The notes under the pieces: model-generated | Told to the model about the DNA's origin: nothing | The model's input: the letters and a program-made list of their open reading frames with translations, nothing else | Database searches by the model: none | Shown: in pieces, positions 1-64,000 of the stretch | Layout: each line of letters starts with the position of its first letter | Position numbering within the stretch: the stretch's first letter is position 1 | Assembly (NCBI GenBank): GCA_031388805.1 | Contig: JANMRZ010000112.1 | Span: 17,885-81,884, forward strand | Direction of reading: 5' to 3' | DNA length: 64,000 bases | Source: Chryseolinea sp. | GTDB taxonomy: Bacteria; Bacteroidota; Bacteroidia; Cytophagales; Cyclobacteriaceae | Made by a program: the position numbers and the translations under genes

Positions 1-9619: not shown

Positions 9620-12600
9620 TTAAGCGATAACAGCGTGTTCTTTTACAGCTTCTATCACTGGCTCTTCCACCTTGCGTGAGTAAGGACGGGAGAAGTACGA
9701 GTACACTGATGGGATAACATAGAGTGTTAATATTCCGGCAAACACTAGTCCACCTACAACGGCAATGCCCAGTGACGTACGACTGCCTGATGAAGTTCCT
9801 AATGATAATGCAATGGGGAGCGTTCCGAAGATCATGGCGAGTGTTGTCATGAGTATGGGGCGGAAACGTGAAGCCGCCGCGGATAACACTGCATCTTTCA
9901 CAGACATGCCTTCTTCTTTACGCTGATTAGCAAATTCAACGATGAGGATACCATTTTTCGTGATCAGTCCGATCAGCATGATGATACCAATTTCACTAAA
10001 CACATTGATCGACTGATTCGTGATCCACAGACTTAACAATGCACCCGTAAGCGCCATCGGCACGGTAAGAAGAATAATGAATGGATCAATCAAACTTTCA
10101 AACTGTGCAGCCAGTACCAGGTAGATGAGAATGATGGCAAAGATGAAAGCAAAGACGAGACTCGAACTGCTTTCAGCATAATCGCGACTTTGTCCCGCCA
10201 GCGTGGTACGGAATCCATCGGGTAATGTATTTTTCGCGATACCATCCATTTCTTTAATGGCTTCACCAAGACTAACACCAGGAGCCGGAGTAGCGGAGAT
10301 GGTGGCACTGTAAGATTGATTGTAGCGATAAATAGCTGGAGGGCTTACACTCTCTTCCATCTTCACCAAATTATCCAGCGAAATCATTTCGCCATTGCCT
10401 GCTTTTAAAAATAGAGAACGGATATCGGAAGGTGTAGAACGTTCTTTCCTGTCCAGCTGACCAATGACTTCGTATTGACGATCGTTATAAATAAAATATC
10501 CGTAGCGTCTCCCGGTTAATGCCAGTTGAAGTGTTCTTCCTATTTCTTGCGTAGAGATTCCGGATTGCGCTGCACGTTGACGGTCAATGGTAATGCCAAT
10601 CTCCGGACGGTTGATTTTAAAATCAGGATCCTGAAAACTTAATTTCTTGCTTTGATAAACATTGCCCATCAGACCCGGCATAACATCGGTGAGTGATTTC
10701 AGATCCGGAGCCTGCACTACATATTGTAAGGGCTGTGAACTGGAGAATCCTCCAATGGTTGGTATTTGTATCGGGATACAGATAACATTTCTAAATTGTC
10801 CAGAAGCGGCGACCAGTTTTTCATAGATCTGTTGTTGTGAAAGGCCACTCTTCCGGTCTTGCGGATCTTTTAAAAATATCCATTGAAATCCGCCATTAAC
10901 GGGTTGTACTAACGTACCCACTGATGCTGCAATACCTGCATAGGTACGATTCTCATTTAAATCAGGAATAGAATCAGAAATGTATTTATTGATCTCTTTC
11001 ATGGTTGCTTCCATACTTTCGTACGATGTTCCTTCGGGAGCAATGACTGCAAGTCCAATCATGGAACGGTCTTCAAGAGGCGCGAGCTCTGAAGGAAGAG
11101 AAGGTGCAAGGACCCAGGCTACACCAAATGAAGCGATCAACAACACAAACCCCAGCCATCTTATTTTAAAGAATAAGTGAAGTGTTCTTTCATAGCCTCT
11201 GTTGAGTGCTTCAAACCAAGGTTCTGTTTTACGATACAGCCATCCGTGTGAAGCGTTGGCTTTCAGTAGATATGCACTCATCATCGGTGACAAAGTCAAT
11301 GCGACAAATGCGGATATCAATACAGATCCTGCCACTACAATAGCAAATTCTTTGAACAAGCGACCGGTAATACCTCCGAGGAAAAGTATCGGCAAGAAAA
11401 CAGCTGCGAGTGTTACGGTGGTGGAAACTACAGCAAAGTAAATTTCATCGGAACCTTTACGGGCAGCTTGTATCGGGCTCATGCCCTGTTCAATCTTGCT
11501 ATAAATATTTTCCAGCACAACAATCGCATCATCCACTACCAGGCCAATCGCCAACACCAACCCCAGCAACGTTAACACATTGATAGAGAAGTCTGCTATG
11601 TACATTATAAAGAAAGCCGAGATGATGGAAACCGGAATGGCTACCAATGGAATGATGGTACTTCTCCAGTCGCGGAGGAAAATGAAAATGATCAGCGCCA
11701 CTAATCCAAAAGCAAGGAATAAAGTCTCTTCAACTTCGGATAATGAATTTCGTACCGGCACAGTAAAATCTTTCCCTAAGGAGATGATGTACTCTTTTGG
11801 TGCCGTCTTTACAATATCCGCAAAACGCGTTTTAAATTCTTCTACGATGGCCAGTGAGTTAGCACCACGTTGTGGCTGCACACCGGTACCCACACCATAA
11901 CGGGTCGTATTACCTTCTCCCACAATCATAGCTGTGCGCTCATTCTGAGAGGACATGATTGCGGTGCCGATATCTTTGAAGTGAACGATGGCTTGATCTT
12001 TTTGAAAAATGATCATGTTGTTAAAATCCTCTTCGGTAACAAGCCGACCTTCAGTCCGTAAAGTCACTTCTGTATTTTCGCCTTCTATTCGTCCGCTGGG
12101 TAAGTCTACGTTCTCACGTTGCAATGCACTCTGAACATCGGATGGAGTAAGCCCATATGAGGCAAGCTTTAGAGGATCCATGCGCAATCGCATGGCGCGT
12201 TTTCTTCCTGCATAGGTGTCTACCAAACGCACTCCTGGAATAGACTGAAGTCTTTCTTTGATGTTAATGTTAACGAAGTCGGTAATGTCTTCCAGACTTC
12301 TGGTGTCACTTTGAACTGTGAGAAAAACCAGGAAGTCCGCGGGTCCCGCCTTCTCTACAATTGTTGGTTCGATATCCGATGGCAATTGCTGACGTGACTT
12401 TGAAACTTTGTCACGCACATCATTGGCCGCTGCTTCGAGGTCGGCATCCAGGTTAAACTCTACGGTAATAATACTCACTTGTTCACGCGATACGGAAGAT
12501 ACTGCCCGTATTCCATTGGCTTCTGCGATGGCTTCCTCTAAAGGTTTTGTTACCTGTGAGGCAATAATATCAGCACTTGCTCCAGGGTATACGGTTGTAA

Positions 12601-12742
12601 CCATTACAATTGGTGAATCAGTTACCGGGTATTCGCGTGTTCCTAAAAATGTATAGCCGACAATACCAAAGAGAATTAACAATACTGACATCACTCCGGC
12701 TAATACCGGTCGTGATATACTTATTTGTGAAATTGCACTCAT
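9620..12742 (-). CDS. RND efflux permease, AcrB/AcrD/AcrF (HAE1) family
   Basis: 1040 aa; proton-relay motifs GLVVDDAIVVLEN, GLITKNGILIVE and RFRPILMTT are intact. Confidence 0.93.
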   Translation of the reverse strand: MSAISQISISRPVLAGVMSVLLILFGIVGYTFLGTREYPVTDSPIVMVTTVYPGASADIIASQVTKPLEEAIAEANGIRAVSSVSREQVSIITVEFNLDADLEAAANDVRDKVSKSRQQLPSDIEPTIVEKAGPADFLVFLTVQSDTRSLEDITDFVNINIKERLQSIPGVRLVDTYAGRKRAMRLRMDPLKLASYGLTPSDVQSALQRENVDLPSGRIEGENTEVTLRTEGRLVTEEDFNNMIIFQKDQAIVHFKDIGTAIMSSQNERTAMIVGEGNTTRYGVGTGVQPQRGANSLAIVEEFKTRFADIVKTAPKEYIISLGKDFTVPVRNSLSEVEETLFLAFGLVALIIFIFLRDWRSTIIPLVAIPVSIISAFFIMYIADFSINVLTLLGLVLAIGLVVDDAIVVLENIYSKIEQGMSPIQAARKGSDEIYFAVVSTTVTLAAVFLPILFLGGITGRLFKEFAIVVAGSVLISAFVALTLSPMMSAYLLKANASHGWLYRKTEPWFEALNRGYERTLHLFFKIRWLGFVLLIASFGVAWVLAPSLPSELAPLEDRSMIGLAVIAPEGTSYESMEATMKEINKYISDSIPDLNENRTYAGIAASVGTLVQPVNGGFQWIFLKDPQDRKSGLSQQQIYEKLVAASGQFRNVICIPIQIPTIGGFSSSQPLQYVVQAPDLKSLTDVMPGLMGNVYQSKKLSFQDPDFKINRPEIGITIDRQRAAQSGISTQEIGRTLQLALTGRRYGYFIYNDRQYEVIGQLDRKERSTPSDIRSLFLKAGNGEMISLDNLVKMEESVSPPAIYRYNQSYSATISATPAPGVSLGEAIKEMDGIAKNTLPDGFRTTLAGQSRDYAESSSSLVFAFIFAIILIYLVLAAQFESLIDPFIILLTVPMALTGALLSLWITNQSINVFSEIGIIMLIGLITKNGILIVEFANQRKEEGMSVKDAVLSAAASRFRPILMTTLAMIFGTLPIALSLGTSSGSRTSLGIAVVGGLVFAGILTLYVIPSVYSYFSRPYSRKVEEPVIEAVKEHAVIA

Positions 12743-12784
12743 GAAATAAATAGATTAAGAATATAAAAATGGAAAAGGCTGAAC

Positions 12785-13879
12785 TTATTTAATGGTGACA
12801 AACTGAACAGCAGAACCGGGCATTAATCTCAACAGGTTACTGGTCACTACGGTGTCACCTGCGTTTAATCCGCTGGTAATTTCAACAGATCCTTCACTGC
12901 GTTGACCAATTTCTACGGGCACGATTGCTGCCACATTTTTATGCGAAACAAAAACGGTATACCCATTGGAAGAGGGGATCAAAGCTTGTGAGGTAACAGC
13001 CAGTGCTTCACCAGATGTATTGAGTGATAGATTTATTCGGGCGCTCTGGCCAGGCAATAGTTTACCGTGGGGATTAGCCGTGGCGGCTCTTACTAAAAGT
13101 GTGCGTGTATTTTCATTGAGACTCGCAGCTTTCGCTACCACTTTGGCAGCGTATTGTTTTTGATCGGAAGCCAGGGTAAAGTGTTGCTCACTCCCCAGTT
13201 GAATTACATTTGCATATTTTTCAGGTATCGAAAACTCTACTTTCACTACACTGTTATCTTCAATATCCGCCAGTAAAGTATTCACGGACACAACAGCTCC
13301 CTGGTGTACATTGATCATACCGATCTGGCCATCAAAAGGTGCCGTAATCCGGGTCTTGTTAATCATGACTTCTACTTCCAGAATTTGTGCCTGCAATACT
13401 TTTAAATTGGTGGACGCTTCATCGTAATCCTGCTGGGCAATAGCATCATGCGCGATCAGATCTTTGAGCCGTTCCTCATTGAGTTGTGCCAACTTCTCTT
13501 GTTGACGAAACCTTTGCAATTGTGCTTGCAGATCAGCATCGTCTAACTGAAATAGGAGGGCTCCTTGTTTTACTTTAGTGCCTTCTTTTACATTAACGCG
13601 CACGACTCTGCGTGTAAGCTCGCTGACGAGGTCAACCTGCTGATTTGCTATTAAAGTTCCTGTTACTTCCAGTTCATCGCTTACAATGCCTTGTTTTACC
13701 ACAAGCCCATCCACGGGTACTCCCGGAACAGGAGTGGCTTTTGTTTCTTTATTATTACTCAGATCGCCTGCTTTGGATGCACAGGCTGCGATGATGACGG
13801 TCAGAAGAAGATAACCAGTGATTTGCCGGATCATGCGCTGCAAACGACTGGTATTCGGGTTTTTGATTCTCATTTTCAT
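12785..13879 (-). CDS. RND efflux periplasmic adaptor (MFP), lipoprotein
   Basis: Lipobox IAA-C, biotinyl-lipoyl-like VKEGTKVKQGALLFQLD, coiled hairpin, ITAPFDGQIG. Confidence 0.92.
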   Translation of the reverse strand: MKMRIKNPNTSRLQRMIRQITGYLLLTVIIAACASKAGDLSNNKETKATPVPGVPVDGLVVKQGIVSDELEVTGTLIANQQVDLVSELTRRVVRVNVKEGTKVKQGALLFQLDDADLQAQLQRFRQQEKLAQLNEERLKDLIAHDAIAQQDYDEASTNLKVLQAQILEVEVMINKTRITAPFDGQIGMINVHQGAVVSVNTLLADIEDNSVVKVEFSIPEKYANVIQLGSEQHFTLASDQKQYAAKVVAKAASLNENTRTLLVRAATANPHGKLLPGQSARINLSLNTSGEALAVTSQALIPSSNGYTVFVSHKNVAAIVPVEIGQRSEGSVEITSGLNAGDTVVTSNLLRLMPGSAVQFVTIK

Positions 13880-13881
13880 TT

Positions 13882-13972
13882 ATTGATATATTTAAGTTTA
13901 TCGATATGTTTGCAGATAACGAAACCCAAATGATTAGGTTCATTATTTATCGATTTATTTAAGTTTTTCGAT
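13882..13972. promoter_or_regulatory. Two copies of a 24-bp imperfect palindrome, candidate ArsR operators
   Basis: ATTGATATATTTAAGTTTATCGAT (13882-13905) and ATCGATTTATTTAAGTTTTTCGAT (13949-13972) lie between the arsR stop and the MFP start. Confidence 0.55.
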
Positions 13973-13987
13973 AAATGAAATAAAAGA

Positions 13988-14272
13988 TTATTCTCTTTTT
14001 AACTCTTCCAGGAACTGGATGTATTCGTCAAGAAGTTGCTTATTGAGCTTGTATTTCACATTGCGACCTTCTTTTTCTGATGTAATAAGGTCGGTATCGG
14101 TAAGCATTTTGAGGTGATGGGCGATGGAAGGTTGTGCCAGGTCAATGATCTGATTCAGATCCACGCAGTATAAGCAATCCTTTTGTTTTTTGATTTCCTT
14201 TAAAATCAAGAGCCGGTTGGGATCGGCCAATGCCTTTGATATTTTTTCCGCCTTCTTCGCATTCATACCCAT
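13988..14272 (-). CDS. ArsR/SmtB-family transcriptional regulator
   Basis: KALADPNRLLIL...LAQPSIAHHLKMLTDTDLITSEKEGRNVKY winged HTH; CLYC motif. Confidence 0.9.
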   Translation of the reverse strand: MGMNAKKAEKISKALADPNRLLILKEIKKQKDCLYCVDLNQIIDLAQPSIAHHLKMLTDTDLITSEKEGRNVKYKLNKQLLDEYIQFLEELKRE

Positions 14273-14289
14273 AACCTTGGTGGTTTACG

Positions 14290-14297
14290 CAAAGCTA
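14290..14297 (-). promoter_or_regulatory. Bacteroidota -7 promoter element for arsR
   Basis: The minus strand reads TAGCTTTG (consensus TAnnTTTG), 17 nt upstream of the start codon. Confidence 0.55.
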
Positions 14298-14400
14298 ACA
14301 ATCTATTTGTTGAAATAATTCTGGATAGCGAAAGCATCACCCGCCAGCGTCTGAGAGAAGTGAAACTAATTTAATGAATGAATACTACGGAAGGGTATAA

Positions 14401-14430
14401 AAGAAAAGAGCCTGCACTATACAGGCTCTT
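14401..14430 (-). terminator. Rho-independent terminator downstream of the 14548 gene
   Basis: AAGAGCCTG-N7-CAGGCTCTT stem followed by TTCTT on the minus strand. Confidence 0.6.
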
Positions 14431-14547
14431 GAATCAAATTCATGGACAGCGTAGAAATAAAGTGGAGTTTTCGATTCAGTATGTATACCTGCTTTGATTC
14501 TCCTGAGCTTCTCGCAATATCTTTTCCGATAGATACATTAGTGATAT

Positions 14548-15180
14548 TTAATTATTCCGAACATATAGCGTTACACGTAACAGCATGGTCTTTGCAAATG
14601 CATAGGACAGGCCCTTGTCGATATAGGATTTATCGGGTGTTGTAATAAAGAAGGACGCAGAATTGGGAACTTTGTAACCCCATGATCCGGAATACTGGAG
14701 ATCACCCGGCAGAATAAGTGCAACATGCTTAACCATTTCCCCACTGGGCTTATACACGGCAATAACGGCTTTGTTTTCATTTGCAAAACGTTGCGCACTT
14801 TCTAAAACCTTTTGGTCAAAAGCCATACCCAATACAGACCATTGACCACCTTTCATATTTACCAAACCCGGACTTTGCTTCGATGAAGCTTCCATATTTA
14901 GCGCGTCCAGGTTGTATACATCGGCCAGTGATTTTTCAATAAAAGAAGCGCATACTGTCTTGTCGCTTTCTGTGGTGGAGCACTTTAAAAATTGTTCCAG
15001 GGTTAACGTTAAATCTTCTTTCCAGTTCTTATTTAAGGATTGTCCGTGCGACATGGAAAAGGCAAACATCATAACGAACACGGTGTAAAATCGTGTCCAT
15101 TTAATTTTGCTTTGAAGCATTTCTACTCGATTCTCGCATGAAAAGCCATTGTGAAGGGTAAGAGGTGTTTTTGTGTTCAT
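14548..15180 (-). CDS. Hypothetical secreted protein
   Basis: Hydrophobic signal-like segment FYTVFVMMFAFSMSHG-Q. Start uncertain: ATG 15180 or 15120 (ORF track gives TTG 15210). Confidence 0.65.
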   Translation of the reverse strand: MNTKTPLTLHNGFSCENRVEMLQSKIKWTRFYTVFVMMFAFSMSHGQSLNKNWKEDLTLTLEQFLKCSTTESDKTVCASFIEKSLADVYNLDALNMEASSKQSPGLVNMKGGQWSVLGMAFDQKVLESAQRFANENKAVIAVYKPSGEMVKHVALILPGDLQYSGSWGYKVPNSASFFITTPDKSYIDKGLSYAFAKTMLLRVTLYVRNN

Positions 15181-15878
15181 GGGGTTATGTGTTTTTGTTT
15201 GATGATTCAAAGGTTCGGTTTTGCGGCATCAAATACATCAGCTTGACACTGATTTTTAAAAATCAGAATTTCCCTTACCCTTTTTTTTGATGAAAAAGAG
15301 ACCTCAATCTTTTTATGTTAGGAACATCATTTTTACACATATATTAATAAATTTGCTCACGACTCCTTATACAATTAAAAAGATCCATAGCGAAGTTGCT
15401 GGAGGTCCGTTTTAGCAGCAACGGACTTTACGGTAACTCAATAGTAAAATTATCGTCACGCTATAAGCCCTCAAAAAGAATTCAATTTGCTCCCTTCATT
15501 CCCATTTGAGTTGTGAACGTTCATAACTCGAATGGGATAAAGTGATGGATACGGATCATCCGTATTTGTACTTACCGCGATAATCATTTTGCTTCGCTAA
15601 AGTCTGTTTCACCAGTGGTTCGATGTTAATTATTTTCGAACCTACAGATTGTTGTGTAACAGTATTTTTTTTCAAACACATGCTGGAAGAATTCGGGTAT
15701 CCTGTTGAGTCTTCTCTACACTCCGGGTGTATAATGCCAACTTCTGTTTAACACAATCCTTTCGATACAGGCTGTTTTCAATACTATTGGCTATTTAAAG
15801 CCTTGCCTCTTCGGGCACGAAAATGGTGTATTCTCTTGAAAGTAGTATGTCAATATACTATACCGATAATTCAATAAC

Positions 15879-16091
15879 ATGAAAAACATAGATAACGAAG
15901 AACTCAAAATTTCAGCAGGTAGTATGCTCAATCAGAAAACGAATGAGGATTTTAATAAGCAAAAGCCAAATCCTCAAGATCCTGATTTTAAAACACTCAC
16001 TACATACACCTGTTCCATGCATCCTACAGTAAAGATGGGAAGGCCAGGCACATGCCCACGATGCGGAATGGAGTTGATTGAGAATAAATAG
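15879..16091 (+). CDS. Small heavy-metal-binding-domain (HMBD) protein
   Basis: YTCSMHPTVKMGRPGTCPRCGMELI matches the YxCPMHP...PGxCPxCGMxL motif. Confidence 0.75.
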   Translation: MKNIDNEELKISAGSMLNQKTNEDFNKQKPNPQDPDFKTLTTYTCSMHPTVKMGRPGTCPRCGMELIENK

Positions 16092-16295
16092 TAGCAAAAA
16101 CAAAATGTACTTTATTCAAACGATAAAGTAAGTTCAATCATTTCGAAAGGTTCTTTGAATAAGGAATGTTGTCTATTTTTTTTAAGAAATAACATCAGCG
16201 AAAACGCTGACAAAAATCATATTGCCACTTATTAAACATCACTAAGTCTGAATATTCCATTAATCATATTTATATAAATTTTAACCCTCAATACA

Positions 16296-16751
16296 ATGAA
16301 AACAAAATTCAGTATAATCTTAATGTTCATGATGTTTGCCTTTACACTTGTTCAATCTCAGGAGATGCCCCCAAAACACAGAGGGATGCATCCTACTCTA
16401 AAAGCAGATGGTAAGGTATATGACGAAAGTGGTAAGCAACTGGGTTACATTACACCAGATGGCAAAGTGTGTGATGTTACCGGAAAAGTGATTGGTATCA
16501 TTGCTGAAACCGGTGATGTATCAACCGCGAATGGAAAAGGAATTGTTGGAGTAGTTCAAAAAGATGGAAGCTTTAAATCAAAACACGGCCATGTTGTTAC
16601 TACAGGAGGTGATGGCGCCATTATGGTTGCCGGCAAAATGGTTGGCCATGTGGATGAGGGTTACAAGATAAAATCACATGCCTGTGCCGTCCATTGTTTT
16701 TTCAGCGAAGAAAATAAACAGGCCAAAGAAATCGATAGTCAGGTTGAATAA
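16296..16751 (+). CDS. Hypothetical secreted protein with short beta-hairpin repeats
   Basis: Signal peptide; repeated DG-x-V-x-D-x-x-GK-x-I/LG units; C-terminal HACAVHC. Confidence 0.7.
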   Translation: MKTKFSIILMFMMFAFTLVQSQEMPPKHRGMHPTLKADGKVYDESGKQLGYITPDGKVCDVTGKVIGIIAETGDVSTANGKGIVGVVQKDGSFKSKHGHVVTTGGDGAIMVAGKMVGHVDEGYKIKSHACAVHCFFSEENKQAKEIDSQVE

Positions 16752-16810
16752 CGTGCGGCATGAGGATCAGAAAAGTATTGAGATAGCATTTTTCTTTCTA
16801 GCCCTTTATC

Positions 16811-16851
16811 ATCAAAACAGAGCCATCGACTTCCGATGACTCTGTTTTGAT
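16811..16851. terminator. Probable bidirectional terminator
   Basis: ATCAAAACAGAG-C-CATCG / CGATG-A-CTCTGTTTTGAT hairpin between the convergent stops at 16751 and 16895. Confidence 0.65.
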
Positions 16852-16894
16852 TTTATCTGTTTATAACAAGGTGAGTAAAAGCAATTACCTGGAC

Positions 16895-17950
16895 TTAATA
16901 TTTATACTTACTTCGGTTCTCTTGCGCTTCGCGCGACATTCTTCCTGATTTTTTATTGAATCGCTTTTTGTCTTCGGCATTCATCTCGAATCGCCTCTGC
17001 TCTTTTATTAGTTTCAAATAGCTTTCATAAACCTGGTCTTCCAGTTCGCCTGAATGCACAGCACCAATCACTGCGCATCCTGCTTCGTGCAAATGCCGGC
17101 AATCAGAGAACTTACAATGTACCGCGAACTTTTGAATTGCGGGAAACAGATCATTACTGTCGTGTCCCTCTTCATAGGTAAGACCGAATTCACGCATGCC
17201 GGGTGTGTCAATTAATAAACTTCCATTGGGCAACTGAAAGAGATCACGTGAAGTAGTAGTGTGTTTTCCTTTGCTGTTAAACTCACTTGTACTCTTTACC
17301 TCTTGCACGTTTGTACTCATCAATGCATTCAACAGCGAACTTTTACCTACTCCGGACGAACCAATGAGAATGTACGTCTTGTATTTTTCCAGCACGTTGT
17401 TGCGAATTTCATCTAATCCAACACCAGTGTAGGTGCTACAAAAGTAAACTTCACAATCGCGCTGAAGCTTCGCTACTTCAGAAGAATAGAGCGTCCAATC
17501 CTCTACAAGATCTACTTTATTCAACACCACAATTGGTTTGATGTTGCACGCAGCAAGTTGAACAAGGTAACGTTCCAGTCGCATAATGTTGAAGTCGCGA
17601 TCAAGACCTTGCACGATCAGTGCGCCATCTACATTGGTGGCGAGGATTTGCTTTTCCATTTTCGCTCCCGGGTTTTTACGCGACAGTTCATTTTTGCGTG
17701 GTAAGACATCGATGATGTAACCGAGTGTATCATAATCTTTCAGCGTTACCCAGTCGCCTAGTTTGGGAAGTTCTTCTGTTTTGGCTCCATGTAAAAGTCT
17801 TCCGGAAAGCTCAGCTTCCTTTTCACCGTTGGTGGTGATGACATAATATTTAAATCCCAGTATAGAAGTAATGCGTCCGATGATTAAATCGTTTTGTATT
17901 TGTTCTGACTGAAAGAATGTGCTCCAGCCATAATGATCCAGTGATATCAT
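16895..17950 (-). CDS. rsgA: Ribosome small subunit-dependent GTPase A (long-type paralogue)
   Basis: OB fold, VVLNKVDL, GSSGVGKSS, KGKHTTT, DTPG, Zn motif CKFSDCRHLHEAGC. Confidence 0.92.
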   Translation of the reverse strand: MISLDHYGWSTFFQSEQIQNDLIIGRITSILGFKYYVITTNGEKEAELSGRLLHGAKTEELPKLGDWVTLKDYDTLGYIIDVLPRKNELSRKNPGAKMEKQILATNVDGALIVQGLDRDFNIMRLERYLVQLAACNIKPIVVLNKVDLVEDWTLYSSEVAKLQRDCEVYFCSTYTGVGLDEIRNNVLEKYKTYILIGSSGVGKSSLLNALMSTNVQEVKSTSEFNSKGKHTTTSRDLFQLPNGSLLIDTPGMREFGLTYEEGHDSNDLFPAIQKFAVHCKFSDCRHLHEAGCAVIGAVHSGELEDQVYESYLKLIKEQRRFEMNAEDKKRFNKKSGRMSREAQENRSKYKY

Positions 17951-18074
17951 TTTGTTGAAATGTTAGTAAGAGAACGATTGCCATTTCGTGAATAGCAAAA
18001 TTCTCATCGTGTATTAAAATACGATTAAAGGAGAAAAAGAATTACAGACAGGAATTCAATCGAAGGGTCCGTAA

Positions 18075-18128
18075 TTATGCGGCCGCAATATCCGGCAGGG
18101 GGCGATATATAGAATGAATGTTTTTCAT
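18075..18128 (-). CDS. Candidate 17-aa leader peptide (uORF) MKNIHSIYRPLPDIAAA
   Basis: Read directly on the minus strand, ATG 18128 to TAA 18075; 7 nt downstream of a perfect TAnnTTTG and 124 nt upstream of rsgA. Confidence 0.5.
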   Translation of the reverse strand: MKNIHSIYRPLPDIAAA

Positions 18129-18135
18129 ACTGAAG

Positions 18136-18143
18136 CAAAGGTA
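18136..18143 (-). promoter_or_regulatory. Bacteroidota -7 promoter element for the leader-rsgA transcript
   Basis: The minus strand reads TACCTTTG. Confidence 0.6.
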
Positions 18144-18648
18144 ATGAAAAGTTTAGAATAATATTCTCGATGGGTTATGGGATAAAACGGTAGTAAATAT
18201 TCAGGCTTCACCTGATTATTACTTCATGTTTTAATCAATATAATCTGATATGGATGAGGAAAAAGAATATTGCATGATATTCCTACTATAATCATTGCCC
18301 TGAATACCAAAATTCATGGGAACCTTGTAGATATTTATACACACTATGGCATCTGCTGCCCCATTTCAAATTTCAGTCGCTATCAATAATTGAGTCCGCT
18401 TTGATTATTAAGTCTACATAATGCCCGGAAAGCGACAGATAAGATTTCAATAAGGTCAGCTTCACAATAGCAAAGCAAGTGGCATTCCCTTTGTAATTAA
18501 AATAGCATGCTAGCGGATGGCAATTGCTAAAAGAGCCAGATTTTTCGACTCCAATTTCCGCTACTCGATCCGTTATTTGCCAAACAGAATGCCACATAAC
18601 CCTATGTCTGGAGTTTGTAGATTATATCAAAATATTATACATCGTTAA

Positions 18649-19113
18649 ATGAAGCAAGCTATTACTCTCGACTCCTATGTTCAACTCCACGTCCTACTGG
18701 CAGATGACGATAAAGATGATCGCTTCTTTTTTAATAAAGCATTAGAGACTATTCCTATTTTAACTAACCTGACAATAGTTGAGGATGGTGAACAACTCAT
18801 GACCTACTTGATTGAAAATTCTGAAAAGCTTCCCGATGTGCTTTTCCTTGATCTTAATATGCCCCGGAAAAATGGTTTGGAGTGCTTGTCAGAGATTAAG
18901 CATGATCAAAAACTGAAGAAACTTCCCGTAATTATATACTCCACTTCAGGATACTTCGATGTGACTGAGGATCTATTTAACAAAGGAGCCCATTATTATT
19001 TTAGCAAAACAGACGTGGATGGAACGAAGGTAATTCTTCATCATATCTTGAATCTAATACTGGAAAGTAGCTTCTCCAGGCCGACCAGTGAGCAATTTAT
19101 TCTCTTACCATAG
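18649..19113 (+). CDS. Single-domain response regulator (CheY-like receiver)
   Basis: LLADDD, LFLDLNMP, YSTS, YFSK receiver motifs; no output domain. Confidence 0.9.
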   Translation: MKQAITLDSYVQLHVLLADDDKDDRFFFNKALETIPILTNLTIVEDGEQLMTYLIENSEKLPDVLFLDLNMPRKNGLECLSEIKHDQKLKKLPVIIYSTSGYFDVTEDLFNKGAHYYFSKTDVDGTKVILHHILNLILESSFSRPTSEQFILLP

Positions 19114-19149
19114 CAAATTTTCAAACAACAAGAATAAAAAATAGTCTGT

Positions 19150-20682
19150 ATGACAAAAGGTAACAAAACGATGGCCGACTTTAAATTTCCTAAATCCCCA
19201 ACCGGAATTGAGGGCCTGGACGTAATTACAAACGGGGGCATACCTAAAAACCGCCCTACCCTTTTGTTGGGAAACACAGGCTGTGGAAAAACAATTATGG
19301 CGATGGAATTCCTGATCAATGGAATCGTTACGTTCAATGAGCCCGCAGTATTTATGGCGTTTGAAGAGCAAACGGATGAATTGGTATTGAATGTAAAATC
19401 ACTAGGCTTTGATCTGGCTAAACATGTTGCGAACAACAAAATATATCTGGAGCATGTAAAGATTAGTAAGAACGAGATGGTGGATACGGGTAAGTATGAC
19501 ATTGAGGGCTTATTTGTAAGACTTGGAAGGGCAATTGACAAAGTAAAGGCAAAGCGTGTGGTGCTGGATTCACTGGATACACTTTTTTATTCCCTCGATT
19601 ACCAAACATTACGCATGGAATTTAAGCGCCTTCTTTCATGGCTAAAAGAAAGGAAAGTCACTGCTATCATTACTGCAGAGATTGGCGATTCTTTTCTTAC
19701 CCGACACGGACTTGAAGAATATGTTGTTGATTGTGTAATAGCATTGGATAATAGAGTAACCAATCAGATTTCCACGAGGCGATTAAGGATCATAAAATAC
19801 CGCGGTTCACTACACGGTAATAATGAGTATCCGTTTCTGGTTGACGAAAAAGGAATAACAGTCTTACCTGTTATTCCGGAAGCCTTTGATCAAAAATCAA
19901 ATACGAAAAGGATTTCATCGGGTATTGAGAACTTAGATGAAATGTTAGGTAAAAAAGGGTTTTATGCAGGAAGCAGTATTCTTATTTCAGGAACAGCCGG
20001 TACCGGGAAAACGAGTGTAGCCGCCTCGTTTGCCTATAGTGTCTGTAAAGCTAAAAAGACGTGCCTTTTTGCGGCCTTTGAAGAAGCGCCAAACCAGATC
20101 ATTCGGAATATGCGATCTATAGGAATCAACCTGGATCCGTTGGTTAAATCAGGAATACTTACTTTTTATTATTCACGACCAACGTTACAGAATCTTGAAC
20201 TTCATTTTATCGCTATTAGAAAGATCATTGATAAGATAAAGCCTACTGTAGTTGTCCTTGATCCGATTACAAATTTAATGACGGAAGGCCCGAACAGTGA
20301 TATACGATCCATGCTCACACGGTTTGTGGATTTTTTAAAAACTCAGCAAATAACGGTAATGTTTACTGCCGCCATAACCGTTGGGTCAATAGAGCGCAAT
20401 CCGAGTGACGAAGGAATTTCGTCCATGGTTGATACGTGGATGATGGTGCAGGATATAGAAGTAGATGCCCAACGTACCCGAAGTCTGTGCGTGATGAAAT
20501 CCAGGGGTATGGTCCATTCGACAGATGTCAGGAGGTTCAAAATTTCGAATAAAGGAATTGCGTTACTTCCCATCATGATCGACACTGAAGAACCTAGGTC
20601 CGTTTCCAAAAGAAGCACCAGAGAGCATGAAAACTTATCTACTTCAAAGGAATCTATTGGACTGAAAGAGACTGCTCGATAG
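19150..20682 (+). CDS. kaiC: KaiC-family double-domain ATPase
   Basis: PTGIEGLD...GNTGCGKT...FEE (CI); SSGIENLD...GTAGTGKT...FEE (CII); phosphosite-equivalent EGISSMVDTW. Confidence 0.92.
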   Translation: MTKGNKTMADFKFPKSPTGIEGLDVITNGGIPKNRPTLLLGNTGCGKTIMAMEFLINGIVTFNEPAVFMAFEEQTDELVLNVKSLGFDLAKHVANNKIYLEHVKISKNEMVDTGKYDIEGLFVRLGRAIDKVKAKRVVLDSLDTLFYSLDYQTLRMEFKRLLSWLKERKVTAIITAEIGDSFLTRHGLEEYVVDCVIALDNRVTNQISTRRLRIIKYRGSLHGNNEYPFLVDEKGITVLPVIPEAFDQKSNTKRISSGIENLDEMLGKKGFYAGSSILISGTAGTGKTSVAASFAYSVCKAKKTCLFAAFEEAPNQIIRNMRSIGINLDPLVKSGILTFYYSRPTLQNLELHFIAIRKIIDKIKPTVVVLDPITNLMTEGPNSDIRSMLTRFVDFLKTQQITVMFTAAITVGSIERNPSDEGISSMVDTWMMVQDIEVDAQRTRSLCVMKSRGMVHSTDVRRFKISNKGIALLPIMIDTEEPRSVSKRSTREHENLSTSKESIGLKETAR

Positions 20683-20750
20683 CATGAAGGCGCTGGACCT
20701 CCAAGACCTATTACTTTGTTTGAATATTTTAACTTGAAAACAAGCGAAAA

Positions 20751-21077
20751 TTGATGTCAACAAAATCAGTATCAAAGTTGAAAGCTAAAAGAGCACTTAA
20801 TGGCAAGAGGGAAAAGTATATCCTTAAACTATTCGTGGCCGGTATTTCACCCAATTCCATTCGGGCAATTGAAAATATCAATGTGATCTGTGAGGAACAC
20901 CTGAAAGGAAAATACGAATTAGAGGTAATAGATATCTACCAGCAACCCTCCCTGGCCCTTAAGGAAGAAATAATTACTATACCGGTATTGATAAAGAAAT
21001 TTCCATTACCTGAAGCAAGGTTAATCGGAGATTTATCTGACGCTAAAATAGTTCTGAAAGAACTTCGGCTGGGTTAA
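20751..21077 (+). CDS. kaiB: KaiB-family protein
   Basis: YILKLFVAGISPNSIRAIENI...YELEVIDIYQQP...IPVLIKKFPLP..RLIGDLSD. Confidence 0.88.
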   Translation: MMSTKSVSKLKAKRALNGKREKYILKLFVAGISPNSIRAIENINVICEEHLKGKYELEVIDIYQQPSLALKEEIITIPVLIKKFPLPEARLIGDLSDAKIVLKELRLG

Positions 21078-21088
21078 TTCGCACTCCA

Positions 21089-22393
21089 ATGAATCGCGAA
21101 AACTACCCGAAAGAACTTTTAAAAGAGATTGGAAGACTGAACAAGGAAACCGTTGATCTTAAGCAACAACTACATAAGGCTACCAATTCAATCAATGAAA
21201 TTAAGGCCAGAAACATTGATGCGCTGGTTATTGCCAATAACAAAGATCTAAAAGTTTATGCGGAACAATCGGCAGACAAGACATACCGGGTTCTGATTGA
21301 GAAAATGAATGAAGGAGCCGTTATGCTCAATGCAGGTGGAACAATTCTGTACTGCAATTCCTATTTTGCATCTATGGTTAGCGTTCCCTTGCAAAAATTA
21401 ATAGGAACAAAATTCAAAGTCTTTATTGATGAGGTTTCAAATGAGTTGTTGGCAAAGTTGATGAATCAAAGAGGTGACGGATCGCTCAAGAAAGAAGTAT
21501 TGATTCATGCTGATAATAAGAAGGTCATGCCGGTTCTGATGTCTGTCAATACGTTGTCCCTCAATAACAACACTGCCTTAAGTATCATTCTTACCGATCT
21601 TACCATACAAAATAGAAATCAAGAGGAATTAAGGCTTAGGTCTGAACAACTGGCAAAACAAAATATTGAGCTCGAAAATGCAAATAAGGAATTGACCATG
21701 TTTACGTTCATATCAAGTCACGATTTGCAGGAACCTCTAAGGAAGATTCAAACCTTTGTATCTCTTCTATTCAAACAAGAGGAAAGTAGATTGTCAGATA
21801 AAGGCAAGGAGTACTTCAATAGATTGAGCGAAACGGCCGGGAGGATGCGAGCCCTCATTGGAGATTTGCTCACTTACTCTAGTACGAAGAGTAGTGAACG
21901 TAAATTTGAAAAAATAGACTTGAATATCCTGGTTGCTGAAGTAGTAAAGGATTGTGAAGAGATTATGCAGGAAAAGAAAGCTACGGTTGAAGCTGGCAAT
22001 CTTGGTGAAGCCAACATCATTCAACTCCAATTTCGCCAACTCATTTACAATCTCATCTGGAACTCGCTAAAATTCTCAGAGTCAGAAAGAGCACCACGGA
22101 TAAAAATTAAGAACGAAATCGAAAAGCGAAGTAAACTGAAGGGTGGCAAAGGGTCACCAAAAGTTGACTACCATCACCTTACGTATTCCGACAATGGGAT
22201 TGGCTTTGAGCCTCAATTTAATGAACGTGTTTTTGAAGTATTCCAGCGCCTTCACAGCAAGGAAAAATATCAAGGTACAGGAATGGGTCTCGCCATTTGT
22301 AAAAGAATTGTTGAAAATCACAATGGAACAATTACCGCTTCAGGTAAATTAAATAAGGGAGTAAGGTTTGATATTTATATTCCGGTTTCGTAA
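21089..22393 (+). CDS. Cytoplasmic PAS-domain sensor histidine kinase
   Basis: N-terminal coiled coil, PAS, SHDLQEPLRKI H-box, DNGIGF and GTGMGLAIC HATPase boxes. Confidence 0.9.
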   Translation: MNRENYPKELLKEIGRLNKETVDLKQQLHKATNSINEIKARNIDALVIANNKDLKVYAEQSADKTYRVLIEKMNEGAVMLNAGGTILYCNSYFASMVSVPLQKLIGTKFKVFIDEVSNELLAKLMNQRGDGSLKKEVLIHADNKKVMPVLMSVNTLSLNNNTALSIILTDLTIQNRNQEELRLRSEQLAKQNIELENANKELTMFTFISSHDLQEPLRKIQTFVSLLFKQEESRLSDKGKEYFNRLSETAGRMRALIGDLLTYSSTKSSERKFEKIDLNILVAEVVKDCEEIMQEKKATVEAGNLGEANIIQLQFRQLIYNLIWNSLKFSESERAPRIKIKNEIEKRSKLKGGKGSPKVDYHHLTYSDNGIGFEPQFNERVFEVFQRLHSKEKYQGTGMGLAICKRIVENHNGTITASGKLNKGVRFDIYIPVS

Positions 22394-22450
22394 AAATATT
22401 CAACCCATGAATTCGCCAAATATTTCCATGGTGGCCGGTGTTAGGGGGAG

Positions 22451-22510
22451 AACTTCGAACCTTGAACTTCGAACCTTGAACTTTAAACCTTGAACTTTAA
22501 ACCTCGAACC
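22451..22510. repeat. Heptamer tandem repeat (AACYTBR), about 8.5 copies
   Basis: AACTTCG AACCTTG AACTTCG AACCTTG AACTTTA AACCTTG AACTTTA AACCTCG AACC. Confidence 0.85.
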
Positions 22511-22513
22511 GTA

Positions 22514-23044
22514 TCATGCCGCGAGCAAACTATGCTGTCGCATAACACCAGCTGCATCCGTTATCATCACCATCACTCCCGCATTCAGTTGGGATGGATG
22601 AAGCCAGAAGAACGATTCGCCTTTCGGAAGCGTTCGTGTTTCTTTCTCGCCTGAACCGTTATTTACAACAATGTCTACTTGTGCTAAATCAAAGCCTTTC
22701 TTTTCGATAAAGAATGTCGTTTTATCTGCATATTGATTCACTTGCATTACTTTGGCACTTCGCATGTAATCGGCAATGGCGGCAGTATAAGCATTCGGTA
22801 GTTTTAGTTTACGTGCTTTCTTTTGATAATACGCTTTCTGATCAGGGTCCAGTAGTATAGTCTTAGCCCACTGCGATGCTTTCCTGAAACGATCGCGGTT
22901 TTCCTTCTGCTGATTACTCTCTGTGCTTGGCTTTGGTGGACGATTGCACATAACGGTTTTACCCCGCACTTGCTTGAATACGATCGACTTGCCGAACATT
23001 CCGCTGATGCCTTCTATTATTGCATTGTTCTTGATAATGGCCAT
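22514..23044 (-). CDS. Hypothetical protein of a Bacteroidota family with a basic N-terminus
   Basis: MAIIKNNAIIEGISGMFGKSIVFKQVRGKTVM...QQKENRDRFRKAS...NAYTAAIADYM. I recognise the pattern as common in Bacteroidota (DUF6266-like N-terminus), but not verified by search. Confidence 0.7.
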   Translation of the reverse strand: MAIIKNNAIIEGISGMFGKSIVFKQVRGKTVMCNRPPKPSTESNQQKENRDRFRKASQWAKTILLDPDQKAYYQKKARKLKLPNAYTAAIADYMRSAKVMQVNQYADKTTFFIEKKGFDLAQVDIVVNNGSGEKETRTLPKGESFFWLHPSQLNAGVMVMITDAAGVMRQHSLLAA

Positions 23045-23214
23045 AATTATTTCGTTTTTTTTAAGTGAAATTAGGCATCATGCTCAGTGCCAGCAATTAT
23101 AAAGCTCAGAATTGCAATCCATTTAAGCCGCTTGCAACCAACATTGCGAATTTTTCAACACGGTATTTACCTCCATTGAATTCTGTCTAATGCCAACGAG
23201 TATATAGGGTACTA

Positions 23215-23261
23215 GTTGCCGGTTGCCAGTTACCGGGAACCGGTAACTGGCAACCGGCAAC
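23215..23261. repeat. Perfect 22-bp inverted repeat with a 3-nt loop
   Basis: GTTGCCGGTTGCCAGTTACCGG-GAA-CCGGTAACTGGCAACCGGCAAC; the arms are built from TTRCCRG heptamers. Confidence 0.9.
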
Positions 23262-23291
23262 AGATGGTGATGAATATTAAGGACTAAACCT

Positions 23292-23379
23292 GGGGCAGTA
23301 GCAACCTACTAGCAAGGTAGTAGCAAGAACGAGTGGAAGACAAATGGACAACAAGTGGGAAAAGAGTGGAAAATCGCTT
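23292..23379. repeat. Degenerate 11-bp periodic repeat, about 8 units
   Basis: GGGGCAGTAGC AACCTACTAGC AAGGTAGTAGC AAGAACGAGTG GAAGACAAATG GACAACAAGTG GGAAAAGAGTG GAAAATCGCTT. Confidence 0.5.
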
Positions 23380-23705
23380 AGAAAAGGGGAGTTGAGAATA
23401 ACGAACAACGGGCATCTGGATGGCCATGCGCTTTCGTTTCCGAAGATACATATTTTTATTGCTGATAATGAGAGGCCGTTAAACTTTATCTGCGTGGTAC
23501 GACCGGGTGCACTATGGAAGATTCTGCTGAGAGGAGCTCGAACCTTATTGTGTTTCGAATAAGCGCATGGAGGGAACTTTCGCGCCAGCAATGGTTGCAA
23601 TTAAAAGATGAAATAGTAAAGATCAAATTAATTAATAATGTTGAAATGAATAGAGTGGATTATTGTGAACTATTAAAGGCTCTTGATATAGTTATTGCAT
23701 ACTAG
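23344..23705 (+). pseudogene. Possible frameshifted hypothetical gene (two overlapping ORFs)
   Basis: ORFs 23344..23562 and 23514..23705 overlap in different frames and both read as plausible protein; no family recognised. Confidence 0.3.
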
Positions 23706-23850
23706 TTTTCCTTTCTTCTTAATAAATCAGATAAAATTATGAAAATATTGTGATTGGGATTATAATCCCGATCAGTGTCGCCAGCCTCTGGGACACCGAT
23801 CCATGCACATACTTCACAATTCAATCACTCTAATTTAAAATTCTCATTCG

Positions 23851-26208
23851 CTACTCATCCTTCAAACATTCCGTAGGGTTTACAAGCGATGCTTTGATAG
23901 CCTGACTTCCCACCGTCATCAAAGCAATTAGAATTGCCAGCACGCCTGCGCCAATGAAAAACCAGATCTCAAGATTAATCGCGTAAGCAAAATTATGAAG
24001 CCATTCACCTGTTAAGTAATAACTGACTGGAAGTGCAATAAGAATGGAAATGAAAACCAGTTTAAGAAAATCAATGGATAGGAGATACATGATCGCTGCA
24101 GGTGTTGCACCCAACACTTTTCTGATTCCGATTTCTTTTATTCTTCTTTCAGCCGTGAAGGCAGCAAGTCCAAATAAGCCGAGGCATGAAACCATGATGG
24201 TAAGAATGGCAAACCAAAAAGAAAGGGAAGCCACACGTTTCTCTGATGCGTATTGTGATTGATACGCATGATCAAGAAAAGCATAATCGAATGCAAAGCC
24301 AGGATTGAATTGCTTATAGAGTGTTTGTAGATTTTGGATTGTTTCTTCTTCTCTGCCTTGTTCAATCTTTATGAAGATATTAAGAAGTTGTCTTGTCTCT
24401 AAAATAAATGCAAGCGGTGTGATTTCTTCATGGAGTGATCGGTAGTGGAAGTTTTCAGTTACGCCAATAATTTCAACCTTCTTTCCGGCAAACTCCATTT
24501 GCTTACCTATTGGATCTTTCATTCCCATTTTATCTACAGCCGCGCGGTTTAAAATAATTCTGCCTACATCGTTGAAGGACGAAGCAAAAGCTCTTCCTTC
24601 TTTCATTGGAATGCCTAATGTTTCAATCATCCCATAATCAACCATTAAGTTGTGGAAAGAAACTTTCCTGTCTTCGAAATTAACTATTACTGGGTTGCCA
24701 AAACTACTGGCAACATTTCCAACCATGGCCGATGCATTTTTCACTCCGGGAATTGTTCGTACTGCATCAAGAAAGGCGTTATGGTTTTCGGAAACTTTTC
24801 CTTCAATTTCAAAGTAAAGTATGTTATTCTTATCGTATCCAAGATTTCTGTTCTGCACAAAAGACATCTGTTGGTAAATTACCATTACGGAAACAATAAA
24901 GATGATCGATACAGCAAACTGGAATATCACCAAACCTTTTCTTGCAAAGAGTTCACCTATAGAGGTATTCAATTTTCCTCTGAGCACAACGGAAGGATTG
25001 AATCCCGAAAGGTATAATGCCGGATAACTTCCTGCCACGATTCCAGTGGCAAGTGTAATTCCAAGAAATGCACAGATCGTTCTAACTGAAAAATTCAAAT
25101 CAAGTTGTTTCCCGGTAATATCATTGAACGATGGGAGCAGAATAATGCCCAGGACAATGGCAATACCTAAAGAGAGAAAAGAAATAAAAATGGATTCTCC
25201 GAGATATTGTGCTGCTAGTGTTTTACGCCATGCGCCTAATGCTTTTTTGATTCCCACTTCTTTGATTCTCCGTGATGCTTTTGCGGTCGAGAGATTCATG
25301 AAATTAATACAGGCGATCAAGAGTATGATGAACCCGATAATTCCAAACAATTTTACATACTCAATACGGCTTCCTGTTTGAACACCATTTTCAAATTTTC
25401 CATATAAGTATTTATCGGAGTAGCGCGCGACAAAGTATTCACTTTGTTTTTTGCCTGTTCGTTCAGCCATGAAGCTACTCACTTTGTCGTTGAATCTTTT
25501 GATATCTGTCCCCGATTTTAAAGTGAGGAATGTAGAAGGACCTGACGCCATAAGATCGTCTTTAGCGAAATTCATAATCTGCCCCAGAAGCTCGATGTTG
25601 AGCAACAGATCAAATTGTTCAGATGAATTGGAAGGAATATTTTTAAAGATTCCCGAAACAACACTTTCCTTTTTTATGCCGGCGAGCTCCCAAAGAATTG
25701 TTTTTCCGCCTGCATTGGCAACAGAGCCAAAAAATTTTGTTGCGAGTGCTTCAGAAATAACAATGGCATTGATGTCTTTGAATATCTCTTCTTTGTTTCC
25801 ATAGGAAAGGTTGAAAGAAAAGATCTTAAAAAAATCTTTTCCTACAAATTTCCCTTCATTCTTGACGCGCGAACCATCGTGTTCGATAATGAATTTAGGA
25901 AACCAGGCCATGGGTGTTACTGTAGCTGCAAACTCTACCTCAGGCATGGTCTCTGAAAGTACGTACGCCATACCCAGTGGTGTTGCTTCCTGTGTAATGA
26001 TGCCGGTGCTGCTTATTTGATTTTCCATAACCTGGAAAAGCCTGTCTTCATGTTCAAGGAATTTATCGTAACTCAATTCATCATTGATCCAAAGGTAGAT
26101 GAGTAGTGTGCAGGCAAGTCCGGTGGATAGACCAATCAGGTTAATCAAAAATGTAGACTTAAACCTGAGGAAGTTCCGATAAATTAGTTTGATGGAATGG
26201 TAGAACAT
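23851..26208 (-). CDS. MacB/FtsX-like ABC transporter permease (double-domain)
   Basis: IACINFMNLSTAKASRRIKEVGIKKALGA and AERRIKEIGIRKVLGA motifs; no ATPase gene adjacent. Confidence 0.92.
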   Translation of the reverse strand: MFYHSIKLIYRNFLRFKSTFLINLIGLSTGLACTLLIYLWINDELSYDKFLEHEDRLFQVMENQISSTGIITQEATPLGMAYVLSETMPEVEFAATVTPMAWFPKFIIEHDGSRVKNEGKFVGKDFFKIFSFNLSYGNKEEIFKDINAIVISEALATKFFGSVANAGGKTILWELAGIKKESVVSGIFKNIPSNSSEQFDLLLNIELLGQIMNFAKDDLMASGPSTFLTLKSGTDIKRFNDKVSSFMAERTGKKQSEYFVARYSDKYLYGKFENGVQTGSRIEYVKLFGIIGFIILLIACINFMNLSTAKASRRIKEVGIKKALGAWRKTLAAQYLGESIFISFLSLGIAIVLGIILLPSFNDITGKQLDLNFSVRTICAFLGITLATGIVAGSYPALYLSGFNPSVVLRGKLNTSIGELFARKGLVIFQFAVSIIFIVSVMVIYQQMSFVQNRNLGYDKNNILYFEIEGKVSENHNAFLDAVRTIPGVKNASAMVGNVASSFGNPVIVNFEDRKVSFHNLMVDYGMIETLGIPMKEGRAFASSFNDVGRIILNRAAVDKMGMKDPIGKQMEFAGKKVEIIGVTENFHYRSLHEEITPLAFILETRQLLNIFIKIEQGREEETIQNLQTLYKQFNPGFAFDYAFLDHAYQSQYASEKRVASLSFWFAILTIMVSCLGLFGLAAFTAERRIKEIGIRKVLGATPAAIMYLLSIDFLKLVFISILIALPVSYYLTGEWLHNFAYAINLEIWFFIGAGVLAILIALMTVGSQAIKASLVNPTECLKDE

Positions 26209-26323
26209 CTTTCGTTTATATTTAGGTAAACGAATATATTTAATCTTTACTCAAAATGCCAAAGTAAGAACAGCGTGACCATCATTACTTTTGAAAAATC
26301 TGAATCATTATTAAACTGTTTAT

Positions 26324-26782
26324 ATGAGCGTTGAAATCATCGAATACCAAGATCACCACCAACCCATCTTCAAAGCACTGAATGCTGTGTGGTTGGAACA
26401 CTATAATCTGATGGAACAGCATGACCATGAAATACTGAATAATCCGCGCGAGCTTATTTTAAAAAATGGTGGTGTTATTTACCTGGCGCAGCATCAAAAT
26501 GAAATTGTAGGTTCGGCTGCCTTAATAAAAGAACATGATGGTATATATGAACTCGCCAAGATGACGGTTGCCGCATCGCATCAAAAAATGGGTATCAGTA
26601 AATTGTTGCTTGAGAAATGTCTTGAAAAGGCAAGGTCACTTCATGGTTCGCGCATTATATTATTCTCTAACCATCAATTAAAAACCGCACTTTCATTATA
26701 TGAAAAGTATGGTTTTCAACATATAATGGTTGAAGATTCTCCTTTTGCAACGGCTGATGTGAAAATGGAATTGGTTCTTTAA
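26324..26782 (+). CDS. GNAT-family N-acetyltransferase
   Basis: YELAKMTVAASHQKMGISKLLL acetyl-CoA motif; ALSLYEKYGF. Confidence 0.88.
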   Translation: MSVEIIEYQDHHQPIFKALNAVWLEHYNLMEQHDHEILNNPRELILKNGGVIYLAQHQNEIVGSAALIKEHDGIYELAKMTVAASHQKMGISKLLLEKCLEKARSLHGSRIILFSNHQLKTALSLYEKYGFQHIMVEDSPFATADVKMELVL

Positions 26783-26982
26783 TTCATATTGATTTTGATA
26801 CAATCGTTATACACGGTGAACGATTGTAATGGTAAGTTGTGGTGCTCAAATTGGATGAAATCGAATAGCACATCAATCCACTTTTAACGGTAATGGTTTT
26901 CCTGTATATTTTCAATAGCTAAGTTCAGATTCATTCTTAAAGACAGGCTCCCTTCAAGCCTCATAATCGGTTAATTAATAGT

Positions 26983-27195
26983 ATGCAGGATAACGGTTTG
27001 GGCATTGATACAGAATTGTTTAAAAACAAAATAATTAATTTATATCAACGCTTTCATAACCATGTGGAAGGTAAGGGATTGGGATTGTATTTAATCAAAA
27101 CACAGATGCTGGCATTGGGCGGGAAAATTGAATTGGAAAGTAAGGTGGATGAGGATACTGTTTTTAAAGTTTATTTTAAAAAATCGAGTCATTAA
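26983..27195 (+). pseudogene. Histidine kinase HATPase_c C-terminal fragment
   Basis: QDNGLGID...GKGLGLYLIK...GGKIELESKVDEDTVFKVYF covers the G1/F/G2 boxes only; no H- or N-box upstream in frame. Confidence 0.65.
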
Positions 27196-27349
27196 TTTCT
27201 TTAAATTGTAAGAACAGGCGGTTGGCTTTCATTTAATTAAAGTTACGTTGTTATCACACAGCTTAACTGAAGTTTTGTTCAAATTTATTTGGAGGTTACC
27301 GCATCCATAAAAGCGGATTAATCGTTAGTTAAAACTTATTAAATTTAAT

Positions 27350-28273
27350 GTGTCACGACTTAACGACCTTGCTTTGTCTGAATTCGATAACGATAAGCGA
27401 TTAAATGATATTCTCGAAATGATCGGGAGAGTGGCAGCACTTGATTTTTCAAAGACGCTCCCCATCAGTGAAAAGAACGACATGATCGATGCTATCGGTT
27501 TGGGGTTGAATATGCTCAGTGAAGAACTCAACACCAACGTAGGAGAAAGATCAAAGCTTGATACTGTAAACAGCAAGCTTGAAAAGTTTGCCTACACCAC
27601 GGCACATGATCTTCGTGCTCCTTTAAATTCCATTACCGGACTTGTTACACTTCTGGAGCTTACGTTGAACCCAGCCGAGGATAGTGAAGTGAATAAATAC
27701 ATTATGCAATTGAAGAAGACCACTGATCAAATGAAGAATCTGGTTCATGGTATTCTCGAATACTCTAAAACGGACACCGCTTCAATTGAAGAACAGGAAA
27801 TTGATTTGAATGAAGTTATTGAAGAGATAATCGAAATCGATCAGCTTTTGGATAGTGCAGTGATAAAAATTGAAAGTGTACTTCCTGCAGTTGTTTTCAA
27901 TCGAGCAGCCATGGATCAGGTAATCCGGAATTTGTTGAATAACGCGATTAAGTATTCCGATAAAAAAAAATGTGAGATTATTATTCGAACGAAAGAAGCG
28001 GATAAACATTTCCTCATTTGTATATCCGATAATGGCCCTGGCATTGCGCGAGAGTATCAGGAGAAAATTTTTGAGTTGTTTAACAAGGTAGAAAGCGAAT
28101 CAAAAGTAGATAGCCACGGTATTGGACTGGCAACCGTAAAAAGTGTTTTAGAGTCTGTTGGAGAACGCATCTGGGTTGAGTCCACCGTAAACGAAGGCGC
28201 TACGTTTTGTTTTACGCTCAAGAAGGAACGGCAAGTGAAAGATGTACACACCTTATCCGGACTGAAAAAATAA
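27350..28273 (+). CDS. Cytoplasmic sensor histidine kinase with HAMP-like N-terminus
   Basis: GTG start; AHDLRAPLNSI, NLLNNAIKY, DNGPGI, GIGLA. Confidence 0.88.
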   Translation: MSRLNDLALSEFDNDKRLNDILEMIGRVAALDFSKTLPISEKNDMIDAIGLGLNMLSEELNTNVGERSKLDTVNSKLEKFAYTTAHDLRAPLNSITGLVTLLELTLNPAEDSEVNKYIMQLKKTTDQMKNLVHGILEYSKTDTASIEEQEIDLNEVIEEIIEIDQLLDSAVIKIESVLPAVVFNRAAMDQVIRNLLNNAIKYSDKKKCEIIIRTKEADKHFLICISDNGPGIAREYQEKIFELFNKVESESKVDSHGIGLATVKSVLESVGERIWVESTVNEGATFCFTLKKERQVKDVHTLSGLKK

Positions 28274-28279
28274 CACGCT

Positions 28280-28648
28280 ATGTACAGCGAGACAACAAAA
28301 ATCAAATTCACATTTGGCCCCGACAAGATTTTGTACACAGAATGTTCTCCCAATACGACTATGACATTGGAGGATGGCAAGGAGAGTACACGTATTTCTG
28401 GTGAAATGGTGAACTATGAACCTCGTCCGCTTCTGTGTGACCTTACCAATGTAGTGAGAATGACTCAGGATTGCCGAAAACATTTTGCGGGGGCAGAACA
28501 TTCTGCAACCTTCAGCAAATGTGCTTTGATTGTAACCAGTCCAGTGAGCAAGTTAATCGGGAATTTTTTCCTGGGACTTAACAAACCTCTGAAACCCACA
28601 CGACTTTTCAACAGCAAAGAAGAAGGACTAAAATGGCTGAGCGAATAA
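28280..28648 (+). CDS. STAS/SEC14-like small protein
   Basis: PLLCDLTNV...ALIVTSPVSKLIGNFFLGLNKPLKPTRLFNSKEEGLKWL, a SpoIIAA/STAS-like pattern. Confidence 0.72.
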   Translation: MYSETTKIKFTFGPDKILYTECSPNTTMTLEDGKESTRISGEMVNYEPRPLLCDLTNVVRMTQDCRKHFAGAEHSATFSKCALIVTSPVSKLIGNFFLGLNKPLKPTRLFNSKEEGLKWLSE

Positions 28649-28690
28649 TGATATTTTGAGAGTGAACACCAATCATCAAAGCAACTTCAT

Positions 28691-29059
28691 ATGCAACGGG
28701 ACACCGAGAAAATAAAATTCACACTTCGTCCGGATAGTATTATGCAGATTGAATGTGTACCGAATACCATTATGACGCTGGAGGAAGGTAAGCTTAGCAC
28801 AAAGATGTTGGGTGAAATGGTGAATCAGAATCCTCTGCCACTATTATGCGATCTGACCAATGTTGTTAAAATGGCACAAGAATGCCGGAATCATTTTGCC
28901 GGGCCAGAACACGCGAAGGTATTTACAAAGTGTGCTTTGGTTGTCACCAGTCCGATCAGTAAAATCATAGGCAATTTTTTCCTGGGTGCTAATAAGCCGT
29001 TACGTCCAACACGCCTGTTTACAAGTGTTGAAGAAGGATTGGTGTGGCTCAAGAAGTAG
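28691..29059 (+). CDS. STAS/SEC14-like small protein (tandem paralogue)
   Basis: Aligns end to end with 28280..28648. Confidence 0.72.
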   Translation: MQRDTEKIKFTLRPDSIMQIECVPNTIMTLEEGKLSTKMLGEMVNQNPLPLLCDLTNVVKMAQECRNHFAGPEHAKVFTKCALVVTSPISKIIGNFFLGANKPLRPTRLFTSVEEGLVWLKK

Positions 29060-29231
29060 ATAAGTTTGTCGCTTTAAATTCAGCAAAGTTGTTAAGTTAT
29101 TGTTAATCGATTTCGAAATCCATTTTCATTCCCCGTTCATCAAAAATTGCTTACAAAGTCCGTATCCATTTCTTAAATTAATTGTTCTATTCAGGAAGTA
29201 GTTCGATCCGTCGGGAATAACGCATCAAAAA

Positions 29232-29690
29232 ATGGCAACATACACTTTACAAATCAATGGCAAATCTCTCTCTGCCGATGTAGAATCCGATACTCCACTA
29301 TTGTGGGTATTGCGTGATCATTTGGGATTAGTCGGTACAAAGTATGGATGTGGAATTGCACAATGTGGTGCATGTACCGTTCATTTAAATGGAAGCGCAG
29401 TGCGCTCGTGCTCAATACCGGTTTCGGCAATTGGTGTTGGAAAAATAACTACGATTGAAGGTCTCTCTGAAAAAGGAGATCATCCGGTGCAACAAGCGTG
29501 GAGTGAGGTGGATGTTCCGCAATGTGGTTATTGTCAGGCCGGGCAGATTATGTCGGCAGCAGCTTTGTTGACGAAAAATCCAAAACCAACGAAAGAACAA
29601 ATCGACACAGCAATGAACGGTAATATTTGCCGGTGTGGTACCTATCATCGCATTCACGAAGCCATTACACTTGCTTCTTCCAAACATTAA
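29232..29690 (+). CDS. 2Fe-2S subunit of an isoquinoline 1-oxidoreductase/xanthine dehydrogenase-family enzyme (IorA-like)
   Basis: [31 protein letters not shown]. Confidence 0.92.
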
Positions 29691-29702
29691 TCAATCACTG
29701 CC

Positions 29703-31865
29703 ATGTCAACTTTATTCAAAACAAACAGACGCGATTTTCTGAAGATGGCTACAACAGCCACAGGTGGATTGATACTGGGATTTCATTGGAACAGTGCTGA
29801 AGCATCATCCATGAAAGTGTTAGATGCTGCTGTGCTTCCTGCTGGTGATATTAATTTCAATAGCTACTTATCCATTTCCTCGGATGATGTGATAACGATT
29901 TTTTCACCGAATCCCGAATTAGGTCAGAATATCAAAACATCTTTTCCCATGATCGTAGCTGAAGAACTGGATGCCGATTGGAAAAAAGTGAAAGTGATAC
30001 AAGCTTCATTAGACACTAAAAAATATGAGCGTCAATTAACCGGTGGGAGCGGTGCGATTCCACATTCATGGGAACGCCTGCGTAAAGCAGGAGCTACTGC
30101 GAAGCAAATGTTAATTGAAGCAGCTGCGAAGAGATGGAATGTTTCTCCTGCTTCATTGAAAGCAGAGAACAGTGTTGTGATGGATGTTGCCGGTGGAAGG
30201 AAACTTACCTATGGTGAACTGGCAACGGAAGCGTCATCGATAACTATTCCAACAGATGTAAAACTTAAAGACAAAAAAGATTTTATACTGATTGGTACCG
30301 CTGTTCATAACGTGGACAATCTGGAAATGATTACCGGTAAGCCACTGTATGGTTTGGATTTCTATCGTGAAGGTATGTTGTTCGCGATGATTCAACGACC
30401 GCTTTCCTTTGGGATGAAAATCAAATCAGTTGATGCAACAGCAGCAAAAGCAATGAATGGAATTGTGGATGTTGTTACCTTTAAAAATAATGTGGCGGTT
30501 GTAGGTAAGTCGACCTGGCAAATCAACAAAGCGCGTAAACTATTAAAGATTGAATACGAGAAAGAAGGTAACATTGAAAGTACATCGGATCACGATCGGA
30601 TTTTTAAAGAATTACTTGATAGTAAAGAAGCGACAGTAAGAAGAAAAGATGGTGATGTTGATGCAGCGTTCAAATCCGCAGCAAAAGTAATTACGCGCGA
30701 ATATCAATGTCCATTTCTTTCACATAGTCCGATGGAGCCAATGAATTTCTTTGCGCATGTGCGTGAAGATGGAGTAGAGTTAGTCGGCCCTTCTCAAACA
30801 CCTGACTTGGCACGCAACGAAATTGCAAAGTTATTGAATGTCGCCCCAGAGAATATCACGCTTGAACTTACTCGATTGGGTGGTGGCTTCGGCCGAAGAT
30901 TAAAAACAGATTATGCATTGGAGGCTGCTGAACTTTCGAGTTTGATTAAAGCACCCGTAAAAGTAATCTGGACGCGTGAAGATGATATGAGCGGAGGAAG
31001 TTATCGGCCTGCAGTTCGGTATCGTTTTGAAGCAGCATTGGATGCTAACGGAAATATGATTGGATACAAATTGCGTGGAGTAGGAATTAATGTGGGTAAT
31101 TCTACCCGCGAGGATAATTTTCCCTCTGGAGCAGTGGATAATCTTTTAATTGATTCCATCGAACACAAGTCACCGATTACAACCGGTGCGTGGCGCGCAC
31201 CGATCACGAATTTTCTTGCCTATGCGGAGCAGGCATTTCTTGATGAAGTAGCGGTTGCAGCCAAGCAAGATCCTGTACAATTCCGATTAAATCTTTTAGA
31301 GCGAGCGAAGAAGACACCAGTGGGTGCAATTAAATATGACATCGATCGTATGAAAGGTGTAATTGAATTGGCTGCGGAAAAATCAGGATGGGGTAAAAAG
31401 AAAAATATACATCAAGGATTTTCAGTTTACTTTTCACATCGTTCGTATGTAGCGCAAGTCGCAGAGGTAACGATGAAAAATGGTAAACCCATGATTCAGA
31501 AAATTTATGCGGCTGCCGATTGTGGCATTGTCGTAAACTTAAGCGGGGCATATCAACAAGTGAAGGGTGGAATAGTAGATGGTATGGGGCACGCACTTTT
31601 TGGAAACCTGACTTTTAAAGACGGAGCTGTCGAACAAAGAAATTATAATAGTTATCGGTTGATCCGGATGAAAGAAGTTCCTGAGGTGGAAGTTCACTTT
31701 GTGAATAATGGAATTGATCCAACAGGTTTAGGTGAACCCGCGCTTCCACCAACAGGAGGTGCTATTGCAAATGCTATATTCAAAGCAACAGGTAAGCGGT
31801 TGTATAATCAGCCTTTTAATAAACAGGAGGAAATGCAAGGGGTTAATTTAGGAGAGAGAATGTAG
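29703..31865 (+). CDS. Molybdopterin-binding subunit (IorB-like) with a Tat signal
   Basis: NRRDFLK twin-arginine motif; ELGQNI, GGGFGRR, WRAP, GLGEP. Confidence 0.9.
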   Translation: MSTLFKTNRRDFLKMATTATGGLILGFHWNSAEASSMKVLDAAVLPAGDINFNSYLSISSDDVITIFSPNPELGQNIKTSFPMIVAEELDADWKKVKVIQASLDTKKYERQLTGGSGAIPHSWERLRKAGATAKQMLIEAAAKRWNVSPASLKAENSVVMDVAGGRKLTYGELATEASSITIPTDVKLKDKKDFILIGTAVHNVDNLEMITGKPLYGLDFYREGMLFAMIQRPLSFGMKIKSVDATAAKAMNGIVDVVTFKNNVAVVGKSTWQINKARKLLKIEYEKEGNIESTSDHDRIFKELLDSKEATVRRKDGDVDAAFKSAAKVITREYQCPFLSHSPMEPMNFFAHVREDGVELVGPSQTPDLARNEIAKLLNVAPENITLELTRLGGGFGRRLKTDYALEAAELSSLIKAPVKVIWTREDDMSGGSYRPAVRYRFEAALDANGNMIGYKLRGVGINVGNSTREDNFPSGAVDNLLIDSIEHKSPITTGAWRAPITNFLAYAEQAFLDEVAVAAKQDPVQFRLNLLERAKKTPVGAIKYDIDRMKGVIELAAEKSGWGKKKNIHQGFSVYFSHRSYVAQVAEVTMKNGKPMIQKIYAAADCGIVVNLSGAYQQVKGGIVDGMGHALFGNLTFKDGAVEQRNYNSYRLIRMKEVPEVEVHFVNNGIDPTGLGEPALPPTGGAIANAIFKATGKRLYNQPFNKQEEMQGVNLGERM

Positions 31866-32080
31866 GTTTGATTATTTCTATAGTGCATATTCATTCATGT
31901 AGGCTGATTTATTAGGTCGTATGTTTTGAGATGTAAGTTTTAATGAGTGACATAATATTTTTCTAGCAAGCTCGTAGAGGCATTCAGTATTTTGAATCTC
32001 TGCATGTAATGAAGAGTGCTTGCATCTATCCACTTTCAGAGCAGACGCGCGTGGTGTCAAGAGCATTTCATATTTAGATT

Positions 32081-32300
32081 GTAGGCGCGCGTACTAAAAC
32101 AAGAATGGGGCAACTCGCTCGTGGCGAGTTGCCCCATTCTTGTTTTAGTAAATCCCTCACAGCAATCTTGCTACTAGCAAGATTGCTGTGAGGGATTCTT
32201 TTTGCGCGGCCTGCTTGTGAATTCTGTGATTCGATTTTTCACTCCGCGCATGGCACACTTTTATTCTGTTCAAAAAATCTTTTTTAATAAAGAATCTTAA
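32081..32300 (+). repeat. Multi-hairpin repeat element, copy A (candidate structured ncRNA or non-autonomous mobile element)
   Basis: 27-bp perfect stem (32092-32150), 23-bp perfect palindrome (32151-32197), third stem TGCGCGG/CCGCGCA; homologous to 35662..35880. Confidence 0.8.
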
Positions 32301-32411
32301 GTAGCCATCTCTTCAACTTGTTTTTTTTGGGCGTAGCAAACTAAAATTTTACTCAAGTTTTTTTTTGCAAAAATCATACTTTAAATTACAACAAACCCTA
32401 ACCCTAACTCT

Positions 32412-35348
32412 ATGAAAACCTGCTTTGCAAGAACGCCTTCTTTACCGTTATTAACCAGCGTCATCCTACTGTTCTTCGCGCAGTTATCCATGGCACAACG
32501 GGCTGAGCCTGTAATTACCAACATAACCCACGGAGGCCGTGCGCTGGCAATTGCTACCCGGCATGATAATCCCGATCACTTGATAGTTGCTTCCGAAACC
32601 GGTGGCCTCTTTCGGTCGGCCGATGGTGGATCTAACTGGCGACAAGTGAGTGGTAATTTTACATATGAATTTTCTCATGTGGCTTTTGCTCCCTTTAATA
32701 ATCAACTCGTTATCGCAACAGCGTACAAAGATTTTCGGAAAGTATCCGGTGGCGGTATCTGGCGCAGTACAAATAGCGGGGGTAGCTTTACAAAAGTAAG
32801 TACACCTTTGGAAGGATGCAGTAAACGAGAAGAAGCTTTCGCAGTTGCTTTTGAACCCAACTCCACACGCATCTGGACAGGTACTGCGTGCGGCTTGTTT
32901 TATAGTGACGATGAAGGATCGACCTGGACGGCTTTACCTGCCAGCGGCTCATATACAAGACAGCCCATTTATGCTGTTAAGGTTCCGGCACCGGGGAAAT
33001 TAAGAATCATGACGGCTAATTCAGTGCTTATAAGTGAAGACCGTGGCATAACCTGGTTTACTTCCTCTGTAGGAGTGCCTACTACCATTGTTGATTACAA
33101 TCAAAGTAAATCTTTTAATCAACTTGCTGTTTCTCCTCTTGATCCGAATCATATTTTTTGGGCAGTTGCCTTTAATGAAGAACGATACTTCAATGACCAG
33201 AATGGCGTTAGGCAAAGAATACTAGCTGCTATTACGGCCATCTTTCTCTCCACCGATAATGGTGTAAGTTGGAGGGAACTTCATCGCGAAGAACTCCCTC
33301 GCCACAATCGGCCAGTATCCGTAATACTCACAAGCGGTAACGGCACCTTGTATGAGTTGTACTTTAATAATGGCGTCGGCTCAAGCAAAGCTCTTATCGG
33401 TACCATTAATAACCAGTTGCAAGCCGGAGCTTGGCTTCCACTCGCCTCCATACCACATCTGGATAACATTGATGTTTCCTTTTTAGCGGATGGCCGCACG
33501 CTGAATATGCTTGCGGGTGATGGCGGCATTTATAAAACTACTAATAACGGCAGAACATTTACTCCGGCAGGGTTTCACCGTAATGGATATAATGCCTTGC
33601 AACTGTACCAGGTGGCTGGGCAATTAAAAAACGGAACTAACACATCAACACTCTATTTAGGCACACAGGATAACGGATTTTGGTCTTCTACCATTGCGAA
33701 TGGTGTAAGTTCAACCTGGCCGGAAAGTCAGTCTTTATCAGGCGAAGGACGTTTCATTGAATTGCTTAGGCGCCACACCGGAGGATTGAATGCAGTTACC
33801 GGTACTTATTGCTGTAGTCGATTTATTGCAGATCCTCTATTCCAAAACTCAAGAACGTTTCCCGGTTGCCCCGGCGAAGCAGAAGCGCCCAAGTTGCTCG
33901 GTGTACCAGCGCACTATCTACAGCAGTCTACGTGGAGCATGGACTACGGTACACCTTACTTTTTTTCATTTGGCCTCGGATCATGGCAATCCAGGTTTAA
34001 CATTAGCCGTGGTGAGTTGCCTTCAAGCTTTCCTCAAATAAGCGGAAGAAATAGTGCCGACCCTGTGGTATTTATCACGACACGATCGAACAATTCCAAT
34101 ATGCCCCATGAGGAATTGCAACGGATCACGGGAGTGATGAACCTCTCAAGCGGAACCCCCATCAAATCAACTATAGAAGGTTATGGAAAGATGGGAGCTT
34201 CCAACATCGGCTTCGCTTTTGAAAGACTCTTTGCAGTCAATCCAAAAGACCCTTATCACATTATCGTTCCTGATTTGGATAGTGGGAGGGTGCGCGTGAC
34301 ATATACCGGAGGCCGCACGTGGGAGTACGATGATGTGCTCACTAACTTGGTGACTGATAATGGCACGTTTATGTTTAATCAAAGCGATACCTTATTTATT
34401 TCCGCTATCAATTTCCACCCCGACAACACCAATACTATTCTTGTAGGTACGCGACAAAATGGTGCCTTCCTCACCAATGATCGTGGGACCACCTGGAAAA
34501 AGATTGAGAACAGTGAGAACATTCCCCTCATCACTTCATTTTATTTTGAATCAGAAGGAGCCGAGATCTCAAGCTATGGTCGCGGGTTGTGGCATATCCC
34601 CTCCATTGCAAAAGAATTACCTAAAGTCCACTATGAAAAGTATTTGCAGTGGCTGCCATATTTTTATCGTGGATGTTTCTTTCCATTGAATTCTATCATC
34701 CATCCGGAAGAATTAAATGCCGTAAGGCTTATGAGCGTAAATAAGGGATGCATCACAGGTTATGAAACCGATGAAGAAGGAAATCTGACTTCTATTTACA
34801 TCGACAAAGGTGAAGTTACTGTTATGGACTTGGCGGGTATGCCTGATAAGAAGTTTGATATTCCCGTGAAGATCGGAAAAGGAAAAGTCACTGGCATAGA
34901 CGAAGAGGCACAGCTAACAGCAAGAAAAAATAAATGGAATATTAAAGGACTCCTGATTGAAGGCAAAAAATTAAAAGGTCCCGTGTACTTTGGCAAAGAT
35001 CTTAACGCTGAGCATTTGCCAAAGCCCCGGAAAGAAGGGCATTTCTTTGCACTCAACCTTCCCCCTACCGCTGATGGTTATCGCATTAGTTCCTTCACCG
35101 ATGATGTGCAACTGCAAGGTTCAGGTTGGGATCCGTCCACGCCAATCCAGATACTGATGGATGGCCAAACCTGGCAAGATAAGGTCGAGCCCAAATTTGA
35201 TTCAAACGGAAACTTGCAGATGTCTTTGTATTTGTCTCCATCCTTAGGCAAGCACACCCTGACACTATCACAAAAGACAACAACAGGTTTTCTTAGTGCC
35301 TCTACGGTCATCAATTATAACTTTGATGAAGAGTATGAAGAAAAATAA
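32412..35348 (+). CDS. Secreted BNR/Asp-box beta-propeller protein with an unrecognised C-terminal region
   Basis: Signal peptide; eight Asp-box-like motifs (SADGGSNW, STNSGGSF, SDDEGSTW, SEDRGITW, STDNGVSW, TTNNGRTF, TYTGGRTW, TNDRGTTW). Confidence 0.75.
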   Translation: MKTCFARTPSLPLLTSVILLFFAQLSMAQRAEPVITNITHGGRALAIATRHDNPDHLIVASETGGLFRSADGGSNWRQVSGNFTYEFSHVAFAPFNNQLVIATAYKDFRKVSGGGIWRSTNSGGSFTKVSTPLEGCSKREEAFAVAFEPNSTRIWTGTACGLFYSDDEGSTWTALPASGSYTRQPIYAVKVPAPGKLRIMTANSVLISEDRGITWFTSSVGVPTTIVDYNQSKSFNQLAVSPLDPNHIFWAVAFNEERYFNDQNGVRQRILAAITAIFLSTDNGVSWRELHREELPRHNRPVSVILTSGNGTLYELYFNNGVGSSKALIGTINNQLQAGAWLPLASIPHLDNIDVSFLADGRTLNMLAGDGGIYKTTNNGRTFTPAGFHRNGYNALQLYQVAGQLKNGTNTSTLYLGTQDNGFWSSTIANGVSSTWPESQSLSGEGRFIELLRRHTGGLNAVTGTYCCSRFIADPLFQNSRTFPGCPGEAEAPKLLGVPAHYLQQSTWSMDYGTPYFFSFGLGSWQSRFNISRGELPSSFPQISGRNSADPVVFITTRSNNSNMPHEELQRITGVMNLSSGTPIKSTIEGYGKMGASNIGFAFERLFAVNPKDPYHIIVPDLDSGRVRVTYTGGRTWEYDDVLTNLVTDNGTFMFNQSDTLFISAINFHPDNTNTILVGTRQNGAFLTNDRGTTWKKIENSENIPLITSFYFESEGAEISSYGRGLWHIPSIAKELPKVHYEKYLQWLPYFYRGCFFPLNSIIHPEELNAVRLMSVNKGCITGYETDEEGNLTSIYIDKGEVTVMDLAGMPDKKFDIPVKIGKGKVTGIDEEAQLTARKNKWNIKGLLIEGKKLKGPVYFGKDLNAEHLPKPRKEGHFFALNLPPTADGYRISSFTDDVQLQGSGWDPSTPIQILMDGQTWQDKVEPKFDSNGNLQMSLYLSPSLGKHTLTLSQKTTTGFLSASTVINYNFDEEYEEK

Positions 35349-35661
35349 ATATCCTAAATAATTCTCGGTTGATGAATACGTTGATTCGGTAATTTAGAGA
35401 CATTACAGCCTCACTTTGACCGCATACAATTGGCGAGGGCGTATTCGGAATGGTATTTGGCTATTGTATTTCAATGTCAATATTTTTTTGAAGGAGGGAG
35501 CGTGGCTCTAAACTTGGGGTATAATCTGTAAGTAGAAGACAAGTTTGCTTACTCTGTTGTAGTTCCAGACTCAATATCCTCGTGGACACCATACAAATGT
35601 TAACTTCTATCTACTTTCGGAGTAAATGCACGACAGGTCAAAAGCATTCTATAGGTAAATG

Positions 35662-35880
35662 GAAGGCCTGCGTTAAAATGCAAGAAAGGGCAACTTGCTT
35701 CTGGCGAGTTGCCCTTTCTTGTGTCAGTAAATTCCTCACTGCAATCTTGCTACTAGCAAGATTGCAGTGAGGAATTCTTTTTGCGCGGCCTGCTTGTGAA
35801 CTTCTGTGCTTCGATTTTCGCTCTGCGCAATGCACACTTTTTATTCTGTGTGGAGAGTCTTTTACAATAAAGAATCTTAA
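35662..35880 (+). repeat. Multi-hairpin repeat element, copy B
   Basis: 18-bp stem with one G-T pair (35681-35721), perfect 23-bp palindrome (35730-35776), CTTTTTGCGCGGCCTGCTTGTGAA identical to copy A, and the shared end AATAAAGAATCTTAA. Confidence 0.8.
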
Positions 35881-35899
35881 CTCCGATGACGAGTTTTAC

Positions 35900-38800
35900 T
35901 TATTCTGTCCTGGCACCGGATTCAATATTCTCCTGAACATCATACGAATGTTTACTTTCTTTTTGCTGATATTCTTTTGGTGACAATCCAAATTCAGTTT
36001 TGAAACACTTGGAAAAGTAGGATAAATTAGAGAAGCCTACTTCGTACATAATCTCAGAGATGTTACCTTCTTTATTTTTCAGCAGCAACGAAGCTTTTTT
36101 GATTCTATATTTTTTTATGATTTCGTTAGCCGATATGTGTGTTAAGGACTTAAGCTTGCGATAGAGATGTGTTGAACTCATTCCCATTTCTTCGCTCAAC
36201 ACTTCTACACTAAACTCATTATTGGAAATATTGGCTTCGATGGTGTTCATCACTTTCTTTAAAAACCGATCGTCTTCATTTTCTTTTCCTGATTCGGTTT
36301 GAGGTTGTGTGATGAGTTCGTGTTTAAAATATTGAGCAAGCTCTTCTTTTCTTTCCAGGAGATGGTCGATGTGTGCTTCCAGTAATTCTACTTCGAATGG
36401 TTTGGTGAGGTAGATATCTGCCCCCATTCGTATACCTTCAATCTTGTGTGTGGTAAGACTTTTGGCAGTTAGCAATATGATGGGTATGTGACTCGTCTTA
36501 TTATCCTGTTTTACTTTTTTGCACAGTTCAAGTCCATCCATTACGGGCATCATAATGTCACTGATGATGATCTCAGGTAGCAGCATGTGTGCCTTGTGTA
36601 ATCCATCTTCACCATTCTCTGCAGTTATAAAATTATATTTCTCTTTTAGGGAAAGGAGAATGAAGTCAATCATATCTACATTATCTTCTACCAAAAGGAT
36701 CAATGGTTTTTTCGAACGTAAATTAAATTGATACTGTTGATCCGCACTTTCCGCTGGCTTTGTTGCAAGAATGTTTATTTCTTTTCCTTCCAGACTTTTA
36801 TCAACTGGAAAATGTGCATCACCTAAGGGTAAGTAAATGTTAAAGTTACTGCCCATACCTTTGCTGCTGATCAATTTGATTTCACCGCGATGTAACTTGG
36901 TGTACTCAGCAACCAGTGTCAAACCAATTCCTGATCCATCTTCCATTATTTTTGCATCGGTTGATTGATAGAATTGTTCGAATATTTTTGTTTGCTCTTC
37001 TTGCGCGATGCCAATGCCTGAATCAATGACTGAAAGTCTAACAGCACCATTGTTAAAAGCTACTGTATTATCAAGGTCAATCGTAAATTCTATTTTCCCT
37101 TTTTTCGGAGTGAACTTAAAAGCATTTGAGAGGAGATTGAAAATAATAATCTCTACTTTTTCTTTGTCGGCCCAAACCTGGCACTCTTTGATTTTAGTTT
37201 TAAATGTAAAATCAATTTCGTTTCGCGCGGCACGGTCAGAAAAAAGACTAAACAAATCCTGACTGAAGGGTACAAGATCAAACCAGCTTATTTTAAGCGA
37301 TTGATTTTCATGCTCCAGTTTTCTGAAATCCAAAACCTGATTGATAAGACGAAGCAAGCGCTGTGAGTTTTTCTCTGCTAAGGTTATCAGGCTTTTATTC
37401 TCCTCATTCAGATTTCCTTTTTTTAATATTTGCTGAAGGGGTGGAATAATCAAACTGATAGGTGTTCTTAATTCGTGTGATATGTTGGTGAAGAATTGTT
37501 GTTTGGTTTGTACAATTTCTTCTGCATGATCTTTTTGAAGAAGCGCAATTTTTAGTTCGTTCTTTAGTTTGATACGAATTACATAAATCCGAAGTGAAAT
37601 GATAAGAGTGGCCAGCGCCAGGATAGCATACATAAAAATAAAAGCTGGACTTAAAAATAAAGGAGGCTTAACAATGATTTTCACAGAGGCTACCTTGTTG
37701 CTCCATACTCCGTAGTTATTCGTTCCCTTAACATAGAGTGTATAGCTTCCAGATGAAAGATTGGAATAGACAGCAAAGTTTTTCAACCCGGAAACATATT
37801 TCCAGTCGTCATCAAATCCTTCGAGCTTGTAGGCGTAAACATTAATGTCGGGTTGCCAATAATGGAGAGAAGAGAATTCAAAGGTTACGGAGCGTTGGGC
37901 ATAATCTAATGTGAGATCTTTGGTAAACGATATGTCTTCTGTTAAAATCACTTGATCGTTTATCTCATGGTTAGGCAAAACGATTTTGTTGTTTAATTCC
38001 AGCGATGTGATGAGAACATCCGGCTGATAGTGATTTGGTTTAATATCAGTTTGAAAGGTTATGTAGCCGTTGTCACCACCGAATATTAATTCACCATCAT
38101 TATTCTTCGCTGAACAATCGGTGTAAAATGTTTTCAGTGGCAAGTCTTTGTCCAGTGGAAATAGTTCAGTTGTATTCTCGCTGGGTGAAAATTTGAGAAC
38201 AAATTTATCGGCAGCAGCCCAGATGTTTCCAAAATTATCGCTGATGATATTATTCAAGTCAATATCGTTACCGGTAACAATGGGATGAAAGATTGCGGAA
38301 TCAATACCCGGTTTGTATTCAATAAGACCATTCAATGTACCTGTCCACAAACTTCCTTTTGTTGAATAATACGGACTATAAATGTCTTTGCCTTTAGCGA
38401 TAGCATTGAAGGCTTGCACTTTTTTTGTTGCGTATGAGCTTAAATCGATCCGGTATAATTCATTTGCATGGACTCCCCATAGTGCATTTAGGGCATAGGT
38501 ATTTTTCTCAGAAGCGAAATCGCCTACAAATTCAAATCGGATGTTGGTCAGATCATCAAATCCTGAAACCACTTTAAAGAGACCGCCTTCCCAGGCACTT
38601 ACCCAAAATGATCCATCAGCTCCTTTAATAAATTTTGCAATGTAATTTGAAGTCAACTTGTTTTCAGTGTTAGCAGTGATGGCATGCATCACTTGCTTTT
38701 TTTCATCCCACACATTGATACCTCCGGCCGTTCCGATCCAGATTCTTTCCTGGTCATCTTCTTCGAGCGTAAACACATTATTGAGGAGTAACCGATCTGA

Positions 38801-39985
38801 CGATGCTGATTCAATGTCAAATGTTTTTTGTGTATTCTTTTGCTGATCGATTCGAATCACACCATGAATGGTGGCAATCCATAAAATACCTTTCTTCGAA
38901 ACGAGTATCGACTTCACCTGATTTCCTACAGTCTTATCGCCAATCTTATGGTTTACTTCGTGATAGGTAAACAGGTGATTGTATTTGTTAATGATGCTGA
39001 GCCCATTGGATGTTGCTACCCACACTACACCACCTTCATCTTCTGCAATTTGCCAGATTACATTGTTGGCAATCGAATAGGATACTTGGGGATTATGGAA
39101 ATAAGCTGTTATCTTTTTTGTTTTTGGATCAAACAAATTCAAACCAAAGTCCGAACCTAGCCACAGATTTCCATCAGCATCTGTGTAAACATTCTTGATT
39201 ACTTCATTGCTGAATTTTGTATTGTCACTTCTATAATGGGTGAAGGTGTGATTAGACGTGTTTAGTAAACATAAACCCGTTTCGGTTCCGATCCATAATA
39301 AGGAGTCGGCATGCGCAACAGGTTTAATATCGCATATTAAATTGTTCTTTAGTTCGGGTTTGTAGTTGCCTTTTAAATCAATAGTTTCAAATGTATCACT
39401 GGTACTATTTAGCTTGTTGAGTTTGTCGTATGTACCTACCCAAAGATTCCCATTAATATCCTGATGGATTGTCCGAATAGTGTTGTGGCTCAAGGCACTA
39501 TTTTCAGTTGTGTAATATTTGAATGAATTATCGGATGCAGCGAATCGAATCAGCCCGTTTGATGTACCGATCCAGATATTTTTTTGCTTGTCTTTATAGA
39601 GTGTTCGAATGGCAATGTTCTCTTTTAGATTGATTCGTGTGATCTGAAAATTCCGAACATTGATTTTACACAATCCACGCCAGGTGCCGACCCAAACAAA
39701 ATCATCGTCAACAAGCAACGAACTGATCTCATTCGCAGACAATGAATTTTCATCTTCTCCTCTTTTAAAAATTTTAAAGCCATTGCCATCATATCGCGCC
39801 AGACCGTTAGCGGTACCAACCCAAATAAAATGGTAACGATCTTGGGTAATTGCGCTGATGATATTAGAAGGTAATCCATCGCGAGTGGAAAGTGTGGAAA
39901 AGAAAAGAGATTGCCCTGATGCGGTAACCGAAACGATAACCAACACCACTATTAATCTGAACATCAATCGAAATCGCGATAGCAT
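35900..39985 (-). CDS. Hybrid two-component system (HTCS) regulator
   Basis: Signal peptide, WIGT/GL beta-propeller repeats, Y_Y_Y domain, TM helix, ISHELRTP, HATPase, REC (DIMMP), AraC HTH (VGFSNLSYFSKCFK). Confidence 0.95.
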   Translation of the reverse strand: MLSRFRLMFRLIVVLVIVSVTASGQSLFFSTLSTRDGLPSNIISAITQDRYHFIWVGTANGLARYDGNGFKIFKRGEDENSLSANEISSLLVDDDFVWVGTWRGLCKINVRNFQITRINLKENIAIRTLYKDKQKNIWIGTSNGLIRFAASDNSFKYYTTENSALSHNTIRTIHQDINGNLWVGTYDKLNKLNSTSDTFETIDLKGNYKPELKNNLICDIKPVAHADSLLWIGTETGLCLLNTSNHTFTHYRSDNTKFSNEVIKNVYTDADGNLWLGSDFGLNLFDPKTKKITAYFHNPQVSYSIANNVIWQIAEDEGGVVWVATSNGLSIINKYNHLFTYHEVNHKIGDKTVGNQVKSILVSKKGILWIATIHGVIRIDQQKNTQKTFDIESASSDRLLLNNVFTLEEDDQERIWIGTAGGINVWDEKKQVMHAITANTENKLTSNYIAKFIKGADGSFWVSAWEGGLFKVVSGFDDLTNIRFEFVGDFASEKNTYALNALWGVHANELYRIDLSSYATKKVQAFNAIAKGKDIYSPYYSTKGSLWTGTLNGLIEYKPGIDSAIFHPIVTGNDIDLNNIISDNFGNIWAAADKFVLKFSPSENTTELFPLDKDLPLKTFYTDCSAKNNDGELIFGGDNGYITFQTDIKPNHYQPDVLITSLELNNKIVLPNHEINDQVILTEDISFTKDLTLDYAQRSVTFEFSSLHYWQPDINVYAYKLEGFDDDWKYVSGLKNFAVYSNLSSGSYTLYVKGTNNYGVWSNKVASVKIIVKPPLFLSPAFIFMYAILALATLIISLRIYVIRIKLKNELKIALLQKDHAEEIVQTKQQFFTNISHELRTPISLIIPPLQQILKKGNLNEENKSLITLAEKNSQRLLRLINQVLDFRKLEHENQSLKISWFDLVPFSQDLFSLFSDRAARNEIDFTFKTKIKECQVWADKEKVEIIIFNLLSNAFKFTPKKGKIEFTIDLDNTVAFNNGAVRLSVIDSGIGIAQEEQTKIFEQFYQSTDAKIMEDGSGIGLTLVAEYTKLHRGEIKLISSKGMGSNFNIYLPLGDAHFPVDKSLEGKEINILATKPAESADQQYQFNLRSKKPLILLVEDNVDMIDFILLSLKEKYNFITAENGEDGLHKAHMLLPEIIISDIMMPVMDGLELCKKVKQDNKTSHIPIILLTAKSLTTHKIEGIRMGADIYLTKPFEVELLEAHIDHLLERKEELAQYFKHELITQPQTESGKENEDDRFLKKVMNTIEANISNNEFSVEVLSEEMGMSSTHLYRKLKSLTHISANEIIKKYRIKKASLLLKNKEGNISEIMYEVGFSNLSYFSKCFKTEFGLSPKEYQQKESKHSYDVQENIESGARTE

Positions 39986-40203
39986 ACTCTATTATATAGT
40001 CTGAAAGTAATGCTTTTAGTTTCAGATTAAGAAGACCACTTACATACCAGTAGAGCCATGGCAAACTTCGAATTGAGTTGACGATTTAAATTGAGAAAGC
40101 CCCGAATGAGAAAAATTTGTGGGTTTTAAGCAGCGTTTGTAAGTTCTTAAGCCTTAGGTAGGTTTTTTTTCTGTCAAAATCAGAAGGATTTATGTCGAGT
40201 TGA

Positions 40204-40236
40204 TGTACGATTTTTTTCTTTTCCTGTACGATTTTT
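40204..40236 (+). promoter_or_regulatory. Candidate HTCS binding site (direct repeat, 21-bp period)
   Basis: TGTACGATTTTT at 40204 and at 40225, upstream of susC. Confidence 0.55.
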
Positions 40237-40290
40237 TGAGCCTTTCGCAATCGATTGAATGGAACTTGCAATCGATTTAAACTCAAAACT

Positions 40291-43200
40291 ATGAATCGAA
40301 AACTACTAATTATGCTGGGGATGCTGTTTTCATGCACCCTCGTGGCTTTGGCGCAGACGCAGACTGTTCGAGGAAAAGTTACTTCAAGTGATGATGGCAC
40401 TGCATTACCTGGTGTTAGCATTATAGAGAAGGGAACTTCCAAAGGAACAGTAACGGATTCGGAGGGAAATTTTTCCCTCGATGTAAATCCTAGTACGACT
40501 CTTGTCTTTTCATTTGTTGGGTACGCTTCGCAAGAGGTACAGGTAGCAAACCAAACCAATCTCAACATCATTTTGGCGACCGATATTTTTGCACTTAATG
40601 AAGTAGTCGTAGTTGGATATGGAGCGCAAGAGAAAAAAGATATAACTGGCTCCGTTACTTCGCTCACCGCGAAAGATTTGAACAAGGGCATTGTTTCATC
40701 ACCGCAGGATATGTTGGTAGGAAAAATTGCCGGAGTACAGGTAACAACGAATGATGGTGCACCCGGAAGTGGCTCTACCATTCGGATACGAGGTAGCGGT
40801 TCGATTCAGGCGAACCAGGAACCTTTGATTGTGATTGATGGCTTCCCGGTTGATGCGAGCGCAATTGGAGGTGTTTCAAATCCACTATCAAGCATCAATC
40901 CAAATGATATTGAAAGTTATACTGTATTAAAAGATGCATCGGCTACTGCGATCTACGGACTTCGCGCTTCAAACGGTGTCATTATTATTACAACAAAAAA
41001 AGGTAAGGAAGGGAAGCCTCAAGTTGCCTACAACGGAAATTTTTCAATCAGCAATGCCATGAAGACGGTAGACGTTCTTAGTGGTGATGAGATGCGTGCA
41101 AGAGCAAACGATTTATTGGCGGAAGGAAAATTATCCGGACTTACGTCAGATGCAGTTGAACGACTTGGTGATGCGAATACAGATTGGCAAGATGAAATTT
41201 ATCAGGCAGCGTTTACACAAGATCACAATGTGAGTGTGGCGGGAACATATAAGTCACTGCCGTATCGTGTGTCGTACGGATATACTGACCAGGATGGAAT
41301 CCTAAAGACAACGAACTTTAAACGAAATTCATTAAACATCAATCTTACTCCTGAATTTTTTAATGGCGATTTAAAACTTACCGTTTCATTAAAAGGAAGC
41401 AATACAAAGCAAAATTTTGGAAACACCGGTGCAGTAGGTGCGGCAGTTGCTTTCGATCCAACACAACCCGTTCAAAATGGAAGCACACGGTGGGGTGGAT
41501 ATTTTGCTTGGGTTGGTCCGGCTTCAGCAACAACATTAGATCCGAATGGTGATCCGATTACAATAGCAACAAGCAACCCCGTTGCGATGCTGATGCAAAC
41601 CGATAATACATCCAATGCCTATCGTGGTCTTGGCAATGTTCAGGTTGACTATCGCTTACGATTTTTCCCAGCCATTAAACTGACCATGAATGCAGGTCTG
41701 GATTATGCTACATCAAAAGGACATAACAATGCTTCGAATGATGCAGCCTTTACATATGTAAATGGAGGCGGACAAAAAATTGATTACACAGCAGAGAACA
41801 AATCAAAGCTGCTTGATTTGTATGCGAACTACAACAAACAAATTAAGGATCACACAGTAGACTTAACCCTTGGTTATTCCTATCAGAGTTTTGAGCGTGA
41901 TGGTTCAAACTTTGGGCGCAATGGAGATGAAAGTGTTTTCACCGATTATCAAACCGATAGTGAAGGAAATGAAGTTCCGCGTCAATATATTCCCAATCCG
42001 AATGTACTGGTGTCATTTTTTGGACGCTTGAATTATTCTTACAAAGATAAGTACCTGGCAACGCTTTCGTTTCGCGATGATGCCTCTTCCCGTTTTTCAA
42101 AAGATAATAGGTGGGTAATATTTCCTGCTGTTGGTTTAGCATGGAGAGTAAATCAGGAATCGTTCATGCAAGACGCAAGTACTATTTCAGAGTTTAAGAT
42201 TCGCGGTAGTTACGGTGTTACAGGTCAGCAGGATGTTTCCGGAAATAATCCGTATCCATATCTTTCTACCTATCAGTTAAGTTCTTCAACCTCTCAATAT
42301 CAGTTTGGTAACGGTTTCTCGAACACGTATCGCCCTCAACCTTATGATGCAGACTTGAAGTGGGAAACAACAGCACAAACCGACATCGGTGTTGATCTTG
42401 GATTTTGGGATAACAGACTTACTGCAACTATTGATGTGTATCAGCGCAAGACCAGTGACTTGATCAATTCGATTCCCGTTGCTGCAGGAAGCAACTTCTC
42501 TAATTTCCTTATCACGAACGTAGGTAATCTTGATAACAAAGGTATCGAAGTTACCTTAGGCGTAACCGCTATCAAGCGTGATGACTTTGAGTGGAACATT
42601 GGTGCAAACTTTACGCACAATGAAAACAAAGTGACGAAGCTCCTTAAGACAGATGATCCATCGTATCAGGGTGTTGCAACAGGAGGTATCGGACTTCAGA
42701 AGAATATCCAGAACATACAGGTAGGTTATCCGATCAACAGCTTCTTTGTGTATCAACAAGTTTATAATGGTAATGTACCCATTGAAGGTTTATATGTTGA
42801 CAGAAGTGGAAACGGAACAGATGTAACGGCAAGTGAAAATAACAAGTACCGTTTTGAAAGTCCGCAGGCTGATTTTTTAGTGGGTGTGAACTCACGCGTT
42901 ACATATAAGAAATTTGATTTTTATTTTTCGGGTCGCTTGAGTGTAGGCAACTATGTTTACAACAATGTATTTACAGGAGCGAACTACTCTAACTTGTATT
43001 ACTCAACGGGTTATTTCAATAACCTGCCTACTGCCATAAACGATACAGAGTTTTACAACCTTCAAAGTTTTTCCGATTACTATGTTCAGAATGCTTCCTT
43101 CTTCAAGATGGATAACATTAGCCTGGGATATAACATCGATCAGTTGTTTACTCAGAAGTTGAAAGCACGCATCAGCTTCACAGCTCAGAATGCTTTTTTT

Positions 43201-43305
43201 ATTTCGAAATATGATGGCATCGATCCGGAAGTGAATGGTGGAATAGATAATAATCTGTATCCACGTGCACGCGTATTTATGCTAGGCATCAATCTTACCT
43301 ATTAA
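40291..43305 (+). CDS. susC: SusC-like TonB-dependent transporter
   Basis: LNEVVVVGYG, PLIVIDG, INPNDIES..VLKDASATAIYG.RASNGVIIITTKKG, C-terminal YPRARVFMLGINLTY. Start placed at ATG 40291. Confidence 0.96.
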   Translation: MNRKLLIMLGMLFSCTLVALAQTQTVRGKVTSSDDGTALPGVSIIEKGTSKGTVTDSEGNFSLDVNPSTTLVFSFVGYASQEVQVANQTNLNIILATDIFALNEVVVVGYGAQEKKDITGSVTSLTAKDLNKGIVSSPQDMLVGKIAGVQVTTNDGAPGSGSTIRIRGSGSIQANQEPLIVIDGFPVDASAIGGVSNPLSSINPNDIESYTVLKDASATAIYGLRASNGVIIITTKKGKEGKPQVAYNGNFSISNAMKTVDVLSGDEMRARANDLLAEGKLSGLTSDAVERLGDANTDWQDEIYQAAFTQDHNVSVAGTYKSLPYRVSYGYTDQDGILKTTNFKRNSLNINLTPEFFNGDLKLTVSLKGSNTKQNFGNTGAVGAAVAFDPTQPVQNGSTRWGGYFAWVGPASATTLDPNGDPITIATSNPVAMLMQTDNTSNAYRGLGNVQVDYRLRFFPAIKLTMNAGLDYATSKGHNNASNDAAFTYVNGGGQKIDYTAENKSKLLDLYANYNKQIKDHTVDLTLGYSYQSFERDGSNFGRNGDESVFTDYQTDSEGNEVPRQYIPNPNVLVSFFGRLNYSYKDKYLATLSFRDDASSRFSKDNRWVIFPAVGLAWRVNQESFMQDASTISEFKIRGSYGVTGQQDVSGNNPYPYLSTYQLSSSTSQYQFGNGFSNTYRPQPYDADLKWETTAQTDIGVDLGFWDNRLTATIDVYQRKTSDLINSIPVAAGSNFSNFLITNVGNLDNKGIEVTLGVTAIKRDDFEWNIGANFTHNENKVTKLLKTDDPSYQGVATGGIGLQKNIQNIQVGYPINSFFVYQQVYNGNVPIEGLYVDRSGNGTDVTASENNKYRFESPQADFLVGVNSRVTYKKFDFYFSGRLSVGNYVYNNVFTGANYSNLYYSTGYFNNLPTAINDTEFYNLQSFSDYYVQNASFFKMDNISLGYNIDQLFTQKLKARISFTAQNAFFISKYDGIDPEVNGGIDNNLYPRARVFMLGINLTY

Positions 43306-43317
43306 TCGATACACAGT

Positions 43318-44898
43318 ATGAAAAATATATTCTTTAAATCTTTGCCAAGTGTGATGTTCGTCTTCGTGATGTTAACATCGTGCATTAGTGATCTGGACCC
43401 GCAGTCATTGGGTGCAAATTCAGTCACATCCGTTGATGCATATAAAACAGCCGCAGATTATAAATTAGGTCTTGCAAAATTATATTCGAGTTATGTTGTT
43501 GCCGGGCAGGTAGGCCCTGGTGAAGCTTCTGATATTTCAAATCTTGACGTTGGATTTGGAGTGTACCTGCGTGCTTACTGGAATTTGCAAGAGTTGCCAA
43601 CCGATGAAGCCGTTTACACCTGGGCTGAAGATGGAGGTATTCGTCCGTTACATTGGCAAACATGGACTGCCACAAACTCTTTCATCTCTGCCATGTACAC
43701 CCGAATGATGCTGACGATTTCATATTGTAATGAATTCATTCGCGCATCAGCTGGATCTATTAATGCTGATGTTAAAAAGTACAATGCTGAAGCACGTTTC
43801 CTTCGTGCGTTATCGTATTACCATGCACTTGATCTTTTCGGCTATCCTCCATTTGTAACCGAAGCGGATATTCCAGGATCTTTCTTTCCGAAGCAAACGA
43901 ACCCAACGGATTTGTTCAACTACATCGAGTCAGAATTGATTGCGATTGAAAATGAATTGGGAGAGCCACGTTTTGAATATGGCCGTGCTGATAAAGGTGC
44001 ATTGTGGATGTTGCAGGCAAAACTTTATTTGAATGCTGAAACATACATGAACACAACAAAATATACAGAGTCCATCACTGCATTAAATAAACTATTTGCA
44101 TCCGGTCAATACTCACTGGCTACGAATTATCTGTTGAACTTCAGAGCCGATAACAATACCAGTCCTGAAATTATTTTCTCTTTCAATCATGATGCAAGGA
44201 ATACTCAGACATACGGTGGAATGGGTTTTATTATTCATGGACAAATTGGTGGATCGATGAACGCTGCTGATTTTGGTGTGAATGGTGCGTGGTCACAAAA
44301 TCGAGTTACTCCTGAGTTTGTTGGTAAGTTCCCCGATATATCGGGTGACTCAGACATCCGTGCGCAGTTCTACACCAGCGGACAAGAACTTGAGATTAAT
44401 GATGTTGGCACATTCACCGATGGATACGCAATAACAAAATTCAAAAATAAAACATTGGCCGGAGGTGCTGCACCCAGCGGAGGTAATCCTGATTTTGTTG
44501 ATACTGATTTTCCAATGTTCAGATTGGCGGATGCCTACCTTATGTATGCCGAAGCAGTGTTGCGTGGTGGAGCCGGTGGTTCAACTGCACAGGCTCTTGA
44601 TTATGTAAATGATTTAAGAGAACGTGCACATGGAAATACTTCAGCAAACATAACCTTAGGAGCACTAACAACAGCCTTTATTCTAGATGAGAGAGGAAGA
44701 GAGTTGTATTGGGAATGCCATCGCAGAACCGATCTTGTTCGCTACGGATTACTCACCGGTGGTGATTACCTATGGAGCTGGAAAGGAAATACCAAGGAAG
44801 GTGTTGCTACTGACAGTTACAGAGATTGGTTCCCAATTCCTTCATCGGATTTAGCAGCCAATCCTACAATGAGGCAAGTGGTTGAAGAGTATAACTAA
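43318..44898 (+). CDS. susD: SusD/RagB-family lipoprotein
   Basis: Lipobox LTS-C; EARFLRALSYY, FRLADAYLMYAEA, ILDERGRELYWECHRRTDLVRYG. Confidence 0.95.
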   Translation: MKNIFFKSLPSVMFVFVMLTSCISDLDPQSLGANSVTSVDAYKTAADYKLGLAKLYSSYVVAGQVGPGEASDISNLDVGFGVYLRAYWNLQELPTDEAVYTWAEDGGIRPLHWQTWTATNSFISAMYTRMMLTISYCNEFIRASAGSINADVKKYNAEARFLRALSYYHALDLFGYPPFVTEADIPGSFFPKQTNPTDLFNYIESELIAIENELGEPRFEYGRADKGALWMLQAKLYLNAETYMNTTKYTESITALNKLFASGQYSLATNYLLNFRADNNTSPEIIFSFNHDARNTQTYGGMGFIIHGQIGGSMNAADFGVNGAWSQNRVTPEFVGKFPDISGDSDIRAQFYTSGQELEINDVGTFTDGYAITKFKNKTLAGGAAPSGGNPDFVDTDFPMFRLADAYLMYAEAVLRGGAGGSTAQALDYVNDLRERAHGNTSANITLGALTTAFILDERGRELYWECHRRTDLVRYGLLTGGDYLWSWKGNTKEGVATDSYRDWFPIPSSDLAANPTMRQVVEEYN

Positions 44899-44912
44899 TT
44901 AATGCTACAACA

Positions 44913-46319
44913 ATGAAAAACAGAATAGTAGTAATCGGATTTTTATGTGCACTGTTTGGTTTGCTTTCATGTGAAGATGATTCGCTAAAAGTTCAACTCA
45001 ACCAAAATATAAGTGCCAATGAGCTTAGCGATATGTCGAACTCAATCTATGCGCTTTCTCTTGAAGAAGCAGGAAATGATTTTGAGGCGTTCAGTTGGAC
45101 TTCGCCAGATTTTGGATTTGATGCAGCCACAACCTATACAGTGCAAATTGCTAAGGCAGGAAATGATTTTGAATCAGCATTGACTTTAGTAACAGCAACC
45201 AACTTGTCTGCAGCAACAACAGTAGGTGCATTGAATAGTGCGTTGTTGAATCTCGGTTTAGATCCTGATGAAGAGGCAAGTGTAGAAGTTCGTGTTCGAT
45301 CAATCATCAATAACAACGTCACCGCAGTTTATTCGAACACCATTGAATTTGGAGTGATACCGTATGCAACGGATTTTCCTCCCATCTATATGATTGGTGA
45401 TGCTACCGGAGGTTGGGACTGGCCACTATCCGTGAAAATAAAAAGTATAGCACCGAGTGTATATCAAACTACTGCTGAGTTTACAAAGAATGGGAAGTTT
45501 CGTTTTTTCACTATTCAATCCTGGGATGATACGAATCAATATAACTGGTCAACATTTGAATCGGGTTCAATCGATTCTAATCTAACGAACAGTGGTGACA
45601 ACGATGGTAATTTTATTTTTGGTGGGGAATCAGGCTGGTACACAATTACGATAGACCTGAAAAATAAAACACTCGTTATGGAAGCAACTGAGAAGCCTGA
45701 ATTGTATATGATTGGTGATGCTGTTCAAGGTTGGGATTTAGCAAAAGCAGTAGAGATGACACGATTGGAAGATGGTGTATTTACAGCAACAACAACTTTT
45801 ACGAAAGATAAAATATTCAGATTCTTCACCGCGCCCGATTGGGGTAAAGGAACAATTGGCTTTACCTATTTTAATGGAGGACAGGTTGATCCTATGTTTG
45901 TGAACATGGATGATGGTGATAAGAATTTTAAAGTCGTTGGCGAAACAGGTGAATACACCATTACAGTAGATTTAAATAATCTTACGGTTGTCATTGGACT
46001 AGGTACTCCAATTTACATGATTGGGGATGCAACGGGTGGCTGGGATTTGGCAAAAGCAGTAGAAGTGGCGAGTCTTGGTGGTGGCAAATACGAAGCAATC
46101 GCTACCTTTACAAAAGATGGAATCTTCCGATTCTTCAATACACCAGCATGGGATGCAAATCCTCAGTACAACTGGGCAACCTTCGATGGTGGATCGATAG
46201 ATTCTAAACTTCAGAATCCTGCAGATACCGATGGTAATTTTAAATTTGTAGGAGATACTGGTTCCTATAAAATTTCGGTCGATGTACCAGGTAAGTCCAT
46301 CGTAATGGTTTTGCAATAA
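44913..46319 (+). CDS. SusE/F-like surface glycan-binding lipoprotein with three repeated domains
   Basis: Lipobox LLS-C; SusE-like FSWTSPDFGFDAATTYTVQ; three ~105-aa repeats starting YMIGDA..GWD. Confidence 0.85.
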   Translation: MKNRIVVIGFLCALFGLLSCEDDSLKVQLNQNISANELSDMSNSIYALSLEEAGNDFEAFSWTSPDFGFDAATTYTVQIAKAGNDFESALTLVTATNLSAATTVGALNSALLNLGLDPDEEASVEVRVRSIINNNVTAVYSNTIEFGVIPYATDFPPIYMIGDATGGWDWPLSVKIKSIAPSVYQTTAEFTKNGKFRFFTIQSWDDTNQYNWSTFESGSIDSNLTNSGDNDGNFIFGGESGWYTITIDLKNKTLVMEATEKPELYMIGDAVQGWDLAKAVEMTRLEDGVFTATTTFTKDKIFRFFTAPDWGKGTIGFTYFNGGQVDPMFVNMDDGDKNFKVVGETGEYTITVDLNNLTVVIGLGTPIYMIGDATGGWDLAKAVEVASLGGGKYEAIATFTKDGIFRFFNTPAWDANPQYNWATFDGGSIDSKLQNPADTDGNFKFVGDTGSYKISVDVPGKSIVMVLQ

Positions 46320-46346
46320 TGAAATAGCATAAACGAAGCTGATCGA

Positions 46347-47573
46347 GTGGATCAGCTTCTATTTCTTTTAACTAACGTATTTTTCAATTTGAAAACTGTG
46401 ATAACAAGTCTATTCTTTTGGTTCATACTTTCTTTACTGTCTTGCGGCAGTGATGAACCCAATCCGATTGTGGAGCCTCCTGTAGAAGAGAACGATCTTT
46501 ATTTCGGAGCCGATCTTTCATATGTCAACCAAATCCTGGATCATGAGGGTGTGTTCAAAGATCAGAATGTAGTAAAAGATCCGTATCTGATATTTAAAGA
46601 AAACGGTACCAATCTCGTTCGTCTACGTCTTTGGCATAATCCAACGTGGACAAAAGAAGTGTATGCTGGTGCAGGTACACAACTGTACAACGATTTAAAA
46701 GATGTAGAAAAATCCATTGTGTTAGCAAAGGCACAAGGAATGGAAGTGTTATTAGATTTTCATTATTCAGATGAATGGGCTGATCCAGCAAAGCAATACA
46801 TCCCTGCTGCATGGAAAGAGATTAAAGATATTAATGTCTTGAAAGATTCAGTTTACAACTACACCTTCAAAACATTACAGTACCTGAATTCAAAGGGTCT
46901 TCTTCCTGAATTGGTTCAGATCGGCAATGAAACGAATTGTGGAATGTTATTTTCAGAACCACCCACAGGATTTCCTGCTTGTAATGTATGCGATGGATCA
47001 TGGCAAAATATGGGGAAGGTATTGAATGCCGGCATAAAAGCAGTGCGCGATATAACGGCGACCACAACCATTAAAACAAAAATTCTTTTGCACGTTGCCG
47101 ATCCTAAAAATGTTCAGTGGTGGTTTGATAATATAAAGAGTCAGGCATTGGTTACTGATTTTGATATGATTGGATTTTCATATTATCCACTGTGGCATAC
47201 AACTGTTGGCGTGAATGATATTTCAACTTCTGTTTCTGGTTTTAAATCCAGGTATTCAAAAGATGTCATCATTTTGGAAACAGCGTATCCCTGGACAACT
47301 ACTGGTAACGATAGTTATGGTAATCAATTTGGTGGGCAGACCCCAATCACAGGTTTTCCTTTTACGATTCAAGGTCAATATGATTTTTTGAAAAAATTAA
47401 CGACAGAAGTAAAAGAGGGTGGAGGTGTAGGTGTGGTGTACTGGGAGCCAGCATGGATTACCTCTAACCTGAAAGACTTGTGGGGAACCGGATCAACCTG
47501 GGAGAACTGCACTTTCTTTGATTACAGTGGAAACAAAATCAAAGGAATGGAATACATGACGGCTGACTATTAA
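46347..47573 (+). CDS. GH53 endo-beta-1,4-galactanase, lipoprotein
   Basis: GADLSY, RLRLWHNP, LDFHYSDEWADP, VQIGNET (acid/base), ILETAYP (nucleophile), YWEPAW; lipobox LLS-C. The true start is probably slightly downstream (46389/46398). Confidence 0.92.
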   Translation: MDQLLFLLTNVFFNLKTVITSLFFWFILSLLSCGSDEPNPIVEPPVEENDLYFGADLSYVNQILDHEGVFKDQNVVKDPYLIFKENGTNLVRLRLWHNPTWTKEVYAGAGTQLYNDLKDVEKSIVLAKAQGMEVLLDFHYSDEWADPAKQYIPAAWKEIKDINVLKDSVYNYTFKTLQYLNSKGLLPELVQIGNETNCGMLFSEPPTGFPACNVCDGSWQNMGKVLNAGIKAVRDITATTTIKTKILLHVADPKNVQWWFDNIKSQALVTDFDMIGFSYYPLWHTTVGVNDISTSVSGFKSRYSKDVIILETAYPWTTTGNDSYGNQFGGQTPITGFPFTIQGQYDFLKKLTTEVKEGGGVGVVYWEPAWITSNLKDLWGTGSTWENCTFFDYSGNKIKGMEYMTADY

Positions 47574-47609
47574 TCCAGTTCTTAATGAGATTATAACATC
47601 ATTCTAAAA

Positions 47610-47710
47610 CTCTGTGATTCTCTGTGTGTATTTCCTCTGTGTTCTCGGTGGTGCAGCATTCAGTTTCACCACAGAGAACACAAAGAGGTTTGCACAGAGA
47701 AACACAGAGG
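47610..47710. repeat. REP-like imperfect inverted repeat of CTCTGTG units
   Basis: CTCTGTGATTCTCTGTG...CTCTGTGTTCTCGGTGGTG faces CACCACAGAGAACACAAAG...CACAGAGAAACACAGAG. Confidence 0.75.
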
Positions 47711-47835
47711 AATAAAATCTAAAAGTTATTTTACATTCTCTCAAGATTTAATAGCAGGATTAATTAAGCTCTGTAATAACTCAAATCTAAATTTCAGTGA
47801 ACAATCGTTCAATGCACTAATTATTTTGGAAAACC

Positions 47836-50415
47836 ATGACTAAAAATATTTTCTTTCCGATTGTATTATTAATTGTTTGTGTCTTGTCCGCCACTGCGCA
47901 AAAGACTGCAGACGTATATGTAGATAAACATGGCGTGATGCGCTGGGGAAATTCGAGAGAGGAAGTGCATGGATTCGGGGTAAATTATACGGCTCCGTTT
48001 GCTCATGGCTATCGTTCAGCAAAAGCTCTCAACATTGATCTTGAAAAAGCAATTGATGATGATGTGTATCATTTTGCCCGTCTTGGTTTCGATGCCTTCA
48101 GAGTTCACGTGTGGGATACAGAGATTAGTGATTCAGTTGGTAATCTGATTGACAATGAGCATCTGCGACTTTTCGATTACATGGTAATGAAGATGAAAGA
48201 GCGTGGAATAAAAGTATTGCTCACACCGATCGCTTTTTGGGGAAATGGATATCCTGATCAGGATGAAAAGACGGCAGGTTTTTCTTTTAAATATGGAAAA
48301 GATGCTTGTCTTGTAAATGAAGATGCTATTAAGGCACAGGAGAATTATTTATTTCAGTTTTTAAATCATGTTAACTCTTACACCAAGGTAGCTTATAAAA
48401 GTGATCCGGATATTATTGCGTTTGAAATTAGCAATGAACCACATCACAAAGGTACACCAGCAGAAGTGACTACGTTTATTAATCGAATGGTGAAATCGAT
48501 GAAGAAGACAGGTTGTAAGAAACCCATCTTTTACAATATCAGTCACAGCATACATTTGAGCAAAGCCTATTTTAATTCTAATATTAAAGGAGGAACATTT
48601 CAATGGTACCCAACCGGATTGGGAGCACAGCATGAGTTGCGTGGAAATTTTTTACCAAACGTAGATCAATACACAATCCCCTTTGCAGCAGATCCAAAAT
48701 TTAAAGTATCTGCAAAAGTTGTTTATGAATTTGATGCTGCAGATATAGGAAGATCATACATCTATCCTGCAATGGCAAGAAGTTTCAGAGAAGCTGGAAT
48801 ACAATGGGCAACTCACTTTGCATACGATCCTACCTACATGGCGTACGCGAATACAGAGTACAACACACACTATATGAATTTGGTCTATGCACCACAAAAA
48901 GCATTAAGCTTAAAATTGGCGTCAGAAGTTTTTCACAATGTTTCACTATATAAAAGTTATGGTCGCTATCCTGATAATGCTACGTTCGATTCCTTTCATG
49001 TGAGTTATGAAAATGATCTTGCGGAAATGGTTACGGATAAAAAATTCATATACACGAATAACACAACTACAAAACCTACAAAACCAGAAGCATTAGAATC
49101 AATAAGTGGTTTTGGCAATTCTTCCATCGTGACCTATGAAGGTAAGGGAGCCTATTTTTTAGATAAAGTTGAGCAAGGTGTTTGGCGATTGGAAGTTATG
49201 CCCGATGCCATTTGGGTTGATAATATTTTCGGACGAAATAATTTAAAGAAAGAAGTAGCCGTGATCAATTGGAGAATATGGCCAATCAAAATTTCACTTC
49301 CTGATTTGGGTAATCAGTTTAAGGTAATATCCCTTGATGGAAACTTCTCAGATTTTGAAAATTCAGAAAATTCTTTTCAGGTTCGCCCCGGTGTTTACTT
49401 ATTGGTGAAGAATGGTGTAACTACTAAAGTGACAGGTAAGAATAAATTAGGAAATATAAGATTAGATGAATTTACTGCACCTAAAACATCAGTAGAAAAA
49501 ACATATGTACTCCACACACCATTCACTGAGATCGCAGAGAATACAGATTTGAAAATCAAAGTATCAGTGATTACAAAAGAAATACCTGAATTAGTTCAGT
49601 TGCACATCAATTCAGCAAACGGAAATAAGCTAATTGAAATGAGCCGCATAGCAGCGTATGATTACGAAGCGACTATTCCATCAACAGAAATTCAACGAGG
49701 TTATGTAACCTACTCCATTCGTGTTAAGCAGGATGGAATAACGCAAGCATTTCCTTCAGGCTCAATAGGTCCAATTTCGAAGTGGGATACTCCGGATGAT
49801 AAGTCCTATAAAATTGCTGTGGTTTCAAAAACGAATAGTTTGTATTTGTTCAATGCTATCACCGATGCAGATGAAGTATCGAAGGAATGGAGAAGAGGAT
49901 CAAACCTTTTACCAGGAAACGAACCCAATACTGCATTAATGACAATGAAAATTCCAAGCCTTGGTAATGTAGATTCTGAAAATTTGAATGGTCAGAAAGT
50001 CGAGGACTATTCTTTGCGTTATAATTTTTCAAAGAAAATTAAAGGAAGAGCAAATGAATTTGAACACCTTACTAAACTAATTGTGAAGGCTTCCTTGTTA
50101 AATGCAAAGCCTTTTGCTATCCAGGTTGCACTGGTGACAAAGAATGGAAATGCGTATGGAGGACTCATTACAGTAAATGACTTAGCGGCTAAAGATTACA
50201 CTTTGAATATTTCTGATTTAAGACCGGTGAAACTGGTAACACTACCAAGACCATACCCCAGTTTTTTAAATTATTATTTTGAAGGAACAACTTCAAACGA
50301 ATCATTAAAACTAAATGACGTAGAGACGTTGCAAATTTCGGTTGGGCCAGGCATAGACACATCACACTTAAAAAACGAGTTTTCTTTTGGGTTAGAAAAT
50401 GTTCGATTGGAGTAA
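47836..50415 (+). CDS. Clan GH-A glycoside hydrolase, probably GH147 beta-galactosidase
   Basis: Signal peptide; VYVDKHGVMRW...FGVNYTAPFAHGYR, ISNEPHH acid/base, VYEFD. Size and galactan-PUL context fit GH147 as I recall it; not searched. Confidence 0.62.
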   Translation: MTKNIFFPIVLLIVCVLSATAQKTADVYVDKHGVMRWGNSREEVHGFGVNYTAPFAHGYRSAKALNIDLEKAIDDDVYHFARLGFDAFRVHVWDTEISDSVGNLIDNEHLRLFDYMVMKMKERGIKVLLTPIAFWGNGYPDQDEKTAGFSFKYGKDACLVNEDAIKAQENYLFQFLNHVNSYTKVAYKSDPDIIAFEISNEPHHKGTPAEVTTFINRMVKSMKKTGCKKPIFYNISHSIHLSKAYFNSNIKGGTFQWYPTGLGAQHELRGNFLPNVDQYTIPFAADPKFKVSAKVVYEFDAADIGRSYIYPAMARSFREAGIQWATHFAYDPTYMAYANTEYNTHYMNLVYAPQKALSLKLASEVFHNVSLYKSYGRYPDNATFDSFHVSYENDLAEMVTDKKFIYTNNTTTKPTKPEALESISGFGNSSIVTYEGKGAYFLDKVEQGVWRLEVMPDAIWVDNIFGRNNLKKEVAVINWRIWPIKISLPDLGNQFKVISLDGNFSDFENSENSFQVRPGVYLLVKNGVTTKVTGKNKLGNIRLDEFTAPKTSVEKTYVLHTPFTEIAENTDLKIKVSVITKEIPELVQLHINSANGNKLIEMSRIAAYDYEATIPSTEIQRGYVTYSIRVKQDGITQAFPSGSIGPISKWDTPDDKSYKIAVVSKTNSLYLFNAITDADEVSKEWRRGSNLLPGNEPNTALMTMKIPSLGNVDSENLNGQKVEDYSLRYNFSKKIKGRANEFEHLTKLIVKASLLNAKPFAIQVALVTKNGNAYGGLITVNDLAAKDYTLNISDLRPVKLVTLPRPYPSFLNYYFEGTTSNESLKLNDVETLQISVGPGIDTSHLKNEFSFGLENVRLE

Positions 50416-50436
50416 GTTGTTTGAATTACTTGCATA

Positions 50437-50474
50437 AAACAAGAAGCCTCTGCATGCAGGGGCTTTTGTTTTTT
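50437..50474 (+). terminator. Rho-independent terminator ending the PUL
   Basis: AAGCCTCTGC-AT-GCAGGGGCTT followed by TTGTTTTTT. Confidence 0.7.
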
Positions 50475-50523
50475 ATGTCGAGGTGACCGTAAAATTCGGA
50501 ACCAGTTACATAATGATCTAAAA

Positions 50524-51117
50524 CTACTTTATAATTCGATTTGCTATCCGAATCATCTGGTGAATTTTATCGTCCAGACGTTGGGCATGTGTTGACATAT
50601 AATTAAGGTAGGTCTCCATTTCAGTATTGTCTTTTCGTAGGCGGGCAAGATTAATCAAACCTTGAATTGTTGCCAGCGGACCTCTTAGATTATGTGCCAT
50701 CCAATATGTTAATTTGTCTAAGGCAGGAATTGCAGCATGCTCCAGGTGGTTTCGCGAGATTCTTACCCGCATAGCAATCGGTGATATACTATGTCTTGTA
50801 TGACACTGGAAGCCACAAATTTCTACCTGAACATTCTCTTCATTATGACCCTTGAGCAAATACGTTTGCCATTCAAAAAAATTTCCTGCGATCTGGATCA
50901 TGAAGGTTGACTTAAGATCATCTTTGTAGGATATGAAATTTATATTTTTATTTCTCAACGTTCCATAGCTATAGTTCAGTAATTCCTCAATATTTCTCCC
51001 AGCCAGTTTTATATAATAATTTCTGTCCAAAAAAATGTATTCCGGAAACATGTACGATAATTTTCTGTACTCTTCCTCAGTCTTTATAAAGCCCCGTTGT
51101 TCACAATTACTTTGCAT
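50524..51117 (-). CDS. PAS-like + HisKA protein lacking the ATPase domain
   Basis: AHNLRGPLATIQGLINL H-box; the protein ends after the DHp helices. Confidence 0.68.
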   Translation of the reverse strand: MQSNCEQRGFIKTEEEYRKLSYMFPEYIFLDRNYYIKLAGRNIEELLNYSYGTLRNKNINFISYKDDLKSTFMIQIAGNFFEWQTYLLKGHNEENVQVEICGFQCHTRHSISPIAMRVRISRNHLEHAAIPALDKLTYWMAHNLRGPLATIQGLINLARLRKDNTEMETYLNYMSTHAQRLDDKIHQMIRIANRIIK

Positions 51118-51198
51118 GGCTAATCATTTCTGGTTTTAAAAAGTGTTCGCGCTCGTAAGATTTACGGATCCAAATTTTTTAAGATAAATTTGTTTTAC

Positions 51199-53820
51199 CT
51201 AAGCGACCTTCATTCTCGCATGACCATTCCTTGGTCCTTTTTTAGCAGGACGGGAATCTTGTGCCCGGAGACCAAATCTTTTCGCCTGCCTTTCGAACAT
51301 CAGAGAGGCAACGGTTTCATCTGTAAAGTGATAGAGCATCACTGAATACTTTACAATCTTTCCTTGTTCATTTTTTACAGGCGCAACGGTTGCCTCCGCC
51401 CAAAATGCTGAACCATCTTTCGCTTTGGTTTTTAACATGAAGCGAAGAGTTTTTCCTTGTCTTATTTTGTTCCATATGGTACAGCATAGTTCTTGAGACA
51501 TATCCCGATGCCAAAGCGTATTATGCGGTTTGCCAATAAGGTCTTTTCGTTCGTATCCGGAAATTTTTGAAGGTGCTTCATCCACTTCCTTGATTATACC
51601 ATCTGTATCCATTTCATATAGCATGGTAGTATCGGTAAAAGCGAGTTCACGTCCCCTGGCCTCTAACGCTTGATTTTTGTTTTGCGATTCGTGAATCCGT
51701 TGCCCCAACTCCCTTTGTGCGTTGATCAATGCGGTGACATTTTTGGCAAATATGGCAGCGCCACATATTTCCTGCTTATCATTGCGCAAAGGGCTATAGC
51801 TTAATATTACATGGGTATCCACACCCTGATATGTAAAGGCCTGGTTAAGCTCAAAGCTTTCACCGGCAAAAACACGTGCATAGATATCAATCTGAATTTT
51901 ATGCTCATCCGTCTGCAATACCGAAATCATGTCCATGCCTTTTACAACCTCTACCTGACGGGCAGCAAACACGTTTACAAAATTCTTATTAAAACTAAGC
52001 AGCTTGTACTGACAGTCAATCGTCCAAATAGAATCGACTGATGCATTGATCAATTCATTGAGATCGCTTTCTTTCTGCTTTACCTCTTTGAGCATTCGCT
52101 GCATTTCTGAAACATCTTTGCTAAAAACAACAGTAGCAAAAATTTCTCCTTTGTCATTTATGATTGGTGCGTGATTGATCAGGGAATAAACATCCAAGCC
52201 TTGTTGGTTAAAATGTTCGGTCAGTTGAAAGCTCTCTCCATTGAATGCGCGGTCATAATTTGCTTTCTGTAACAAATATTTATCTCCTTCGAATATACTG
52301 AGTATTGGGAATCCTTTTGTGATTTGAAGACCTAACATCTTCATGCCATCGGCCATAGCTTTATTAAATGTAACGACCTTGTATTCCCGGTCCACCGTAA
52401 AAATGACATCGCTTGATATATTGATAATATCATCCAGGTATTTCTCTTTACTCTGCACCTCAAGAATGATTCGTTGCATCTCGTCTTGAGTTGCCGAAAG
52501 TTCTTCCATGTTCTGACGAAGTTCTTCTTCCTGCGCTTTGAGTTCTTCGTTGCGCTGCTGCGCTTCGTTAGCAAGGGTTTCCGCATTCTTTTGAGCTTTC
52601 ATCATTTCACTGATGTCCTTTGCAAATACCGCGGCAGCAATCACTTCGCCATCGTTGTTGCGAATGGGTGTATATTGAATCAAGAAATACGAATCGAAGC
52701 CATGAGACTGATATCGTTCCGTGAGCTGAAATCCTTCACCACTTAGCGAGCGTTCATAGTGGGCTATATATTTCGGTCTATCCACTTCACTAAACAGTTT
52801 TAAAATATCAAATCCTTTCCCCACTTCAACCCCCATGGCCGCGTACGATTCAATCAGGGTTTTGTTGGCACTCACTACTTTGAATTGCTTGTCAACAACC
52901 AGGATAGAGTCTGATGATGAATTGATCAATTCATTCATGTAACGCTCTTGTCCCTGCACCTCTTTTAAAATGCGCTGCATTTCTTCCTGTGTGGCAGTAA
53001 GTTCCTCCATGTTTTGCCGAACTTCTTCTTCTTGCGCTCGCATCTGCTCGGCCTGTACCTGAGTTTCACGAAGCAGATCTCCTGTCCTTTGATTTACCTT
53101 AACAGAGGCAATGGTTGAAGCAATGCTCTCACCCAGTCGTTCTACAAACTGAATCTGATAAGAATGAATAATCTCAAAGGAAGCGATCTCTACAATGCCA
53201 AAAACTTTCTGGTCAAGTTTTAAGGGTACGAGCAATAGATTGCGTGGCAATGCTTCCCCTAACCCTGAAGTTATTTTGATGTAATCAGAAGGAATATTGG
53301 TCATGTAAACAGTTGACTTCTCGAAGACAGCCTGACCTGCAAGACCCTCACCTAGTTCAATGCGCTGGTTCAGATGTTTTTTTCTTCCGTACGCATAACA
53401 GGCTACCAGTTCTATAAATTCGTCTTTTACATTGTCGTTATTGATCAGGTAAAGCGCACCTTGATTAGCGTTCATATATTTTACAAGATTGCTGATAATG
53501 CTATCCGAGAGTTCGTGAAGATTGTTGTTTTTGGAACGCAATATCTCCACAAACTTGGCCAGCCCTTCCGTTACCCAGTTCCGTTGTTTTTCCTCTTGAG
53601 AAATTTTCTTCATTTGATCACGCATACTAATCAGTGAAGAAGCTAGTTCGTTTCCTACCACATTCTTGTCGGAAAGATGATAGGTGGCATCAAGATTTCC
53701 ATGCTCGATCTCGTGGATGAATTGCCCGGCAGCCATCATCTGTGCTTTGCGAGCGGTTAACTCTTGGTTGATTTGATTTAGCAGGGCATAGCGTACCCAT
53801 GTGTAGGATAATAGTTTCAT
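51199..53820 (-). CDS. HAMP-GAF-multi-PAS coiled-coil signalling protein with no evident output domain
   Basis: GAF (LVACYAY...GEGLAGQ), repeated AQEEELRQNMEELxATQ linkers, three similar PAS domains and a C-terminal Aer-like PAS. Confidence 0.8.
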   Translation of the reverse strand: MKLLSYTWVRYALLNQINQELTARKAQMMAAGQFIHEIEHGNLDATYHLSDKNVVGNELASSLISMRDQMKKISQEEKQRNWVTEGLAKFVEILRSKNNNLHELSDSIISNLVKYMNANQGALYLINNDNVKDEFIELVACYAYGRKKHLNQRIELGEGLAGQAVFEKSTVYMTNIPSDYIKITSGLGEALPRNLLLVPLKLDQKVFGIVEIASFEIIHSYQIQFVERLGESIASTIASVKVNQRTGDLLRETQVQAEQMRAQEEEVRQNMEELTATQEEMQRILKEVQGQERYMNELINSSSDSILVVDKQFKVVSANKTLIESYAAMGVEVGKGFDILKLFSEVDRPKYIAHYERSLSGEGFQLTERYQSHGFDSYFLIQYTPIRNNDGEVIAAAVFAKDISEMMKAQKNAETLANEAQQRNEELKAQEEELRQNMEELSATQDEMQRIILEVQSKEKYLDDIINISSDVIFTVDREYKVVTFNKAMADGMKMLGLQITKGFPILSIFEGDKYLLQKANYDRAFNGESFQLTEHFNQQGLDVYSLINHAPIINDKGEIFATVVFSKDVSEMQRMLKEVKQKESDLNELINASVDSIWTIDCQYKLLSFNKNFVNVFAARQVEVVKGMDMISVLQTDEHKIQIDIYARVFAGESFELNQAFTYQGVDTHVILSYSPLRNDKQEICGAAIFAKNVTALINAQRELGQRIHESQNKNQALEARGRELAFTDTTMLYEMDTDGIIKEVDEAPSKISGYERKDLIGKPHNTLWHRDMSQELCCTIWNKIRQGKTLRFMLKTKAKDGSAFWAEATVAPVKNEQGKIVKYSVMLYHFTDETVASLMFERQAKRFGLRAQDSRPAKKGPRNGHARMKVA

Positions 53821-53958
53821 ACATATTTTGGGTTAAGTGATTTCGTGAGATGAATTTCAATCGAAATCGGATGCGGTAAAAGAAGTTATGAGTAAGTGGG
53901 TCAGGAATTGAGCATCCGGGATTTACTGGCACGTGGAGAGATGTAGAAATGCTTCACA

Positions 53959-54711
53959 CTACTTTGAAATACTCATATTATAATGATGCAGGAAGTCAAC
54001 TTTTTTTCGTTTTGAAACGTCCAATGAAACCTCATTCGTAAGTATGACATGGCCTCCATCTCCTTTTACATATTTTTTAATAGCGCCAATGTTAACGAGG
54101 TATGAATGATGTATTCGAAAGAAGTTATATTCGATTAGTAAATCTTCATACTCTTTTAGGGTTTTACTCGCCACATATTCTTTACCATCAGACGTATACA
54201 GAACCGTATAGTTGCTGGAAGCTTCACAGTATAAAATATTTTCAATACTGGTAAAAACAATACCGTGGGCGGTGGGCAATCCGATCTTTAATTTTTCCTT
54301 TGGGGCTGTCAGATTATCTCGTAAAATTTGCAGCCGCCCGGAAGTTCTACCTTCGCGTTTTTGTATAACCCTTTGCACGGCACTCTTAAGTTCTTCGATA
54401 TCGATGGGTTTAAGGAGATAATCGATAGCCGAAAATTTGATTGCCTTAATTGCATAATCAGCGTAGGCCGTAATGAAAATCACTTCAAAATCAATCTGGT
54501 GGATCTTATTCAACAAATCAAAGCCAGTCTCCTGCTGCATCTCAATGTCGAGGAACACAATATCTGGCTTTGTGTTGTTGATGGCAGTAACAGCTTCGTC
54601 TACGGTAGCACATAAAGCTTCAACAGCAATGTTCTTCACAAAATCCTGAAGCACAATTTGCAGGTTTTCTCTGGATTTGGGCTCATCATCAACAATGATA
54701 GATTTGAGCAT
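53959..54711 (-). CDS. LytTR-family response regulator
   Basis: IVDDE, FLDIEM, FITAY, DYLLKP; LytTR FFRIHHSYLVN, VSKRKK. Confidence 0.93.
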   Translation of the reverse strand: MLKSIIVDDEPKSRENLQIVLQDFVKNIAVEALCATVDEAVTAINNTKPDIVFLDIEMQQETGFDLLNKIHQIDFEVIFITAYADYAIKAIKFSAIDYLLKPIDIEELKSAVQRVIQKREGRTSGRLQILRDNLTAPKEKLKIGLPTAHGIVFTSIENILYCEASSNYTVLYTSDGKEYVASKTLKEYEDLLIEYNFFRIHHSYLVNIGAIKKYVKGDGGHVILTNEVSLDVSKRKKVDFLHHYNMSISK

Positions 54712-54758
54712 AGAGGTTTGTAATGGGAGTATTCTAAATTACAATTTACCAGCCGATT

Positions 54759-57482
54759 TTACTGTATGCGAAGCCATATTTTTACCCTGGTTCCGATTGG
54801 CTTTCCATCTTCAATGAGATCTTCTGTTTCAATCGCAAGATGGGGGTCAGAATTAATGATCTTTAATCTCTCTTCAGCCAAGGATACACCCAATGATTTG
54901 TGGTGCTCAAGATTTTTCTTCGCCTGTATTTGCGTGGCTGCTGTCCGGCCAATACCATCATCTTCTATTTCAAAAAGGATAAAATCATCAACACTCTTAA
55001 GGATGGATATTTTCAGATTGCCTTCTGATCTTTTATCAAATAATCCATGAAGAATTGCATTTTCAACGAACGGCTGAACTACTAACGCAGGTATCTCAAT
55101 GTTGCCCATATTTAATTTCGGATCAATATTAAATACAACATTAAATTTCTTTTCGAATCGGATGAGCTCAAGATTGATATAATGTTTTAATAAGTCGAGT
55201 TCATCGGAAAGCTTGATCGTATTTTGTGCGGAGCTGGTTAATATGCCACGGATCAATTTTGAAAATGTAGACAGGTATTGTATCGCGTCCTGGCGTTCGT
55301 TTTTAGAAATAAAAAATTGTATTGAGTTAAGGGCATTAAAAATAAAATGAGGATTCATGGCAGAACGAAGTGCCGTGACCCTGGCCTCTCCTAATTTTTT
55401 TTCTACTTCGGCAAGTTGCTCAAGATTTTTGACCACTTCCTGGTGATGTGCAATACGTTCCGTAATATCGGTAGTAAACACAGTTACTCCAGTAACCACT
55501 CCGTTCTCCCGAATGGGGTTCAGTGACACTTCCGAATGACGATCAAAAGCTGAATAGTTTTGAAATACGGCCTCGCCCTGAAGCGCTCTTGAGTACATAT
55601 CTTTCCAAAATGTTTCGGTTTCTGTATCCAGAATTTTATCCAGAATTTTTGTCTTAAGCGAATCGCCTACGTCCAGATTTTCTTTATAGTAATAACTTAC
55701 GTACTGCTTGGTCGCTTCATTACAGGTGAGCAAAATATAATTCAGATCAATCGACCAAATCATCAACCGGGTATTATTTACGGTGGCATTAAGGTTAGCT
55801 TCACTTTGCCTCAACAGATTTTCAACTGCCTTTTGCCGGGTAACATCTCTCACAGAAGAGAGAATGTAGGGCTCATCATACAACTCAACTCTTGTCGCAT
55901 TGATCACCACATAAATCACTTCACCATTCTTTTTGCGCCAGCGTGCCTCATACGATATGTTAGGATCCCTTCTGTAGATTTGATAATACTTATCTCTCTC
56001 TTCTGGGTCGACCCATAGATTAAGTTCTACAGTTGTCTTGCCCAGAGTTTCCTCTCGTGTAAACCCAAGCATGGTCTTTCCATTTTCATTTACGTCTACA
56101 ATTATCTGATCCTGTTCTCGAATGATAGACATTAGATCAGGACTCAGGCTAAAGGCTTTACTAAATTTCTCTTCACTCAACTGTAGTTGTTCCTCTGTTT
56201 CTTTCCTGGCCGTGATGTCTTTTACCAGCGACAGTCGAAAGTATTCTTCTCCTACTTGTACCCGGAGCGAGCTCAACATAATGTAGATTAACTGCCCATC
56301 CTTTTTTCGCCACACAGTTTCACATGTTGCCTTGTGATGATTGGAATAGTCGGAAAAAAAATTGTTTAGTTCACCAGGGTTAACCCACAGGTTCAGCTCA
56401 CGTGCAGTCTTTCCCACCATTTCATTCTCGGAATATCCGGACACAGCCACGGCTTTATTATTAACCTCTACAATCACGCCATCTGATTCGCGTGCGAGTG
56501 ACATAAAATCCGGTGTAAACTTGAATAGAGTGAAAAACTTTTCTTCGCTTGCAAGCAATTGTTCCTGAGCTTCTTTAAACGCTGTAATATCTTGTACTAC
56601 TCCCTGAATTTCCGTCACTTTATTTCCAACATACAACGGATACGCAACAAGCCGTATGTACTTTTTAATGCCCAGCGGTGTTGTGACAGACGAAACAATA
56701 TCGAAGGGTGTTCCCTGGGTTCTGAGTTTGTCAACAGATATTAATATTTCAGATCCTTTCTGTGTTCCATACAATACCTTTAAAAAAAATTCCGGATCGG
56801 TTAGATCAAAGTCCGGGTCAAGACCATAAATAACAAAGAATTCCTCCGAACAGGAACATTTTCCAGTCTTTAAATTAAACTTCCAGCTTCCGGTCTTGGC
56901 AATTTGCTGGGACGTTTTAAGCATGATCTCGCGCTCGGAAAGCAGGTCCATACTTTTGCTGAGTTTTGCGTTTAGCGCTTCCAGATTTTCTTCATTCACT
57001 TTTAATTTTTGTTGATACTCAATCAACTCCTGACTTAACTGTTCCTGAACGAGCAGCGATTTTTGTAGCTGATCCGTTCTCTCATACGTGTCAGTAATAT
57101 CATTCCATGCACCAATGCATCGTAAGGGTTTGCCATCAGCAGCGCGCTGAATCTTCACTTTGTCTCGGATAAAATAACATCTGTCTTTACCGTTAACCCG
57201 GTATTCGTGTTCAAAAGTTGTAACCGATTTGTCCTCAAGAGCACATCGGAAACTTGATACGACTTTTTCACGGTCTTCCTCATGGATAATGTTCATCCAC
57301 GCTTCAATGGAAATATCTTTCTCAGGCAAATTGAATTTTGATATATTTTGAGGTGACGATCGCCAGTCACCCTTACCACTTTGTATATCGTACACCCACT
57401 GCAGTGGAGATGAAATCTCAAGCATAGCGGACAAAATATCCTGTGGGAATGATTGAGATTCGAATGGCCTGAATCTTTCCAT
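54759..57482 (-). CDS. Multi-PAS LytS-type histidine kinase
   Basis: Several PAS/PAC domains; LRSAMNPHFIFNALNSI, IPALVVQPFVENAILHG, EDDGIGR. Confidence 0.9.
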   Translation of the reverse strand: MERFRPFESQSFPQDILSAMLEISSPLQWVYDIQSGKGDWRSSPQNISKFNLPEKDISIEAWMNIIHEEDREKVVSSFRCALEDKSVTTFEHEYRVNGKDRCYFIRDKVKIQRAADGKPLRCIGAWNDITDTYERTDQLQKSLLVQEQLSQELIEYQQKLKVNEENLEALNAKLSKSMDLLSEREIMLKTSQQIAKTGSWKFNLKTGKCSCSEEFFVIYGLDPDFDLTDPEFFLKVLYGTQKGSEILISVDKLRTQGTPFDIVSSVTTPLGIKKYIRLVAYPLYVGNKVTEIQGVVQDITAFKEAQEQLLASEEKFFTLFKFTPDFMSLARESDGVIVEVNNKAVAVSGYSENEMVGKTARELNLWVNPGELNNFFSDYSNHHKATCETVWRKKDGQLIYIMLSSLRVQVGEEYFRLSLVKDITARKETEEQLQLSEEKFSKAFSLSPDLMSIIREQDQIIVDVNENGKTMLGFTREETLGKTTVELNLWVDPEERDKYYQIYRRDPNISYEARWRKKNGEVIYVVINATRVELYDEPYILSSVRDVTRQKAVENLLRQSEANLNATVNNTRLMIWSIDLNYILLTCNEATKQYVSYYYKENLDVGDSLKTKILDKILDTETETFWKDMYSRALQGEAVFQNYSAFDRHSEVSLNPIRENGVVTGVTVFTTDITERIAHHQEVVKNLEQLAEVEKKLGEARVTALRSAMNPHFIFNALNSIQFFISKNERQDAIQYLSTFSKLIRGILTSSAQNTIKLSDELDLLKHYINLELIRFEKKFNVVFNIDPKLNMGNIEIPALVVQPFVENAILHGLFDKRSEGNLKISILKSVDDFILFEIEDDGIGRTAATQIQAKKNLEHHKSLGVSLAEERLKIINSDPHLAIETEDLIEDGKPIGTRVKIWLRIQ

Positions 57483-58001
57483 GACCTACCTTAATTGTAA
57501 TCTAAAATACAAAACAGTTCGCTGATCTGGATTTTTCAATTCGGATTTTAAAAGAGTATCACTTCCAAAATGGGATGTAATAAGAATAGCACGAACTTCC
57601 TTCAGGTTAACAAAAAGTCTTAAAATTTAATAATCTGAACGGTTTTCAGGTTAGTTCTTTCACAGACAATGCAAAATAGATCAGTCTCTGTATCCATTCG
57701 AAACAAGTTCAAATGCAATTCAATGATCAATAAAAAAGCGTGCAAGTTTTGAAAATCTGTAAATGCTCTTTCTTTGCGGGGTGAAATGATTTGAACATTC
57801 AATCACACTACCTTTGACGGGATGCAAGGCATTCCTTTACTTGTGAATTTACTTTTGTGATGATTGTGAGTAGAGTCGTGACGCAAGATTACTAGTGCTT
57901 CCAACGTAATAACAGTGCAACGATGCACTGTAGAAAATAATGTAAACATGATACATAACGAAGTGAATAAGAGATTATCTTCCTAAAACAATCTCTACAA
58001 G

Positions 58002-58076
58002 TCGAGGTGAGATGATTCGAACATCCGACCCCCACGTCCCTAACGTGGTGCGCTAACCGGGCTGCGCTACACCTCG
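58002..58076 (-). tRNA. tRNA-Pro, anticodon AGG as written, CCA not encoded
   Basis: Complete cloverleaf: CGAGGTG/CACCTCG + A73, D-arm GCGC/GCGC, anticodon arm CCACG-TTAGGGA-CGTGG, T-arm GGATG-TTCGAAT-CATCT; C1-G72 and A73 are Pro-like. Confidence 0.9.
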
Positions 58077-58192
58077 ATAAACTAAACCATCATTCTATTC
58101 AAGCATCAATTAATCTTGCAAATAGCAAGATTATACACTCAAATATTACGGGTTGCAATTATAATAATTATGATTTTAACCGACAAAGAAGG

Positions 58193-58849
58193 CTATTTCT
58201 TCTTCTTGTCCTTTTTCAGTGAAGTGAAAAACTTGGCCCAATTAAAAGGGTTAAGAAAAGGATTGGTAACAGGCTGGTAGCGGCTGGTAGCAGAACTTGC
58301 CCATTGATTTAGATAATAACGTTGGTTTTGATATCCATCCATCGGTGTAGACTTCATCATCAACGCAAGTAATTCTGCGTTTAAATTCTTTTTATCAATC
58401 TGCCCGTCTTCCAATGGAATATTAAGCGCTAAAACTGCTTGCTTAAAAACCTCTTCAGTTGGGAAAGGCATAATCACAACTTCTGGTAACATGGTTGTAT
58501 CCTGAACAAGGGTAACAATAATGGTTTGATATTCAGTTGCGTTTTCAGGAACAACAAATTGTTGACGCACAAATCCTACAAAGCTGATTATGATTTCATC
58601 ACCAACTAAAACCGGCATTGAGAAAAAACCTACGCTGTTTGTGGTTTGTCCGCGACCAGCTTTGGGAACATAAACGTGAACACCTGGTAATGTCATCACA
58701 CTGTCTCTGTCATCCTGACCCAACACAACTCCGGATAATTGAATGACACGCTTTTGCTGAGCAAAAACAGTTTGTGTCATGGTAAAAACCGTAAAGGTTA
58801 TTATAAAAAGGGCGATTAAATTGAAACGGCTCGACTTCACTTCCTTCAT
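58193..58849 (-). CDS. Carboxypeptidase-regulatory-like domain protein (conserved Bacteroidota hypothetical)
   Basis: Signal peptide; IQLSGVV...LPGVHVYV...TTNSVGFFSMPV...ISFVGF; LPEVVIMPFPT. Confidence 0.75.
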   Translation of the reverse strand: MKEVKSSRFNLIALFIITFTVFTMTQTVFAQQKRVIQLSGVVLGQDDRDSVMTLPGVHVYVPKAGRGQTTNSVGFFSMPVLVGDEIIISFVGFVRQQFVVPENATEYQTIIVTLVQDTTMLPEVVIMPFPTEEVFKQAVLALNIPLEDGQIDKKNLNAELLALMMKSTPMDGYQNQRYYLNQWASSATSRYQPVTNPFLNPFNWAKFFTSLKKDKKKK

Positions 58850-58929
58850 TTTATGTGACTTTCAAATATAGATATAAGCCCTACACCAGCCTAATTTATA
58901 TACCTTTACCGGCAGAGCTATGATGGTAC

Positions 58930-59319
58930 ATGAGGCTTAAAAGTTTTAACCTTACGCTGGGATCCCAGATTTTTAAAGCATGTGCTGATGAATCGCGCCT
59001 GCGCATTTTGGGGCTGATTGTGATGAATGGCGAGATGTGCATTTCCGACCTCGAAAAAATACTGGATTTTACGCAGGCCAAAACTTCGCGGCACCTGATT
59101 TATCTCAAAAATTCGGGAATCCTGAGTTTCAGACGCTACAACAATTGGGTTTTCTACCAGGTAAAAGATGAAGCGGAGGACATTATTCGGCAGATTTTTC
59201 AGTTTATCCGTAAAGATCAGCAGCTTCAAAAGGATCAACAGGCGTATCAAACCTTGTTCACTAATCGGGAGTTAGCTGTAACAAATGTTCAGGTTCAGCA
59301 GTGGTTAAAGAAAGTGTAG
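58930..59319 (+). CDS. ArsR/SmtB-family transcriptional regulator
   Basis: FKACADESRLRILGLI...CISDLE...QAKTSRHLIYLKNSGIL...WVFY. Confidence 0.88.
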   Translation: MRLKSFNLTLGSQIFKACADESRLRILGLIVMNGEMCISDLEKILDFTQAKTSRHLIYLKNSGILSFRRYNNWVFYQVKDEAEDIIRQIFQFIRKDQQLQKDQQAYQTLFTNRELAVTNVQVQQWLKKV

Positions 59320-59320
59320 A

Positions 59321-59390
59321 GTTTAAAGTTTCGAGTCTAATATCTAACGTCTAGTGTCTAAAGTCTAATCTCCAGAGTCTAATGTCTACT
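59321..59390. repeat. Degenerate heptamer tandem repeat (GTCTAAT-like), 10 units, overlapping the yjjG start
   Basis: GTTTAAA GTTTCGA GTCTAAT ATCTAAC GTCTAGT GTCTAAA GTCTAAT CTCCAGA GTCTAAT GTCTACT. Confidence 0.7.
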
Positions 59391-60086
59391 AAAAAATATT
59401 CTTGCATTTTCTTCGATCTCGATCACACCCTGTGGGATTATGAAACCAACTCAAAAGAAACACTTGAAGAGTTGTATGGCCAGTATAACCTTACTGAGAA
59501 AGGAGTGCATCACTTCAATGCATTTCATCAACGCTTTCAGGAGGTAAACGCTCAACTTTGGGTATTGTACGACACAGGAAAAATAGATAGTAGTGTAATT
59601 CGTAAGGAACGCTTCAAACAAATTCTGGAAGCATTCGATGCTTACGATGAAAAACTAAGTCACGATATTTCGCATGATTATTTGATGACGTGCCCGAAGA
59701 AAGGAAACTTAATGCCGGGAGCTATTAATGTATTGGAATATTTAAAAGATCGTTCGTACAACTTAAGTGTGATTACGAATGGCTTCGAAGAAATTCAAAA
59801 TTTAAAGTTAACCTCCGGAAATCTCCACGGGTATTTCGATCACATTATCACTTCACAGAAAGCCGGACATCGAAAACCAGCTCCTGAAATTTTTGAATTT
59901 GCATTACAGGCATACAATGCTCAGAAACATGAATCGCTGATGATTGGCGATAATTTAATTACCGATATGGGTGGTGCGAAAAAAGCAGGTATTGATACGG
60001 TGTATTATAATCCCGACAGCGTTCCGCATAACGAGACCCTGCATCATGAAATTTCAAGGTTAGATGAGCTTCTGCAAATTCTGTGA
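59382..60086 (+). CDS. yjjG: YjjG-family HAD nucleotidase
   Basis: FFDLDHTLWDY, ITNGF, KPAPEIF, MIGDNLITDM. Confidence 0.88.
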   Translation: MSTKKYSCIFFDLDHTLWDYETNSKETLEELYGQYNLTEKGVHHFNAFHQRFQEVNAQLWVLYDTGKIDSSVIRKERFKQILEAFDAYDEKLSHDISHDYLMTCPKKGNLMPGAINVLEYLKDRSYNLSVITNGFEEIQNLKLTSGNLHGYFDHIITSQKAGHRKPAPEIFEFALQAYNAQKHESLMIGDNLITDMGGAKKAGIDTVYYNPDSVPHNETLHHEISRLDELLQIL

Positions 60087-60145
60087 TTTCAATTACCTTT
60101 ACGACCCAATCTTTTTAAAGCATTAACCTAAACTCATTATATTTT

Positions 60146-61777
60146 ATGTCGAACGGATTTTATAATGTTCCTCTCCCGAAAAACGAAATTGTACTCAACT
60201 ACGCACCAGGCAGTAAAGAACGCGCTGGATTAAAAAAAGCGCTTGAAGAAATGCGTGCGCAGGTTTTGGATATACCCATGTTTATTGGCGGTGATGAAGT
60301 ACGCACAGGTAATACCAAACGTCTTTCGCCTCCGCATGATCATCAACATACCTTGGCAAACTTTCATGAAGGCGATGCATCACATGTTGAGCAAGCTATC
60401 AATGCAGCATTAGGCGCGAAAGAATTGTGGACCGGATTAAGTTGGGAAAATCGCGCGAGTATTTTTTTAAAGGCTGCCGATCTTCTAGCGGGTCCATACC
60501 GATATAAAATCAATGCGGCCACCATGTTAGGACAATCGAAAAGTCCATATCAGGCCGAGATTGATTCGGCATGTGAGTTGATTGACTTCTTGCGCTTCAA
60601 TGTGTTTTTTATGTCGCAGATTTATCACGAACAACCGGAATCATCTCCTGGCGTTTGGAATCGAATTGAATACAGACCATTAGAAGGATTTACATTCGCA
60701 CTTACCCCGTTCAACTTTACAGCGATTGCCGGAAACCTACCAACCAGTATGGCGATGATGGGTAATACCGTTGTGTGGAAACCAGCAAACACGCAAGTGT
60801 ATTCAGCGTATGTGATCATGCAAGTATTAAAAGAAGCCGGTCTTCCGGATGGTGTAATAAATCTTGTTTATGTTGATGGACCAACTGCAGGTGATGTAAT
60901 TTTTAATCATAGAGATTTTGCCGGTATCCATTTTACCGGAAGTACTGGAGTTTTTCAAGGCATGTGGAAAACGATTGGCGCAAATATTCAGAAGTATAGA
61001 TCGTATCCGCGCATTGTTGGTGAAACCGGGGGTAAGGATTTTATCATGGTACACAAGAGTGCCGATGCCAAACAAGTTTCAACCGCCATGGCGCGCGGTG
61101 CATTTGAATATCAGGGACAAAAATGTTCTGCTGCATCGCGGTGCTACATTCCATCTAATTTATGGGATGATGTAAAAAAATATTTACTCGAAGATTTAAA
61201 GTCATTTAAGGTAGGGGGTACAGAAGATTTTGGAAACTTTATCAATGCCGTGATTGATGAGAAAGCTTTCAATTCGATTACCGGCTATATAGAAAAGGCA
61301 AGACAAAATCCATTGAACGAAATTATTGCAGGAGGGAAGTATAATAAATCGAAAGGTTATTTCATTGAACCGACCGTAATCGTTTCGAAAGATCCTTCAT
61401 CACTCACCATGTGCGAAGAAATTTTTGGACCTGTACTTACAGTCTATGTTTATCACGCTGAAAATTTTGAACAAACTTTAGAACTGGTGGACAGCACATC
61501 ACCCTATGCTCTTACAGGATCGATCATTGCAAAAGATCGATACGCTATTGAACTGGCAACAACCAAACTTCAGAACTCTGCTGGAAACTTCTACATCAAT
61601 GATAAACCAACAGGTGCTGTAGTAGGACAACAACCCTTTGGTGGAGCAAGAGGATCCGGAACAAACGATAAAGCAGGAGCGAAAGTGAATCTACTTCGCT
61701 GGACTTCATTCCGTACCATTAAGGAAACATTTGTAACGCCTGTAGATTATCGTTATCCTTTTTTGGATAAAGAGTAA
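60146..61777 (+). CDS. pruA: Delta-1-pyrroline-5-carboxylate (L-glutamate gamma-semialdehyde) dehydrogenase
   Basis: EIDSACELIDFLRFN, PFNFTAI, GETGGKDF, FEYQGQKCSAASR, EEIFGP, QQPFGGARGSGTNDKAG. Confidence 0.95.
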   Translation: MSNGFYNVPLPKNEIVLNYAPGSKERAGLKKALEEMRAQVLDIPMFIGGDEVRTGNTKRLSPPHDHQHTLANFHEGDASHVEQAINAALGAKELWTGLSWENRASIFLKAADLLAGPYRYKINAATMLGQSKSPYQAEIDSACELIDFLRFNVFFMSQIYHEQPESSPGVWNRIEYRPLEGFTFALTPFNFTAIAGNLPTSMAMMGNTVVWKPANTQVYSAYVIMQVLKEAGLPDGVINLVYVDGPTAGDVIFNHRDFAGIHFTGSTGVFQGMWKTIGANIQKYRSYPRIVGETGGKDFIMVHKSADAKQVSTAMARGAFEYQGQKCSAASRCYIPSNLWDDVKKYLLEDLKSFKVGGTEDFGNFINAVIDEKAFNSITGYIEKARQNPLNEIIAGGKYNKSKGYFIEPTVIVSKDPSSLTMCEEIFGPVLTVYVYHAENFEQTLELVDSTSPYALTGSIIAKDRYAIELATTKLQNSAGNFYINDKPTGAVVGQQPFGGARGSGTNDKAGAKVNLLRWTSFRTIKETFVTPVDYRYPFLDKE

Positions 61778-61792
61778 TTTTGAAAATAATTA

Positions 61793-61834
61793 AAACAAAA
61801 AGCCTCCCGTTGATCAACGGGAGGCTTTTTGTTT
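61793..61834. terminator. Bidirectional Rho-independent terminator
   Basis: AAACAAAAAGCCTCCCGTTGA/TCAACGGGAGGCTTTTTGTTT between the convergent pruA and creD. Confidence 0.88.
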
Positions 61835-63259
61835 CTAAACAGTTGCTTCTTTATACCAATTTATTTTGCGAGAGAAATACATCACCAAACCAACAATAAG
61901 GAATAGACCAATGCTTCCTAATAATAATGAGAAGTCTTGCTGGAGGATGATAACGTATATAAACGCGTAGAATATTACCAGTAGAATTGTGAATAGATAC
62001 GAAAGCTTTCTCGTGCGAAGAAATGTAGTGGAATACAAACCAATCAGTGTGACAGTTGCGAGCGATGAAATAATATAGGAAATATTATAACCAAGGTGTT
62101 CAGAGAAGCTTAGCAAGAGTGAGTAGTAAATAATGAGTGCTGCTCCGATCAGGATATATTGAAATGGATGTATTCTAATCTTTTGTGTAATCTCAACCAG
62201 AAAGAGCGAAACAAAAGTTAGTAGTATAATCAACACAGCATATTTTGAAGTACGTGAGCTTTTTTGATATTGATCTACAGGAAGTAGCAACTTCATTCCA
62301 AATTCAGAACCGCTCAAGGTTTGTTCGTTACCTTTCCATTGTTGCGAAAACGGGCGATTGTAATGAAGTACTTTCCACGAGGCAGAAAATCCGGAATCTT
62401 TAATTTCGCTAGTGTCAGGAAGAAACTCTCCATCAAAACTAGGATTACTCCAGGTACTCGAAATTTTTACATTGGTAGTTTTACCAGCAGGTACAAAATC
62501 CAACTGCTTGCTTCCTTTCAGATTCAGTTTAATGGAAACGTCTTTCTTAAAGCTATCCTTGTTATCCCAGTTGAGTTTGGTCATAATTCCTTTGCTGGAA
62601 TACGTTGAGCTTATTTCGTTGCTTAGATCCGCAACTACGGCTTCACTTTCATTATTGTAACTTTTGGAAGCGATTGCCAAATTATTAGAGGGTTCTGTGT
62701 TGAACGGTTTTCCGCCAACTAGAAAAGTAGGATTGTCACTAATGCCTCGCAGATCAGTGATACCGAAGATCATATAAGCATCTTTCCATTGTACCATTTC
62801 TTCAGGTATGGACAGTGCTTTAAAATCAGGTTGTTGAAAATCTGATTTTATCTGAAGACTTGATTCATATACAACCACATCAAAAATTCCGCGATGACGT
62901 ATTTGTGGTTTCACATCTCCTTCAATTGAAAGATCTTCTGGTAGGAAAAATGCCTTTTCAATATGCTCGCGGATTTCTGTTCCATCTTTTCCGCGATCGA
63001 TAATTTCCTGTTTGATGTATGGAATTACCAACACAGGACCGGTTAAGGTTTGACTGCCCGACCATTTGTCGGTTACTTCTTGCACGACTTCAGCGGATCG
63101 CTGTTGTCGCTCATCTATGAGACTCTGAATCCAGGAGGATGGAATGAGCAAGATCAGAATCAAAAATCCGATCGACATAAGTTTTACCATGATCGATTCC
63201 TGAATCCATTGATTGAGGCGTTCAAAGATGTTGAGCGGAGGTGTGGGTACGGTTTCCAT
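61835..63259 (-). CDS. creD: Inner membrane protein CreD
   Basis: N-terminal TM, RHRGIFDVVVY, WSNPSFDGEFLP, PVDQYQKSSRTSKYA, IHPFQYILIG, LLLSFSEH, C-terminal TMs. Confidence 0.9.
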   Translation of the reverse strand: METVPTPPLNIFERLNQWIQESIMVKLMSIGFLILILLIPSSWIQSLIDERQQRSAEVVQEVTDKWSGSQTLTGPVLVIPYIKQEIIDRGKDGTEIREHIEKAFFLPEDLSIEGDVKPQIRHRGIFDVVVYESSLQIKSDFQQPDFKALSIPEEMVQWKDAYMIFGITDLRGISDNPTFLVGGKPFNTEPSNNLAIASKSYNNESEAVVADLSNEISSTYSSKGIMTKLNWDNKDSFKKDVSIKLNLKGSKQLDFVPAGKTTNVKISSTWSNPSFDGEFLPDTSEIKDSGFSASWKVLHYNRPFSQQWKGNEQTLSGSEFGMKLLLPVDQYQKSSRTSKYAVLIILLTFVSLFLVEITQKIRIHPFQYILIGAALIIYYSLLLSFSEHLGYNISYIISSLATVTLIGLYSTTFLRTRKLSYLFTILLVIFYAFIYVIILQQDFSLLLGSIGLFLIVGLVMYFSRKINWYKEATV

Positions 63260-63275
63260 AGATTTGAATGTTAAT

Positions 63276-63998
63276 TTATTGTTGATTTAAGATTTGAGTA
63301 AATACGTGTTGTTTTTCCATTGCATTAGTTGAGTCTTCTCGATCCAGTTCAGTCTTGTTGTGATCTATTTTGGACAAAATAGATTCCAGAACAGGAAGCA
63401 TATTATTGAGGTTGCGAGTCTTGATGATAAAATTCCAGAGCGGTTCAAATTTTTTCCAGCCTCCGCTATAGAGAAAATGTTTTAGCATGTGTTTGATTGA
63501 ATCGTGCTTTATGCTGGCACTTGCAATGTTACTCCATGAGTAGAATTCTTTGTACGCCCAATGATACCCTTGCTCCAATTCATCAGCAGAAATGTTTTTT
63601 GTTTGATACACAACATGTCGTGTATCGTATAAATCCCAGTTGTTGGTGAGGATGCGACCTTGTTGTTTCATCTCTGCATAAAGCTGTGTTCCGGGATAAG
63701 GCGTTAGAATGTGATACGTGGAGGTTGTTATTGAATTTTCAACTCCCCATTCAACTGTGCGCTTGAATACATCTTTATTATCTTCATCCAGACCAAATAC
63801 AAAACTGCCGTTGATCATGATTCCTAAGTCATGAAGTCTCTTCGTGGCTTTTTTATAATCCTTTAACAGATTTTGTTTTTTGTTGCTTTGCCTAAGATTT
63901 TCAGGAGAGAACGTTTCGAAGCCAACAAACAAACTTCGCAGTCCTGCGTCTGCGGCCTTTTCAATAAGATTACCTCGAAGAATGGCATCAACAGTAGA
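63276..63998 (-). CDS. B12-binding radical SAM protein, C-terminal part (5' end outside the window)
   Basis: The frame is open to the window edge (STVDAILRGNLIEKAADAGLRSLFVGFET); INGSFVFGLDED, ILTPYPGT. The CxxxCxxC motif lies outside the window. Confidence 0.75.
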   Translation of the reverse strand, partial: STVDAILRGNLIEKAADAGLRSLFVGFETFSPENLRQSNKKQNLLKDYKKATKRLHDLGIMINGSFVFGLDEDNKDVFKRTVEWGVENSITTSTYHILTPYPGTQLYAEMKQQGRILTNNWDLYDTRHVVYQTKNISADELEQGYHWAYKEFYSWSNIASASIKHDSIKHMLKHFLYSGGWKKFEPLWNFIIKTRNLNNMLPVLESILSKIDHNKTELDREDSTNAMEKQHVFTQILNQQ

Positions 63999-64000
63999 AG

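Follow-up and report, generated by a model that had tools for sequence, protein, structure and literature searches.

Are the two diverged, hairpin-rich repeats that flank a gene for a 978-aa protein in the window (the whole 64,000-nt stretch of Chryseolinea sp. DNA analysed here) a structured RNA, a transposase substrate, or something else? An earlier note, made from the sequence alone, had proposed the first two, and had suggested that the pair mobilised the gene as a cassette.

A dispersed repeat family with four helices

The two repeats, copies A and B, are diverged members of a dispersed, modular, palindromic family of intergenic repeats, which has not been described before and is restricted to a few related Chitinophagaceae-like bacteria. 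A search with nhmmer located ~33 loci in this genome, all of them intergenic, and these loci together with extreme covariation controls bear out the claim that the element is real, structured and repeated. Complete copies are present at 14 of the ~33 loci, and in these the spacing between the outer modules M1 and M3 is constant at 99-112 nt. Three sister species yield 36-49 covariance-model matches per genome, a count that takes in weaker matches on the opposite strand. Across 40 genomes of the genus the element is plentiful only in G000, G055, G049 and G017; four further genomes hold a few copies and the remaining 32 none. Diverged relatives occur in three other genera (132 genera sampled in the family). 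Rfam, plasmid and phage records contain no counterpart: cmscan of positions 31000-37000 gave no Rfam family at the gathering threshold, and at E<=1 it returned only sub-threshold chance matches to miRNA and snoRNA hairpins, the best at 30 bits against a cut-off of 80 bits.

The repeat unit is ~290 nt long and has four helices in the order M1, H1, H2, M3, which RNAalifold and the covariance model recovered alike. Family-wide, M1 is an 8-bp GC stem with a conserved loop of ~35 nt, H1 and H2 are perfect hairpins of 20-27 bp with a T-run 3' of H2, and M3 is a 6-bp GC stem with a loop of ~40 nt. The two outer modules bracket H1 and H2 in roughly inverted orientation. An AAGAGYG box at the 5' end and GCRCNCTYT at the 3' end form a weak 8-nt terminal inverted repeat, conserved in sequence and without covariation (permutation p=0.09).

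The covariance model places copy A at 32009-32269 and copy B at 35590-35848; homology specific to A and B runs on to 32300 and 35880, which gives full extents of 32009-32300 and 35590-35880 (Table 1). Two direct-repeat copies with the stems described earlier are thus present, but the starts given for them, 32081 and 35662, are too late by ~70 nt. Because the homology starts that far upstream, the GTAG at 32081 is not the first base of the element, as had been thought by analogy with REP elements; it sits inside the loop of M1 (32044-32093), a fourth stem-loop that had been missed. The change from AATGGGG/CCCCATT to AAAGGG/CCCTTT in stem 1 (H1) is as claimed, and in A as in B, H2 (stem 2) consists of 23-nt perfect arms separated by a single base, with both compensated substitutions. 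M3 (stem 3) reads TGCGCGG/CCGCGCA in A and is kept in B with a G-T wobble. The inner stem GTGAA/TTCAC, described as kept, is confined to one subfamily, and in place of an invariant 24-mer the longest invariant runs shared by A and B measure 25 and 27 nt. Copy A carries an A-run and a T-run around H1, and copy B ends 20 nt short of the stop codon of the convergent sensor gene.

Table 1. Positions of the modules of copies A and B and of the neighbouring genes in the window
Feature	Position	Strand	Description
Copy A, 5' end	32009-32043	+	conserved AAGAGYG box and CTTCTATCYAC.TTCAG lead-in (covariance-model start, family alignment)
Copy A, M1	32044-32093	+	8-bp GC-rich stem GACGCGCG / CGCGCGTA; conserved ~35-nt loop ending GTAGG
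Copy A, H1	32092-32150		27-bp perfect arms 32092-32118 / 32124-32150, 5-nt loop
Copy A, H2	32151-32203		23-bp perfect arms (32151-32197), 1-nt centre, then CTTTTT
Copy A, M3	32204-32249	+	6-bp stem GCGCGG / CCGCGC, ~35-nt loop
Copy A, 3' tail	32250-32300	+	GCACAC TTTTATTCTGT common to the family; onward to AATAAAGAATCTTAA common to B only
Copy B, 5' end and degenerate M1	35590-35674	+	AATGCACG / CCTGCGTT, one mismatch, one wobble
Copy B, H1	35681-35721		18-nt arms 35681-35698 / 35704-35721, 94% complementary, one T-G wobble
Copy B, H2	35730-35782		23-bp perfect arms (35730-35776), then CTTTTT
Copy B, M3 and 3' tail	35783-35880	+	M3 stem GCGCGG / CTGCGC
978-aa cargo gene	32412-35348	+	secreted BNR/Asp-box, Sortilin-Vps10-type beta-propeller protein (Pfam)
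Left flank	29703-31865	+	molybdopterin-binding subunit of an aldehyde-oxidase/isoquinoline-oxidoreductase-type enzyme (Pfam); "iorB" of the earlier note
Right flank	35900-39985	-	hybrid two-component sensor gene (Pfam), convergent to copy B

Covariation and strand bias

Compensatory change is significant in a larger alignment of 39 sequences. There, 96.6% of alignment cells pair; shuffling lowers this to 73% and sliding the partners to 34-42%. Double changes occur at 46 of the 57 pairs, the observed value being reached by none of 500 shuffles. All four helices contribute: 5 of 8 pairs in M1 (where 93.6% of cells pair), 19 of 21 in H1, 19 of 22 in H2 and 3 of 6 in M3 (for example GAGCGG/CCGCTC in copy C155).

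The helices differ in their wobble pairs. The earlier note had found an excess of G-U pairs on the + strand and had concluded that selection acts on a single + sense strand. The excess holds within A and B (7 v 2 and 9 v 2) and family-wide in M1, with 10 G-T against 1 A-C; M1 tolerates T-G and not C-A, and ATGCGCG/CGCGCGT is found at six independent loci, its reciprocal at none. For M3 the counts are 12 G-T and 7 A-C. The excess does not extend to H1 (782 Watson-Crick cells, 5 G-T, 9 A-C) or H2 (810, 7 and 11), in which wobble amounts to ~1% with no surplus on the + strand over the - strand. Since H1 and H2 are practically Watson-Crick only, their loops flip and the orientation of the element is random (see below), they speak for the dynamics of a DNA palindrome or for a two-way function, not for selection on one RNA strand. 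The stem of M1 covaries across a loop of ~35 nt, and with its wobble bias this points to one-strand folding of that module, as RNA or as ssDNA. The loop sequences of M1 and M3 are conserved between species, and that of M1 also among paralogues.

Inverting loops and terminator-like hairpins

In orthologues and recent duplicates with the same stems, the loops of H1 and H2 are reverse-complemented between copies. Examples of this flip-flop are CTTCTGG/CCAGAAG in the orthologues C52 and L070, CAGTG/CACTG in C128 and L071, TACAA/TTGTA in C100 and C51, and GAATC/GATTC in two tandem copies of L077. Template switching is a known source of compensated changes, loop inversions and the perfecting of palindromes (PMC8794818, PMC5941160).

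A terminator scan of the + strand called H1 of A, H2 of A and H2 of B terminator-like, and it called no further + strand site from the stop codon of the iorB-like gene to A or from that of the 978-aa gene to B. Read on the minus strand, both hairpins lack a good T-run. Most of the 39 copies listed have a T-rich tract 3' of H2. Perfect hairpins with a stem of at least 16 bp number 114 in the genome; 83 are not part of the family, and those shown as examples have the same A-run/T-run form. By sequence, H1 and H2 are of the same type as the ordinary intrinsic terminators of this genome (A-run, stem, T-run), and the element has what would be expected of one: a GC-containing hairpin, then a T-run, downstream of a transcription unit. 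At the C26 locus, two copies of the element in G049 and three in G055 correspond to a lone 25-bp hairpin in this genome.

Gene context and turnover of the copies

Copies prefer gene 3' ends and convergent sites and avoid divergent ones, while their orientation is random with respect to the neighbouring genes. In this genome nine copies lie between convergent, seven between tandem (four co-oriented, three anti) and two between divergent genes; for G055 the figures are nine, nine (four co-oriented, five anti) and two. Rough strand counts in G055, a complete genome whose origin was not located, are ~10 +/5 - versus 7 +/10 -, with no clear replichore switch in orientation. The Bacteroidota-type promoter motif TAnnTTTG is not conserved on either strand of the consensus, read by eye.

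Most loci are orthologous between species, some with gains, losses or tandem amplification, and presence/absence polymorphism is seen between species. Eight orthologous pairs are clean. Their M1 modules share 72-90% identity; H1 and H2 share 45-90% and nevertheless remain paired, and the DNA around the elements is poorly alignable between orthologous loci. There has been no recent burst, because even the closest paralogues do not exceed 73-83% identity and the majority of loci are orthologous. The species compared have filled and empty loci, tandem arrays (in G055 and G049), half-elements and deletion derivatives, and synteny breakpoints coincide with element copies. Between A and B, H1 is 80% and H2 90% identical, and M1 and M3 are each closer to other copies; the paralogues are mosaic. 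No target-site motif could be defined and no target-site duplication was seen, the intergenic DNA of the available species being too diverged to resolve insertion junctions.

The gene between copies A and B

Was the 978-aa gene moved as a cassette? Part of that suggestion stands: the gene is lineage-specific, and a segment that varies with respect to a sister genome has A at one edge and B at the other. A search of the 39 other genus genomes gave no homologue of the protein at E<=1e-20, its best database relative is 48% identical, and the GC content of the gene is 43-47% compared with 36-42% in its neighbours. The left-flank gene is conserved and syntenic in sister species (orthologues 90-91% identical). 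Homology with G055 stops ~30 nt past its stop codon; relative to the edges of the differing segment, A is 115 nt and B 20 nt further in. A simple empty site with a single copy, as expected of a cassette, was not found: the element is missing altogether from the syntenic locus of G055. A second case was found in G055 (L102), where two elements and the three genes between them separate flanks that are adjacent in this genome; the three genes lie elsewhere in this genome.

A terminator-bearing repeat as the preferred reading

We favour, at a probability of roughly 0.55, the reading of the element as a BIME/MITE-like, terminator-bearing repeat with an architecture of its own. It is most likely a two-way transcription stop and recombination hot spot, and not a dedicated RNA gene. 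H1 and H2 would act as terminators or insulators from both sides; two-way termination is an assumption here, as the T-runs on the minus strand are poor. On this reading, transcription of the iorAB-like unit in the window would stop at A and that of the 978-aa gene at B, which would also face the convergent sensor gene. Template switching during replication, within the palindrome, may be what mainly keeps the pairing perfect; it would yield compensatory changes at a stroke and invert loops. A further contribution may come from selection for a fold that is functional on both strands, and selection on one RNA strand would not be the cause. Dispersed copies would serve as portable homology, and recombination at or between them could move, amplify or replace the adjacent DNA. 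We infer from mosaicism and position that such recombination is the most economical origin of the arrangement A, lineage-specific gene, B. A terminator role leaves the conserved loops of M1 and M3 unexplained; our guess is that they may be a protein-binding site or the recognition ends of the former dispersal agent of the element.

The closest parallels are the REP, BIME and REPIN sequences of Proteobacteria (PMC3733652, PMC3116915, PMC3333891), which are likewise extragenic and concentrated at gene 3' ends, and for which termination and mRNA protection are among the proposed roles. REPs are GTAG-tagged palindromic repeats (PMC3733652), REPINs have been described (PMC3116915), and REP-BIME sequences occur with Y1 transposases (PMC3333891). 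Like these, the element is palindromic, mosaic and modular, with tens of copies per genome in clusters and arrays, and it has a conserved G[TC]AG motif beside a GC-rich stem. As in the inverted dimers of REP/BIME, M1 resembles reverse-complemented M3, weakly here and clearly in genus g71. Unlike a REP, a 20-40-nt hairpin with the tag immediately 5' of the stem, the element has four helices in ~290 nt, and its G[TC]AGG closes a ~35-nt loop on the 3' side, with nothing but the 3' arm of M1 after it. In its centre it has two long, perfect hairpins whose sequence is hypervariable, and its host belongs to the Bacteroidota, for which the cited REP survey gives only CGTC-type repeats. Membership among the RAYT-associated REP/BIME sequences was rejected: the copies are multiple and extragenic, but they have neither a GTAG-tagged short palindrome nor a cognate Y1 gene, and no RAYT gene is linked to or co-distributed with the element.

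MITEs and structured intergenic repeats such as Correia/NEMIS, ERIC, RUP, BOX and bcr1 are non-coding and foldable, 100-300 nt long and in some cases equipped with terminators. The element resembles bacterial MITEs in being dispersed in intergenic DNA and patchy among relatives. A MITE would have terminal inverted repeats that match an IS family, and target-site duplications; here an 8-nt inverted box is all that is conserved, and no duplication could be seen at junctions too diverged to resolve. The element differs in that its terminal repeat is weak and does not covary, and in that its copies are old and diverged, not near-identical, with central hairpins variable in sequence and constant in length.

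The central part taken by itself is like a bidirectional intrinsic terminator, with H1 as A-run, stem and T-run and H2 as stem and T-run between convergent genes. It is also like perfect inverted repeats kept by template switching, with Watson-Crick-only, instantly compensated changes and inverting loops (PMC8794818, PMC5941160). Unlike plain terminators or inverted repeats, the two hairpins are always paired, have a fixed total length and lie between conserved stem-loop modules in a unit repeated genome-wide.

Alternative readings

Could the repeats be a structured RNA family? As a cis-acting 3'-UTR module, the M1 stem-loop and the terminator hairpins would control the stability or processing of the upstream mRNA; as a paralogous small RNA, the conserved M1 loop would be a protein- or RNA-binding site. 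Such a family, which for want of an Rfam match would be new, agrees with the covariation of all four helices, the + strand wobble bias of M1 and M3, the T-run 3' of H2, as at a transcript end, and the conservation of the M1 and M3 loops amid poorly aligning intergenic DNA. We consider it unlikely, however, since H1 and H2 have no such bias and their loops invert freely, which is very rare in functional RNAs (PMC8794818). In tandem contexts the orientation relative to the upstream gene is random, so that a 3'-UTR role cannot be general, and the promoter motif is not conserved. Moreover, M3 would lie beyond the transcript if H2 terminates it, and copies decay, halve and get lost, with a patchy distribution even inside one genus.

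The second proposal, a non-autonomous element moved as ssDNA by a Y1/HUH transposase (REP/RAYT-like or IS200/IS605-PATE-like), would make M1 and M3 the folded recognition ends and G[TC]AGG a cleavage-proximal tag. That motif does adjoin the GC-rich 3' arm of M1 on its 5' side, with its mirror in M3; the stems covary as ssDNA-recognised ends do, with the top-strand wobble bias of M1, and loci differ in presence and absence within a patchy distribution. This genome also has four Y1_Tnp matches, at least one of them a pseudogene. Yet Y1_Tnp genes (PF01797) are found in 39 of 40 genus genomes, with or without the element, and neither a Y1 gene nor any other recurrent gene adjoins the copies. With the GTAG inside a 35-nt loop and not 5' of a short REP hairpin, no recent burst and no definable target motif, this reading is quite improbable. 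Measured against PATEs, the element has the one-strand wobble bias in M1, no clear replichore bias in the rough G055 count (origin not located) and no Y1-linked copy.

A bolder idea, which we hold very tentatively, is that an undescribed system moves gene cassettes between intergenic slots as element-cargo-element units, with the repeats as its folded ends or recombination sites and with an enzyme that would recognise M1 and M3 as single-stranded stem-loops. Such recognition would explain the + strand wobble bias of both modules, and wherever the cargo landed, the two hairpins would serve as its transcriptional insulators.

Integron attC sites (a single bulged hairpin of 57-141 nt in ORF + attC arrays with intI) were rejected as a class for the element, which has four helices in ~290 nt, no integrase or R/L core sites, ORF-less arrays and no recombinase neighbour. 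A recombination site of an attC-like logic, folded and bounding each cassette, at which a site-specific recombinase would excise and insert units of cargo and site, would suit structure that is more conserved than hairpin sequence and the two independent cases (the window and L102) in which elements bracket a species-variable segment; but it is very improbable, given that no integrase or recombinase recurs beside copies, that no such element accompanies the relatives of the cargo gene elsewhere, that most copies are solitary between conserved core genes at orthologous positions, and that the flanking copies, only ~70-80% identical and mosaic, can be explained at least equally well by homologous recombination or gene conversion.

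The A and B copies

Reading of positions 31800-36200 together with a repeat finder bore out the earlier note in that two direct-repeat copies with hairpins, A and B, flank the gene for a 978-aa protein. The first long hairpin, H1, is longer in A than in B, where its arms are 18 nt, and the second, H2, has in both copies 23-nt perfect arms around one base and carries two compensated substitutions. When the two copies were aligned over a greater length, their homology reached ~70 nt upstream of the start given before, and therefore the GTAG at 32081, proposed as the beginning of copy A, is internal and ends the loop of an additional stem-loop, M1. The genes around the pair encode a 2Fe-2S subunit, a molybdopterin subunit ("iorB" of the earlier note, here iorB-like), the 978-aa BNR/Sortilin-Vps10 β-propeller protein and a convergent hybrid two-component sensor. 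According to a terminator scan, H1 of A and the H2 hairpins of A and B are terminator-like, and the first such plus-strand sites 3' of the iorB-like gene and of the 978-aa gene are those in A and B. We consider the element to be a terminator-bearing palindromic repeat that is also a recombination substrate, a reading that we hold at slightly better than even odds (roughly 0.55).

A repeat family of fixed architecture

A BLAST and then nhmmer search of the whole assembly holding the window (G000; 6.3 Mb, 210 contigs) found ~33 loci, of which 14 are complete. All are built in the same order: a conserved 5' lead-in comes first, followed by M1, H1 and H2, a T-rich run, a second stem-loop (M3) and GCAC.C..... 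In M1, a conserved ~35-nt loop (...GGACAATTGCATTTCATA..TAAAT.GTAGG) is closed by an 8-bp GC-rich stem, while M3 has a ~40-nt loop inside GCGCGG...CCGCGC. H1 and H2 are perfect hairpins of 20-27 bp whose sequence changes from copy to copy and whose combined length is fixed, the M1-M3 gap being 99-112 nt. Counted from locus coordinates, ~16 contig ends of the assembly lie within copies; the palindromes therefore break the assembly.

The element had no match in Rfam or in plasmid and phage collections, neither strain variants nor the M1 box turned up in scans of metagenomes (0 matches), and no conserved Bacteroidota-type promoter box was seen by eye on either strand of the consensus. The family is new and its general kind (REP/BIME/MITE-like) is known; the four-helix architecture is unusual and the palindrome dynamics are clear. 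It adds a well-defined repeat and a covariance model to a phylum with poorly described intergenic repeats.

Several further features of the element were considered. A small ORF in M1 was dismissed, the 11-codon minus-strand frame of the consensus being lost in copy A. Cross-pairing of M1 with M3 is unsupported, because the M1 arms covary with each other while the M3 arms stay constant. Sequence conservation is seen in a helix that would close the 5' and 3' ends into a five-way junction, but its cognate pairs do no better than non-cognate ones (p=0.09), and the two ends are taken as a weak terminal inverted repeat. When M1 was compared with the reverse complement of M3, nhmmer gave 18 register-consistent but weak hits of 2-7 bits, versus 0-1 in shuffles; the likeness is clearer in another genus of the family (g71), and it is suggestive of the two modules being homologous. 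Two contig ends of G000 (C78 and C75) are irregular: the C78 palindrome would be a hairpin-induced artefact of short-read assembly or else a truly symmetric variant as in g71, and the C75 segment is likely a chimeric contig end or contaminant join.

Coordinates of the features discussed, with the inverted hairpin loops
Feature	Location	Remarks
iorB-like gene	window 29703-31865 (+)	left neighbour of A
Copy A	window 32009-32300	
M1 of A	window 32044-32093	stem-loop; GTAG is at the end of its loop
H1 of A	window 32092-32118 / 32124-32150	27-nt perfect arms
978-aa gene	window 32412-35348 (+)	
Copy B	window 35590-35880	
Sensor gene	window 35900-39985 (-)	right neighbour of B
GIY-YIG domain remnant	window 57804-57956 (-)	two in-frame TAA stops; ~50 nt from tRNA-Pro (58002-58076)
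Contig start	G000 C78:1-201	perfect 200-nt palindrome, M1-H1-reverse-complement(M1)
Contig segment	G000 C75:29889-30242	M1 module, then abruptly very GC-rich sequence unlike the remaining genome
Two versions of one locus	G000 C100:9575-9863 and C51:434-732	~82% identical; both match one G055 region
Lone hairpin	G000 C26:6783-6880	25 bp, perfect; convergent gap
Second small repeat family (GTTGCCACGAATGCACGAATTAAAATGCAC...ATCTGCG)	G000 C122:9150-9187 and 11936-12002; C112:~7990-8060	at least 5 loci
Small GIY-YIG nuclease gene	G000 C153:900-1700	between direct copies of a ~110-nt repeat (GAAGTCCCTGACATCG.AGC.CGG.ATTCCATAGGTCAAAGACTTCTCAGTCGCG...)
Arrays L088, L080, L087	G055 C1:3708525-3709401; 4431213-4432039; 1931340-1932086	3-4 whole or partial units, periods ~150-290 nt
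GIY-YIG pseudogene fragment	G017 C192:32474-32581 (L064)	variable slot ~1.2 kb downstream of iorB-like gene
Flipped loop CTTCTGG / CCAGAAG	C52 and L070	orthologues
Flipped loop CAGTG / CACTG	C128 and L071	
Flipped loop TACAA / TTGTA	C100 and C51	near-duplicate contigs
Flipped loop GAATC / GATTC	L077	two tandem copies

H1 and H2 change as DNA palindromes

RNAalifold recovered the four helices of M1, H1, H2 and M3, and a covariance model was built and used to align 39 copies from G000 and the complete genome of a sister species, G055. In this alignment 96.6% of cells pair, versus 73% in shuffles and 34-42% when the partners are slid; double changes occur at 46 of 57 pairs, and none of 500 shuffles reaches the observed values. 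The compensatory change first noted between A and B is thus real and general across the family. Would such covariation point to an RNA? In H1, Watson-Crick cells number 782 against 5 G-T and 9 A-C, and in H2 810 against 7 and 11, so that wobble intermediates are nearly absent and there is no strand preference. Moreover, the hairpin loops are found both ways round, as exact reverse complements between copies with unchanged stems. Template switching in replication leaves loop inversion and multi-site "instant" compensation as its footprints, and in functional RNA hairpins loop inversion is very rare (PMC8794818); bacterial inverted repeats are also perfected by template switching (PMC5941160). 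Judged from these comparisons of sequence, H1 and H2 evolve as DNA palindromes, because their changes are Watson-Crick-only without strand preference and their loops are inverted. Long hairpins with textbook "compensatory covariation" that yet evolve as DNA palindromes make a clear natural example, and they warn that in RNA-motif discovery pipelines covariation is not proof of RNA function.

The M1 arms also covary, across the ~35-nt loop (ATGTGCG/CGCACAT, ACGCGCG/CGCGCGT, ATGCACG/CGTGCAT, AGGCGCG/CGCGCCT, ATACGCG/CGCGTAT). M1 departs from the two hairpins in that, on the plus strand, T-G is tolerated and C-A is not (10 versus 1), a bias that is a modest sign of one-strand folding; the corresponding count in M3 is 12 versus 7. 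Whole-element totals were uninformative for strand assignment, whether taken as folding energy (-1422 vs -1403 kcal/mol) or as G-U count (63 vs 53), the bias being in M1 only. M1 and M3 might have a role as RNA or ssDNA.

Placement relative to genes

In G000 the copies lie in 9 convergent, 4 tandem co-oriented, 3 tandem anti-oriented and 2 divergent contexts, and the 20 loci of G055 divide into 9, 4, 5 and 2, respectively. Copies are thus enriched at gene 3' ends and avoid promoter regions, without orientation preference. An apparent bias (18 of 26 copies on the strand of the upstream gene) is an artefact, because this relation is automatic in convergent gaps, which are enriched; the tandem contexts stand at 4:3 in G000 and 4:5 in G055. 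Perfect hairpins with stems of at least 16 bp number 114 in G000, 83 of them outside the family, and those listed among the latter have the same A-run/T-run look. The arms of the lone hairpin on C26 are built of three runs of the word (G)CACATAG, and in two sister genomes that gap holds element copies, two in one and three in the other.

No recurrent gene was found beside the copies, and the response-regulator and ECF-sigma genes near them are, by a rough estimate, probably merely abundant families. A link to GIY-YIG nucleases fails, their genes being unlinked to copies, as does one to Y1/HUH transposases: Y1 genes occur in 39 of 40 genomes of the genus, whether the element is present or not.

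Distribution and turnover

Within the genus, just G000, G055, G049 and G017, each a different species, gave many model matches, with 36-49 each among 50 candidates scored per genome, weaker opposite-strand matches included. Counts drop to 1-8 in another four species and to zero in the remaining 32. Beyond the genus, 3 of 132 other genera in the family carry diverged relatives, one of which is nearly symmetric (M1-H1-H2-rcM1), and the 16 other families of the order gave no match.

Set against G000, the sequences on either side of 20 G055 copies place the majority at orthologous loci. In eight clean orthologous pairs, M1 is 72-90% identical and H1/H2 45-90%, with pairing kept nonetheless, and the element-flanking sequence aligns poorly. 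Filled and empty loci are seen between species, as are arrays of 2-4 units, half-units and a deletion derivative fusing M1 to M3. The G055 arrays include one of M1+H1 half-units, and copy number at the same locus varies between species. There has been no recent burst, because the closest paralogues are at most 73-83% identical. The C100 and C51 versions of one locus, which differ by a flipped H2 loop, suggest strain heterogeneity within the G000 assembly, possibly a metagenome bin.

Synteny breakpoints coincide with copies. Besides breaking short-read assemblies, the family marks these breakpoints and the borders of species-specific genes, and it therefore bears on genome rearrangement and on the insulation of acquired genes from their neighbours.

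The 978-aa gene and its flanking copies

Could A and B bound a unit that moved with the 978-aa gene, as the earlier note proposed? A search of the 39 other genus genomes gave no homologue of the gene; the best relative of its protein anywhere is 48% identical, and no element lies beside any relative. Named relatives of this protein are the basis for a tentative placement of the source in Chitinophagaceae. In G055 the sensor (90%) still neighbours the iorB-like gene (91%), with three unrelated genes that are absent from G000, and no element, between them. A clean empty site, which the idea of a cassette had called for, was accordingly not found, and in the remaining sister genomes the iorB-like gene is not followed by an element. 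Past the iorB-like stop, homology to G055 persists for ~30 nt and is then lost until the stop of the sensor, which places A 115 nt and B 20 nt inside the edges of the variable segment.

A second case is seen in G055, where two direct copies bracket three genes whose flanks are adjacent in G000. There, these genes sit elsewhere, on C122, bracketed by a different small repeat, which is also found at the "empty" site in C112. Furthermore, A and B have a mosaic composition: H1 and H2 are common to the two (80% and 90%), while their M1 and M3 are nearer to those of other copies. This reverses the pattern of orthologues and therefore indicates exchange between copies. The edge positions, the second case, in G055, and the mosaic structure give circumstantial support to a moved unit bounded by the pair; a dedicated transposase is not the simplest mechanism for it. 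On this circumstantial evidence, the simplest one would be that dispersed copies undergo homologous recombination or gene conversion. If the M modules are enzyme-recognised ends, they would represent a new mobilisation system. The slot downstream of the iorB-like gene differs in content among G000, G055 and G017, the last of which holds there the GIY-YIG pseudogene fragment.

What the first reader, a model, noticed from the sequence alone, without database searches (positions are those of the whole stretch)
58002..58076. tRNA-Pro with an AGG anticodon (A34), very unusual for bacteria
Seen: the anticodon loop reads TT-AGG-GA (anticodon at 58039-58041) in an otherwise perfect cloverleaf. Known: bacterial A34 tRNAs are largely limited to Arg(ACG), deaminated to inosine by TadA, with scattered exceptions; bacterial Pro tRNAs are normally UGG/GGG/CGG. 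Inference: either an expanded-specificity TadA makes I34 on tRNA-Pro, or unmodified A34 reads the CCN box, possibly arising from a CGG isoacceptor by C34A. A single-base assembly error is the main alternative.
Basis: partly seen in the sequence, partly recalled or inferred. Interest (0 to 1): 0.75.

Follow-up and report, generated by a model that had tools for sequence, protein, structure and literature searches.

The report
Conserved proline tRNA with A-starting anticodon
This is a real, conserved proline tRNA gene whose anticodon starts with A (AGG); it stands in for the usual GGG tRNA in many Cytophagales and Lachnospiraceae, so it is a recurring natural oddity and not an assembly error, and whether the A becomes inosine is still open.

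Summary
Window 58002-58076 (minus strand) encodes an intact tRNA-Pro with anticodon AGG; the wobble A34 is at 58041.

It is not an assembly error. The same gene occurs in about 19 of 25 same-genus genomes and in 10 of 22 families of the order (Cytophagales, Bacteroidota). Across 21 distinct versions all 441 stem pair cells still pair, and 10 of 21 pairs show compensatory changes.

- **Role:** AGG and GGG proline tRNAs never share a genome: 37 vs 40 of 301 Cytophagales and 39 vs 44 of 141 Lachnospiraceae. AGG therefore fills the GGG slot beside tRNA-Pro(UGG).
- **Dispensable:** one same-genus genome has a decayed copy at the syntenic site and only UGG.
- **Origin:** this lineage's gene is closest to CGG-type tRNAs, which points to C34A. 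A second Cytophagales type looks GGG-derived.
- **A34 or I34:** E. coli and Salmonella leave tRNA-Pro(AGG) unmodified. Against that, TadA residues at the RNA-binding surface near loop nucleotides 33-35 (phosphate backbone) and base 35 co-vary with AGG in both phyla.

This is a new member of a known kind, with moderate interest.

The parts
58002..58076 (-). tRNA-Pro(AGG) gene, 75 nt to the discriminator A73 at 58002; no encoded CCA
   Evidence: ARAGORN. Rfam RF00005 at 58.9 bits, full length. In 21 distinct orthologues, 441 of 441 helix cells pair and 10 of 21 pairs show double changes.
58039..58041 (-). Anticodon AGG; the wobble A34 is the T at + strand 58041
   Evidence: Read directly. U33, A34, G35, G36 and G37 are invariant in the alignment of 21 orthologues.
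58036..58044 (-). Last pair of the anticodon stem plus the anticodon loop U32 U33 A34 G35 G36 G37 A38. The loop differs from this genome's own tRNA-Arg(ACG) loop, CUACGGA, only at positions 32 and 35.
   Evidence: Sequences printed; loop read.
58092..58186 (-). Three overlapping sigma-70-like promoter matches upstream of the tRNA; the nearest is TTGCAA-18-TAGAAT, ending 16 nt before the mature 5' end. Weak evidence only.
   Evidence: Consensus scan: 5 matches in the region against 3.1 expected by chance. Bacteroidota promoters follow a different consensus, so this is a candidate only.

Best explanation
This is a working, chromosomally inherited tRNA-Pro in a Cytophagales bacterium.

- **Origin:** the gene descends from a CGG-type proline tRNA gene that changed C34 to A.
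- **Role:** CCU is the main CCY codon of this 60% A+T genome. The tRNA is auxiliary to tRNA-Pro(UGG), which alone can serve the whole CCN box.
- **A34 (inferred, by a narrow margin):** I judge that A34 stays unmodified. It would pair with U by Watson-Crick geometry and with C by an A+:C-type wobble, as shown for the Salmonella and E. coli proL G34A tRNAs.

What is shown: the gene is intact and conserved, it is mutually exclusive with GGG, it is dispensable, and it is CGG-like. What is inferred: expression, charging by ProRS, m1G37, the set of codons read, and the state of A34.
For: **Gene and structure**
- ARAGORN and Rfam both call the tRNA.
- In 21 distinct Cytophagales orthologues, 441 of 441 pair cells are standard pairs, 10 of 21 pairs show compensatory changes, and the anticodon with U33 and G37 never varies.

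**Conservation**
- The gene is present in about 19 of 25 same-genus genomes, and AGG occurs in 10 of 22 families of the order.
- The upstream neighbour gene is shared with three same-genus loci, and no mobile-element genes lie nearby.

**Replacement of GGG**
- In 301 Cytophagales genomes, 37 have AGG only, 40 have GGG only, and none has both (Fisher p = 0.007).
- In 141 Lachnospiraceae genomes the counts are 39, 44 and 0 (p = 3e-8).

**Auxiliary role**
- 224 of the 301 Cytophagales genomes have neither AGG nor GGG.
- Same-genus genome G017 (98% complete) carries a decayed copy at the syntenic site and only tRNA-Pro(UGG).

**Origin from CGG**
- Identity to CGG tRNAs is 84-89%, against 72-80% for GGG and UGG; the anticodon stem is identical; the gene sits among CGG tRNAs in a tree with position 34 masked.

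**Codons served**
- Genome-wide: CCU 31%, CCC 17%, CCA 31%, CCG 21%.
- In the ribosomal-protein cluster: CCU 42, CCC 4, CCA 54, CCG 23 codons. CCU is favoured and CCC avoided, as expected for an A:U reader.

**Unmodified A34**
- tRNA-Pro(AGG) made by G34A is unmodified, is present at wild-type level and is functional in E. coli (bioRxiv 10.64898/2026.05.15.725136) and in Salmonella (Chen et al. 2002, as cited in PMC3711424).
- An orthogonal tRNA with anticodon AGG in E. coli showed no inosine, although AAG and AUG versions did, and it read all four CCN codons (PMC11066159).
- Earlier notes from this scan report tRNA-Pro(AGG) in archaea. That archaea have no TadA or other A34 deaminase is from the literature (PMC8007984).
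Against: - **No direct data:** I had no RNA data for this organism, so expression and the state of A34 are untested.
- **Transfer from model organisms is uncertain:** the experiments showing no inosine all used enterobacterial TadA. Its pocket for base 35 is narrowed by R26 and R152 (PMC10586758). This genome's TadA has Gly and Ile at those positions, like S. aureus TadA, which is said to have possible flexibility at position 35.
- **The loop resembles a TadA substrate:** the Pro loop UUAGGGA matches the extended streptococcal TadA motif YUAMGRA at every position except 35. This genome's own tRNA-Arg(ACG) also has G37.
- **TadA co-varies with AGG in Cytophagales:** the otherwise near-universal Lys (E. 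coli K110) is kept in only 8 of 36 AGG+ genomes against 53 of 67 AGG- genomes.
- **TadA co-varies with AGG in Lachnospiraceae:** Gly at E. coli R26 is found in 29 of 30 AGG+ genomes against 10 of 29 GGG genomes.
- **Codon use in other AGG genomes:** as a group, AGG genomes use more CCC in ribosomal-protein genes (16-23%) than GGG or neither genomes (8-10%). This fits an I:C reader better than an A:C reader.
Confidence: 0.5

Rival explanations
1. The gene and its role are as in the best explanation, but A34 is deaminated to inosine by a TadA that has widened its specificity from C35 to also accept G35. The tRNA would act as tRNA-Pro(IGG), reading CCU, CCC and weakly CCA. It would be a third bacterial I34 tRNA after Arg(ICG) and Leu(IAG).
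For: - **TadA is present:** a single TadA orthologue was found in all 52 Cytophagales searched first, and in 53 of 57 more at a stricter E <= 1e-30.
- **The loop is close to a TadA substrate:** the Pro loop UUAGGGA differs from this genome's Arg(ACG) loop CUACGGA only at positions 32 and 35. It fits YUAMGRA, the motif of the S. pyogenes TadA that edits Leu(AAG) (PMC11472039), except at position 35.
- **The pocket looks open:** this genome's TadA has Gly at the S. aureus G22 position and Ile at the E. coli R152 position, which is the open-pocket form (PMC10586758).
- **Co-variation in Cytophagales:** Lys at the E. coli K110 position, a phosphate contact to nucleotides 33-35, is kept in 8 of 36 AGG+ genomes against 53 of 67 AGG- genomes. 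Fisher p = 4e-8; Cochran-Mantel-Haenszel test stratified by family p = 3e-7. The loss coincides with AGG in at least 5 separate lineages on a ribosomal-protein tree.
- **Co-variation in Lachnospiraceae:** Gly at the residue whose backbone contacts base 35 is found in 29 of 30 AGG+ genomes against 10 of 29 GGG genomes (p = 2e-7), across at least 6 clusters of the TadA tree.
- **Codon use:** AGG genomes use more CCC in ribosomal-protein genes.
Against: - **G35 is the base TadA is known to refuse:** E. coli and Salmonella TadA leave AGG anticodons unmodified in three independent studies, although E. coli TadA partly edits AAG and AUG anticodons (PMC11066159; bioRxiv 10.64898/2026.05.15.725136; PMC3711424).
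- **The co-variation is not phylogeny-corrected:** counted by rough lineages it is about 6 of 14 against about 9 of 55 (p about 0.06).
- **There are exceptions:** eight AGG+ genomes keep the Lys.
- **The two phyla do not agree:** they show different residues, and neither signal replicates in the other.
- **This genome's own codon use:** its highly expressed genes almost lack CCC (4 of 123 Pro codons).
- **Archaeal counter-example:** archaea lack TadA (literature), yet this scan's earlier notes report that some also keep tRNA-Pro(AGG).
Confidence: 0.42
2. The gene is intact in sequence but silent or on its way to loss. It would be a neutral leftover of a CGG duplicate, contributing little to translation, with UGG doing all the work.
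For: - The tRNA is dispensable: same-genus genome G017 carries a pseudogene at the same locus and only tRNA-Pro(UGG).
- Several same-genus genomes lack the gene.
- Most Cytophagales manage with UGG alone.
- No expression data were available.
Against: - Where selection lapsed, in G017, the gene decayed quickly, with indels, a broken T arm and a lost acceptor strand.
- Elsewhere the gene has stayed perfect across families: 441 of 441 paired cells, 10 pairs with compensatory changes, and an invariant anticodon loop.
- Strict mutual exclusion with GGG in two phyla is not expected of a neutral relic.
Confidence: 0.05
3. A34 is a sequencing or assembly error, or a contaminating contig, and the true gene is CGG, GGG or UGG.
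For: The genome is a 210-contig draft with 2.7% estimated contamination. The reads could not be inspected.
Against: - The 75-nt sequence is identical in two other genomes and in an unrelated MAG.
- AGG is present in every orthologue across genus, family and order.
- The tRNA lies in the interior of the 64-kb window, and its upstream neighbour gene (and a further gene beyond it) is shared with three same-genus loci.
Confidence: 0.01

Closest known systems
Salmonella enterica proL207 and E. coli proL G34A: tRNA-Pro(GGG) mutated to tRNA-Pro(AGG). Sources: Chen et al. 2002 J Mol Biol, as cited in PMC3711424; Raval, Lim, Gallie and Agashe 2026, bioRxiv 10.64898/2026.05.15.725136.
   Same: Same anticodon, same amino acid and same slot, replacing the GGG isoacceptor beside UGG. 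No fitness cost. It is the direct model for an unmodified A34 reading CCU and CCC.
   Different: Those are laboratory mutants made by G34A in a GGG backbone. Here the gene is natural, fixed across many genomes, and in this lineage derived from a CGG-type backbone. The TadA here also differs, with an S. aureus-like open pocket, so 'unmodified' may not carry over.
tRNA-Leu(AAG), read as IAG, of Lactobacillales (Oenococcus oeni, Streptococcus pyogenes, oral streptococci). Sources: Rafels-Ybern et al. 2019, via PMC8072771; PMC11472039; PMC13249217.
   Same: It is a natural, clade-wide A34 tRNA of a four-codon box that replaced the GNN isoacceptor in A+T-rich bacteria. Its anticodon has the form ANG, with G36 and G37. 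TadA co-adapted to it.
   Different: It carries a different amino acid and has A35, not G35. I34 is proven there, in vivo and in vitro; here it is untested. S. pyogenes TadA keeps the Lys that most AGG+ Cytophagales have lost.
Unmodified natural A34 tRNAs: tRNA-Thr(AGU) of Mycoplasma capricolum, and tRNA-Thr(AGU) and tRNA-Ser(AGA) of O. oeni. Sources: PMC3711424; PMC8072771.
   Same: They are natural A34 tRNAs of four-codon boxes that work without inosine.
   Different: Their anticodons lack G36, the strongest TadA determinant, whereas tRNA-Pro(AGG) has it. The Mollicutes cases go with genome reduction; this genome is 6.3 Mb.
tRNA-Pro(AGG) of Lachnospiraceae, and of DPANN/ARMAN archaea, as noted earlier in this scan (e1-5205258, e1-3103750, e1-5199209, e1-5231679).
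   Same: Same anticodon, same loop UUAGGGA in Lachnospiraceae, and the same mutual exclusion with GGG, which I re-measured here.
   Different: They come from a different phylum and have an independent origin: about 73% identity to a Lachnospiraceae example. I found no published description of these clades in the held library.

Membership tests
Bacterial elongator tRNA-Pro (ProRS substrate) | Canonical cloverleaf with a 7/4/5/5-bp arm layout and a T loop UUCGAAU | tested here: met
   Rfam RF00005 at 58.9 bits against a gathering score of 29, full length. ARAGORN. 100% of pair cells are standard in 21 orthologues.
Bacterial elongator tRNA-Pro (ProRS substrate) | Identity elements G35, G36, A73 and G72 (with C1-G72), and G37 as the m1G37 site. 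These elements are from established knowledge of E. coli-type ProRS and TrmD. | tested here: met
   All are present in the sequence and invariant in the orthologues. Charging and methylation themselves could not be tested here.
TadA substrate (tRNA with I34) | Core loop sequence U33-A34-C35-G36 (PMC10586758; PMC11472039) | tested here: not met
   The loop is UUAGGGA, so position 35 is G, not C. The other positions (Y32, U33, A34, G36, R37, A38) fit the extended streptococcal motif YUAMGRA.
TadA substrate (tRNA with I34) | A tadA gene in the same genome | tested here: met
   G000:C157:49586-50026, 147 aa, with HAE and PCxxC motifs. Best NCBIfam match is NF008113 TadA at 136.8 bits, just under the 150 cutoff. 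Best PDB match is S. aureus TadA 2B3J, E = 1e-35.
TadA substrate (tRNA with I34) | A read as G at position 34 in cDNA, or deamination in vitro | not testable with these tools
No wet-lab assay was possible.
Natural four-box tRNA(ANN) that replaces the GNN isoacceptor (Leu-AAG and Thr-AGU type; bioRxiv 10.64898/2026.05.15.725136) | The ANN tRNA is present clade-wide and the matching GNN tRNA is absent | tested here: met
   AGG only, GGG only and both: 37, 40 and 0 of 301 Cytophagales; 39, 44 and 0 of 141 Lachnospiraceae. This genome has UGG and AGG only.
Natural four-box tRNA(ANN) that replaces the GNN isoacceptor | Origin by G34A in the GNN gene | tested here: not met
   This lineage's AGG gene groups with CGG isoacceptors (84-89% identity, identical anticodon stem), not with GGG. 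A second Cytophagales type, with loop UUAGGGU, does group with GGG genes.
Auxiliary (dispensable) tRNA | The gene can be lost while a four-way reader remains | tested here: met
   G017 has a pseudogene at the syntenic locus and only tRNA-Pro(UGG). 224 of 301 genomes of the order have neither AGG nor GGG.

The most novel reading that the evidence does not exclude
In Cytophagales and Lachnospiraceae, TadA has co-evolved with tRNA-Pro(AGG) and now accepts G35, making tRNA-Pro(IGG). This would be a third bacterial wobble-inosine tRNA that arose independently in two phyla. The adaptive changes would lie on the RNA-binding surface near nucleotides 33-35: loss of the near-universal Lys (E. coli K110) in Cytophagales, and an enforced Gly at E. 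coli R26 / S. aureus G22 in Lachnospiraceae.
Probability: 0.42. Interest if true: 0.75.

Novelty: new member of a known kind. Interest (0 to 1): 0.55.

Why it matters
Reviews and a 2026 experimental survey describe A-starting anticodons other than Arg(ACG) as almost absent from prokaryotes. That survey calls the absence of harmless four-box tRNA(ANN) a paradox (bioRxiv 10.64898/2026.05.15.725136; PMC8007984).

Here a proline example is fixed in roughly an eighth of sampled Cytophagales genomes and a quarter of sampled Lachnospiraceae genomes. It always stands in place of GGG and has at least two separate origins in one order. These clades are poorly covered by GtRNAdb, so the rarity is partly a sampling effect.

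The finding also gives natural material for two open questions:
- Does unmodified A34 really serve a four-codon box in the wild?
- How does TadA widen its substrate range, the step that led to eukaryotic ADAT?

The TadA co-variation gives concrete residues to test. TadA specificity at the base after the target adenosine also bears on adenine base editors, which are derived from TadA.

Tried and rejected
- **Literature:** Rafels-Ybern et al. 2019 (Mol Biol Evol), the key survey, is not held. I used what later papers say about it. Searches for natural bacterial tRNA-Pro(AGG) or Pro(IGG) returned only eukaryotic or engineered cases.
- **Codon usage as a discriminator between I34 and A34:**
  - In this genome's ribosomal-protein cluster CCC is almost absent (4 of 123).
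  - The same avoidance is seen in relatives that have a GGG tRNA, so it says little.
  - The group-level excess of CCC in AGG genomes (Mann-Whitney p about 0.001) is not phylogeny-corrected, and this genome does not share it. I rejected it as decisive.
- **A single diagnostic TadA residue:**
  - No alignment column separates AGG+ from AGG- cleanly.
  - The Cytophagales signal (loss of K110) is absent in Lachnospiraceae, where all keep the Lys.
  - The Lachnospiraceae signal (Gly at R26) gives no contrast in Cytophagales, where Gly is also the rule in GGG genomes and the UUAGGGU-type AGG genomes mostly lack it.
- **Mobile-element or phage origin of this copy:** rejected, because the neighbours are ordinary chromosomal genes and the upstream gene is syntenic in the genus.
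- **Weak Rfam hit SSRC8_1 at 58144-58218:** 20 bits against a gathering score of 80; treated as chance.
- **Tool limit:** I reached the genome through a handles search instead.

Full report
**1. What is there**

ARAGORN finds a single tRNA in the 64-kb window, tRNA-Pro(agg), at 58001-58076 on the minus strand. The Rfam tRNA model matches 58002-58076 end to end at 58.9 bits against a gathering score of 29.

Read, the RNA is CGAGGUG-UA-GCGC-AGCCCGGUUA-GCGC-A-CCACG-UUAGGGA-CGUGG-GGGUC-GGAUG-UUCGAAU-CAUCU-CACCUCG-A.
- It has the bacterial proline identity set: C1-G72, A73, G35, G36.
- It has G37, the m1G37 site, and no encoded CCA.
- The anticodon is at + strand 58039-58041, with the wobble A34 at 58041.

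**2. The genome**

The window lies in a 6.3-Mb, 210-contig, 40% G+C assembly. Record titles of near-identical tRNA loci place it in Cytophagales, Bacteroidota. The labels are 'Cyclobacteriaceae bacterium', Chryseolinea and Ohtaekwangia, and one MAG contig (L045) carries the identical 75 nt.

ARAGORN on the whole assembly gives 40 tRNAs. The proline tRNAs are UGG and AGG only, with no GGG and no CGG. The only other A34 tRNA is Arg(ACG). The two closest genomes with the identical tRNA (G010, G021) also have UGG and AGG only.

**3. Not an error, and under selection**

- About 19 of 25 same-genus genomes carry an orthologue, and every one has AGG.
- In 21 distinct Cytophagales versions, all 441 helix cells are standard pairs and 10 of 21 pairs show changes on both sides. 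Sliding the 3' partner by 1-3 columns drops pairing to 35-55%. U33, AGG and G37 never vary.
- The upstream CarboxypepD_reg-like gene is shared with three same-genus loci. The other neighbours are a PAS histidine kinase, a LytTR response regulator, a HAD hydrolase and an aldehyde dehydrogenase. None is a mobile-element gene.

**4. Distribution**

Of these, 119 hold a tRNA-Pro(AGG) by ARAGORN. They fall mainly in two groups: Cytophagales and Lachnospiraceae with related Bacillota.

I then sampled each group evenly (for Cytophagales; for Lachnospiraceae).

| Sample | AGG only | GGG only | Both | Neither | Fisher p |
|---|---|---|---|---|---|
| 301 Cytophagales genomes, at least 90% complete | 37 | 40 | 0 | 224 | 0.007 |
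| 141 Lachnospiraceae genomes | 39 | 44 | 0 | 58 | 3e-8 |

In Cytophagales, AGG occurs in 10 of 22 families. AGG and GGG are alternatives for one slot, and AGG always sits beside UGG.

The pattern needs a standard T loop and a 5-nt variable loop, so some tRNAs are missed and these counts are lower bounds.

**5. It is auxiliary**

Most Cytophagales have only UGG, with or without CGG.

In same-genus genome G017 (98% complete), the syntenic locus holds a decayed copy. It has a 2-nt and a 1-nt insertion, a broken T arm, a lost 3' acceptor strand and the loop CUAAAGA. The only proline tRNA found in that genome is UGG.

So the tRNA can be lost, and when selection lapses it decays fast. That makes its perfect conservation elsewhere meaningful.

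**6. Origin**

This gene is most similar to CGG-type proline tRNAs.

| Compared with | Identity |
|---|---|
| CGG-type tRNAs; 89% is between the AGG and CGG genes of one genome, G002 | 84-89% |
| GGG-type tRNAs | 72-80% |
| This genome's own UGG tRNA | 72% |

- The anticodon arm CCACG-UUAGGGA-CGUGG equals the CGG arm CCACG-UUCGGGA-CGUGG except at position 34.
- In a tree with position 34 masked, the own-type AGG genes (loop UUAGGGA; families f1, f8, f15, f21) nest among CGG genes.
- A second type (loop UUAGGGU; f3, which includes about 1-Mb genomes labelled Amoebophilaceae, plus f7 and f19) groups with GGG genes that have loop UUGGGGU.
- The sequences are short, so the tree is weak. It still supports at least two origins in the order: C34A here and G34A elsewhere.
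- The Lachnospiraceae genes are a further origin, at about 73% identity.

**7. Codons served**

| Set | CCU | CCC | CCA | CCG | Source |
|---|---|---|---|---|---|
| Genome-wide, ORFs of at least 200 aa | 31% | 17% | 31% | 21% | |
| 20 conserved genes of the ribosomal-protein cluster (codon counts) | 42 | 4 | 54 | 23 | |

CCU and CCA are preferred and CCC is avoided. That fits an A:U reader working beside UGG. But relatives with a GGG tRNA avoid CCC just as much, so this does not tell A34 from I34.

Across 47 genomes with enough data, AGG genomes use more CCC (16-23% of Pro codons) than GGG or neither genomes (8-10%). The Mann-Whitney p is about 0.001 and is not corrected for phylogeny. UUAGGGU-type genomes put 76% of their Pro codons in CCY.

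**8. A34 or I34?**

*For an unmodified A34*
- G34A versions of proL in Salmonella and E. coli give an unmodified, fully functional tRNA-Pro(AGG) (PMC3711424, citing Chen et al. 2002; bioRxiv 10.64898/2026.05.15.725136).
- An orthogonal tRNA with anticodon AGG in E. coli showed no inosine, although the AAG and AUG versions did, and it read all four CCN codons (PMC11066159).
- In O. oeni only Arg and Leu A34 tRNAs carry I34, while Thr and Ser do not (PMC8072771).

*For I34*
- The genome has one TadA: C157:49586-50026, 147 aa.
- Its own tRNA-Arg(ACG) loop is CUACGGA. The Pro loop differs from it only at positions 32 and 35, and both have G37.
- The streptococcal TadA that edits Leu(AAG) accepts YUAMGRA (PMC11472039). 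The Pro loop fits this except at position 35.
- In the S. aureus complex, base 35 is solvent-exposed and contacted only by the backbone of G22. E. coli narrows that pocket with R26 and R152 (PMC10586758). This genome's TadA has Gly and Ile at those positions, like S. aureus.

**9. A new lead: TadA co-varies with AGG**

I aligned TadA from 103 Cytophagales genomes.
- The Lys equivalent to E. coli K110 / S. aureus K106 is one of the side chains holding the phosphates of loop nucleotides 33-35 (PMC10586758). It is conserved in all five solved bacterial TadAs.
- That Lys is present in 53 of 67 AGG- genomes but only 8 of 36 AGG+ genomes. Fisher p = 4e-8; Cochran-Mantel-Haenszel test stratified by family p = 3e-7.
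- On a tree built from 26 ribosomal-cluster proteins, the loss coincides with AGG in at least five lineages:
  - the window's own clade, which has Gln;
  - G062 (Gln), whose sister G036 has Lys;
  - the f7 clade (Asp, Ala, Ser or His), whose sister G029 has Lys;
  - G172 (Ala), whose sister G042 has Lys;
  - the f3 AGG genera (Gln, Asn, Arg or Leu), against Lys in the AGG- genus of f3.
- Eight AGG+ genomes keep the Lys, mostly single, atypical tRNAs, and about nine AGG- lineages lost it. Counted by rough lineages the contrast is about 6 of 14 against 9 of 55, p about 0.06.

As an independent replicate I compared TadA from 30 AGG+ and 29 GGG Lachnospiraceae genomes.
- The Lys is kept in all of them.
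- The top column is the residue at E. coli R26 / S. aureus G22, which lines the base-35 pocket. It is Gly in 29 of 30 AGG+ genomes against 10 of 29 GGG genomes (p = 2e-7).
- The AGG+ sequences fall in at least six clusters of the TadA tree. GGG lineages wander among Gly, Asp, Glu, Met, Asn, Lys, Arg and Leu.

A constraint to the smallest residue looks more like making room for a purine than like excluding it. Since IGG would still read only proline codons, I see no reason for selection to avoid editing.

The limits are real. The two phyla show different residues, neither signal replicates in the other, and neither test is properly phylogeny-corrected. I treat this as suggestive.

**10. Verdict**

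- **Certain:** the tRNA-Pro(AGG) gene is real, conserved and selected. It takes the place of tRNA-Pro(GGG), is auxiliary to UGG, and is CGG-derived in this lineage.
- **Open:** the state of A34. My odds are about 50% unmodified, 42% inosine, 5% silent or decaying, and 1% error.
- **Novelty:** bacterial A34 tRNAs other than Arg are known (Leu, Thr, Ser), and tRNA-Pro(AGG) is known as a laboratory mutant. I found no paper in the held library that describes it as a natural, clade-wide tRNA of Cytophagales or Lachnospiraceae. The newest GtRNAdb survey names only Leu-AAG and Thr-AGU as frequent (bioRxiv 10.64898/2026.05.15.725136, section 15). Earlier notes of this scan already flagged the Lachnospiraceae and archaeal cases. 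It is therefore a new member of a known kind, of moderate interest, with a testable and more novel reading attached: a TadA widened to accept G35.

Noticed in passing
L026:1501-1575 (G017:C192, same genus): At the syntenic locus, with the same upstream CarboxypepD_reg-like and HAD genes, the tRNA-Pro(AGG) gene has decayed to a pseudogene. It has insertions, a broken T arm and a lost 3' acceptor strand, and ARAGORN finds no tRNA. That genome has only tRNA-Pro(UGG).
   Followed up: yes
G000:C159:71579-71653 (own genome, outside the window): This genome's tRNA-Arg(ACG) has the anticodon loop CUACGGA, with G37 where E. coli tRNA-Arg2 has A37. The resident TadA therefore already accepts G37, as the Pro(AGG) loop would require.
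   Followed up: partly
G000:C157:49586-50026 (own genome, outside the window): The only TadA orthologue has Gln where solved TadAs from five bacteria have a conserved Lys (E. coli K110). It scores 136.8 bits against NCBIfam NF008113, just under the 150-bit cutoff.
   Followed up: yes
G014:C42:11834-12434; G018:C451:3897-4366; G226:C1:1138427 and 1168354; G193 (two contigs); L072 and L128 (Bacillota): Some genomes carry two copies of tRNA-Pro(AGG). Some are in tandem a few hundred bases apart, and one of the G014/G018 copies matches only partly. This suggests recent duplication or a decaying duplicate.
   Followed up: no
L040, L075, L086, L099, L110, L120, L148, L150 (genome-contig loci): Sporadic tRNA-Pro(AGG) genes with an encoded CCA end occur on contigs labelled Succinivibrio, Faecalibacterium, Enterobacteriaceae, Bacteroidaceae and Christensenella. 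Their backbones are unlike those of the two big clades. They may be phage- or element-borne tRNAs, or binning contaminants.
   Followed up: no
Cytophagales family f3 (about 0.7-1.9 Mb genomes; relatives labelled Amoebophilaceae), e.g. G026:C34:30924-30953: Reduced, probably endosymbiotic genomes of about 1 Mb keep two proline tRNAs, UGG and AGG, in several genera. The sister genus g25 keeps only UGG. This is surprising retention of an 'auxiliary' tRNA under genome reduction.
   Followed up: partly
window 58144-58218 (+): A weak Rfam match to the Streptococcus sRNA SSRC8 (20.4 bits against a gathering score of 80, E = 0.59) lies in the A+T-rich spacer upstream of the tRNA. It is almost certainly chance.
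   Followed up: no
whole assembly G000: Only 40 tRNAs were found. Ile(GAU), Ala(UGC) and Ser(GCU), among others, are missing, probably because the rRNA operons and some tRNA clusters did not assemble in this 210-contig draft.
   Followed up: no
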